A DNA stretch of 61,398 nt, filler included, from Dugesia japonica (Eukaryota), in the NCBI GenBank assembly GCA_001938525.1. It is 6 parts of 6 records of this genome, joined end to end, with 100 filler letters (N's around TTAATTAATTAA, not from the genome) between each part and the next. Parts side by side here need not be neighbours in the genome. Positions count along the whole stretch, not along the records: positions 1 to 11,878 come from MQRL01422867.1; 5 more parts are not named here. One strand, given 5' to 3'. How positions within the stretch are numbered: position 1 is the stretch's first letter; each line of letters opens with the position of its first letter. Shown in pieces: positions 1 through 61,398 of the stretch. The position numbers and the translations under genes are program-made. The notes beneath the pieces were generated by a model that worked only from the letters and a program-made list of their open reading frames with translations, was not told the origin of the DNA and ran no database searches.

Positions 1-75
1 ATACTAGATAAAGGTAACCATTAAATAATACATAATAACAATAAAGTAATGACTAATATTTATTTAAGGAAACTT

Positions 76-290
76 TTAAATTGAACAATAATCGTTTTCA
101 TCATCATCATCTGTAAAGTTTTTATCATTCACAATGGTTTCTTCAAAATTCATATAATTTTCCTCTTCTTCAGTTTATACAAATTTCAGTACTTCGTCAA
201 CTATTAGAGTTGTATATTCTTTAATAATGAATACAATTTCTTTTTTCACTGCAATATTCATGTTTTTTTAAGCATTTTCAATCAGTATAT
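76..290 (-). pseudogene. Small decayed ORF with acidic C-terminus, divergent from the TBP-like gene
   Basis: Minus strand reads ...IVFIIKEYTTLIVDEVLKFV*TEEEENYMNFEETIVNDKNFTDDDDENDYCSI*, with internal stops. No family recognised. Confidence 0.3.
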
Positions 291-314
291 CGATTTTGTT
301 TATTGTTGAAAAAG

Positions 315-339
315 TATAAATAGACCAAAATAATCACTT
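315..339 (+). promoter_or_regulatory. TATA box (TATAAATAG) plus initiator-like TCACTT upstream of the TBP-like gene
   Basis: TATAAATAG at 315-323, TCACTT at 334-339, ATG at 353. A similar TCACTTTTCAAATG precedes the ATG at 7486. The AT-rich background limits confidence. Confidence 0.4.
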
Positions 340-352
340 TTAATATGTAATT

Positions 353-791
353 ATGTTGTTGTCAAATATAAATTATAAAGGATATACTACTGAAAGTTTG
401 AATAGTCTTCAATTAATTATAAACCAAAACAATGTGTATTAAAGTATTCCGATTTTACAATAATTATTTTTCCAATAGAAAAATGTCAAATAATGGGTTG
501 TAAAAACTATTAGAAAACAAAGAACTTCCATTCAATATAATTGTNAAAGAAATACAATCGGTGACGGTGACCACTTCCTTACAGTTGTCAATAAATTTAC
601 AGAAATTGGCTGAAACATCAAATTGTATTTATGAACTGGAAATATTTCCAGATCATCGATTAATACTATCCAATCGTCTATGTGTTAATGTTTTTCATTC
701 TGGGAAAATAGTAATAACCGGTTTAAAAACTTAAGATTTTTTTGAGGTTGTAAATATTATTCAAAGATATTTATTATATTTGATAAATTAA
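353..791 (+). pseudogene. Miniature TATA-binding protein (TBP)-like gene, disrupted by 2 frameshifts and 1 stop
   Basis: Manual translation: MLLSNINYKGYTTESLNSLQ/NYKPKQCVLKYSDFTIIIFPIEKCQIMGCK/LLENKELPFNIIVKEIQSVTVTTSLQLSINLQKLAETSNCIYELEIFPDHRLILSNRLCVNVFHSGKIVITGLKT*DFFEVVNIIQRYLLYLIN*. The second half matches TBP repeat 2 (KIQN..., YEPELFP, LIFVSGKVVLTGAK). The first half matches repeat 1 (LQNIV..., LIFSSGKMVCTGAK). Confidence 0.8.
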
Positions 792-987
792 ATGTATTAA
801 CTTTTTTCATTATGTCTTGTTTTATAATTAATAGAATTTATATCTAAATAATTAAGTCATGCAATACGTATACATAATATATGCACGTCATAAGCAATGT
901 AGATGCAATTAATACATCAATATTATTGATTAGGTAGACTTATATATAAAGAAAAGTCATAATTCATGTTTTCATAATTTTATAACA

Positions 988-1690
988 ATGATGAAAATGA
1001 ATGATTCTGAAAATAAAATGATGGAGGAGAAAAGATAAAATATCTTAAAATTATCCATCCAACAACAACAACATCATCGAGGAACACAAATGACCAGTGA
1101 GTATCCATTCCACCTCAACTCAATTCTCGCCAACAAAATGGATAAATATCTACATGATTGTAGATATTTAATTTCCGAAAAAATTATATATGTGATTTCA
1201 GAACATAAATACCATCGAAAGAAATTCGAGACATTAAGCGAATGGGAAATATTAGAATATAGATATTTATTAGAAAAGGATATTGAAAAAGGAATTCATG
1301 CTTTAAGTCAAGTAAGAAAAATAATGATAAAAAAATATTTTTTTTGTAAGTTCAATTGTTAGAAATGTTATTACAAGAAAGCAAAAACGAAAAGAACATC
1401 AATTTCCTTACCAGATAGGTACCATATCAAACGTGTCAAAAATAGTTGAAGGGTTGGCTTTTGCGCTCAAACTTAAAATGCCCACTCCATTAGTCAGCAC
1501 CACGGCTAATATGATGATGAAGAAATTTCATGAAGAAAAGCCATATGATCCTAGAGAAATAGTTCTACAACAAAAAATATTTAATCTCAAAATAGTGTCA
1601 GATGCATTACAAGTGGTGAAAGAGTGTGATTTACTTCTAGATGGAGAAATCGGTGATCTAAGTAGTAATAGTAATATAAAACAACTTTAA
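988..1690 (+). pseudogene. Decayed orphan ORF of about 230 aa within element A
   Basis: ORF-track pieces 1090-1362 and 1433-1690 can be joined through stops and a frameshift. Upstream in-frame ATGs at 988-997, TATATATAAAG at about 941. No family recognised. Confidence 0.4.
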
Positions 1691-2435
1691 TATATATATA
1701 TATATTTTGTTTAGTTTGTCGTTTCAATCATCTGTGAATTGAGGAAAACGAAATACGACGACGATAGCGATCATATTTGTTTTTCATATAAATAAATGTT
1801 TAAAATTGTTTTATTGTCTTTTTTATTGTTATTGTTTTTAAATAAAAGTACAATTAATAGTAAATTATTTGTGTGTTCTAGTTTTTGAACATTAAAATAA
1901 TATATGTAAGAAATTATCAAGTTTATAGTTTATCAAAACTATTAAAACCATAATTTTATAAAATATTTTTTAAAATAATAATACTTTAAATGAAAAAAAA
2001 TTTACAAATTTAAAAAATTAAAAAAAATTTTCACATTTCAAAATTTTCATTTACATTTCTACTAAGAAAAATATCGACATCCAATTACAAAAATAACTTT
2101 TCCAAAAGTATAGTGTAAGTTGCTCAAAAACATGGGAGGACACGAGGACAGGAAATTTGGAACCTTATATCGTCACCAATTTTCTATGGAAAAAGTTCAA
2201 ATTAATATTAAACTCTCCATATTTTTCTCAATTTTTAAACATTTTAAAATTTTCAAAAATTCAAAAAGAAATTTTTGTTTTTTCAGAAAAAATTTTAAAA
2301 AATATTAAAAAAATTTTCTTATTCTATCATCAGATTATCTGAACGCCCGTTTAAAAGGTACAGATATTACAGCAAACAGTGCGACTTTATTCCTCTTAGA
2401 TGCTGAGAAAAATCGATGAAAAGATATATTTGCAC

Positions 2436-2740
2436 GTAACCATGACAACCGTCCCATTCTTAGGAACTAAGGTTAGAAAAAAATCTTAAAAAATTAAAAA
2501 AAAAATATAAAATTTTTTTGGTTGCCATGGCAACAGCTGCCATAGGTAAGGCTACCTTGGATACAATTACTCAATATGTTTCCGCGCACCATCGCCCTTA
2601 GTTACTGCGCAAAATTAATTTTTCTGTCACCGAAACGGTTGCCGTGGAAACGGTCCCGATCACGGTTTCGATATGGTTGCCATGGAAACGGTTGCAATTA
2701 AAGTCGCGATCATGGTCGCGGAAATGTTGCCAATGGTTAC
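2436..2740. promoter_or_regulatory. Cluster of RFX X-box motifs
   Basis: GTAACCATGACAAC 2436-2449, perfect palindrome GTTGCCATGGCAAC 2521-2534, GTTGCCGTGGAAAC 2638-2651, GTTGCCATGGAAAC 2676-2689, GTTGCCAATGGTTAC 2726-2740. Confidence 0.6.
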
Positions 2741-3677
2741 GGTTCCACCTGCCCTCCTTCTGTTTTTGTTCTTGTGTCCTCTTTTCCACTACTCTGCTCT
2801 GTTGTAACTGATCGTTCAGCTTTATAAAAAATTGATCCGTACTAGTAAAACTATATTTTATCTTGTAAATATTACTAAAAATTTTTAAATTCTAGTTTAT
2901 TTCGCCTGAAGAAAATTCTGAAGAAAGAGTAGAAAATTGTGAATAAAAACAAGAAAATTCTGAAAAGAAAACAATAAGTGAGAACGAATACCAGTCCTCT
3001 TCAAGACCACAATTTTTTTATTGTAAAAATTGTTACACATTGTGAATGTATACCGGTTCTCATTAAAATCAAAATGATTGTTATCTACGATGAAAACAAA
3101 TATTAGATTGTTGTCTTCGGATTGTTCCAACTACAATGAAACAGAATAAAATTGGTATTATTTATTTTTTTAAAAATATTATTTATTTTATTTTGTAAAT
3201 ATTATTTATTTTATTTTGTACATATTATTTATTTTAGTTTGGCATTAATAAGAAAGTAAAGTTGAACCATATAGAAAAAATCATAACGTACAGGACCAAA
3301 ATTATTGAATGAGTGAACAAAGAAATGCAACATGATTACAAATTAAACAATGAGGAATGCAACTCAGATGCCGATTTAACAAAGAAATATTTCAGTTGCA
3401 ATTTCAACAAAGAAAATTGCAGTTGTAATTTTAACAAAAACATATCCAATGCAGATTCAAAATGCTTGTAAATAAAATTAATTTTTTTCTTTTTATATAT
3501 AATTATGACTTTAGTTTCAATTATAGACAACATAACTGAATTTATTGAAATCTCTTATTCAGACGAAAATCGACAAATACTTGTAAAAAATAGTCAAGGT
3601 AATAGTAAATTACTTATATAATATATGTTCTGTGATTCTTAGAATACATTGTATGACAAATTAATTCTAAATATTTA

Positions 3678-4383
3678 ATTTTAATATTGATTAATAAAAA
3701 TAGAAGTATTACCACCAGTTTTTGTTTTTCTTTCAATCTGACATTTGTGTTCTTTTTCAAACGCAAAGGATAGAGACTATAATTGTATTTCAAGCCTGAT
3801 TTTGTTAATTTGTTCAGAAATTTTATAATCTAAGTCAAACTTTAAACCATTNGATACTTTTATTATATCTTCTTCATAAAACTGGTTTGCTACAGTTGTC
3901 AGATCAAGATTAAACAATTTTACCAAGTTATGCATTAGGAAACCTATGTTTTTAATGAATCCATATTAAAATCTAGTTTTTTGACGCTTTCTTCTTTTCT
4001 TAATAATACCAAACTATCCATTAAAAACAATTTTCATCAATTGATGTAAATCAGCTTCTAGGAGTTTCTCCAACTTATGTTGATAGAGTAATAAATCATT
4101 ATTTGAAATCTCTTCAAAAGCATCCATGAACATATAAAGATTGTAAACATTTTTCAAATTTTTTGCTTTTATTTGCTTTACAATTGCTTAAGAAATCTTT
4201 ATAATTCAATCTTACGTATTTATCCTCAGTATTTGGACTTAATTATGAAAGAACTTTCAGAATTTTGGATTGAGTCATTTTGTTCTTGTATTCTTTTTCA
4301 AACTCTTTATTTTCCCAAACACAAATATTAATATTTTTCACTATTTCTTCTTGTTTAAATGATAATGCATTTATTTTGGTCAT
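3678..4383 (-). pseudogene. Decayed orphan ORF within element A
   Basis: Starts MTKINALSFKQEEIVKNINICVWENKEFEKEYKNKMTQSKILKVLS*..., with a later open stretch GFIKNIGFLMHNLVKLFNLDLTTVANQFYEEDIIKVS. Multiple stops and frameshifts. Confidence 0.3.
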
Positions 4384-4556
4384 ATTTTAAATTGATTTAG
4401 AAAATCATGAATTTATAGAGATGTCGGTGTGTCTACATGAATCTATGTAATTAAAATTAATTAATCAGATTGATTAAAAAAATGGAAATAATTTTGATTG
4501 GATATTAAAACCTATATATTCGAAATACAAATGAAATAAAATCATTTATTTTCAAA

Positions 4557-4922
4557 ATGTGTTAAATATTTCTTGGAAAATTTACAGATGTTGACGACAA
4601 TAATCAAAATGCATAAGTTTATCCAAACTTAGAATATGATGAAAAAGAATGGCCAACAACCGCAGATGAAGAGAAAAATTTTTTGAAGCTACGAGTAAAT
4701 TATTGTTTACTAATTTTTACTAAAAATCTTCAAATACATTTGATAAAGGTTTGACTTAATTTCATTTTAATTATATTAGTTTGTTTTAGATTTGTTTATA
4801 GAATTACTCGGACTTCTTTATCCATGCCTAAAGGATGATATAATTTATTGTGCACCATAATTAATTTGGTACTAAATAAAAAACTGACCAGAGTGGACAT
4901 AAAAAAGGTCATGAATATATAA
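4557..4922 (+). pseudogene. Decayed two-exon orphan gene with 41-nt candidate intron (4749-4789)
   Basis: Exon 1 ...VYPNLEYDEKEWPTTADEEKNFLKLRVNYCLL; intron GTTTGA...TTTTAG; exon 2 DLFIELLGLLYPCLKDDIILLCTIINLVLNKKLTRVDIKKVMNI*. Joining requires one frameshift. Confidence 0.35.
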
Positions 4923-5100
4923 AATAAAAATCATAACAAATATATTGACTGTGACTACTTTTCTGGAAAGAAGAAAAATTTAAAGATAAAATGTTTATCA
5001 ATTTATGTAATTAATTCCATATTATTAAAAAATTGTTAGTTTAAACAGTATTTATCTTTATTATTATCTTTAATAATTCAAAAAAGAATTTAAAGAAAAA

Positions 5101-5340
5101 TTATGAGTCATGATTTATAAAAACAATGAGTCATTATTAACACTTTGAAAATTTTCAACCAATCAGAATCGATGATACTAAATCACTGGCTTTGAAAAAA
5201 CTTTAAAAAAAACGATGAATCATGGTCTATAAAAACGATGATTCATCGTCTTTGTTCCAGTCATCGATGACTCATACTGATGAGTCAATGTCTTTGTTAT
5301 AAAAGTTCTTTGGCTAGGGGGGTATCCAGTGCGCTACTAT
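5101..5340. promoter_or_regulatory. Element terminus with clustered AP-1 sites and a CCAAT box
   Basis: TGA(G/C)TCA at 5104, 5127, 5268 and 5281; near-matches TGAATCA and TGATTCA at about 5216 and 5238; CCAATCA at about 5159; G-run, then terminal CCAGTGCGCTACTAT. Confidence 0.55.
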
Positions 5341-7260
5341 TGCCCTTGTTAATGAGTTGTAATACGGTATTCGGAAAAATAGAGACTCATGAGATTTATA
5401 ATGATAATCAATGATATAGAATTGCGGATTCTGAAAACCTAGATATAAGTGAAATTGGTAAATAATTTATCAGATGCATGATAATGGAACACTCAGATCA
5501 GAAAATTATTTTTAACACGAGTAAATAATGGATTTTTACTAGAGATAAAGAGAAAATGGCCGTGCCTAAACGTTTAGTAACAGATGGACTTACAATCGAT
5601 AATAATGAATACATGTGGTTAAGATTATATATGTAAGAAGGTTGATGTAAAACTTTACACACCGAAACTATACTCGGATATGTAGAAGAGCTTATTCAAA
5701 ATAAAAAAGTGTTTGAAAAGGTATCACTTAAACAATTTTTTTCTGAAAAACAAAGAACATATGAAGAAATTACAGAATATGCTGCAGAAAATTACAAATG
5801 ATATGGAAGTTGAAGACAATTACTACGATATAGACAAAACATTAGCAACCTTTGAAAGGAATAAAGATGTATTTAGTCGATATAAGATGATTGTGGGTAA
5901 AACTGATATGATTAAACATAAAATAGAAACAACCGATAGCAGACCAATTGTTTTCAAGCCACGAAGAATACCAAAAAGACTCAAAGAAGAAGTAGAACGT
6001 ATGGTAAAAGATTTGATAGATGTTGGTGTTGTAAAGCCGAGTACGTCTCCATGGAACTTTCCACTTTTAGTGGCGAAAACGAAAAACGGTGATAACCAGA
6101 TGTGTGTTGACTACAGGGCACTGAATGCTAAAACAAACCGACCAATATTGCTAATACCATCATCAGAGGAAATATTTGACAGTATTGCTAGAGCTAAATT
6201 CATTTCAACTCTGGATCTTTCGAGTGGATATCACCAAGTGCCGATAGCTAAAAAAGATCAGGAAAAAACTGCATTCAGCACAAAGTTTGGACAATATAAA
6301 TTTAAAAGAATGCCGTTTGGGTTATGCTCAGTACCAGCGATTTCAGTGATTTATGAATATTGTATTGCGAAATGAAAATTGGAAAAGTGCGTAATATATT
6401 AAGAGGATGTTTTAATATTCGGTAAAACTGTAGAAGAGCACAACAAAAGACTAGAACAAATATTAAGAAGAATAAGAGTAGCTAGACTTAAATTAGCACC
6501 AAATAAATGAAAATCTTTACAGAAAAAAATACAATATCTCGGACATATAATAACTAAAAGTAGAATCGCAACAGATTTTGATAAGATAATGGCAATCCAA
6601 AAATGGGTGATTCCTCAATGTCGAAAAGAACTTCTAACATTCTTAAAGTTTTGTAATTATTATAGGCAATTCATAAAGAATAATGCAAATTTATCAGAAC
6701 CTCTCATTTCAAAAAGAAAAGAAAGAAAACAAGTTTCAGTGAACAGATGAAAATAAAGAATATTTTTACAAGCTACGTAATAGGTTGACCAACAGAGGAT
6801 TGATAATATATCTTGGATACATATGCTTCTCACAACGTAATTGGTGCTGTACTTTTTTAAGTACAAGATATGTATCTAATACAATACTGCATATGGAAAG
6901 CTGAGCTGCAAATCTTTGATATGACGATAGTATTTAGAAAAGGTCGTGAACATATTAATGCTGATGCATTTTCATGATTACCAAATTGCGAGCAGTGCTT
7001 AATAAAATATGAGGATCCAAAGAGGAAAAGAAATGTTAAAATAAACAAAACAACAGACAAAGATGAGGAAAAAAGTATACGCTGAGAAAACCTTATAAAT
7101 AAAATATACCAGGAAGACAAATGGGAACAAAAAGAGATATAAATATACTAATAATATTACAGGCTCTAGAAAGAAACGAGAGAACACTTCGTGACGTAAA
7201 GGTAAATAAGGAAATGCAATTGTATTGAGGGAAAAAGAAAAAACTGCGAAATAATGATAA
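5341..7260 (+). mobile_element. Ty3/Gypsy LTR retrotransposon pol relic (RT, RNase H)
   Basis: ORF 5713-6375 has SPWNFPL, MCVDYRALN, LDLSSGYHQV, KTAF and RMPFGL. Downstream degraded VIY*EDVLIFG (YLDD), RNase H LDTYAS..IGAVL and HINADAFS*LP. Confidence 0.92.
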
Positions 7261-7485
7261 ATGAATAAATGATTCTATTTATATAGTTTTTAAATGATGT
7301 GTTAATAATTAAATGTTGTTGATACAGTAAAACAATTGATTCCAGAACATTCTATTTGAACGTATCCAAATAATCAATTAATTTATTTAAAATTAAATTA
7401 ATTTATTTTATAATTATTATTTATTTTTCTAATTATTATTAAAGTTTTTTAAATTCATTAATTATACCTAATATTCACTTTTCAA

Positions 7486-7800
7486 ATGTTACCCTTAAAA
7501 CAAGAATTGACTATCAAAAATGATTTATTGAAAGAACATCAATAGAATATTTTAGGTAAATTCTTTTTAAAATTATTATTAATAATACTATTTTTAGATA
7601 TTGTAAAAGAAGTACTGGAAGATGATGTTCAAGATTTTAAAGAAAAATTAAAAAGTTGGTCAAAAGAAGATTATGGAAAGAATGCGAGAAATCTTACCAA
7701 TTTAGATATAGAAGAATATCTATTAAAGTTTTATGAAGTGATCAATAATATATGTGATTGTTACTATTGGTGTTATGAATTACTTAAAGCATGCTTGTAA
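7486..7800 (+). pseudogene. Small orphan gene with 42-nt candidate intron (7556-7597) and one premature stop
   Basis: MLPLKQELTIKNDLLKEHQ*NIL|DIVKEVLEDDVQDFKEKLKSWSKEDYGKNARNLTNLDIEEYLLKFYEVINNICDCYYWCYELLKACL*. Intron GTAAAT...TTTTAG. The intron is in-frame and stop-free, so splicing is not proven. Confidence 0.4.
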
Positions 7801-9110
7801 AATAGAAACAATCAAACAATATCGATAAGCGATCAGATTTATTGAAATAAATATATTTTTGAAAATTTGTTTGTTTTTACTTTAGTTATTTTAAGTAAAT
7901 CATTGTTGTTATTATTATGTGAGTTACCTCTATTAAATATTGGTTTTATCAAATTATTTTATTAAGATTAAAGTTGTTATTTCTTTAACCATGTTTTTCG
8001 TACTCTAAATAAAATTCTCCATCGAATAGACGGTGTGATGTTCAAATTTGAGGAACTCTTTCCAAAATTCATAATTTCTTCCCAGACTCCCAAAAAGAAG
8101 TTCATTTTTTTTTCTTTATAACTTTTTATGTATAATGTTTGTTGATTTTTAACCATGTTATTCTTACTGACCGTAAAAGTACTTATCGACTTGTATCAAT
8201 TTCGATAAATTATGAGGTACTTTTGATATTTACGAAAAATGTTACCAAATCCGGGAGGACGGTGGTACATATTCGTTAAAAAAAATTTTTTCCTAAACGA
8301 TATTTTAATTTTATACAGTCCTTTTTTTTTGAGTAAAATAATACCAAATTTGAGTCGATAGCTGTTATCTGTGCACAGATGTCTGAGCACTAAAATCTGA
8401 ATTATTTTTCCACCACAAAAACTCATTTATTTCATCGAGTATTACCTTTGACAGTTTAAGATTGACATATTTGGAATCAGTAAAAGATTCTATATCGAAT
8501 GGACACTTTGTTGACATATTTGAGAANAAACANNTTTTCGAAACATTTTTATTTGTAAAAAATTATTGTCGTAAAATTCTAAGCAGTTTGATATAAAATC
8601 TTTGAAATCTGAGATAAAGAACATTCAAAGATATAAATTGTTCTTCCAGATTCCCATAAAAATTTCATTTAAAAAATTTTAAATTTACATATTATTTAAA
8701 CAACATGAACGGTTTACCCCTGATTCATTTAAAAATTCCTATGAAACATTTTTACCAACTAAATACACAGTAAAAATATTGTTGTTTATAAAGACTGAAA
8801 AATTCTACTACTTAAAAAGCCTGAAAAATTCTACTGTTTCAATAGCTTATAAATATTTTACCAAAATAAATACACAATAATAATATTGCCGCTTAAAAAG
8901 CCTATAAAAATTTTCCCAAATAAATACACGACAAAATTAATTACATTATGTAATGCACACAAAGTAAATTTTTAAAAATTTTATTACTTCATAGGTTTTC
9001 TATTTTATTTTTTGAAATAAATTTCAATTTTCAATTTTCATAGGTTTTAAAGAATTTTAACATAATCTAAAATGCAAAAAAATGATTATATATTTTGAAA
9101 AAACATCTCT

Positions 9111-10858
9111 GATTTTACAGCTAAATACATGTGTACAACATGCAACAGTTGCAATCTAAGCAGAGAATTAATTATGCAATTACCGGTTGTATTCCACAAT
9201 TTAAGAGGATATGATATGCACCATATTCTTAAGGATGGACTCCGTCAATTCCCACATTGGGACCTCAGCTGTATTCCAACTACAAGTGAAAACGTCTTGT
9301 GTCTTATTGCACATAAAACAAAATCACTTACCATTCGATGTATCGGTTCATATCAATTTATCAATTCATCTCTAGATTCAGCTGTTTAAAACCATTAAAA
9401 CAACTATTTTAACATCACAGGAATTTATGGACAGTAGAGTTATAAGGACAAAGTGGATTATCCCATACAATCACGCTACTAGTTTGCAAGTACTGGTTAA
9501 TACAAAGAAAATGCCGCAAAAATGGGATGGAGTTAGGGATGAAGAACATGAAAAGCGATAGATATGTGGAAAATCTTGAAATCTAAAAACGTACTAGACT
9601 ATATGCTGGTGTACATGAAGTTAGACGCCTTTCTCCTAGCTGACGTTTTTCAGCAATTCCTAGCAAATTCATTAGCTCATAACTGTCTGGAACCCTTAAA
9701 TTTCTTTGACATTCCTGGTATGAGCATCTAGGCATCTGCTCTGATGACTTTAAACGAACCCATCGAGCTTTTGACTGATAACGACATGTATACTTTTTTC
9801 GAAGGTGGAATTAGAAGTGGGCTCACCTTTGTCAACAAACATCATGTTATTTCAGATGAAAACACAGAGTTGTTATACATCGATATAAATAATCTGTATG
9901 GTTGGGCTTTGAGCCAGAAGTTACCATATAAAGATTTTGAATGGGTATATTGTGGATTAGAAGTAGTTTTAGAAAAATGTAAATATGCAAATCCTGAGCC
10001 GTTGCAATATTGATACACTCTAGAAGTTGACATTGAGATTCCCAATGAACTTTACGATTTTATTAAAGACTTACCCATTGCAGCCGAACATCAATGTGCT
10101 CCAGGAAGTAAGGTCAAGAAATTAATGCTGAATCATTATTCAAAGTTCAATTACGAAGTGCACTGGAGATCACTGCAAATGCACTTGCAATTAGGTGTGC
10201 AAGTTACAAATGTTCACAGGGCAAGTAGATTTTCACAAGATCATATTTTTAAGCAATAAATCGATGAAAATACTACAGTAAGAGCTAAATGTGTCGATGA
10301 ATTAAATGAAAATTACTGCAAGCTCATGAACAACAGCTTATATGGCAAATCAGTTGAAAGTCTGAAAGAACGAATAAACTGGAGAATATGTAATTCAGCA
10401 AAAAAGTTAGTGACCTTTACCTCAAAACCAGAGCTTAGAAGAACCATTAAGATCGATAAAAATTAAATAGTGGTACAATTAAATAAAGACATTGTGTGTC
10501 TCAAAAGACCGAGTTAACTAGGACAGACAGTTCTTGATTTAAGCAAATTACGAATGTATCGACTTCAATATATTGAGTTAGAGAATGGTTTTTCTGAGAC
10601 CGAAGTGGTATAGCTTACTTAGCGAGAAGGAATCAATGAAGGTTAAAGGCATAACAATAAAATGTAATGACATTAGACATCAGTCATACCTAGATTGTTA
10701 CAATTACAGTAAACAGATCTCAATGAAACAATTTAGAATAGGAACAAAAAACCACCAGTTGTACAGGTCCAAAAGTCGCATTGACCAATAATGACAACAA
10801 AAGAGCATGGACTGATAAAAACATAAGCGTGCCATATGGGCATTATTCTTTCGCGTAA
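9111..10858 (+). pseudogene. Protein-primed B-family DNA polymerase (Polinton/Maverick/adintovirus type), decayed and internally deleted
   Basis: CNSCNL, ExoII FHNLRGYD, ExoIII YMKLD..LLADVF, EGGIRSG, motif A YIDINNLYGWALSQKLP, motif B KLMNNSLYGKSVE, GQTVLDLSKLRMY, LRPKWYS, KVKGI, C-terminal DNKR...SVPYGHYS*. The DTDS motif is absent (deletion at about 10582). Confidence 0.93.
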
Positions 10859-11279
10859 TAAATAAGACTCAGTTGAAAAGAAGCACATTTACAGATAATT
10901 TATTTTGTTATTTAAACTAATTAATTTTTACTATTAAGATCTAGTTTACAATGAAGATACTGCTTTAAACAAATGTACATGATGACTGAGTTTATCTGTA
11001 TATTATCAAAAATATATTTTATGTTTTGATTTGTCTTTTCATGTGTCTTTTATATATTATTATTAATATTGTCTGATAAGCATCTAATGTTAATATTGCT
11101 CGGAGCGATTAATATTGATGTTAATATTGCTCAGAGAAAATTCAATTCAAAATGTAAACCATCGATTTTCTGTGAAAAATCCATAAAAATCATTACATCA
11201 CTTAATTTAAATAGAAATCTGAAACATCATAAAATTTAAACAAATCATAAAATATGAATTAGTTTAAACAAAAAACAAA

Positions 11280-11497
11280 TGACCTTGGCATAACCTCATC
11301 AGAGCATATCGATGACTCATCAAAATCAAGTCACTCGACCTTGACCTTAAAAATTTAGACCAATAAAAATGTTTAAAATCTGGTCCACTGGACCTAAAAA
11401 TTCCGAAAAAACGCGTGTGCGACCAATAAAAACTCTAAAAATCGAAGCCAGTAAAAATTCTCTTTCTGGGGGACGGGGTGGCCCAGTGCGCCACTAT
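11280..11497. mobile_element. Terminus of pPolB-bearing Polinton-like element B
   Basis: About 640 bp downstream of the pPolB stop. Contains TGACTCA, TGACCTT motifs, two CCAAT boxes, a G-rich tract and terminal CCAGTGCGCCACTAT (11483-11497) matching 5326-5340. Confidence 0.6.
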
Positions 11498-11878
11498 CCA
11501 TCTAATGTTATGAAATAATAATTTAAACAAAAATTTCACGAATAAATAATATTTTAAATAAAAAGAAATTATTAATTTGTTGAAAATGTTTACTTCTGAT
11601 AGCTAAAACCAATGTCTACTAAATATGTTTTAAAACAAAATGATAGAAAAGCTTTTAAATGCAAAGCAAGAATTATCCATCTGTTTAATCTTATCCTTAA
11701 ACCACTCGTATCCTAAATGCAGAAACAGATGGACAACTATAGCATCTTTAAACTTATTCTTTTGTAGTTGTCGATGCTTTGGTAAATCCTTACATCCTTT
11801 TATTTGCCATTCACCAAAAGAATTATTGCATAGTGTTTCAAGGCCAATCCAAGAATAAGGTGAAAATACATCTGAATC

Positions 11879-11978
11879 NNNNNNNNNNNNNNNNNNNNNN
11901 NNNNNNNNNNNNNNNNNNNNNNTTAATTAATTAANNNNNNNNNNNNNNNNNNNNNNNNNNNNNNNNNNNNNNNNNNNN
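11879..11978. other. Artificial assembly joint (44 N + TTAATTAATTAA + 44 N)
   Basis: Identical 100-bp structure occurs five times; the 12-mer encodes stops in all six frames. Confidence 0.97.
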
Positions 11979-12289
11979 AATGTCTGACAAAAGAAGAAGA
12001 AAACTTGCAACAAATTTAGAAAAATTGGTTCCGAATATGAAACCAACATATTTGCAAGTTATTAGTAAACATCGATATTATAATCAACGTTCAGCAGGGA
12101 AGACACATTTTGAACACCAAAGGAATTCAATAAATTTTCATACTTCGGGAAATAGAAATCAACGTTAAAAATCAACTGCTTATAAAGATCGAAATAAAAC
12201 ATTTTCACAATTGAGCAAAAATGTGAATTTCCTCATCAAGCCAGTAGACCGAAACGATCAATAAAGATGATTGTAATGAAATTCTACAA

Positions 12290-13150
12290 TCAGTGCGGGG
12301 GTAAAGCACCTTCGCGCGATGAAACTTTGCAACAAGGCGCATGCTTTTGTTGTGTTGAACACAAAAATAGTGGAACATTGTTAGCTCTAAAGTGGAAAGA
12401 CAAAATATGTACTCTTCATTTCATACAATAGTAACCAGTCCATCTGGAAAAGTTGCTCTAAACAATGAACTAATAATGAAACCTGCCTGTATCAATAACT
12501 AAACGAAATATATGAATGCAGTTGATAAATTTGACATGCAGTTGTTCTTCTTTGAATGTATTCGAAAGTCAATCAAATAGTATAAGAAAGTTTTTTTCAT
12601 TTTCTTGATTTATCATTATTCAATTCTTTTGCAATTTATTCAAAAAGTAAGCGTAGTTCACTATCCTTTCATGATTATAAACTCGAAGTCGTAAGATAAA
12701 TCTTTGAAAAGTACAATGCAGTTAGAGATGTTTATGTGTTTTCTAGACCTTTGAATCAGTCATATCCTATAAAAATTAATGCGAGATATTTTGCTGATTA
12801 TACCCATTTGAGAGTGGTCGAACTGTTAGACATCGTTGTATTGTATGTTATGTCAGAGGCATTCAAAAATTAACAACTCTTTGTACAGAATGTGAAAATG
12901 GAATACTATTGTGTTTCCCTGAGTGCTTTTAAATTTATCATACAGTCGTAAACTTTAAAAGAATGCAACAACAAACACGAACGAATAATTATATACCGAA
13001 ATTGTGAAAAGTTAACATTTATATTTGATTTTCTAATGAATTTTATATGTTAACAATATTTAATTTTCCAAAATTCTGTAAAGTTCCGCCATATTTATGA
13101 AATTTTTTTTTGTTCAAAACGTCTTGATGCGCTTGCCGGAAGTGAAATGG
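12290..13150 (+). mobile_element. piggyBac (PGBD4-like) transposase 3' relic with right end
   Basis: LLALKWKDK, KPACI...YMNAVDKFD, RKSIK*YKKVF, LDLSLFNSF, Cys-rich tail CTECE...LCFPECF..YH. Ends ...GAAGTGAAATGG followed by TTAA (13151-13154). Confidence 0.88.
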
Positions 13151-14194
13151 TTAAAAGACTTAAAATCNNNNNNNNNNNNNNNNNNNNNNNNNNNNNNNNN
13201 NNNNNNNNNNNNNNNNNNNNNNNNNNNNNNNNNNNNNNNNNNNNNNNNNNNNNNNTATTCGATCAAGCATATGCATAGGTAATAATTTTTTATTTGAAAT
13301 TAATTTTATTATTTAGTAATTCCAGTCAGTTCTAATTAATCCAACAAATGAAGATTATGTGTATAGAATAAATATATTGTTCAAAAAATCTTTGTTTGGT
13401 TACTTTGTTATTTATTAGTCATTTTAACTACGTACGTACAAAATGCGTACTTGTTCGTTTAAGAATTTTAATATTAACCTGGAAGAATTTTAATGATAAT
13501 GATCAAAGGGGTGATTTCTAATCTTAATGTTCTACAGGGAAAATATATTTATATTCTATTCAATTTTTCATGTTTTATTTTTTGTAAATATTTTCAATTT
13601 TAATAAAGAAAATAGTTTTATAAATTTTGTATTTAAAATTATTTTTTATTTATGATTTTCTATCTTAAATTATTTGTTAATTATAATTTTGCATTTTTAA
13701 TTATATGTTATTTATAATTTATTATTGTAACTTAAATGAAATTCAATTTAATTAAAAATTTAAAAAATTCAAATTTATGCTAAACATAATAAAATAATTT
13801 TAATTTAATTAAACAAAAATAATTAAAGAATTATCCGCGAAAATTAAAACCAAAAATAATTAAACTAAATTTTTTTTGAACTGGGAATTCAAAAAACACG
13901 AGCAACACTTGCACAATTATCTTCAATGCTGAAATTCAATAGCACGCCGATTATGAAATTTTTTCCGAGAATAAAATTCACAAAACATCAAATCCCTATA
14001 TTACATAAGAGGGAGGGGTGGGATGGCTTAATACGCTAATATCTGACTACTGACCGATATATTTTTCTTTGAAAGACTTTAATGTATCTTATTTAATTAT
14101 TATTATTACTAATATTAATTACACTAAATCTTGNAAATATATTACGCAAATTTTTTACCAGAAAATTTTCGATAATTAATATTTAATAAATTAG

Positions 14195-14881
14195 ATGTGG
14201 CATCATCCTAGACTGAGTTGGGATGATTTGAACATGAAATCTGTAAAAGTTATTCGTATTTCTGAAATTAAAGTTTGGTCACCTGACACATACGTACATA
14301 ATAAGTATTTTGTTTTAATTTTAAATTTTCACTTGATCTTTCTTTTAGTGCCGATGATGTAAGGTCTGGATTCTTAACTGGGGTATTTGTGTTAATCCAT
14401 TCTAATGGAGATATTCAATGGCCTGTTAGAACTCAACTTAAAACATTTTGTCCTATGGATATCACAATGTTTCCTTTTGATTTACAAAAATGTTTTATTG
14501 AAATCGGATCATGGGCCCATATAGGTCAGCAACAGATACTTTACAATACAACTTTAGCAAATAATACAAATGAAGAATCTGCTGATTTGTCTAGTTATAC
14601 TGACAGTAGCGATTGGATTCTTATTTCAGCTACAATACAAAGTAGTCGTAATAACGGCATTAGATTGACAATGACGCTTCAAAGACGCAGCTTTTTCTAC
14701 ATATGGATTTTTATTGTTCCATTCATAATGCTTACTATTCTTTCTTTAATGACATTTTGTATGCCATCTACTTCTAATGAAAAATTAAGCCTTAGTCTCT
14801 CAGTCTTTATGGCATTTTCTATGTTCATGATAATGATATCAGAGAAAATTCCACCTGCAACAAAACATGTTCCTCTGATTG
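14195..14881 (+). CDS. Cys-loop ligand-gated ion channel (nAChR-like, non-alpha) subunit; two internal exons 14195-14304 and 14349-14881
   Basis: 110-nt exon MWHHPRLSWDD...KVWSPDTYVHN, then a 44-nt GT-AG intron, then in-frame NADD...CPMDITMFPFDLQKC (Cys-loop), GSW, TM1 RRSFFYIWIFIVP, TM2 NEKLSLSLSVFMAFSMFM, and VPLIG followed by a GT donor. The 5' exons and TM3-4 were not found. Confidence 0.93.
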
Positions 14882-15309
14882 GTAATCATTTATAATTTCT
14901 ATTAGAAATTTTATATTTTAATACGTTTTCTCCTTTAATAATCCTATGTAACTTATATTTTATCCAGAAATATCATTGTTTTCTAAAGGTGAGTTTAAAA
15001 ATAGAAAAGAGCTTTTATATAATAGCTACATCATAGCTTAGATGTTAAAATGTTTACATAGTGGAATACCAAATTCTATGCAATAATATAAAATAGCTGT
15101 TTATTCAATTTGAGCACTTATTTAACGCTTTTATTTAACTTTAATCAAAATAGATTATTTTCGTTTTAAAATAATCTAATTATTTTCATATTTCTGAGTT
15201 ACTTTAGATTATAAACCATTTACTTTGCAAAATATTAAAGTTAAATCTGTTCAGTTATTCAAAATATCAACAAAAATTAGTAAAATTCTATAATGTCAAT
15301 AATTTAAAT

Positions 15310-15431
15310 CAGGGTCTTCAAACCTTTCAGACAGGTGGCCGTATTAACTATCAATCAACAGTTTGCGAGCCAACTACACACATTTTCCGTAGATAAAAAG
15401 GTATTCGTGTGCCGTCGTTTGGAAACCCCTG
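15310..15431. mobile_element. hAT-type MITE (122 bp)
   Basis: TIRs CAGGGTCTTCAAAC and GTTTGGAAACCCCTG; 8-bp TSD ATTTAAAT / ATTTAGAT (7/8). Confidence 0.8.
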
Positions 15432-15654
15432 ATTTAGATTACTAAACCATTATCAAATTGTATTTGTATTTGGAAACATTTGAAATTTAAATAATAAATC
15501 ATCAAATTTACTGAAAACTATAGTTCAAAATCTCCGTTCATTAAAAAGGCAGATGGATATACGTTGGGGTGGGACGTCTAGTGGGTGAGTCCCGGTTAGA
15601 CTTGGAAGAAATCTGACAACCCTAAATATATTAGATTTTTTTAATGGATTAAAT

Positions 15655-15700
15655 ATTGTATTTGAAGATGACAGACGGTCTGTCGATACATGTTATAGAA
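15655..15700 (+). ncRNA. Degenerate type I hammerhead ribozyme motif (Penelope pLTR/retrozyme-like)
   Basis: tTGAAGA-T-GACAGA-cgg-TCTGTC-GAtA-CATGT-TA. Each core box has one mismatch to CUGANGA / GAAA; perfect stem II; short palindromic stem III. Confidence 0.55.
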
Positions 15701-16880
15701 AATTATATATTGAAATAGCGTTGAAGAGTTTAAATTAATAAAAGCTTCTTAGATTTAACTTTGGGTTTTTGTTTTCAAAATATGGGTTTTCAATTTCATA
15801 AAATTTCATTTTTAAATTGTAAAATGAGTTTGGAGTACTCATCGCATCATCAATATCAAAATTAAACTCCATAGGAAAATTTATTCAAAAAACAAAACTA
15901 TAATCAACACTATTTGTTTATTCAAACAAATTAAAATCCATGTTTTAATTAGTGATCGCTATTCAAGTTTTTTAGAATATTTATTTAAGGTTATTTAAAT
16001 TTTTCTTTCAAACTTAAAACAAAATTTTTACTTCATTATTTTAAAAGGTACTTTAAAATTTAACAAAATACACATTCGTTATTTAAATTTTTCATCTACA
16101 ATTAAAATTTTTTTAAATGAAAGATTTTAAGAGAAAACAATCACCAACCACAGAAAAATTTCAACTCGCTTTTCAAAACATACTCACATAAATCTTCAAA
16201 ACATTTTGAATTTTTAATTTATCCATCTAATATGCAATATAATTACTTAAATCTTTGTTTGAATAATATAGACTGAATATTCTCAGATTTTTCATTTTTA
16301 ATGATGATGCAATGGATTCATCAAAATATATTATAATAATGTTATATTTTAAATGGTATTATTTATTTTTTAAATAATTAATTATTATAATAACACCATA
16401 AACTGATACACTAGATAAAAACTATTGAATGTAAACATGCTAAAATGTCATATGACATGAAAAATGAAAAATAATCATTCTCACCAGAAAAAATTTAAAT
16501 TAGGTCATTTCATGTGAAAGTATTTAAAGTTAAAAGCCGATTTGAAATACATCACAAAGTATTCTAATAAGATATACAGAATTTCTAACAAACTTCTATT
16601 TCAATTGAATAAATTTCGAATTCAATTTAATATTTATTGTCATTAATCTTTTTTTAAATAAATATTAAATTGAACTAGAAACCCTAAATATCATGGGAAT
16701 CATAGGACATAATTTGTACAATCTCCACACATAACTCAAAATTCAGAGAATCATAGATTTTCGTCTAATTTGCCCATTTTCAAAATGCTATAATTTGGTT
16801 CTTTGTCTGGTTTTTGCAATACTTTTGCTGTCTTTCTGAATTAAAATTTTCATAGACGAATTCATTTATTTTCTTATATC

Positions 16881-19000
16881 CAGTGAACCCCAGTTATATC
16901 GAAGTTGGTTATAAAAAAATACAGTAATAACGAAGGATTTTTTGTACGGAGAAAAAAATTAGATAAGCCCTGAAGGAAACTTCGGCTATAACGAAACCGT
17001 TTATAGAGAAATACGGTTATAGTGAAATAATTTTTTGTCTAGTATTTATATTTTCTAAGCATATAACAAAGTATTGTGTGACTTCAGATTTATTGAATTT
17101 TTTTTAATTTAAAATAAAATAACTTTTATGAGTATTTTATCTATTTTTTTAAGAGCAAAAGTAATCCCTGAAAATTTTAAAATAAATTATATTATGATAA
17201 TATATAATAATAATGTTTTATAAATCAGTCAAATTTGTTTTATTTCATCTCACATTGTACTTTTTATTACTGTAAGATAGTTTGTAAAAGCAGATTTGAA
17301 TTTTTTGTATTTTAAGGTGGAATTTATTGAAATCAGATTTGTTAAATATTTAAATTTGTATCATAAAAATTTTTAAAATAAATAAATTATCATTATTTAT
17401 AGAAATAAATAAATGTGTATTAAAATTTTTGTAATTTAGTTATAATATGTAAAATTATCAAATTTCTAATTGTCAATAAAATATATTCTTTTTCACTGTA
17501 TTTGTAAAATTTTGCATTATTGAAATTTTGGATAAAATAAAATAAAACATAAAGAATTTTAAGTAAAATAAAGTATAAAATATGGTGAATAAAAAAATTT
17601 TTTTAACTGTATTTTTAGAAATTTTACATTATTGAAATTTTAAATAAAATAAAATTTTAAATAAAATAAAGTATAAAATATTTATAATGAAATGTGTTTT
17701 TTACTGTATTTTTTAATTTTCCATTAATAAGATATTAAAATAAAATATTCTACAAAATGCTGATATTTGATATTTTCCGTTTTGAATTTGAATTTTTAAA
17801 TTTGTTTGAAAAAANNNNNNNNNNNNNNNNNNNNNNNNNNNNNNNNNNNNNNNNNNNNNNNNNNNNNNNNNNNNNNNNNNNNNNNNNNNNNNNNNNNNNN
17901 NNNNNNNNNNNNNNNNNNNNNNNNNNNTTTAATCATATTTGCTTCTTTTTGTCTAAATCAGAAATTGTTTCATTTATTTCTCAACTTCCATCAAAAATAA
18001 TATTTTTTATATCTACAGAAATAGGATTATATAGGATTGTATAATAAAATATATCGACGAACTTCTCTCTTTCTTTCAGTTAAGCTCCAAATACCAACTG
18101 AGATTGAGATAGAAAAAATGGCAAATTTTGCCTCAAAATACAACATACTACAACTCCGCAAAAATCCACAAACAAACACTAAACATTGGTGAAAAGGACA
18201 GGAAATTTGAGCGCCTAGCATCTTATATTGATGTTGATAAATCACTATTACAGTGGTTTATGTAGGCTAGAAATGCAGTTATTCCTATAAATGACCCTTT
18301 ACTTTTGGAGAAAGACAAAGCGTTCACTTATGAAGTTGGAATAGAAAATTCATCNNNNNNNNNNNNNNNNNNNNNNNNNNNNNNNNNNNNNNNNNNNNNN
18401 NNNNNNNNNNNNNNNNNNNNNNNNNNNNNNNNNNNNNNNNNNNNNNNNNNNNNNNNNNNNTAATACCAAATTTTTCAGTAATTACGAATATAAAGACATA
18501 TACAATGCCGATGAAACTGGTCTCTTCAGGCGTCAAATACCAGATGAAACATTTCGCGTGAAGGAGGAGAAATGTGAAATGGGAAAGACAAGTAAAGAAC
18601 GTATAACAATTTTTTTGTGTTTAAAAATTGACGGTTACGAAAAAATGAATTCATTAGTTATTGAGAAAGCGAAACAGTAGTCAAGGTTCCACAAGAAAAA
18701 GAAGTACTGGAATGCAATCAAACTATGCGATTGTTTCTGCAAAGTCAAGATGAATTCACAAATCTTCATCGATAGCTTTCTGATTTGGATAAGATGTAAG
18801 ATAACATTCAATTGGTTCTAAATTCTAAATCACAAAAGAAAATAAGCAACCATATTCTCACAAATATTAAACATAAAAATATTGTTTAATTAATTGAATC
18901 ATTCAACAAAATGTAATTTGAATCGATTTTTGTTAACCTGAGATATAGCAAAGTTAATTTCGTGGATAATACGACTTTGCAATAACCGAAGTTCATTATT
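16881..19000 (+). mobile_element. Tigger/pogo DNA transposon relic
   Basis: Left end CAGTGAACCCCAGTTATATCGAA with repeated ATAACGAA motifs; CENP-B-like DVDKSLLQWF..AR...PI; YKDIYNADETGLF...KTSKERITIFLC; degenerate right end near 19000. Confidence 0.85.
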
Positions 19001-19662
19001 TACTATAATTTTATAATTAATTTTTCGAAAAATGTATTTCATAATTATTTTTATTTGGCTCGTATTCCAAGTTCAGTTTTAAATAGGATTAATGAAATAT
19101 ACTTTTCCACTGTTTTTGCAGTTTTGTTGATTTCCTTCCTAAGTTTTCCTTTTGGTTATTAATTTATGGTGATTCAACAATTTTATTCGTTTTATTCACT
19201 CTTCACCCGGTACTTTCTTAGTCATGGTTTGTATTCTTCTTTTTCTCTAGCAGATCACTGTTTCTAGGTTTTAATTTGAATTTCTTAAATGTTCTTTCGA
19301 TTTTCTGTTGCATTTTAATTTTGATAATTTGCCTCATGATCTCTGTACTCTATGTGTGTTGTAATTATTTTATTTGAAAACTATTACTAATTTTCTGTTT
19401 TAATAATATTTTATAACATTTATGTACTAATTATTTTTTTTCTTACTTTATTATGATAATTATGACATTTTATTTAGTATAAGATTTTGTGCTCTCTGAT
19501 TTTTTGTCTTTTTCATTAATATTTTATATTTCTATTTAAAATTAATAATTTCTTGTGCACTTCGTTTTGTTTTATTTTCATTTCTACACTTTCAATGTCG
19601 TTTAAGTAAAGTTCACATTATTTTAGTAAGTTAAGTTAGTTTAGTTATTTAAGCCATCTGGC

Positions 19663-21060
19663 CTAAAGTTACCATATTTCCCGATTCTCATGGAACATTC
19701 CCATATTGGAACAGCTTGTCCCGTGTGCTGAAAAATCTTAAAAATTGCACGATTTTTTAAAAATGTTCCAATTTAGTCACGACTTTACACATTTTTAAAA
19801 ATTAAATATATATAAAACATACGTAAATAAGAAATTAATTTTGAATATTTTTCGTAAATATAACGAACAATTTTAAAATTTAAATTATAGTTGTTTAGTT
19901 AACTATAGTAAAGTAGGAACTTAGCAAAGGCTTAGAAACCATAGTAAAGCACAACCAATAAGAATAATTATATATAAATTTAACGAATAATTTTAAAATC
20001 TAAATTATGGTTGATTAGTAACCTATAGTAAATCAGTTCAGTATAGCAAGTATTTCTTTGTATTGATCACATTATTTTATTAGTTTTGGAATTTGGTTAC
20101 GTAAAAAAGTTGTAGTTAATTTTATTTAAANTAAATTTACAGTTTNTTAAGTGTAATATTGTTTTTGCAGTTTTTAAGACAACTTGAAACTATTAAAGCT
20201 GACGATACAGATAAAATTCCAAATGATCATCTCAAAGCCATATTTATTTATCGCCAAAAGAAGAATATAAAAATAAAAACCGGGTTTGCAATTTCAATCC
20301 AAATTTAGCCAAGGAATTCCCATATATAAAAAGGACGAAAACGGAACATANNNNNNNNNNNNNNNNNNNNNNNNNNNNNNNNNNNATAGCATGCGGTGGG
20401 AAAAGGATATAACAAAACATCTTGTAATAGAAAAACATAAAATATATTTGCAAGTTTTCCTCAAATATTAGCTTGTTTATTCGCAAATCTAGTTTTGGCA
20501 TCGATGAGAATTAGTTGGCATTAGCCAAAGGACTATCTGCTTTTCACGTGATTAACCATAATCAAAGTTTTTGGTTAATTCAAAAATTAATTAATAAAAA
20601 TTTGNCATGTNCGAGGACTAAAACGGAAGCAATTATTCGTAATGCTTTCTCCCCATGTGCATTTTCAAAGTTAGAAAAAGAACCTAATAATTACCAATTT
20701 CTATAAATTTATTCGGATGCTTCTAATCATAACGACCTAAAACTTTTTCCAACTCTTGAAGGATTTTTTAAGCCGAAAGAAGGCATCCAAATTAAAATTG
20801 TAGAATTTGACTCTCTTATTAATATTTTAAATTTGTTTCAATTATTAATATTTTAGAAGAATATGATTTAAAAAACAAAATTATTGCTTTTTGTGTAGAT
20901 AACACAAATGCAAATTTTGGTGAAAAGGCTAGAATATTTTTACCAAATTAAATCAACATTTAATAAGAAAATTAGTTGGTGTGGACTCTGCGACTGAGAA
21001 TATGTTACCAGTTGATGTTGAGACTATTATGTTAAAATTTTATTCATACTTATATGTATA
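19663..21060 (+). mobile_element. hAT (Blackjack-like) transposon relic
   Basis: Left end TAAAGTTACCATATTTCCCG...TCCC (TAGGGTGACCAT-like). Transposase fragments GKKDITKHL..EKH, AFHVINHNQSF, C.RTKTEAII, SDASNH..LKLFP and IAFCVDNTNANFG. Confidence 0.75.
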
Positions 21061-21292
21061 TATATACAGGCATACCTCGTTTAGCGCTCATAATGCCTTC
21101 CTGAAAATTGAGCATTAACAGAAACAGTGTAAAAAGGTGTTATTTACATTAAAATATGGGGTAAAGTTCCCAATCAATTTTTTTTGGTATTTTGAAGGGA
21201 AAAATAAAAAAGATGGTATTTTAATTTTAAAATAAAATTTTTGTTTCATTTTTTCTTCATTTAAAAATTAGAAAATAAAGTAGGATTCAATA

Positions 21293-21392
21293 NNNNNNNN
21301 NNNNNNNNNNNNNNNNNNNNNNNNNNNNNNNNNNNNTTAATTAATTAANNNNNNNNNNNNNNNNNNNNNNNNNNNNNNNNNNNNNNNNNNNN
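21293..21392. other. Artificial assembly joint
   Basis: 44 N + TTAATTAATTAA (21337-21348) + 44 N. Confidence 0.97.
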
Positions 21393-23502
21393 TATTATTT
21401 CATGTTTTACAATATTAGTTTTTCCAATATTCCATTTATGTTTCATTATAATGCTTTCATATTTTTTTAAAATCGTCAATATCATTTATCTTTAATATTT
21501 TCCATTTCTAATGTTTTGGGTTTAAATTTAATTACATTACCAGATTCTTCATTAATGGTGAGTTTTATATTAAATTTATTCAATAGATGTATTCCACAAA
21601 TAACAGGTGGTGATATTTCTTTAAAAACAAATATTCTCCATTTTTTTATTAAGCTTTTTAAATATACTTTTCCTACAATTTTTAAAGAACTATTATTCGN
21701 NNNNNNNNNNNNNNNNNNNNAATCAATTATTGAAACATTTCCTATTCTTTTTAATAATTCATATTTAATAACACTAATTTTAACCCCAGTATTCTTGAAT
21801 TCTTTCATTTCATCTTGTATTTAGCAGACTTTTAAGAGACAATGGTATGTGTTTTTACAGTACTTCCCAACGTGCAGGATTGTAAGATATTAATGAGTAG
21901 AAACTACCTACGTTTCCGAAAAATGTAATGACATTTTTTCTTCACCAATATGCGAGATTTCACACCATTTATTTTGCCACGCATATTTGAACCATTATCG
22001 TAGCTTTATGGACGGCAATCTTGTAGAGGTATATTGTTTTCTCCAAAAGCTAAAAGTATTTCGTCTGTTAGTATTTTGCCAAATTTTCCAGTGAAATTTT
22101 ATGAAACACTAGTTTACTTCAATTTTGTTTGTGCCTTGATTTTTTGAAACATATCTCAGAATTAAGACTTTTCTTCGTTATGAGAAATATCCGGTGTTTT
22201 ATCCGTTTAAAATCGCATCGCATTTGTGGTCTGAAATAATTTGGAGAACTTTATCGGTCAAAAGACGAAGAAAATTATTTTGAGAATTCCATGATAAAAT
22301 TATGCTTTTCCTTTCATATTTTCAGTTTCTATCTGTTTTGTTAATTTGGCGAGATGTAGTCTTGTTACTTTATCGTATTTTCCAGTTAATTNNNNNNNNN
22401 NNNNNNNNNNNNNNNNNNNNNNNNNNNNNNNNNNNNNNNNNNNNNNNNNNNNNNNNNNNNNNNNNNNNNNNNNNNNNNNNNNNNNNNNNNNNNNNNNNNN
22501 NNNNNNNNNNNNNNNNNNNNNNNNNNNNACATTGAATTTGTAATTGTAATTGTTCATCAATATCATGTCATTTTATCGACTGCAAAAGAAATATCCAAGT
22601 CAAATATAGTTTTCTATGTTCCGCCATATTTTCGTGAAAATGCAAAATATCTTACAACCTCTTCCATGGTGTGTTTTAGGTAAAATTCTTTTTGTAGCTA
22701 AATTACTTAAATTTTTGTTATTTCGATTGATGGAAGACAATAAATAGCTCTTTTTGATGTACTCCATACTAACCATTCTTGTTCTCTCGTTCTTTATCAT
22801 TCGTTTTATTATAAAGCAAAGACTTCTGAAACTCTCTCCTATTGAGATCTTTTGTTAAGTTCTTTAAAATTTTTGAAAACTCATTGTTTGTACTATTGCT
22901 TGTAGCAATTTAATTGAGATTATTTTCTGACAAGTTCCAGGGTCGTCATTTTTATCTTACAATTTTCAGTTAATTCTACAACTAATTNNNNNNNNNNNNN
23001 NNNNNNNNNNNNNNNNNNNNNNNNNNNNNNNNNNNNNNNNNNNNNNNNNNNNNNNNNNNNNNNNNNNNNNNNNNNNNNATTTTCATTTTCTATATTTAGT
23101 GGTAGATCTTGTTTAAACATCTGGCACTTATTTTTTGATTGAATTTCAATGCAGCAATTATCGTCATTGTCACTGTTATTTAGATCAGTAGAGTGAGATA
23201 TGTTCTTTCTTTTTCAGATCTGAAAAATTTCGTTATGAATTGACGACTTTTAGACGCTTTTAACTACTTTTTGCATTTCATTTTTTTCTTTAGCAGGGGA
23301 TTTATGTTTGTAGTTCGAATCAGGCATGATATATAATATTAAGCAAATTTGTTACAAATTATATTGAGTACATACATTAATATAAGAGTCGTTTCGAGTT
23401 ATCTCTAATCCAAAATGCATATTTATATTTTATAGAATTACTTTTAAAATATGTGATATATATTTTCGGCCCACTCGCTAGGGCCCCGTCCAGACCTCAA
23501 CA
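21393..23502 (-). mobile_element. LTR retrotransposon 5' relic (short LTR, gag, aspartic protease)
   Basis: Candidate LTR of about 141 bp, TGTTGAG...CTCAATA (23502-23362). Decayed gag-like frame from 23328 including IGESFRSLCF. Protease-like SLKIVGKVYL...VFKEISPPVICGIHLL in ORF 21482-21808. Confidence 0.6.
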
Positions 23503-24439
23503 TGTGAACCATGATTAAATTAATAAAATTGATTCTAATTTGATTAAATAGTTTAAATCTGATTTCATTCTTTTTAAAAAATGTTATATTTCAGTTTTTA
23601 AAATAACTAATTAATTAACTAACAATACATTAACAAAACTAAATGCTATTTGTTACTTTTTATTATCTTTCAATTTTGATTTTGATTTTAAAATGTAAAT
23701 TTAATAAAACAAGTTTTAATTATTATTAAAATAATAATAATTTATAATTTATATAAGAAAGTCATTGTTTGTTCCTCTAAGATGAATTCATGTATTGATT
23801 CAATATTATCATAATCTCTGGAAAACTTATCAATTTTTCTGATTATTGAGAGAGAAAAATACATGACTAGTAAAATGTAATTTTCATCTCTATGGAAATA
23901 GTAGATAATAAGAAAATGTTACATCAAAAATATTACTATCATAAACATTTAATGTTACTTTATGAAACTGCTGTTATTTTCTCAACATTTCTCGTTTGAT
24001 ATTTTTATTTTACTTCAATTTTTAATAATTTTTCATTTTATTTTAGTTAATTTGAAGAGACTTTGGTCTTATTAATTGAAATAAAAATACTTTAATTTTT
24101 ATTTTAATTAATTTATTTTTAGCTAGTTCTTTTTGAATCAATAATATTTGTTTTTTTCTTTTTAATTGAACTCATGTTATTTAATATTCTCTTTTCATTA
24201 AACATCCATTAACAAAACAAGGTTTTAATATTAAAAGATTTCATTTGAATAAAGATATACTATAATATCACTGAACTTCCCGTCTCAATTTCATTCGGAA
24301 TCTCATACTCGATATTGAAAATTTTTGTCATTTATTATCATTTTGAAAATTTTTTTCTAATCAGCGAGCAATTTGCAAGATGTGACAATAAAGTTCTCAG
24401 AATTTAGTAATAAAAATCTAAGACGTAAGATAACAACAT

Positions 24440-25020
24440 ATTCTATATCCTTCAAAGTAGTTCTTGTGACTTAAATATACTTAATGCATTGTTGAAATAA
24501 AGCTTTAAAACTGTTTTTAAAATTTTCTTTTGAAATTTTCTTCAGAACATATGTAACATTTTTCTGAATATCTTTTACGTCATGAAATTTCTTCCTTTGA
24601 TAATAGTTTTCAGCTTTGGTAATAACTTCATTCTTGACCGAAAACGCTTTACAATAATTGCATTGTGAACCGGCATTTTCATCATCATCGTTCACATCTT
24701 TCTTTTACCAAAACCTACAATCACAATTTTCCAAATCGATTCTCTACTTATTCCTATTTCGTTTTTTATCATCTTTAAAGTAATTTCAACAATTTCTTTA
24801 GTTTTATTCTGATTTTCATCATTTCTGATGACTAATGGACTTACACTTATCTCAATATGGATAGTATCTTTACGGCCTTCACAAAAACAAGATTACCAAT
24901 CAAAAACAGTTGATCTTGACAAAGTATTGTTCTCCTACATGCTTTAAACATTTCATAGATCTCCATAACTTTTATACCCAATTTTTAACAAAATTTTATA
25001 TTGATTTTCTGCTATTCAAA
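24440..25020 (-). mobile_element. mariner transposase relic
   Basis: N-terminal QKINIKFC*KLG...EIYEMFK...LSRSTVF; C-terminal KFHDVKDIQKNVT..LKKISKENFKNSF..L..QCI. Confidence 0.75.
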
Positions 25021-25685
25021 ATACTAGCTAATTTTCTGTGATTATTATTTTTATTGGAATTAGTTTAATAATTTCATTCGAAATGTTTTATAATTATCGA
25101 TTATTTTGTTTGACTCGTACTTTAGTTATTTACTTTTCCTAAATTTAATTTTAATTTTTAAACATGATTTTCTTATCCAATAATTAATTTTTTACCATGA
25201 AATGTTCTGTAATAATTTATCTAGTATAATAAATTTTCTAAATANNNNNNNNNNNNNNNNNNNNNNNNNNNNNNNNNNNNNNNNNNNNNNTATTTTCTGA
25301 ATTGATTTCCACTAGATAACATTAGTTTCTATCATAATTTTAATTTTTTTATTTATCATTATTTTAGGTTTGATTTTACATAAATATATTTGGAATTACA
25401 TGTTTCGTGGAAATTATCTCTGAACTTGAATATTATTGGTTATACTCTTTCTCCATTCTTTTAAATGTTTAATTAATTTTATTTAATGATTTTTAATCGC
25501 TTGATCTCTTCAATTAATTTGATTTATTCTTAATGTTGTATATTTTATTCCAATACTACTGTGCTAATTTTTCCTTTATAAGAAATTGTCCAAATAATAC
25601 ACAAAATGAAAGAACAATAAACTTTATATATAAATTTATACTTGATAGATTTATAATAAATTTTTAAAAATTATTTTAATAATTA

Positions 25686-25860
25686 CATCTAATTTTGTTT
25701 TAACACGAGTTTATTTTACGCGAATTTTATTTAGCGCGATTCATAAAAAATATTTCGTTAAATCAAATCAAATCTCTTAAAAACAGAACGTAATTATTTT
25801 TTTGAATTGCGTTAAATCAAAATCGTGTAAAATTAATTTGCGTATAAGCAAAATTAGATG
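25686..25860. mobile_element. Tc1/mariner-pogo type MITE (175 bp)
   Basis: Perfect TIRs CATCTAATTTTG / CAAAATTAGATG flanked by TA on both sides, with subterminal ACGCG/CGT repeats. Confidence 0.8.
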
Positions 25861-26550
25861 TAAGTTATTCATTGTTTTATTGTGATTCAAATTAATGGAA
25901 AATCTAGAAGATTTTATTAACAATATCTATTTTATAAAAACGAAAAATTAATAACACAAAGTATTCCAATTTCGTCTTTTCTCATATACTTAAATCAAAA
26001 AAAATATATTTGTCATAAATACAAACAACGAATGGTATAAATGTGAAAATTTGTTTTTTAAGTATTTATCAAATTTTAATGGTTGTACAAATGCGTTATT
26101 TGTTAATTTGCTGTATGTAAATTTACTCTTTTATGATGCAGTTGCAGGCTTGATTTGTATACATAATTTAAATCTCAAAGTTTATGTGCAATTTAACTTC
26201 ACTATGAATTATTACTATGTATATTGTTTAATTAGATTTTTAGTTTTTTCTTCAAGTCACTTAATATTTTTTGAGTAACCTTTAGTAATTTAGTAATGAC
26301 ATTAATTAAAGTAAGAAAAAAAATTTATAAATCAATTTTATGTTAAAAAATAATTATGAAGTATAGAATCTAACAAAATTAGATGTAAGTTATTCATTGT
26401 TTTATTGTGATTCAAATTAATGGAAAATCTAGAAGATTTTATTAACAATATTTATTTTATAAAAACGAAAAATTAATAACACAAAGTATTCCAATTTCGT
26501 CTTTTCTCATATACTTAAATCAAACAAAATATTTGTCATAAATACAAACA
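25849..26550 (+). repeat. Near-identical direct duplication of about 178 bp (25849-26027 and 26374-26550)
   Basis: CAAAATTAGATGTAAGTTATTCATTG...TGTCATAAATACAAACA is present twice with only a few differences. Confidence 0.9.
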
Positions 26551-27949
26551 TAAATACATAAATACAATCATAAATACAATCAAAAGAAGGATGAATATTC
26601 TAGAAAATATTTCTTTTTGAATATTTATGTGAATATAATAATCAATTGTGCACCACAAGACCATATTCTAAAGTAATGACTGGACATTTTCATAAATGAT
26701 GTTTAGCTTTGACATACTCGGAATGTCTACATATTAAGTGTTTTGCTGTTTTAAATTGATACGTATCTCTAGTTTCGATATAAATATACATCTACATTTT
26801 ATCTTCAACATTCTTAATTTACTTTTTAAGATACTTATTTAAGAATTTCTTATTTTGAAGAATGACTGTAAAATTTTAATTTTTTGTTATACGGTACATG
26901 TTATTTCAAATAAGAACGGGAAATATTACAAATATGATCACAACAGAATTTTTTTTATTTATATTTTAAAGCATTTTTTTAAGAAAAATATTTTTCCCTA
27001 TATATAATTTACTCAGTGAGTCGCTGTGATTAATAGAATTTGTCAGTTATATATTTAATATATTTTCTAGATACCTCTAAAGAGAAAGATTTGTGAGAAC
27101 AATGCATACATTCATTCAAAATACATGTATATAATGGGTACAATTTCAATTTAAATTTTTATTATTTTACCTGTACTTGTACTTTAAAAATTGATATTAA
27201 TTAGCAACTTATTTTTTTATTTGAAGACTTCCTCTTATCATTTGTTACATTTTGTAAGCAAGTATCAATCTGTATTATTTACAAATATTTATTTTAGCAA
27301 CAAATCTCTATTTATGTCTAATATTAATTTAAAGTTTTTAACTTAANNNNNNNNNNNNNNNNNNNNNNNNNNNNNNNNNNNNNNNNNNNNNNNNNNNNNN
27401 NNNNNNNNNNNNTAATATAATAATCAAATTAATAATATTATTTTCTATAAATTAACCTAATGATTCTCACACTTGTAAAACATCAATAAAAACAATGTTT
27501 TAAAATATTTTGTTTGATTAAATGATTGGTGAATTAATAACGAAATTAATCATTATAATTGTAAACTAAAAAAGAAATTTTTTTTGTTTAAAAGGGTTCT
27601 TAATTTTCATTGGTTATTAAAATAAGCTTAGATTTTTAATTAAATACAGGAGAAAATTGCAATTTAATGTAAAATTATTATTTTTATAGTTATTATACTT
27701 ATTTTTATAGTTATTTTATTATCGTAAATATTGAAACTTTGTTTTCGTAAATTTTAAAATTCCTTTCATTATTTTGTAGTAAATTCGATTTTTCCTATAG
27801 AAAGCAATTGGAACAAAACGATTACATGATAACCAAGTATTATAATGTNATTTGAAAATTAAGTGTCCGCAGATAGCCATGCTTTGAGTTATTTTCTTCC
27901 TATCAGTATCAGATATAACTTTAAGTTATTGAATAAATGTGTCGTACTC

Positions 27950-29262
27950 ACTTCGTCTACTAATACAGGTCTAATAATATTTGTAAAATAATTTATCGAT
28001 TTAAGATTGAAATTGGTAGTTAATGTGCTCGATAAATGAGTCTCGATAACTTCAGTATTAAGAATACATGAAAATTAATATTAAAAAAATATTACTTTTG
28101 ATAATATTTAACTCAAAACTTATTAATACCCAAAAGAAAATTTTCTAAAGCAAACACGTACAGTAATTTCTGATCAATATCTTAAATAATCAATAAATGC
28201 TTATTATTGAGAATATTTATTTAACAGTATATCAATAAAAGCTATGGATCGAATTTCAAAATTTATCTACGTTCAAATTTTTGACATTTTATGCTCCGTT
28301 AATCGTAGACTTTTCAGATTTATTTGATGTCGCGACTTTTCACAAACAAAAGCTAAATTAATTTAAAAATAAATTAATAACAAATTGTAAAATATATTTC
28401 CTGATAAATGCCATTTTTGAAAATTTAAATGAAGAAAAAATAAGATTTCAAATTCATAGTAGATAATATTAAAAATGAATAATTAATTAAAATGAATTAG
28501 TTTGCCTTAATATTAACTTAATAAATGAATAATTATTAATTTTTTTCAATGAAAGTAATAATCTCTAATTTATAATTAAATCCTTTTTTAATGATAGTCT
28601 TTTACCATTAAAAAAACCAACCTAAAATCAATGTAATTTATAATAAATAACTTCACTTGATTAAATATATTAGTCAATAAATTTCAATAAAATAATTTAT
28701 ACATAAATTAATAAATTTATAAAATTTTAAAAAAATATAATTAATAATTTAAGTGAAATTATTTATAAAATTAATTCCATTTTTTTATCTACATTGAATC
28801 ATCCTGAAGAATGTTGTCAAAATTTTGGATATTTTGCAAAGAATTAAAAGAAATCTATACTTTTAAAAATTTTATTTAAAATTTAAACGGAAGTAGTTAA
28901 ATTCTAGTTATGAATTAATATAAAAAATCAATAAATAATAGATGAAGTTGTTTGCCTTAATATTAATTTCATTAAATGAATAATTATCAATTCTTTGTCA
29001 AAAAAGTAGGAAGAAGTCGTTTATTTTTTATTGAATATCAGAAATTTTAACAATAGTCTATTGTCAATTAAAAAACAAATCCAAAATTCATGTAATTTTT
29101 AATAAATAGTTCAAATATATAAATAATTTAAATTAAATTCATTAAATTAAGATAAGATCATTTCAAATTTTCTATTTATATTAAGTCCATGAAGACTATT
29201 CTCGAAAATTTGGATATTTAATAAAGCATTAAAGAAAATTTTTTTACGGTCATTTAAAATTT
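27950..29262 (+). mobile_element. Probable highly decayed Penelope-like 3' end (GIY-YIG trace plus two diverged tandem repeats with hammerhead-like cores)
   Basis: KIIYRFK..GS*..LRIHE trace near 27990-28070. Diverged repeats at 28500-28885 and 28950-29262, each with an atc/gtcc-TGAAGA-N8-(G/A)AAA-attt-ggat motif. Confidence 0.4.
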
Positions 29263-29952
29263 TATTTAGTTTTAAAATAAGATCAATGGTTAAGTTCTTG
29301 TACTAAATGCAACTTTTATCTAATAATCCTAAAATTATCAACTTTGAATTTAAACAAATTAAATTATTTAGTAAAAATTTTGAGTAGCAACCCAATTAAT
29401 TAATAATAATCAATTCAATAAAATGTTCATAATCACAAACTTAACTCAATTCTTTGATTTTCATATTTTTATTAAAATTTCATCAGGATTTGTTAGACAA
29501 TTTTTATAAGAAATAAATTTTTAAAATACTTGTTTTTAAAATCATGTTTTAATTAATTTTTTCTTTTAAATCTTTCGAAACATTAATAATTATTTTTTAA
29601 ATTTTGGAAAAATAGTCTGGTTTTCATCGCATGTTTCGAATTTTTATCTTAAATATTGTTCATGGGTTTCTGATAATTTCTAAATATTTAACTAGAAACA
29701 TTCCGGTTTTTCATGTATCAATAAACGTGCAAATATAGTTTTTATAATATGAAAAATTTTCAAGGACTGGATATGAAAAATAAAAGATGAATTAGTTTTA
29801 TATTCACTATGTAAGTCTCAAGTGATGTTTTTATTATAATTTAGGCATTTTTACTGTGTTGTCATTTTTAAGCGTTGTTCTTTATAGAATTCATTTAATA
29901 TAAAAGCTTAGATCAAAATTTAGGTTTTAATTATTGATATTGGATAACAAAT

Positions 29953-30052
29953 NNNNNNNNNNNNNNNNNNNNNNNNNNNNNNNNNNNNNNNNNNNNTTAA
30001 TTAATTAANNNNNNNNNNNNNNNNNNNNNNNNNNNNNNNNNNNNNNNNNNNN
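29953..30052. other. Artificial assembly joint
   Basis: 44 N + TTAATTAATTAA (29997-30008) + 44 N. It supplies the false stop of ORF 30001-30777. Confidence 0.97.
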
Positions 30053-33000
30053 TGCTGCTGCTGCATATATTGTTGCATGGAGGAATCTGAATAGGTTCTG
30101 GTCATCTGATAATTATTCATCATGGATGGGTTATTATAATTTGGTGGAGGAACAGGAGTAACAACACTTATGTCTTCCATTACATTAGAATTTGAATTAT
30201 TATGATATGGAGGAGGAGGAGGCAACCCTATTGTTTGTTGTTGATTGTTATGGAATGTCGATAACAAATTGTGATCTTGTGCTGGTTGGCGCTGTTGAAT
30301 TTTGCTTTTTAAAGTTTGGTTAATGTTCAATTTGGATGTACGATTTTGACGAGTCATATTAATCTGGTTAGCTCTATTCGAATCGTAAACATGGGTTTGT
30401 GTGAAATGCGGTCTTTGAATGTAGTTAGCTTGCATTTCTGGGAAATTCGGTCCTCCGTAGTTAGCGTATTCCATTCCGTGACTCGGATACGCATGAGTGA
30501 TTGCCATACCGATATTTCCATTTGGTGGAATCATAGGAATTCCGGAACTATGACGCATTATCATGTTTTGATTCGGCGGTAAAATAGCTGGAGACGGAAC
30601 ATTTCTCGACATCGGATGATGAGATCCAGANNNNNNNNNATTATTATTATTATTGTTGTTGTTACTATTATTCATTGGATTGTTCGATTGATTATTAGCC
30701 GACCGTTTCGGTTTTTTACGTCTCGTTCCACTTATACCGGAACTGGCATTACTTCTCGGTCTTTGAAGGGGTTGCATAGCAACAGTGTCTTGAATTTTTA
30801 CACTTCCCGGATTGTTGTTNNNNNNNNNNNNNNNNNNNNNNNNNNNNNNNNNNNNNNNNNNNNNNNNNNNNNNNNNNNNNNNNNNNNNNNNNNNNNNNNN
30901 NNNNNNNNNNNNNNNNNNNNNNNNNNNNNNNNNNNCGGGTTGCTGATATCTTTAATGTCTTCCGGCATAATTTCCGGGAAATTCGTGTAGTAATTATCGG
31001 GATGGATCAATTTATCCGGGTGATCGTGTCCAATCATTAGATTGGCTTGTTCTTCTATCGGGAGAACCGGAGTGTCGCAACTGACAGCGGCAAACCACGA
31101 CAACGAAAACAGGTTTTTAATTCCTTCAATAACTTCCCAGGGGTTAATTCGTTCTTTTCTTTGAACAGCGCAACCTTGTTTCCCGCTTTTCTCGGCAGTA
31201 GTCAATCGATACTGTTGGGATTTATGCGGCATTCTCAACGGAACTGTTACAATCACATCGTAATTGTTTTTGAAACACGGTAACAGAAACGGTTTAATCA
31301 ATTCGACGCCTTCGTAGTTTAATTTATCACAGATTTCTTTACGGAGTTTCTTGGAGATTTGATAGAATCGGATAGTGCTGTTGTTACCGGGTTGAGAGAA
31401 GAGCGTATGAATCAGAGTGCTGATCATATCGAGCACGGTATAGAACAACTCGGAATGGTCACTGTGCATCTCTACCACTCCGTAAATGATCAATTTACTC
31501 AACAACAAACACCAATCCCCGCTGAACTCTGAGGAATCTTGGATCCGATCGAACAGATAACCGACCAATGCCAATCGAGATTTCATGCTGGTGTGGATCA
31601 AATGTTTCACTCGTAAATCGTCCGGCATTTTCTCGGTTTCTTTCGCATTATCGATATAGTATTCGATTTGATCCGACAAAGATTTCAGGAATTCCAATTT
31701 GTTCTCGTCTTTCGCTAGACAAACGACCAACAACGAAATGAACGGAGGATAGGTCAATATCAAAGAGCTTTTCGTCAGATCGTTTTCTTTGTCTTGATAG
31801 TTTTTATGAGTGCAGAAATGTTTCCCGCTTTCGAGTTTCTCTGATGCAGCGACAACCAATTGCCGCTTGAAATTATCAAACGGTAGTTTATTGATCAGCG
31901 AGGGGATTAGATAGGCGGAATTGATTTCAATCGATTCTGTCGGTTTCAAATCATCGTCAAACATCGATATTTCCTGTTGATTGAACTGGAATTCGGCCTG
32001 AGTTTTGAACAAGTTGATAATGTCTCTCGACACGTTCTCGATCACGTCCTTTCGTTCCTCTTCTGGGATCTGTGTCAGCAGCAATTGGATCTTCATTTGG
32101 TCGAAATGTAGAGACCAGAGATTGAGATTGGTGAACGTGCGGTTCATAGTATCGATTATATCCTTGCTGGTGCAACTCGTCTGCCAGAGGTGCTCTTTCG
32201 GGTGACAGATTATGTTGAGGAGATTTCTTGCTTGGCTGTTGGAGATGTTCTTGTCGATTAGAACGTTATCTCGTATGAGTCTCGACGGAGTTTCCTGGGA
32301 GAATTTGATTCTCACCCACGACACGCAGCAGATCTCTCGTAACACTCGCAATGTGAAGTTCCAGATCTTCATATTCGTGAAATAGTTGTTGCTGTTCATG
32401 TTCTCTTCATTGCTATTGCTGCAGTTGCTGTTCTCGGAATTCAGATCTCCGCGGTTCCGCTGTTGCTGCTGTTTATTGAACAACAACAACGACGACGACG
32501 GAGGACCGAATGAGATTTGATTGTTTTCCGATAAATCGAAATAATCCTGATCTTGTAGTCGACCTTTATCACTGTGAACAGCTAACATTTTCAATAGATC
32601 CACCAACAGTTCTGTTGTTACTTTCTGTAACGATGACGACAGCAGATTGGCGTCTTCCTTTTTGAATGCGCTATTGATATTGTTACCGTTACTGTTCTGT
32701 TGCTGTTGTTGCTGTTCCATTGTAAACAAACGGAACAGTATGTAACTCGCCAACCGAGTCGTTGGGACTATTGCCGGACAAACTATCGATTGTTGATCGA
32801 TACCTTGTGCCATCGCGACGCAGATAACTCTACCGAGAAAATCGATGAAATTGAAACATTGTCTCGCGAGCATTGTCGCGATAAGAGTGGAGATATTCTC
32901 ATAGAACAACAGATCATTCGACACGAGTAAAGCGGTGAATCTATTGACAAACGGTTCGTATCCGGGTAACGCATTAGTCGGTAAGAGTAAACTGTATATT

Positions 33001-35972
33001 GCAGTCATCCATTCTCCCGGTAACATCGGTACGTTAGCGGCAGTTTCTACGATAATCGTGTTGATTCTCGACAACTGATCGATATCAGACAACTGGGCAA
33101 TGTGCAGTAAGCAGTTGGCAACAAAACTGAATCTCACATTGACATTCGACTGTAAATCGGAGATTATATCGTGACAAGAGAGAACATTGTTCTTCAATAG
33201 ATCCATTCCGAAACTTTCCACATAATCGATATTTGAACTGCGATCTTTGTCGGGTTTCACCATGCGGAACAGCGATTCGATTTTCTTGATCATCGGTACT
33301 AATGGAGCCTGAGATTTCAGATTGGAACACGACTGGTAGAGCAGTAAAATCAATGCGCATGTGCACCGGTTAACGTAGACCATTGTCGATGAGCCACCTC
33401 CGAATGTGTTACGAACCATAACGAAGAGAGTTTGAAAGATTCGACTGCGAGATTCATTCATAAACATGAGAACCGATTGATATTTGAGCAGGAAACCGAT
33501 AATACAGATTCGGAATCGGGAGCAGTACGAGCTGATCGGTGAGAAATTCGTGATGAATCCAGCACGTGAGATGTGATCGATGAGTTTGATGAGATTATGC
33601 GAGCATTCGTCGATAATCCGGATGAGGAGCGAGTAGTTACACGACTGTTCGATCAGACACAGCAGTGTGTCGATGATTTTCGGATACGGCAAATACATAT
33701 TGTTCGGGATTTGTTGTTTGTTTGAGAGGATAACGTAGATGTTGAGAGCGTTAACGCAAACCGGGAGACATTGCGACAATACGCACTCCATATCGTAATA
33801 CGTGAGACATTTGAATCGGGATTGGATCGATTCTGCCAATCGATCGATCAACAGAGATTCTTCTCTCGGATCTCGCCGGGTTTTCTTACGGGATTTCTCC
33901 ATTTGGATGATATCGAACATGTAACCGCGTTTCGTGAACATTTTACCGATATCCTTTGCAAGCCGTCTGAGAAACTGTTTGTTAGCGTCGCGAGTTCTCG
34001 AGGAACAATAGAGTTTCTGAGCTCGTAAATTATGCTCATGAACGTAATCATCGTTGAACGGAATCGGGAAATGCATCAAGTACTGCAAATGCCGATTGTA
34101 GAGCCGATAATCGATTGTAGGAATCGAGGGTAACATTTGATTGAGTCCACTACATTCCGATCGGACAGAATCGGGATTATCTGTTGATGCTCGATCGAGT
34201 TCTGGAGATTTACATGAAACATTGACTGCCGATAAAAATCCACCAATAGGAGCGAGAGGTAAATACGATACAGATTCGAATAATCCACGTGCGATCATAT
34301 AGCTCATGTAATCGTTTACCGAGAATAATTCCCGCTCGATTAGTTCTCCGAATAAACAAACGAGATTTCTGAACGGTTCGCTGTCGCTGGTGACTGATGA
34401 ATCGATACAGGGTGCTTTCGTGTCGAGGAAATTGATCAATGACGTCTGTATTGATTGTTGTAGTTGTTGCTGTTGTTGTAATTTCTCGATAATATGTGCC
34501 ACAATGATCGCTCGATGAGAACCGGTACGCATCGGTGAAACTGCCCATTCACACAACAACATGAGTAACAAACTGTGATTCTCTACAACACCCAATCCTT
34601 CAATGATATTCGAATCTTTGTAGCAAGTGTAATCGTATCGATCCAATAAATCCAATACTTTTATCAAACTGGCAGCAGTTTGCTCTATTGAACATTCAAA
34701 TGATTCGTGTTTCCATTGGTTTTGTACTGCTAAACTTCGCTGTAACACAAATTGCTCGAGTTTAGCTATTGTATCTCGATAAAGATTATTTTCCGGCCCA
34801 GGAGGACACGGTAAAGCCGACAATGCGCATGGTAACATGTCTAAAGGAGATCCGTGCAGATAACCAGGACTTTTCAGATTATTATAAACAACTGCACAAG
34901 GACATTCGAGACTCAATGATATAATCAATCCACTCAGAGAAAACACAACAGTTCTATGAGTTGGACAATTCGAATATTCCGCATAATAATCCGTTATACA
35001 TCGATCGNNNNNNNNNNNNNNNNNNNNNNNNNNNNNNNNNNNNNNNNNNNNNNNNNNNNNNNNNNNNNNNNNNAGAATTTCACTTTCTTTAAATCTATCT
35101 CCAAAACCTAAAAGAAACGGTAGATAAAATTTCATCATTTGTTCATCGTCGGCATATTTTTCATTGGTTTGAACAAGCCATTGTAAAACTTCAGTATGAT
35201 CCAATAAATCATCATCATACATCGCTACCATTAATCGCATGAGATATTCAAATTCAGAAACTGCCATTTCGTATTCATGATCTATATTATTTCTCATTAA
35301 TTTTGTCCTAATTGTATCCAATTTTTCATTTAATATTCTAATAAAACTAGCAACCCAATCNGAAGAACTGTCAACATTTGATCTTGTTTTCTTTTTATTG
35401 CTTTCTGCTTGAATTGTAGCATGCATTGCACTAACTTTAATAAACCATATTGCTCTTGTTATTGGTACTTGATATTTAAATATTTCTTTCAACACATCTT
35501 CTTTTTTATGAAAATATGGTATACGTTTATTGATTAATTCAGCATAAGGAACTGTTTCGGAAAGTTGAACCATCCAATCGAAAATTATTTCCTTCGACTT
35601 TTCTAATGCTGGAATACATTGCAAATCTTTGTAAAGAGTTGTGACAGATGCTTTCCGTTTAGTTGTGTCTTGTTTGATGTTATTATTATGGCTTCTAACA
35701 ATCACAGCTTGCATATAATTATTTAATTCAGAAAGATATGGTNTAGAAATGAAATCAAAACCAATATCTTTTGCTGATTCATGTTCCTCAACAACGGGTT
35801 TACTGTAATTAAAACCTTCTCTAACACTGTACTCAGTTAATAAGTCTTCTTTCTGTTTATATTCTTGCTGATAAACATCAGGTGGACCTAATATAACTTT
35901 TTGTTGATTAAACCCTTCAGTCAATTTCAAGCATTTTAAGGGGTGAGTTTCCAAAGAATGATAGCAACTCAT
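30053..35972 (-). CDS. MED12: Mediator of RNA polymerase II transcription subunit 12 (CDK8 kinase module), 3'-truncated at the segment edge
   Basis: N-terminal [19 protein letters not shown]...[76 protein letters not shown], then a P/Q/N-rich tail. ORFs 30798-35972 and 30001-30777 join across the N gap at 30820-30935, where [14 protein letters not shown] leads in-frame into MQPLQ. Confidence 0.95.
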
Positions 35973-37377
35973 TTATATAGCAGGAATATAGAAGCTAAAA
36001 TGAAAAGAATTTCATTAAAAATATTTCTTACAAAATTTACAAAATAGATCAATTAAATAAGTATACATGACTAATCAAAAATGAAACTTCAAATTTTCGG
36101 TATAAAAAAATTTTAATTTTAATATTTTATAAATAAGAAAATGTTCTTTTAACATATATAAACAATTTATGTAAAACTTATACAGACTATTTTAAAATGT
36201 TATTAAAATTTTAGGTGTACTGCATGAATATAGAATATAAAAGCTTATAATTGCACTAATATTTAAATTGCCCAAAGATTTTCTTAAGTCGCGTCATATT
36301 TTTATGTAAATTGAAATTGATTTTTATAATATAATCTTTATAAAGTTTATTTGAGTTTCATAAATCGAGTTATTTACAAAGTTCATCTCGTCAAATAATA
36401 AATCTGTTTTAAATAGAGTCTAGATTGTTTATTTTAAGATCAATGCCTGAGCAAATCTTTATTTTCATAAACTCCGAGAGTTCTAAATATAAAGTTAAGT
36501 TTAAAATGCCTTATCACATTAGAAAATTTCAATAAACACTGATTTTTTTTGAAAAATGAATTAGAAAAATAATTTTCCAATCTAAGTTTTAAAAGATTCA
36601 TAGGCAACGCTTTTTAAAATATTGTCGTATTATTACTCGATTGAATTTATTAAATTTTAATTTCATCTTAAAGTGATTAAGACAAAGTTACTGCTTAACA
36701 TAAAATTATTCATTTTCATTGGAAAGATAAAAATTATTGAAGAGTTAAGGATTTATAATAATTATTTAATGAAAGTTAGCGAGGAAATCAGTAATTAAAC
36801 TTCAAAAACCGTAACAATGTCAAAGGCTTCAATTATATGAAACGTTTAAAATAGGAAAAAATTAAAGTCATTCGTGATACATATTTAGATACACATTTTT
36901 AAAAAATTTCATTGTCCTATTTTTTATATAGCATAGGATTTTCTTCAAGAACATATTGTTTTATTTAGTGTTCTTATTTTTGTAAATAAATCCACTTATT
37001 ATTTCACTTNTTCACTTGTTGGATGAGTGAATAAAACATTTTTTTAGTGTCAGTGTTTCCCACCAGTAAGGGAAATATTAAACTTTGGAAAGGGCTTCAA
37101 TATATTATAATTATTTCTCATTAATGACTACGAAACAGAAATGGAACTAATCATATTTAACACGTTGCAATAAACAGAGACAATCTAATTTAAAATCTAT
37201 TAGCTGAATTTGAGTATTCCTTTATGATCTAATGATAAAAACTCTTCAAAGGCAGATAAAGGGCTTAATCGAAAACACAATCAAATACAAAGTGGTGGGC
37301 TAATTTTTGCGCTGAAAATGCGTAAGGTTATCTGTAACCAAACATCAGCCAGGCTCAGTTGACACTGCTCATGTTAT

Positions 37378-37444
37378 AAGTACTAATAAGGCTTAGTGCT
37401 GCTGAACTTCTGAGATCGAACGAAATCGTACTCAACCTAGTATA
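37378..37444 (-). pseudogene. 5S rRNA 5' fragment (pseudogene or 5S-derived SINE head)
   Basis: Reverse complement TATACTAGGTTGAGTAC-GATTTCGTTCGATCTCAGAAGTTCAGCAGCACTAAGCCTTATTAGTACTT matches 5S motifs GATCTCGT.CGATCTC, GAAGTTAAGC and TTAGTACTT. Similarity stops before box C. Confidence 0.75.
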
Positions 37445-38007
37445 AGGAATTAAGAAAATATTGATGTAATCATTTAACATCAGTATTTGATATTATTCTA
37501 TAATGGTTTCAACATGTTTGTCATCCATGTTAATTAATTTGAATAAACACAATAAAAGGTCAACCAAATATATCTTGAGTACCATGATTCTTAGCTTTAG
37601 TTTAGAGGGTACAAGTATATTTCATNGGATGTTGGATAAGTAAGTTATCTATTGATAATGGTAATTGTAGAATTTTTTTCAGCAAGTGATAGTATAATAT
37701 ATTCAAGTCACCAACTGTTAAAATGTGGACACATTTTTTGTGACACCCAATATAAAAATAGGTTTATGCAAGAAAAGGCAGACTCGTTGATTATTGTACT
37801 AAAAGAAATATATGTATGGCTTAATTCGTTTTATTACACAAAAAATGTTTTTACTAAAGTATACGTAGATTTTCTTCGTAGGTATTTTTATTTAAATTAA
37901 CATACCGTATAATTCCTCAAATAAGCTATGGCTTATCTATAAAAAATTGTTTTTTTGAATAAATTTACATTTTACAATTTATCTATAAATAATATTGTTT
38001 TTAAAGC

Positions 38008-38282
38008 GTTTATGGTAATATATGGCCGTTCTTAGTTTATGGAGTGACTTGACAGGTTAGTTCCAAAAACGAACGAGTTTCTAACTTGCTAAATAGTGTA
38101 TTTATTTTAATTCGTAAATAATCTTTTCTTGGAAGAATAAATAGCGTCTAGCTAATTGAAAAAGAGCAATAACAGATTTTTAATGTCCTTAGATGTCCAG
38201 GGCCGCATATGCACTGCAATGGCAGTTCCAGCAAGTATACTTTACTAGAAATAGTTGGGCAATCTTGTGAAACCGATTGTTT
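38008..38282 (+). pseudogene. 18S rRNA fragment (V7-V8 region), decayed
   Basis: ATGGCCGTTCTTAGTT..TGGAG, AACGAACGAG..CTAAC.TGCTAAATAG, GAGCAATAACAG, CCTTAGATGTCC.GGGCCGCA. Many substitutions in universally conserved positions. Confidence 0.92.
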
Positions 38283-39083
38283 TGTACCTTATCTATATAT
38301 GGGGTTTATTATTGAAATTATAACTTTTAACTAATTAAGTATTGATTATTAAGTATTAATTATCAACTCTTTTAAACATTTCCATTTTAATATAACTGTA
38401 ACTATTTAAGAAAAAATCACAAAATGAAATTAAAACGTTGTTAAAACCAATGATTCATATAATTTTTAAATTAATTAAAATATTATCAGACATTAAACTA
38501 AATTGTATTTGTTATTACATAATACAAGGACAGTTACAATAAGTCGGTGAAAAATAAAACAAATTTAAGCACTAGCTTCATACACTTTTTTGTTAACAAA
38601 TGATGATATTAAAAAGCAAAAGTCTAAAACATGGGTGGCCAACACGAGTCCGCCTTGAACATTTATCCGGTCCACCAGATAAATTAAATTGGAATTACGG
38701 AAAAATCATAAAACATTTAGGTAAAAATTTATTGAATTTATTTTTGAAACTTTTAACAGTTAAAGTAAATTACTAGTGTTATATATTTNNNNNNNNNNNN
38801 NNNNNNNNNNNNNNNNNNNNNNNNNNNNNNNNNNNNNNNNNNNNNNNNNNNNNNNNNNNNNNNNNNNNNNNNNNNNNNNNNNTTTTTTTTACAATTTTTC
38901 ACTCCAAAAAATATCTATAGTGGGTCTAAATCTAAGTGGGAGTTATGATGCATTTCCAAAGTGACCGTTAAGATCATTTAAGATCATTAGAGAAACTTAT
39001 TAATTTGTTTTAATTAACCTTCAGTTTAAACTTATCAATACTAAAATTCTTTGTCAAAAATGGAGAACATGAATTTATATACA

Positions 39084-40143
39084 TAGGGTGTTCCAAAAAA
39101 AATTTCGTTTTTTATAAGTTCCTAAAATGTAAGTTTTTAAAATGTAAAACGATTACAAAAAGAAAATCAAAATCTTGATAAATATTAGGAAGACTCTTCG
39201 CCATCAATTGGAATGATTCATAAGTGGGTTACAGAATTTCGTTGTGGTCATACAACCATAAATAATTCTGAACGTTTGGGATGCCTAAAATATGTGACAA
39301 CACCTGGAATGATCCAAAAAGATCCATCATATGATCCTAGATGACCACAAAAGAAAATGTGTCAGATAGTTAAGGATGTGAGCATTTCAATTATATCAGT
39401 GTTTATAGTTCTGCACAAACATTTTAGAATGAAAAAAATGTCAACAAAATGGACATTCAAATCAATATATGGCATTTTTCAAACGAAATCCAAATGAATA
39501 TTTTCATTGTTATATTAATTTTAATGAAATTTGGGTCCATTGTTATACATCTGAAATTAAAAATCAATAAAACAGTGAATGAAATAAGGCAATCCAGCTC
39601 CAAAAATGCAAAGACAACTGCATCTACTGGAAAACTTATGGCTGCTATATTTTGGAATTTGCAGGGTTTAGTTCTCGTCTATTAATTTGAAAAATGAAAA
39701 CCATTTCTGGCAAATATTATGCAGTTCACTTAAACGAAGATAGAAGTAAAACGGTCGCATGTGTTTAAGGAATAGGTACTGTTCCATAAAAATAACGAAC
39801 CACCACACAGGCAGGCTATTTTATTGGCAAATTTTCATGAATTGCAATTTCAATTCCTATCATATCCATCATTTTTTTTAGATTTAGTTCTTATAATTTT
39901 TTCCTGTTTTCAGAATTTAAAAAATGACTTGCAGGTATAAATTTCAAATCAAATGATGAAATCCTCCGTGAAATTAATATCTATTTTGATGGTTTTCATA
40001 AATCGATACTACAAAGAAAGAATTAAAAAACTGAGAAACAATGAAATGAAACATTTAATGAAGATTATGCTGAAAAATAAACTTTGTTTTGTGTAAATAT
40101 ATTATTCATTGTTTTATTTTTGTAAACTTACTGAACTACCTTT
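39084..40143 (+). mobile_element. mariner transposon relic
   Basis: Degraded DETW-like NEIWVHCY, KNAKTTASTGKLMAAIFWNLQG, VLFHKNNEPPH, YSPDL-like region, FLFSEFKK*LAG..FKSNDE. Confidence 0.85.
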
Positions 40144-40150
40144 TTACTAA

Positions 40151-40340
40151 TTGGAGCTATTTATAGCCAAGATCTTTCTGATTTTCTTCAATTATTTTAT
40201 ATTACATTCTAAAGATGTAATAATTATGGACAATCTACCATCCCGTCATTTAAAGGTGGCAAAGGATCTTTTTGTTAAAAAAACAATTATTGTTTTAAAA
40301 TATTTGGTACCATATTCATTTCAGTTAAACCAGATCAAAG
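40151..40340 (+). mobile_element. Tc1/IS630-like DDE transposase fragment
   Basis: VIIMDNLPSRH...YLVPYSFQLNQIK resembles MDNA..H...LPPYSPELNPIE. Confidence 0.6.
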
Positions 40341-40592
40341 TATTCTTAACAGGGTCAAATTAAGGGTAATCTTTTGAGAGTTCAAAATCTNTTTGTAAAA
40401 TCAAGTAACTTAAGTACATCTAAGAAAAAGATTGATTTACCCTTGATACAAACTTTTTACATATTAAACGGTATTATCATATCATTTAAATTTCAGCTGA
40501 AGAGGCATAAATCTACAAATCAACAAAGATTTTTTTTGTATTCTTATTAAAAATGTTCCACATTATGTTATTATAATGTTATATATTATATA

Positions 40593-40761
40593 CAGTGCAA
40601 GTCACTTAATCGAACCACATCCGAACTGCGACCTTTTGGCTCAATTAAGCGGTTGGTCCAATTATTCGAAATAACATGAAAACATTAACTGATTTCGATG
40701 TTTTGAGTCATACATGCGGCTGGACCGATCATTCGATGGTCCAATTATTTGGCTTTCACTG
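40593..40761. mobile_element. Tigger-type MITE
   Basis: TA-CAGTGCAAGTCACTTAAT ... ATTATTTGGCTTTCACTG imperfect TIRs, with internal GTCCAATTA repeats. Confidence 0.6.
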
Positions 40762-41774
40762 TTTTTTAACATTATTAAAATATTATATAAAATTTAAGAA
40801 ATTTTGATGTTTTCCGTTTTACTTTTCGAGACTACTGGCCAGGAATACACTGCTGAAATTCGTATATTAACTTTTAAAAAATTGGGAACGAAAAGGGAAG
40901 AACGCCTGAAAACCTTAGTCCGATGATACTTATTAATGATAAAAGCAAGTTTTGAGACTTGAACAAGAAATTATTAAGTTTGTATTGATTGTTTAGCTGA
41001 TTTTTTAAATGCTAATTTTAGCGAAGAATGAAATTAATTTTATGATAAACTGTTGCCATGGTTACAAGTAAATAAGATTAATTGAGAAATTTATATAAAA
41101 AATCTCCATTGGAATTTTTTATTTTTATATATTAATACGATTTTAAAATTTAATATAAAAATGAAAAACCTTGTTATATATTCATAAAACGAATACACCT
41201 AGTTCTGTTTTTACGCGATTCTAAAACAAATATTACTCTCTGTTTTTACGTGGTTTAAATTTTTTTTGATTTCATCAAAATAAAGTTATAAAAATATATA
41301 GGAATAATAATAATATAAGAATAATATATTCCTAATGATATTCCTGAAGAAGAAAATAGTCAAAAATTTTAATATCTATAAATTAACAATTTAATTTGAT
41401 CGAAGCTATTACTTTATTTTAATGAAATCTCAAATAAAGTTGTTTTTTAACTTTGGTTAAACAGCACTAAATAAGAGGGTCATGAAACTTGTCAGTATTA
41501 TTATTTAAAAAAATTTTAGTGAGAAAAAATATGTAGGTGATTGTTTTAACTCGTTTCTATTTATGATGATATTAATGCTGATATTAATGAATAATTATTT
41601 AAAATTAACATATTATAGAAAAATCTTTCATGAAAATTATTCTGTAAATATATTCTGTAAACATATTGTATCGCTTCGTAAATGGTACCATTTGATTCCG
41701 AAAAAAATTCTGATCATATATCATATAGATTTTGTCATTTAAAAATCCTTCCTTTTAGAAATAATATATAATTA

Positions 41775-41874
41775 NNNNNNNNNNNNNNNNNNNNNNNNNN
41801 NNNNNNNNNNNNNNNNNNTTAATTAATTAANNNNNNNNNNNNNNNNNNNNNNNNNNNNNNNNNNNNNNNNNNNN
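41775..41874. other. Artificial assembly joint
   Basis: 44 N + TTAATTAATTAA (41819-41830) + 44 N. Confidence 0.97.
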
Positions 41875-41875
41875 A

Positions 41876-42296
41876 AATCTAAAATTGTTGTTGGATGCGT
41901 TAATGAATATACAGCCCACTTCAATTAAATGTGAAAGAATATTCTCGGAATCTTCTAATTTTTGCAACAAAAAGAGATCAAATTTGAGCGGCTATTTGCT
42001 GAACTGCCTTTCGTTTTTAAAAACTTATTTTTTAAATAAGAATTAAATTTAACATTTCATAATTAAATGAANNNNNNNNNNNNNNNNNNNNNNNNNNNNN
42101 NNNNNNNNNNNNNNNNNNNNNNNNNNNNNNNNNNNNNNNNNNNNNNNNNNNNNNNNNNNNNNNNNNNNNNNNNNNNNNNNNNNNNNNNNNNNNNNNNNNN
42201 NNNNNNNNNNNNNNNNNNNNNNNNNNNNNNNNNNNNNNNNNNNNNNNNNNNNNNNNNNNNNNNNNNNNNNNNNAATTCGGGAAACGTGATTCACTA
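41876..42296 (+). mobile_element. hAT transposase C-terminal dimerisation domain plus right end
   Basis: NLKLLLDALMNIQPTSIKCERIFSESSNFCNKKRSNLSGYLLNCLSFLK (41876-42046); candidate end CGGGAAACGTGATTCACTA. Confidence 0.8.
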
Positions 42297-42675
42297 TGTC
42301 TATGGGTACGTATTCTTGTCTATAACCGACATTAAATGATCCTTGAAAAAACCATTTAATGCACTTGACATTAGTTATTCTCAGTTCCATTAATATCAGT
42401 TGCTCTACGGTACTATTAATACTAATATTAATCGCACATAATATTAAAAATATAATAATAAATCAAGACACTAATCACATTTTAGAAAATTGATTTCGTA
42501 TAATAACAAACAGTTAATAATGCCAGGTCAATAAAAGTCTGTTCAATAAAAGCTAGTTGGAATACATGCATTTGGTTCGGATTCTTCGTTTGATTGCTAA
42601 ATAATAAAATAATTTCTAATAAGTTCAAATAAATTCATTACCTGTAAATTCTATTGTTGATCCAAAGTCTTATTT

Positions 42676-43772
42676 ATTGCGGTCAAACTACAATTTCCGT
42701 ATGGAACACTATGATTTTTGTGTGTCCATACTCTCTTATCGTCATTGTTGGTTAATGCTATTTTTTATCTCTTAAAACTAAACAAGTGGTGATTTATGGT
42801 GCCAATTCTAAATTGTTCTACTGAGATCAATTGATTTTTATTGTAACAATCTAGATACAACTGGTGTGTTAAGTGGTTATCTTTTAATGTTACCCCCTTA
42901 GCCTTCATGCTGGCCTTTTCGCTAAGGAGACTATAACATTTCGGTCACAGAAAAACCCATTACTTGTATCTCTTACCCTTGCTTTCGTCTTTGAATTTCT
43001 CTACTACTGAATTTAGTTTGTTGTTATAAAGCAGATGTTCTGCATCAAATTTTTGAAGTGTCCAACAACTCATCCTGAACCATCAGTTTTAACAATCTTT
43101 CCAATCTAATACCTTTCCCTTCCAGGAAAAAGCTGTCGGTATCTCCTGTCACTATATTTATGATACATTTTTCATCTTTCATATATTTCCAAAGCTCGAT
43201 GTATTGGAGCTGAAACACTCTTAACTTATTCAAGTCTAACACCGTTTGACCAATATAACTAGTACTATTGAGACAAACTTTATTCTTATTCAACAATACT
43301 GTAATTAAATTCTGGTCTATTTTAATTGTTTTCTTAAAGCTTGGGTTTGAAGCGTATGTAATAAGCATTTTGATGAATTACACAGTCTAAAACTCATCCG
43401 TTTCTTTAGATTTTCTACTGTTCTTCCGTAGAGGCTGTTGTTTAAAAGCTTATAATAGTTTTTGTCTAGGTCTGATGTACTTTTTGATCTTAGCTCAGTA
43501 TTTTCATCTATATACTTCTTGAAAATACAATCTTGAGTGAAATTTACAGCTCTATGTATATTAGTAATCCTAACACTTAGTTGCATGTACAGTTGTAATA
43601 ATCGCCAATGTACAACATAATTCAGTTTGTTATTATGTGTTATAACAGCTTTTTTACCTTACTTCCTGATGGACTCTGATGTTCGGCTCCAACAGGTAAA
43701 TCGCTTAAATAATCATGTAACTCGTCTGATATTTTAATATCAACTTCTACTGTGTAATTTAAACTGTTAAAT
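42676..43772 (-). pseudogene. Second protein-primed PolB (Polinton-like) C-terminal half, decayed
   Basis: YTVEVDI, DLPVGAE, YKLLNNSLYGRTVEN, IGQTVLDL, TGDTDSFF, KFKDE, PKCYS, KAKGV, DDKR, SVPYG. Colinear with 10010-10858 but clearly diverged. Confidence 0.93.
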
Positions 43773-43789
43773 TCTTATGTTAAAATCGT

Positions 43790-45720
43790 ATGAATTTTAA
43801 GGTTTATGATGAAACTTGTATTTTAAATAATGAGTTCAATACTTTCTATATAGTTGTCTCTAATTTTCTTTGATAATTCGTGTATTTACTATGATGATAC
43901 CTGTATATTCTATGATGAAGTGTCTATGTTTTGTGATGAAACTATAATTTGCCATGATAAAGTGATTATTTTTCCATATTAAAATGTTTATTTTCAATAA
44001 TTAATCTTATATTTTACATGGTGACTTAGAAATTTAGTGTGTTTTAGAATTTTGTGTGATGAAATGTAATTTGAAAGAGTTGACTTAGAAATTTCCATGT
44101 GATGAACTATATTTTTAGTGTGATGGATTATAAGTTTAACTGGATGGTTTGAAATTTTATCTAATGACTTAGAGATTTTATTATCTTCTTTGTAATCTGT
44201 GAATATTACTGAATACTTCTGTATAATTTATAAAGCTTTTTAATATAAATATACAATGTTTGAAATCATTTATTGACTTACATGTATTTTTAAATAGTTT
44301 TAATGACTTCTATATAACTTTAACACAAAGAATTATAATTTTTATGTACTGGTTCAAAACTTTTAAGTGTCTACTTAGAGTTTTACTGTGATTGAATTAA
44401 ATTTTGTGAGATAGAATCAAAATTTTAGTGTAATGTTCTACAATTCTGTGTGATGGATTGTAATTTTAGTGTGATAAATTATAACTTTTATGTGTTGGCT
44501 TAGAAATTGTACTTAGAATTTTATTTGTTCAGAATTAGACTTTTGTGAGATGGGTTATAATTTTAAAACGATGACTTAGAAATTTCAATGTGATGAACTA
44601 TATTTTTAGTGTGACATTATAAGTTTTACTTGTTGGTTAGAATTTTTATGTGTTGACTAAGAAACTTTATGTAACAAACTAGAAATTATGATTTGACTTA
44701 GACATTTTATGTGTTGACTTAGAAGTTTTATGAGTTGTCTACAAATTTTGTGTGAGAAAAGTAATTTTAGTGCATGAATTATATAATTTTTTTGTGTTGT
44801 CTTGGAATTTTGTGTAATGAATTATAATTTTAATGTAATGGATTAGTTTTAGTGGAATGGATTATAATTTTTATGTGCTGACTTAGAAATTTTATGCGTT
44901 AAAACTTAGAGTTTTACTTGTTGAGTGTTAATTTATATGGGTTGGATTAGACTTTTGTGAGTTAAATTATACTTAGACATGTTGTCTTGTATATTTTATG
45001 TGACGGAATCTAAATTTAGTGTATGGATTATAGTTTTAAAGTGAAAACTTAGAAAGTTCAATGTGGTGAACTATATTTTTTGTGTGATGGATTATAATTT
45101 GTATGTGTTGGCTTAGAAACTTTATTTGTCGGGCGTTAATTTTTTATGGGTTGAATTAGAATTTTGTGAGACGGATAAAATTTTAAAGCGTTGACTTAGA
45201 AATTTCAATGTGATGAACTACATTTTAATGTGACAGATTATAAGTTTAACTTTTTTGATTTAAACTTTTATGTGTTGACTAAGAAATTTTATGTGACAAA
45301 CTAGAAATAATGTGTTGGTGTAGAAGTTTTGTGAGTTGTCAAAGAATTTTGAGTGATAAAATGTAATTTTAATGCCTGAATTATAATTTTAAAGTCTTGA
45401 TTTAAAACGTTCAATGTGATAGGTTATTAATTTATTTAGTTGGTTAGCATTTTTGTGTTGACTTAAACATTTTATTGACTTCTTTGTGAACTTTAAAGTG
45501 TTTCTTGACTTCCATCTAATTTATGATAATCTTTAATGACTTCTATCTAATTTTAGGGTTATAATTTTATGTGACGAAATGTAATTTTTCTATGATGAAA
45601 TGTAATTTTGATGTGTTTGCTTAAAGCTTTTAGATGTTGAGTGTTAATTTTTGTTTGACGAATTGTAATTTTAATATAATGAAATGTAATTTTAGTGTGA
45701 CGAATGATAATTTGAAAGTC
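43790..45720. repeat. Degenerate satellite of about 21-bp period with higher-order blocks
   Basis: Units such as TTATAATTTTAGTGTGATGGA and GACTTAGAAATTTTATGTGTT. The block (G/A)ACTTAGAAA.TTC.ATGTG.TGAACTA.ATTTT recurs at about 44082, 44573, 45046 and 45193. Confidence 0.85.
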
Positions 45721-46400
45721 AATTGATTTCTCTAAAGTGAATTTAATGTTATCATTTATACTATTGGCTAATTCTAAAATGTTCTCTAAAGGAGAATTAG
45801 TTACAAAGAAAATATCATCCATGTATCTAAACCATAGATAAATTTTCTTGTTTGATTTAAGAATTATTTGATTTTCAATGAAGTTCATGAAAATCATTGC
45901 TAGAATAGGAGATAAATTATTATCCATTGCAAGACCAGTTTTTTGTTTAAAAAGTTGTTTACCGATGAAAATGCTATCAGAGAAAAGACACAAATTGATA
46001 AGACATTTGCAATTATTTTTGGTGATTTCTAGAATATTTGTTTGTTCTTTGTATCTTTCAAAGAAGTCACTTACAATATCAATGATATTTGCAGGTTTTT
46101 CAATTGGAATTGATTCATATAGATTTGTTATATTCAATGAACCAAATTCATCATTACTCTTCCATTCATAATTTTTAATTCGCTCGATAAACTCAGAACT
46201 ATTCTTTAAATATGCCGGAATGAAACTTAATAGTGGTTTTAATATATCTGCCATAAGTTTACATAATGCAGTAGAAGAAGTGTCAGAAGCGTTTACAATA
46301 GGTATTCTTTTCATTGTTTCTTTGTGATCTTTAGGAACACAGTGCATTGCGGATGGAACTCGTTCATGACATTTAACTGTTGAAAATAAAGATTTTATTG
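45720..46400 (-). mobile_element. Penelope-like element reverse transcriptase relic
   Basis: PKDHK...RIPIV, ILKPL, FGSLNITNLYESIP, FKQKTGLAM..NLSPILAMIFM, WFRYMDDIF, IKFTLE. The ORF tail runs into the satellite. Confidence 0.9.
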
Positions 46401-46588
46401 GGTCTTCATATTTTTTATGCTATTTGATTTAATGTTTTGTTGGAATTCCAATTGAAGGATCTGCAAATGTTATTGATATTGTGAGTGACTTCTTTGAAAG
46501 ATATGTCCAACAATTATTCTCGCATTAATTGCAATTGTGAAATTTAAATATGTAATTTCAAAGTCTAAGGACTTTTTGCGCACCCTTT

Positions 46589-46595
46589 AATAATG

Positions 46596-46641
<46 letters not shown>

Positions 46642-46658
46642 TAATAATAATAATAATA
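46589..46658. repeat. (TAA)n microsatellite
   Basis: Direct observation. Confidence 0.95.
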
Positions 46659-48948
46659 GAATTATAAATAAAGTAAAAGAAAAAAATAATAAAGCTAATG
46701 ATAATAGAAATATTAATAATGATATTAATTATAATTATGTTGGTACGGATGACATTAATAGTGGAAGTGATTAGTTGGATGATTAAATCCCCAATACTTT
46801 AGTTTAATATCAGTAATAAATCGACTAATCATGTAGTCTATGACAGTTTTAATATACTCCAGTTTGCGATGGAGCGAGCTCAAACTTAAATTAGTCATAA
46901 ATATACCACGGCATAATGCAAGTAGAAATTAATGTGTCGTCTGTTAATAATAGTGGTAGAAGTGAACACGACAATGTAAGGGATGTATCAATAAAAAGGG
47001 TAAGGAAGGCTGTAGAAACTTTAGCAGCACTCGCCGGAGTGACGCTAAATATAAAGTTAGAAAATTGCTAATCGGAATATTCAATAATCCTAGTGAGTGA
47101 ATTTCACTTAATTTTTCTGTCGTGATGATTCAAAATTCGACAGAATGATGTTGGTAGTGACAACATTTAACTACTTATTCTCAACCACACTCTTTGTGAG
47201 GGATCATGGAATAATATCGTCTACCGGACTTTTTTATCTAATCGATAATTTGTCGATATCATAACTAGCTGAAATTGGAATTAGTTCACTGATGTGCCTT
47301 ATAGCTTAATTTGTTTTCTCAATGGGAAGAAATAATAACTGGTATGTCTTTTACTGTGTCATTTTAGAAATTATATTGATTTGCAGGTAGGGAGGATCTA
47401 ACGTTCTGAAAAACACGGGCTGAAATAGAGATTTATGACAGAAGCTAGATGATATCTCAATTCTATTCAGTATCAATTTGTCAGCTTAGTCAAACTACAT
47501 GATGGCATATGTGATTACTTTTTCATAAAAGAAATCTTCCAGGAATCAGGAGATGAGCAATTTGCTGAAACAATAACGGGAGATAGGAAAACAAGTTGAA
47601 TTCAATGAGATCACGGAGTTTATATACAACATGTTGGTGGAATAAAATAATTCGTATTGCAATTCAGTTTTCCTGCACTGATCTCTCCTATTTATGCTAA
47701 ATAATTCATTGCAATTTAATAAAACATTAATACCGTGTTGTAACATCATTACTATGAGAAGATTACATAACAAATTAATGATTTATATTAAATATATTTA
47801 TCCAATTAAATATACATCAAAATGCATTCTTACTAGTTAGTGATTTTCTGCAACGGGCAAATGAGATGAATATATTGTGACCTTCGAAAATTTCACAGTT
47901 CCTTAGTCGAAGAGTAATGGTAATATATTTAATAGTTGCTTATTAACGTAGCTATTATAGCTGTAAAACGAAAGATTTTTTAAAGGGTTATTTCCACTAA
48001 AATTTGGGGGGTTTATATACTTCACATGCTGATATCCAGTCACAGTTCTTATCGGCCAACGTTTTTTAGAAATTTTTTATAGGGTTTCCGTTGGCTTCTT
48101 TTATGATTTTCAGAGTTTTTCTAGTACTTGCTTAACTTCTTATTGGTGCCTAATTATATGTACCACATGATTTTTAAGTCTTTATCTTTTGCTTTTTCAT
48201 GGTTTTTCATTGACTTATCTTTTATGGACCATTTTAAAGTTATTCTAAAGGTGTTAGCTTTTTAATTCCAACGAAAATGAACTCCTTATTATCCAGGCTA
48301 TTTAAATGTTTTTAACCCATTGTTTTTGGGGTCATCTTGTGCAAAGTTATTCGACTTTTTCGTTAATTCTTATTATTGACTTTCCATTTTTCTTACTTAC
48401 TAATTAATTTTTTCTTTATTAATTGCTTGTTTTATTTCTATTAATTTAAATTTATTATATTTCTTGTTGGAAATCTTCCAACTTGATTATTGATTATAGC
48501 AATTAATTGTTATTCTTTGTACTGCCTTTAATTATTACCATTTTACTTTCCATTTTTCTTCCAATTTCTTGTTAAATTTCCTTAATTAATTATTTATAAT
48601 TAATTTTTCTTTTTTTCTAAGTTGGAATTAATATTGATTTGTGGGTTGACTGTTATTTGGGGTCCCATTATTTTATTTCTTCTGTCTGATCCTTAATTGT
48701 TCTAATTTCTTGCTTTAAGCCCTTACTTGTCTGGTCTTCGTTAATCAGGTATTTCACCACAACATAAGTAAATTGATATATGTATCTGATAATAGGTAAA
48801 AGTGTGATTGATTGTTTGAATGTGTATATGATTTTAGTTCTCAGACATTATTGCATAACTGACTCCTCATAAACTATATATATTTGTTGCAAAGTCATTT
48901 TGTTTTTAGAATATATATTTTATGCTTAATTCGTTTTCCAAGTCTAAC

Positions 48949-49960
48949 ATGGCAACCAAGCCAATCTTGAATTCATTGATTCCAACACCCCAGATTTTCG
49001 AAATAGGAGGAAATATTAAAGAATTTATTGAAGAAGCAAACAAATATTTTGAAATTACCATGACTTTGAATCAGTTGAAGAAAATAATTATAAAAGATTT
49101 TATGAAAACAGAGGCAGTCAAATTATATGAAGCAGTCATTTAAAAGATTGAAGTTTTTGAAACAAGATGCAGAGAAGTATTTTCAGAGCCTGCAGACCTT
49201 GGTAAAGATCTAATTAATGCCTTGAATTATCGTTGACTAAATGAATCCTCAATTTCATTTTTTATAAAAGTTGAAAATTAGCAGATAATATTCTGCGTCA
49301 CCAGTTAACGAAGGAAAAACTCTTCAAATTCCTTATTCAAAATTCAATGGATAATAAAGAAGTTAAAAAGAAAACTGAAATGCAAGATAAAAAAAACTTT
49401 GAAAAAATGAAAGAAATTACAATTAAAATTGATGGATTGAAAAAGAAAATGGAACCAGAATATGGAATATCAGGGTTGAAAAATAATTACATATGCAACA
49501 GTAGCGCGTGAAATTCCAAGTTCAAATAATAGATTTAATAAATCAAGATTCAATAGAAATTTAAATCAAAGTAAAAATTATGAGCAGAAATATGATTCCA
49601 AGATTTTTAAAAGAAATACCGGAAATTATATGAGAGGAAATTATGAACCCAATGTTGCGACTTTCAGAGTGAGAAAATTTTGGGCATGCAGAGAAGAAAG
49701 TCACATACGCTCACAAAGTCCTAATGTTAAATGTTCGCATTGTAAGAATCCAGGATATCTCCGATTTCAATGCCATGAAACTAATTCTTTGAGAGAAGAA
49801 AACAAATGTACAACAAGCCACGAAGATTTCAAATGAATGCCTATGATGACGATGATTATGATGATGCCTGTCACAGTGATAAAGTAGATCAAGGAGATAA
49901 TTCAGGAAATGCTAAAGCTCTGATGAGGGAGAATGCAGTTGGAGCTATAAATCTGGGTTA
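48949..49960 (+). mobile_element. Gypsy-like gag relic with two CCHC zinc knuckles
   Basis: MATKP...FEIGGNIKEFIEEANKYFE...; RKFWACREESHIRSQSPNVKCSHCKNPGYLRFQC (two degenerate CX2CX4HX4C). Confidence 0.8.
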
Positions 49961-50242
49961 GATAATAATATTTTGAGCACTAATGTATGCGATATGAGTG
50001 CTTATGAATGTTTGTTTGATGTAAATAATGAAAAGTATAAAAAATTGAATGATTTATTTTGCTTGAATGAATGTAAATATTTTTTGATTGATGATTTATT
50101 TAACAAAACTATATAATATAAAAATGAATATTTTATAGATAACATTTTAATTCTTAATGGTATTTCAGTTTTAAATAAGGATTTAAATAATACAAATTTA
50201 ATAAATAATTATGAAGATAAAATTGTGTATAATAAAATGTCA

Positions 50243-50342
50243 NNNNNNNNNNNNNNNNNNNNNNNNNNNNNNNNNNNNNNNNNNNNTTAATTAATTAANN
50301 NNNNNNNNNNNNNNNNNNNNNNNNNNNNNNNNNNNNNNNNNN
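50243..50342. other. Artificial assembly joint
   Basis: 44 N + TTAATTAATTAA (50287-50298) + 44 N, followed by (TAA)n to about 50410. Confidence 0.97.
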
Positions 50343-50410
<68 letters not shown>

Positions 50411-52170
50411 TGATTCAATAATTCTAATCATAATGAAGCATTAATGAGAAAGATTAACGAAAACAAACATATGTTAATACTGTCAGATTTAAATATAACA
50501 TGAAGATTATGGGAGAAAGTAAATATTTAACCCTGGGCGCTATATATATATATATATAAATATATGTAGAAAGTATAAAATTTTGATTAAAATTTATGAA
50601 ACCATTCATTATTTTTAATTATAAAAAATTATAATAATATAACTAAGTAATAATTATTGCTTTGTAATTACTAAATTAACATAAACATAACATATTTTAT
50701 TTCTATTTTTAGTAATTATTTTATTACTTTTTATTAATTAATATTATTATCATTATTTTTATTCTTATTACTATTGTTGGGACAGAACCCAACTATATCT
50801 TTCAACAATAAATGATAAAATAAACTGGATAATTAATTCCAGAAAATATAAGTTATATTTCAACAAATAAAGTTAATATTATTGAAAATTACTAATAATT
50901 CCCAACGAAAACTCCTACATTGTTGAAAATAAATAAGAAAAGCTAAATTATGAATCATATTAAAGAAAANNNNNNNNNNNNNNNNNNNNNNNNNNNNNNN
51001 NNNNNNNNNNNNNNNNNNNNNNNNNNNNNNNNNNNNNNNNNNNNNNNNNNNNNNNNNNNNNNNNNNNNNNNNNNNNNNNNNNNNNNNNNNNNNNNNNNNN
51101 NNNNNNNNNNNNNNNNNNNNNNNNNNNNNNNNNNNNNNNNNNNNNNNNNNNNNNNNNNNNNNNNNNNNNNNNNATTTATTAATTTCAACGCAAAACTTCA
51201 AAGGAATCCATCTAACTACAGTGTTCAATTTGTCACAACAATTTCAACAGTCTCATATTTCGTGGTATAGTAATTATCTTGTCAATCCAAAAATTGACGT
51301 CGTATCCAATCTCCTCACAATAACCCGATCTAATAGATTATTGTCGACCGAAAATTCAATCCTCAAGTAATTAACCTGTCAACAGCAATTATCTTCCAAG
51401 CGAATCATCTGACAATCTTCCACAACAACAATTAAAATTTTAACAAGCAGAGGATCCAATTACTCCTACGAGGAAAATCATATAAAACAGTGTGACAAGA
51501 CCACTGCACTTCACTACTCAACACTTCACTTGCTTACTCGAAGCAGAACAGAAAATTATTATTCGAAATTGAAAGGAAGATCAGTCACTAGTAATTCAAT
51601 ACCAGAAGAAGGATCAAACATCTCGTTTAACCGAATTATTTTCCAATCCAGCCTCAATCCATTCCAGGAACAGATCCATCAAGTTTATCCNNNNNNNNNN
51701 NNNNNNNNNNNNNNNNNNNNNNNNNNNNNNNNNNNNNNNNNNNNNNNNNNNNNNNNNNNNNNNNNNNNNNNNNNNNNNNNNNNNNNNNNNNNNNNNNNNN
51801 NNNNNNNNNNNNNNNNNNNNNNNNNNNNNNNNNNNNNNNNNNNNNNNNNNNNNNNNNNNNNNNNNNNNNNNNNNNNNNNNNNNNNNNTATTATAATTTAA
51901 CGGTATTAAGTTTGATTATTAGGTTTTGATAATATCATTAACATTAGTATTACTGTATCCACTACTATTAGTCTTCCGTTTATGAACATTTTAGTCTGAT
52001 TATTATTACCATTATTATTATCCATATGATTATTGTTATTTTCAGCAGTTTAACGTATTGTCGCTACGATTTCCATTCCCTTCATCGCTATTATTATCCT
52101 TGAAATTATTAGTATTCTTATTAGGTCAATTATTTATTATTCACTTGGATGATTATGATCACTTTTACTA

Positions 52171-52171
52171 A

Positions 52172-52236
<65 letters not shown>

Positions 52237-52590
52237 NNNNNNNNNNNNNNNNNNNNNNNNNNNNNNNNNNNNNNNNNNNNNNNNNNNNNNNNNNNNNNNN
52301 NNNNNNNNNNNNNNNNNNNNNNNNNNNNNNNNNNNNNNNNNNNNNNNNNNNNNNNNNNNNNNNNNNNNNNNNNNNNNNNNNNNNNNNNNNNNNNNNNNNN
52401 NNNNNNNNNNNNNNNNNNNNNNNNNNNNNNNNNNNNNNNNNNNNNNNNNNNNNNNNNNNNNNNNNNNNNNNNNNNNNNNNNNNNNNNNNNNNNNNNNNNN
52501 NNNNNNNNNNNNTATTATTATTATTATTATTGTTATTATTACTATTATTATTATCATGATTATTATTACTATTATTATTATTATTAGTCC
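52171..52590. repeat. (TTA)n microsatellite spanning an N gap
   Basis: Direct observation. Confidence 0.9.
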
Positions 52591-53328
52591 AGTATTATCA
52601 TTACTATTACTACTATTCTTAACATTGATATCATTGGGACTATCGCTATTCTGATTAGTATTATTATTATTAATTATTAGTATTATCATTGTTAATATCC
52701 TTATAAATTTTAATCATCAGNNNNNNNNNNNNNNNNNNNNNNNNNNNNNNNNNNNNNNNNNNNNNNNNNNNNNNAGGAATAATTTCACTATAGTTAGTAA
52801 GATTACCGACTTGAGATCATCATTCGTGTTACCATTACTAAGAATTAATATTGCCATTTTCTTTAAATTATTTATATTGTTAGTAGTGGTCGCCACCATT
52901 GATATTATTATTTAGCGATAAGATTTATTACTATAGTCAACTTACAATTTTACTCCTAGCTTAGCCATCGAGATTAATATAATATTTTTACTCATGTCAT
53001 CAATAACCTCCCTATAATTACTATTAGAACCATGGTCTTTATAAACTTATAGTTAGAAACATTAGATACATTATCATTCAGTTATAACCACCGCTGTTAT
53101 TATAATACTAACATTAAATTTTGAAATATATAAATTAGTATTCTTCATTCGTTACCATAATGTTCTAGAGGTTTTAACTTATTGCCATTTCTTTTCTTAA
53201 CTTACCAGTAACAGAAGGCTACTATAACAATAAATACTTTTCTAAAATCTTAAGACTCACGATCGTCTTATTTCATTAACGAATAATGAAATTCAGATTA
53301 AGCACGATTTAATCTGATACTTTTAGAT

Positions 53329-53721
53329 ATGGACAAAAATGCCCCACAGAACGTGGCTAATTAGCACCTGTTCCAACTCAGACCAAGCCAAACCTTTGGA
53401 GCAGAGGTGCAAATCGCAGCTAGCTTTGATGGACAGCTAGCCANCACAACAAATTGGTCAAGAGCCTGTCAAGCTCTTCAGGAAAAAATAGGAATAATGG
53501 TGTTCAAGATGACCCAACTCCGTCGCCTAACTATTGACTATACCCGGAGGAACGCAGCCCAGGGTATGAAGATATGGGAGTTGGAGGCCGAGGTGGAGTG
53601 GCTCCGCATGGAAAACAAGCAATTAAGCGAGAGAGTACACTCCCAACCATCAACGTCCTCTGCAACTTCTCCTCCAAGAAAGATCCCGAAGGTTTTTGTG
53701 GATCTTTCCGATGACAGTTAA
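53329..53721 (+). CDS. Orphan coiled-coil ORF with C-terminal SIM-like motif (one early stop; possibly a terminal exon or pseudogene)
   Basis: GC-richer island preceded by TTTTAG. KIWELEAEVEWLRMENKQLSERV heptads, an S/T/P linker, SPPRK, and the ending KVFVDLSDDS*. Confidence 0.45.
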
Positions 53722-54489
53722 TTAAAAATCACATTTAAATTTCATGTANATTGTGTGCAAAATAGCATAATTGAACTATTTGATTTTTCTTTCTTTACGA
53801 CGTCTATCGTCGATACATAATGAATCCAAATTACACGCAGATGATGCGCTCATGCACTCTTGACGTCGGGCAAGAGTCACCGGGGCTGCCATGAAAATAC
53901 TCTCAGGACAGTATTTAAATCCCAGTTTGCGGGTTGTGTGTGATATATTTTTTGAGCCATATCACCCATGACCCCAACACTATTTTTAAATGAATACGAT
54001 TGCTTGAAAGTTATAATAGAAAAATATATTTACACATAAAACCAATACAATAAATGAGCTTAACATTTTAATAATATAATGTTAATAAATTGTTAAAATT
54101 ATTTGTTAAAATTATTACTGTTAAATTATTTACAAGGGGAAATTATTTCCTAGAGAAAATTATGTTCCCACCTCAGATAAACAAGCTGATGCCTAGAGCA
54201 TACCCGATATGCTAAAGAAATTCTATGGCTCCAATTTGTTGTGAGATATTTATTTTCATCCGTACTGTTGGAAAAACCATTTTGCTTAAAATATAAGTCA
54301 TCATAATCTTATTTATTTCTTAAATTTCATATATACAGTCATCTCTAATAAACTGTTTATACGATGTTTTGTTAGTAAAATTATTTACTAACATCATTAC
54401 TACTAAAACCGGCATACGTTTTTGAAAATAAACCCCGTTTAAAGGTAAAACTGATATTTCGAAATCACATATATGACGATTGGTGGTGT

Positions 54490-55363
54490 CAAAGTCTTAA
54501 ACTTCTGTCAAATTTTTAAACTTCAAGTTTTTCTTCTTCGGCATGGTATCTAAAGTCGTTCAGGTTTGTATTTTCTATTTAAAAAACCCTTTCAATAGCA
54601 ACATCTCAATTGATGACAACAGGATTTATTGCTCCACCAATTTGATTATTTTCTTATGCATCAATGAATTCTTGTAATATTATTTCTTCTTCGTTTAATT
54701 CATCAATCACTTCAAAACTGTTGTAATCTTCTGATGTAATAACATGTTTAATAGCTTACTGCTCTGATTCCATTTTGATTTCTTAGTTCTCTTATTTGAT
54801 ACATTTATTTGTCTATTTTACTTTCTATCTAAAATAGATTTTTATAATTATTTCTTATAACATTGTTCTGTATGTTTATTTCTTACACAACATGAACTTA
54901 CAGTTTCTTCTTATATGATTCAGTGTGTATTATGTAATTATTACAATGTGGTTAAAATTTTATATTATTTGTCTGTATTACGTAACTGCTTCTCGTATTT
55001 TTTGAAAAGTTTACCGAATTATCGGGTTTTTAATGGATGAATAAATTTGTGTGAATTACATACCTTTTGCTCGTATTTTACCTAATTATTTGAATAGTTT
55101 TATCTATTTTGCTTTCTCTCTTCAATTGAAACCCAAAAATGTGTTGAAAGTTCATCCTTCCAATAAAATCTGGATATATTTCTCTATCAATTCTATATCT
55201 AGCAAACAGGTTACTAACTTTTCTTGTTCATTCTGTGATTTAATTTCAGTTGTTTCAAAATATAGTTAACATTGTCTGATGAACATTTCTAAATCATCAT
55301 CCTTGCTTAAATTTTTGGGCAGTAATTTGTTTGCTATGGTGTCGGTTTTTACCTCTGCCACCA
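54490..55363 (-). mobile_element. Gypsy-like gag relic with PBS-like motif
   Basis: TGGTGGCAGAGG (55363-55352) followed by ANKLLPKNLSKDDDLEMFIRQC*LYFE..., the same N-terminal pattern as the gag at 48949. Confidence 0.6.
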
Positions 55364-56302
55364 TTTCAGGCATACTTACTTCTGAAGTATCTAAATCCAT
55401 ATTAACAAATAACGAATGATTTATAATATTTACTTTACGACAAAAATTAAATTCAAAATACTGTTAATTTAAATTTCGCTTTCTTTTAAACTCTTCCTTA
55501 AATAAATCAATCAATTAAAACACGCGCAAAATTTTGTTATTTATTAATTTTCCTCACAGTGGAAAATAAGAAAAAATATAGCTAAATAGGGGTAAATCAG
55601 GAAAATAGGAAGTAAATGACTATAGAAGGTGGGTAGATGGGCAAAAAGTGACAAAAATAGACTAATTAAGCATATTAAATGACTATGTATAGAATAAATG
55701 CGGTATAATTAGTGACTAAATTTACTCTATTAAATATTTTCTATGTCCAAATTCATATTTTTCAATGTTAAAACTTGTAATTTTTATAATAAGTCTATAA
55801 TTTGTCAATGATATTTCCATAGTTTTCCAATGATGAACCATTATTTTCTAATGTAAAACTCATATTTTCAATAATGATACCATATAATAATGTATAATTT
55901 ATAGTCAAATGGCTGATTTTACTGACTGATAATTATTTATTTAAAAGACATAATAAACCCAATAAAACCAAGGTGCACGCAGGGAAACCAAGAGCAAGCA
56001 AAGATGTAGGCAAATAGTTAAGGATTTTATTGAAAGGAATACATATATTTCATAAGATAAAACCCATATTTTTAATGTTGAAACCTAAATTAAACTCAAA
56101 TTGTAATGAACTCCATTATTTATTCAATAAATTAAATCATAACTTATTTATAGTATAGTATTGAGAAACATTAAACCATTAAACAGATAAAAGACTATAA
56201 ATCCTAAATACTTTGGAAAATCAAGTAACTCCTCCGAGGAATATTAATCAATATATATTTACAATGATATAAACAACTTTATATTATCTATTTAAATACA
56301 AA

Positions 56303-56500
56303 ATGAATTTGAAAAGAAGTGAAACATTCTTTACAAAAATTAATGCATTCTCTAACTACGAAGAGAATGAAAATTCTGCAAGCATTTCCATCGTTTGTTA
56401 TAGATGATTTACTCGAGATTATTATAAATATTGTTCGTTGTAATGTAACATTAAACGAAGAGAATAGAAAAGCATTGGATAAACATAAATTCTTTGTTTT
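56303..56500 (+). pseudogene. Small basic ORF of the type found in Polinton/adintovirus genomes (fragment)
   Basis: LQKLMHSLTTKRMKILQAFPSFVIDDLLEIIINIVRCNVTLNEENRKALDKHK resembles, from memory, the R..IL......I..L.E...N...GNV.L......L.KHK pattern of a small Polinton ORF. Not database-verified. Confidence 0.55.
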
Positions 56501-59500
56501 CAATTGTAAATACCAAGAATAAGAACTAAACCAGTTAATTGTTCACATATTTTCATGTTAATATAGTAAATTCCTTTGAAAATAAACCTTTTAATTTTTA
56601 AAACAAGTAATTAACCCAACCATTTGTCTATTCACTCTAAATAATCCCATCACTTAATACATTTGACCATTAACTTCAATAAAATATTTATTAAGTTCTA
56701 TAAATTTCCTTGGATTTTCTTAATAAATGTTTAATTAATTTTAATTACAACATACAAAATATAGACTCAGTTTTAAAAAATGAGTAAATTTTTTTTAAGT
56801 TACTTAGAATTTCAATAAATATATATTAAATGCCATAAACTTCTTTGGATTTCATTAAATTTCAACCAATAATCCAATTGAACCATTAGATAACATGAAT
56901 TGTATAAATGTTTAAATAAGAAATTCATTTACCTATGATATTTTTCCTTTCAAATATTTCAAAATTAATTAGTGAAATCTATAAATATTTTATTCAATCA
57001 AAACTTGTAATATTACTCAAATCAATAACTATTTGAGTAACTTATTTGATTTCTTGAATTTCATTTTAGAATTATGCTTATTTATTTCAGTATTTACTCT
57101 ATGTGAAACAATACTTTGTAAAGATTTTGATTCTTTATAATTAATTTTTAATTTGTAAAAGCTTAAATTCTATTGAGTAGTACCTACAATAAACATATAT
57201 GTAAGTAGTTTCCTCAGAATCTTCTATTTTGTTATTTGGTTCCATAAAAATTAACACTTGAGTTGTANNNNNNNNNNNNNNNNNNNNNNNNNNNNNNNNN
57301 NNNNNNNNNNNNNNNNNNNNNNNNNNNNNNNNNNNNNNNNNNNNNNNNNNNNNNNNNNNNNNNNNNNNNNNNNNNNNNNNNNNNNNNNNNNNNNNNNNNN
57401 NNNNNNNNNNNNNNNNNNNNNNNNNNNNNNNNNNNNNNNNNNNNNNNNNNNNNNNNNNNNNNNNNNNNNNNNNNNNAAAATTTCAAAATATTCCTATACT
57501 TTATTTAAAAATGTTTTATTCTGATCTTACTATTATTAATTCTGATATTTTTTTTAAATTACTATTCTTTTATTGATTTGCCACAAAAAATTATCCGAAT
57601 CAACCTGTCTATTTAATTTACCTCACAATATATTTATGTANNNNNNNNNNNNNNNNNNNNNNNNNNNNNNNNNNNNNNNNNNNNNNNNNNNNNNNNNNNN
57701 NNNNNNNNNNNNNNNNNNNNNNNNNNNNNNNNNNNNNNNNNNNNNNNNNNNNNNNNNNNNNNNNNNNNNNNNNNNNNNNNNNNNNNNNNNNNNNNNNNNT
57801 AATATTAAAATTATACTGACTAAAATGTCGATTTTAGAGTTACAGTTTTATCTTTTCTCATTATTTTCTTGCAACTACAGAAATATATTAATTCTCTTAA
57901 ACCCTCTTTATTTATAATGAAGTATCAACATTCGTTGTTTTCTACTAATGATTTTCAATTTCTTGTGATATGTTTACTAAATTTATCAGAAATAAAACGA
58001 TTGTGTTGTTGAAACAGGAATTATTTCTCCTAGGTTATAATCAGATAAAATATTTTATTAATTAGCAATCAAGAAAGAAATTTTCTCTGTGAAAAAAAAG
58101 AAAAAAAATAGAATCAACAGAAATTTATTCAATTAATAAATCGTTTTATACAAAAGAAATTTAGGATCTTTAATAAATACTGGGGAAAATATTAGAAAAC
58201 GAAATACATGGCTAAATTTTTGTAATGTATTAACTAAAAGGGTTAACATAATATTTCAATTATTTCAAAACAGAAAATAATCCATTTAATAATTAATTTT
58301 GAAATGTTAATCCGAATTAATTTAATTTATTTCATTAAAATAAAATATTAATGCGATCGCCTAATTAATTACTAATTTTAGATTCATCAATTTTACAAAA
58401 GTACAATTTCCGGAGAATATAAAAATAACTATGTAAAGCTAAGTTTTCTAAAAGATACATTTAGTTAAAGTATAATGTTTCAATTATTTTAAAAATATTT
58501 TGTTATTTGTTTTTTTTTAAAAAAACATTAATTTAGTAATAATGCATGCATTTTAATTGATTGATGCATTTCAGTAGAAAAGGTTTTGTTTTAAAATTTC
58601 ATTGGTCGAAAATTTGTGCAGGGAAAATATGAATAGTAAATTTGTTTAAATCTTATTGAATTTATATTATTTCTTTTCTAGCGTAATTTTAAAAATTGTT
58701 ATTTTAAATTAATTTTAAATTAAAAATGTAAAAAGTTTTTAAGTAAATAAATTTTGTTAGCAAATTTTTTAGCATGAAAACGTTTAGTTTTCAAATTTTA
58801 CGCTAACAAGTTTGAACTCTGATAAATTATGTAATTGGATTAATTTCATAATTTATAAGATGAAATTTATGGCTCAAGTTTTTAGGCTTTTTAGTTGGGA
58901 AATACTTTCTATGGTATTTTTGTTATGGGAAACCGAGTAAACAGTCCAAATGTTTTTATTTGGTGAGGTTGAATCTAGTAACTTTTTTTAGATAGTTTGG
59001 ACTGGTTTGGGTGATAATTTTTCTCGGCGAGGTTGAATCAGGTCTTGATGGGGATTTTAGATTATTTCGTAAATTATTTCTTCGGACTGATCAGTTTGGG
59101 TAATTTTTGGACAATCTTAGTTAATTATTTACTCACAAAGGTCAGTTTTAGGTGAACGTGAGTGATAATTTCCTCGGCGTGGTCAGTTTATGTTGAAAAT
59201 TTACAGAAATTCATGGGGAAAGTTCAACTTTTTAAATTTTCAAGTTTTTAAAGATAATTTAAATTTTTTGTGAAAATTCGGGTAAATAGCCCATGTTGTT
59301 TAAGTAATAATAATTTTTTAAATGAAACATACCAAATTTCAAAAAAATATTTTGAAAATTTTTTATCGAGATTTTTACATCAATCAACATCGGGATCATT
59401 TCTAGATAGAAAATAATTTTTTCTCAAATTTAACTATAAACTAGTCTATTCGGTTGAGACTTTTACGCTGATTATGACTGATATAATTAAAAATCTAGTG

Positions 59501-61398
59501 GTAAATGAACTATTTAATTAATATTTAATTATTTAAGCTGTTCTATATTTTTGCAATTTGAAATTAAATTAGATTTCGTGTGCATTTTAATTAATCCTTA
59601 ATTTATAATAAAAACGTTTTATTAATCATCAGATAATTTGTAAATATCTATTGAAAATGACCCATATAATTGATTGAATAAATTAAGTATGATGATTTGA
59701 TTAATTTTCAATGCGTAATTTGATTAAAACTATGCTTTTATGAGTAAATTGAATTATGTTTTAAATAAATTATTGAAGGTAATTTTTAAAATAAATTAAA
59801 TTTCATGTAAATTCTTTTATGGTTGAATTAAAATTATAATATGGATTTTATTAAGTATTGAAAATATTGCAAATAATTTGAATAATGTGTTTGAATAAAT
59901 TAAGTATGATGGATTTAATAACTTTCAAATAATTATCAAAAAACATTAATTTTAAGTGTTATTATATATTTTTGACTTTTTTAAATAAGAATTGAAAATT
60001 TAAGCTTTTTTAATTATAAAGAGAAAACAACTTTACAATTTATGGTTTCACATTCAGTAAATACTAAAAATAAATAAGGAGATTTCTAAATATAAATTCA
60101 AGATAAGTCCACAATATGAGTACAATACAAGCACAAGATTAGTCCAATATGAATACCGCAGAGTAGCATTCTAGTATCAACTGGGAAAGGTTATCATTTA
60201 ACATTACTGCTGATAATAATGATTTTAATAATAATTCTGTCAAAGGACAGTATGATTCATGGTCTACTATTATAAATTATCAAATAGTTAATCTTAAATC
60301 CATGCATACTACCTATAATTAAATTTTGAATATGTTTAAAAAAGCACATTGATTTCAAAGGTTAATATTCCCCGGAGAGTAAAAATAAATACTCTTTAAT
60401 TAATTCAATTTTTTAGGATTTTATAGAAATGAAGTATTTGGAAGTTTTAATAAAATGTGCGCTTTTCACCAGATAGTATACATCATTTTATAATTACAAT
60501 TATTGTGAGAATAATTGTTGAACTTAACCATTGATCGGATTTGAGATTTCATTAAAATAAGATAAAGCTTCGATCAAAACAAACATGTTCATCTTATAAT
60601 TACTTAATGTAAGACTCACTGGATATTGATGAAATTTATCAAAGATTTACTAGAAGTTTATGAAACTTTACAAACAATTGCGATACGTTTGTTAACTGAG
60701 TACAATACGCGTGTAAGATGACTACATTAAATTTTGAATTATATTCAGTATGAGTGCAATATGAATGAATTTTAAAAAAGATATATCCCTAATGGTGAGC
60801 ATTCTAATATCAACTTAGATAAAAGTAAATATAAATCATGAGAAATGATGGTTTTACGATAGAAAATAATGGTTTCGAATAATGCTCCAGATATTAGATT
60901 TAGTACTTTCTCTTAATTAACGAAGTTCAGTTCAGTTGTTAATTATCAAAAGAAATTAACAAATAACAAATATATTCATGTCATATACATATTCAAACAA
61001 AATATTTTCTTTTATTATTAACTATGCATCATATTTCGATCTTCACAGGATGTTTAATATACATGTAAAATTTTTATTCAAATATTATTTTTAAAAAGCT
61101 TATATTTCATTTTAATTTGAAATATAATCTTTATAAAAAAAATTGATAAAAAATGAAAATTAATTTTTTTTGAATAATTAAATGTTGACAATTATTTTAC
61201 CAATATTTCGAGCAGCATTTAATTTTATTTATTCATTTTAGAAAATAATCCCAGCAGCGATTATTTTGTGTAATCTGAATATAATGCATTATTAACAATA
61301 AAATTATTAGATTAATTGTTGATATGAACAACAGGTATTGGATATATGAGAAATTTTGGCATTAATTTATTATAATAACAGTTTAAAATATTATTATA

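Follow-up and report, generated by a model that had tools for sequence, protein, structure and literature searches.

The closest described counterparts of the small protein family considered here, which we call mini-TBP, are the cellular TATA-binding protein (TBP; PF00352; PDB 7egb_P, 1ytb, 1mp9) and the TBP-like proteins of viruses. In the available sections of Ravarani et al. 2020 (PMC7221094), the two C-lobe glutamates of TBP are assigned to TFIIB, and residues of the N-lobe helix H2 are assigned to TFIIA, Mot1, TAF1, and Brf; according to the same sections, viral TBPs have for the most part lost these two glutamates (about 40% kept) and pair with a viral TFIIB. The word "Polinton" is absent from the main text of that article. 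Mini-TBP shares with cellular TBP the two-lobed saddle, the N69, F116, F190, and F207 places, which are kept across the family, and both C-lobe stirrup glutamates, whereas cellular TBP measures about 180 aa with H1 and H2, and mini-TBP measures 146 aa, lacks the N-lobe H1 and H2, and has no F99 equivalent. The two also differ in the DNA face, on which mini-TBP has fixed polar and basic residues, and their identity is 22 to 29%. The nucleocytovirus TBPs, as far as the accessible sources describe them, resemble mini-TBP in being a virus-borne TBP fold that has kept the L5.1 Phe and lost the N-lobe regulatory surface; they come with a viral TFIIB, whereas mini-TBP keeps the glutamates, and no TFIIB gene was seen in its partial contigs. 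Identity between mini-TBP and its BFVD matches was 9 to 18%. The closest working analogy is provided by ORF24/BcRF1/UL87, the TBP mimics of beta- and gammaherpesviruses, which, according to the accessible part of a preprint (bioRxiv 10.1101/2025.08.25.672222), recognize TATTWAA, a variant of the TATA word, for host Pol II and likewise have a polar DNA face. In that same part, ORF24 is large and multidomain, is without the TFIIB glutamates, and binds directly to Pol II, in contrast to mini-TBP, which is a bare saddle with glutamates.

With adintoviruses/MELD viruses and Polintons, as covered by the accessible parts of Starrett et al. 2021 (PMC8502044), the shared kinds of gene are the A32/FtsK ATPase, a pX-like gene, the rve integrase, and the protein-primed PolB (pPolB). 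In the available text of that article and its preprint, TBP is a map label in a figure legend, given to a related element, and neither a TBP anatomy nor a promoter word is described; the terms "TBP" and "TATA" do not occur in the accessible part of the supplement. This label was the one mention of TBP in a Polinton-related element within the accessible texts found by our literature search, which covered sources other than subscription journals and Repbase, and both terms are absent from a 2026 Polinton-like virus survey (10.64898/2026.06.19.733378). The mini-TBP family is apparently undescribed and would be a new variant of viral TBP. As detailed below, the planarian copy is a dead one, and sequence comparison and structure modeling suggest that the mini-TBP of its intact relatives, carried in Polinton/Maverick elements, is probably the element's own promoter-recognition factor.

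The broken mini-TBP gene lies at positions 353..791 of the plus strand in 61,398 nucleotides of Dugesia japonica DNA, six joined parts with filler between them, which were analyzed as a whole (the window). It runs from an ATG at 353 to a terminal stop at 789-791 and consists of three natural pieces in successive frames. The reading frame changes at about 412-418 and again at about 501-504, an in-frame stop interrupts it at 732-734, and position 545 is a single N. The intronless TBP-like gene with two frameshifts and one stop proposed by the first-pass annotation was thus confirmed, and so was its TBP identity, since the third piece alone matched Pfam TBP with an E value of 1.6e-12 and 47.5 bits (cut-off, 22.9). 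The same piece matched 35 PDB sequences, every one a TBP-containing chain. A profile built from 115 intact relatives recognized the three pieces with E values of 0.0038, 1.8e-11, and 5.8e-28, and the next-best segment in the whole window reached an E value of 0.25, indicating a single mini-TBP copy. When translated with X at the breaks, the gene spans 145 positions and is 74% identical to its nearest intact relative, P0001, over 141 of them. The IIFP, EIFP, and VFHSG motifs and the acidic second stirrup with both its glutamates are all found, as had been claimed. Nevertheless, this copy is a pseudogene: of 31 columns conserved in the family, it differs in 6, of which 2 fall at the breaks, compared with a mean of 0.7 among intact relatives. 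The frame changes may in principle reflect assembly errors, and it is the stop and the four altered conserved positions beyond these changes that indicate real decay. Seven rows from three studies in a sequencing-run listing contain part of window 1-5400, none of them an RNA run. The window copy is a fossil, which matters solely as a marker of its family.

The fold was evaluated on a natural intact relative, P0004, which matched Pfam TBP at 72.7 bits in two stretches and gave an AlphaFold model with a pLDDT of 96. A Foldseek search of this model against the PDB returned TBP-containing entries for all of the top 44 matches (E<=0.001). The model superimposed on human TBP with a VIA Z score of 13.8 (rmsd, 2.6; 146 aligned), and yeast TBP was also matched at Z 13.8, bearing out the predicted TBP fold on a natural protein. 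The strand set of the saddle is complete, and helices are present in the C-lobe alone; no helix of at least 4 residues occurs before residue 83, so that H1 and H2 of the N-lobe are both absent. The expected reduction of repeat 1 and H2 therefore stands, but "shortened" does not describe it, as both helices are wholly lost in the model of the intact relative. A long-form relative, P0188, retains the N-lobe H2, which suggests a stepwise loss of helices.

Relatives were collected using the third piece as a query, and all six candidates were intact proteins of 144 to 146 aa with 61 to 70% identity. A profile of these six recovered 1,435 of 8,000 candidates at E<=0.001; the listing covers the best 120 of these, and cellular TBPs are probably included in the tail. 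Against representatives at 50% identity, it gave 1,861 matches, 211 of them at E<=1e-10. The family alignment comprises 115 of the first 121 proteins, with two near-duplicates and four short proteins left out. Intact mini-TBPs measure 144 to 160 aa, and 108 of the 115 aligned proteins fall within 140 to 160 aa. The 16 clusters that were looked up trace to contigs from ENA, JGI, Logan, MGnify, and NCBI, which are mostly short. Exact-pattern scans, which are insensitive, found no relative in IMG/VR (queries A1 and A2) or GTDB, and none was found by phage tblastn. P0004 is about 30% identical to a eukaryote-type TBP. In a quick tree of 110 rows, which were recruited by family likeness and include no named TRF2, host, or giant-virus TBP, 86 family rows stood apart from 24 cellular-type rows with an SH-aLRT support of 100, where labels were assigned by eye and two rows fell on the opposite side. 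This separation agrees with the earlier claim that the gene is not an ordinary host copy. Within the same tree, a group of 60 short forms, with a support of 90, lies among the longer ones; the grouping of the window copy with its six close relatives is supported at 99.

The genomic context of intact mini-TBP genes was obtained from a JGI scan, in which 3 loci (L001, L002, and L003) were recovered out of 376 pattern matches, on metagenome contigs of 3.1 to 5.8 kb. The gene order in L001 and L003 is small orphans, a divergent gene, TBP, further orphans, A32 ATPase, pX-like gene, and integrase. The ATPase was supported in both by E values of 6e-7 and 1e-6, with Pox_A32 above the cut-off; the pX-like gene had an E value of 0.005, below the cut-off, and the rve integrase of L001 had a Pfam E value of 4.3e-10. 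L003 ends in the start of the integrase, of which it holds the first 51 codons, and L002 ends in the start of the ATPase. No pPolB, protease, or capsid gene was seen together with TBP on these contigs, which are too short to reach such genes. The proposed linkage to Polinton core genes consequently holds for the intact relatives, through the ATPase, pX-like, and integrase genes, and it rests on one element family, as the three loci are 82 to 93% identical pairwise and count as one observation. Among them, the dN/dS of TBP was 0.20, 0.37, and 0.23, compared with 0.016 for the ATPase, on which selection is much stronger; these ratios indicate that mini-TBP is under purifying selection in this element family. 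A search of IMG/VR with the L001 ATPase, again by insensitive exact pattern, found no relative. The divergent gene, at L001 1696-2064 on the minus strand, encodes a conserved 122-aa orphan that is arranged head to head with the TBP gene in each of the three loci; it has no Pfam or PHROG hit and is a candidate partner or single-strand binding protein. L001 1-330, at the contig end, contains 14-nt tandem repeats, as expected within a Polinton terminal repeat. A further contig, L004, carries over positions 1-11721 an adintovirus-type Polinton (pPolB with endonuclease VII, rve-chromo, A32, and PLA2-like genes), and no TBP was found within this part.

The concave face, which reads DNA in TBP, is the best-conserved part of mini-TBP, with N5, N7, F40, R46, M48, R103, N113, and F115 present in 113 to 115 of the 115 relatives. 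Three of the canonical four intercalating phenylalanines are kept (F40 in 115/115, F99 in 114/115, and F115 in 115/115, in mini-TBP numbering), and no Phe occurs at the yeast F99 place in the alignment of 115, in agreement with the count reported for the window copy. The stirrup glutamates are nearly invariant as well (E95 in 110 and E97 in all 115). However, other places on the DNA side carry different residues from those of cellular TBP. The V122 place is Arg in all 115 and the I194 place is Arg in 113; the N159 place is Ser in 112, the V203 place is Cys in 114, and the L205 place is Asn in 114; the V71 and T124 places on the concave face are Asn and Met (112 to 115 of 115 each). In the accessible part of PMC2265533, Table 1 lists the yeast TBP substitutions V122R and I194R as DNA-binding-null. 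Judging from the alignment, the DNA-reading face of mini-TBP is rewritten, and its two fixed arginines match these yeast null substitutions.

A positioned word was found upstream of the genes of the mini-TBP elements. In L001, ATAAAC occurs between -20 and -45 in 8 of 13 genes, always 33 to 36 bases before the ATG, where 0.44 sites are expected and none of 2,000 shuffles reached the count; it also ranks first among all 4,096 hexamers in this contig. The word is similarly placed in 8 of 14 genes of L003 and in 3 of 6 genes of L002 (reached in 1 of 2,000 shuffles), and 15 of the 22 positioned sites have a T just before it. These counts refer to lists of chosen non-nested reading frames and to a word picked by eye. 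In the TBP-less L004, which is partial and more G+C-rich, ATAAAC was found in 0 of 11 genes. The sole minus-strand ATAAAC of L001 precedes the sole listed minus-strand gene, the one head to head with TBP, and is therefore not the polyadenylation signal of some gene upstream. The TBP gene of L001, L002, and L003 is itself without ATAAAC and has GTATAWA in its place. A comparable divergent promoter is seen in the window at 298..323, where a minus-strand ATAAAC (298-303) and a TATA box of the host type, GTATAAATAG at 314, stand back to back, the latter 39 bases 5' of the TBP ATG. L001, L002, L003, and the window (298-320) each have a single instance of this layout, and 7 to 34 of 2,000 random window stretches align equally well to it. 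ATAAAC is not enriched in the window block (1.7 versus 1.3 per kb). The earlier idea of a TBP directed to viral TATA promoters calls for revision, as the candidate site is TATAAAC-like and the putative reader has a DNA face with yeast-null changes; a host factor could also be the reader of ATAAAC.

To our knowledge, it is not understood how integrated Polintons, with neither an RNA polymerase nor a helper virus, activate their packaging and capsid genes. With mini-TBP as the element's own promoter-recognition factor, early transcription of mini-TBP would depend on host TBP at the ordinary TATA box of this gene. Once made, mini-TBP is predicted to bind the TATAAAC-type word upstream of the other genes and, by drawing in host TFIIB and RNA polymerase II, would activate the ATAAAC genes, the packaging ATPase presumably being among those switched on. 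Without helix H2, mini-TBP would escape control by Mot1, TAF1, and TFIIA/Brf1. We take the C at position 7 of TATAAAC to lie under the remodeled N-lobe, which presumes the orientation of the lobes. A broader version of the proposal, in which a widespread lineage of animal Polintons carries a private switch built on one 145-residue, naturally re-specified mini-TBP that reads TATAAAC, works with host TFIIB, and is neither evicted nor inhibited via H2, is conceivable on the present comparisons, and we place it somewhat short of probable. If true, mini-TBP would be the smallest two-lobed TBP, reached via stepwise helix loss, and the promoters would constitute sequence evidence for a timed early-to-late programme in Polintons. 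One small factor and a defined six-base word would make Polinton gene activation testable in vitro. Mini-TBP may also serve as a natural experiment on which parts of TBP are deletable (H1, H2, and one Phe), and it could illustrate how the minor-groove face may be re-specified.

Like its counterparts in giant viruses and herpesviruses, mini-TBP might instead act with an unrecognized element-encoded partner, TFIIB-like or an adaptor, in place of host TFIIB, which we consider unlikely. Almost all viral TBPs are paired with a viral TFIIB in the accessible sections of PMC7221094, and several helical orphans flank TBP in L001 and L003; however, no TFIIB Pfam hit was obtained among the scanned reading frames of L001, the contigs being partial, and host-type glutamates are kept here, whereas, according to the same sections, most viral TBPs have lost theirs (about 40% kept). 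A second alternative, to which we give slightly less weight, is a Polinton-borne decoy that reads no specific DNA and whose acidic stirrup would soak up host TFIIB or Brf and damp host or antiviral transcription. The null-like substitutions on the DNA face also fit a protein that has stopped binding DNA, and a decoy would agree with the near-invariance of both glutamates, the fixed changes matching yeast DNA-binding-null mutants, and the loss of one Phe. Yet a concave face that is the most conserved part would be needless for a pure decoy, and a positioned TATA-like word goes along with the gene.

Upstream of the window copy, at 76..261 on the minus strand, one or more decayed short reading frames face away from the TBP gene, with ATAAAC 42 bases before the ATG; they do not match the divergent gene of L001, L002, and L003. 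Two orphan reading frames of no recognized family follow the TBP gene at 1039..1690 (+), one of which, at 1331-1687, had no homologue found, and fragmented orphan frames of the same block lie at 3780..4930 (-), where three scanned pieces were without a PHROG hit; the PHROG search of 12 proteins gave zero hits overall. The sequences of L001 to L004 did not match the neighbours of the window mini-TBP, and no Polinton core gene was found in window 1-5340 or contiguous with the TBP gene. A decayed pPolB of the Polinton/adintovirus type is present at 9099..10850 (+), identified by tblastn with the pPolB of L004 (E value, 3e-54). It is a block separate from the TBP gene, 8.3 kb away and past a Gypsy insertion. 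The latter, a decayed Gypsy-type retrotransposon at 5357-7300 (reverse transcriptase at 5686; E value, 6e-11), begins right after the first candidate end described below. A second decayed pPolB occurs at 42690-43756 (-), its DNA 66 to 71% identical to 10014-10923, and a decayed remnant at 56238-56489 (+) matches the pX-like core protein of L001 and L003 (E value, 4e-9). The two pPolB remnants and the pX-like remnant indicate that this genome contains Polinton debris.

The first-pass annotation had the TBP block end in the same terminus as the pPolB element. A G+C-rich 15-nt word, CCAGTGCGCYACTAT, does occur exactly twice in the window, at 5326..5340 (+), the candidate right end of the TBP block, and at 11483..11497 (+), about 640 bases after the pPolB remnant; when 3 mismatches were allowed, at least two occurrences were seen in 4 of 100 shuffles. 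Polinton ends begin with AGT, and the two CCAGTGCGCYACTAT ends, read inward, start with AGT. The shared word is where the agreement ends, as the 350 bases preceding the two copies do not align, no inverted copy was found within the window, and the Gypsy element lies between them. Neither an opposite end nor a target duplication was seen in the window for either block, and a terminus-pattern scan, exact and insensitive, gave 0 matches. The word is real on sequence grounds and is a candidate terminus. Conceivably, mini-TBP is Polinton cargo elsewhere and the window copy sits in another vehicle, such as a Helitron-type element with the 15-nt word as its hairpin 3' end. Both word copies can be read by eye as a short stem, 7 bases, CTTG or CTAA, and T, no inverted partner lies in the window, and the neighbours match nothing in L001 to L004. 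We nevertheless find this improbable, as neither hairpin is significantly more stable than shuffled sequence (z, 0.95 and -1.06), the ends read AGT inward, the second copy follows a pPolB, and the promoter layout is that of the Polinton copies. Origin by retrocopying or duplication of host TBP/TRF2 followed by decay, or archaeal contamination, is largely refuted and very improbable, for although the gene is intronless and broken and the nearest cluster carries the label Archaea in the ESM Atlas, from one member of known phylum, P0004 is about 30% identical to a eukaryote-type TBP versus 74% between the window copy and the mini-TBP family, the family forms a separate tree branch with no relative in the insensitive GTDB scan, and its neighbours in L001, L002, and L003 include Polinton genes.

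Some further features of the window were recorded. Within the TBP block, five GTTGCCATGGCAAC-like words lie at 2436-2740, which we take to resemble the RFX X-box. Sub-terminal repeats at 5082-5290 include four TGA(C/G)TCA words, presumably AP-1-like, and another such word is found at 11313, before the second candidate end. At 30798-35972 on the minus strand, the Mediator subunit Med12 is encoded by one stop-free frame of 1,724 codons that crosses N runs, with about 43% G+C inside a region of 25% G+C. Finally, an exon of a neurotransmitter-gated ion channel, which together with Med12 is indicative of an animal host, is located at 14305-14895 (+).
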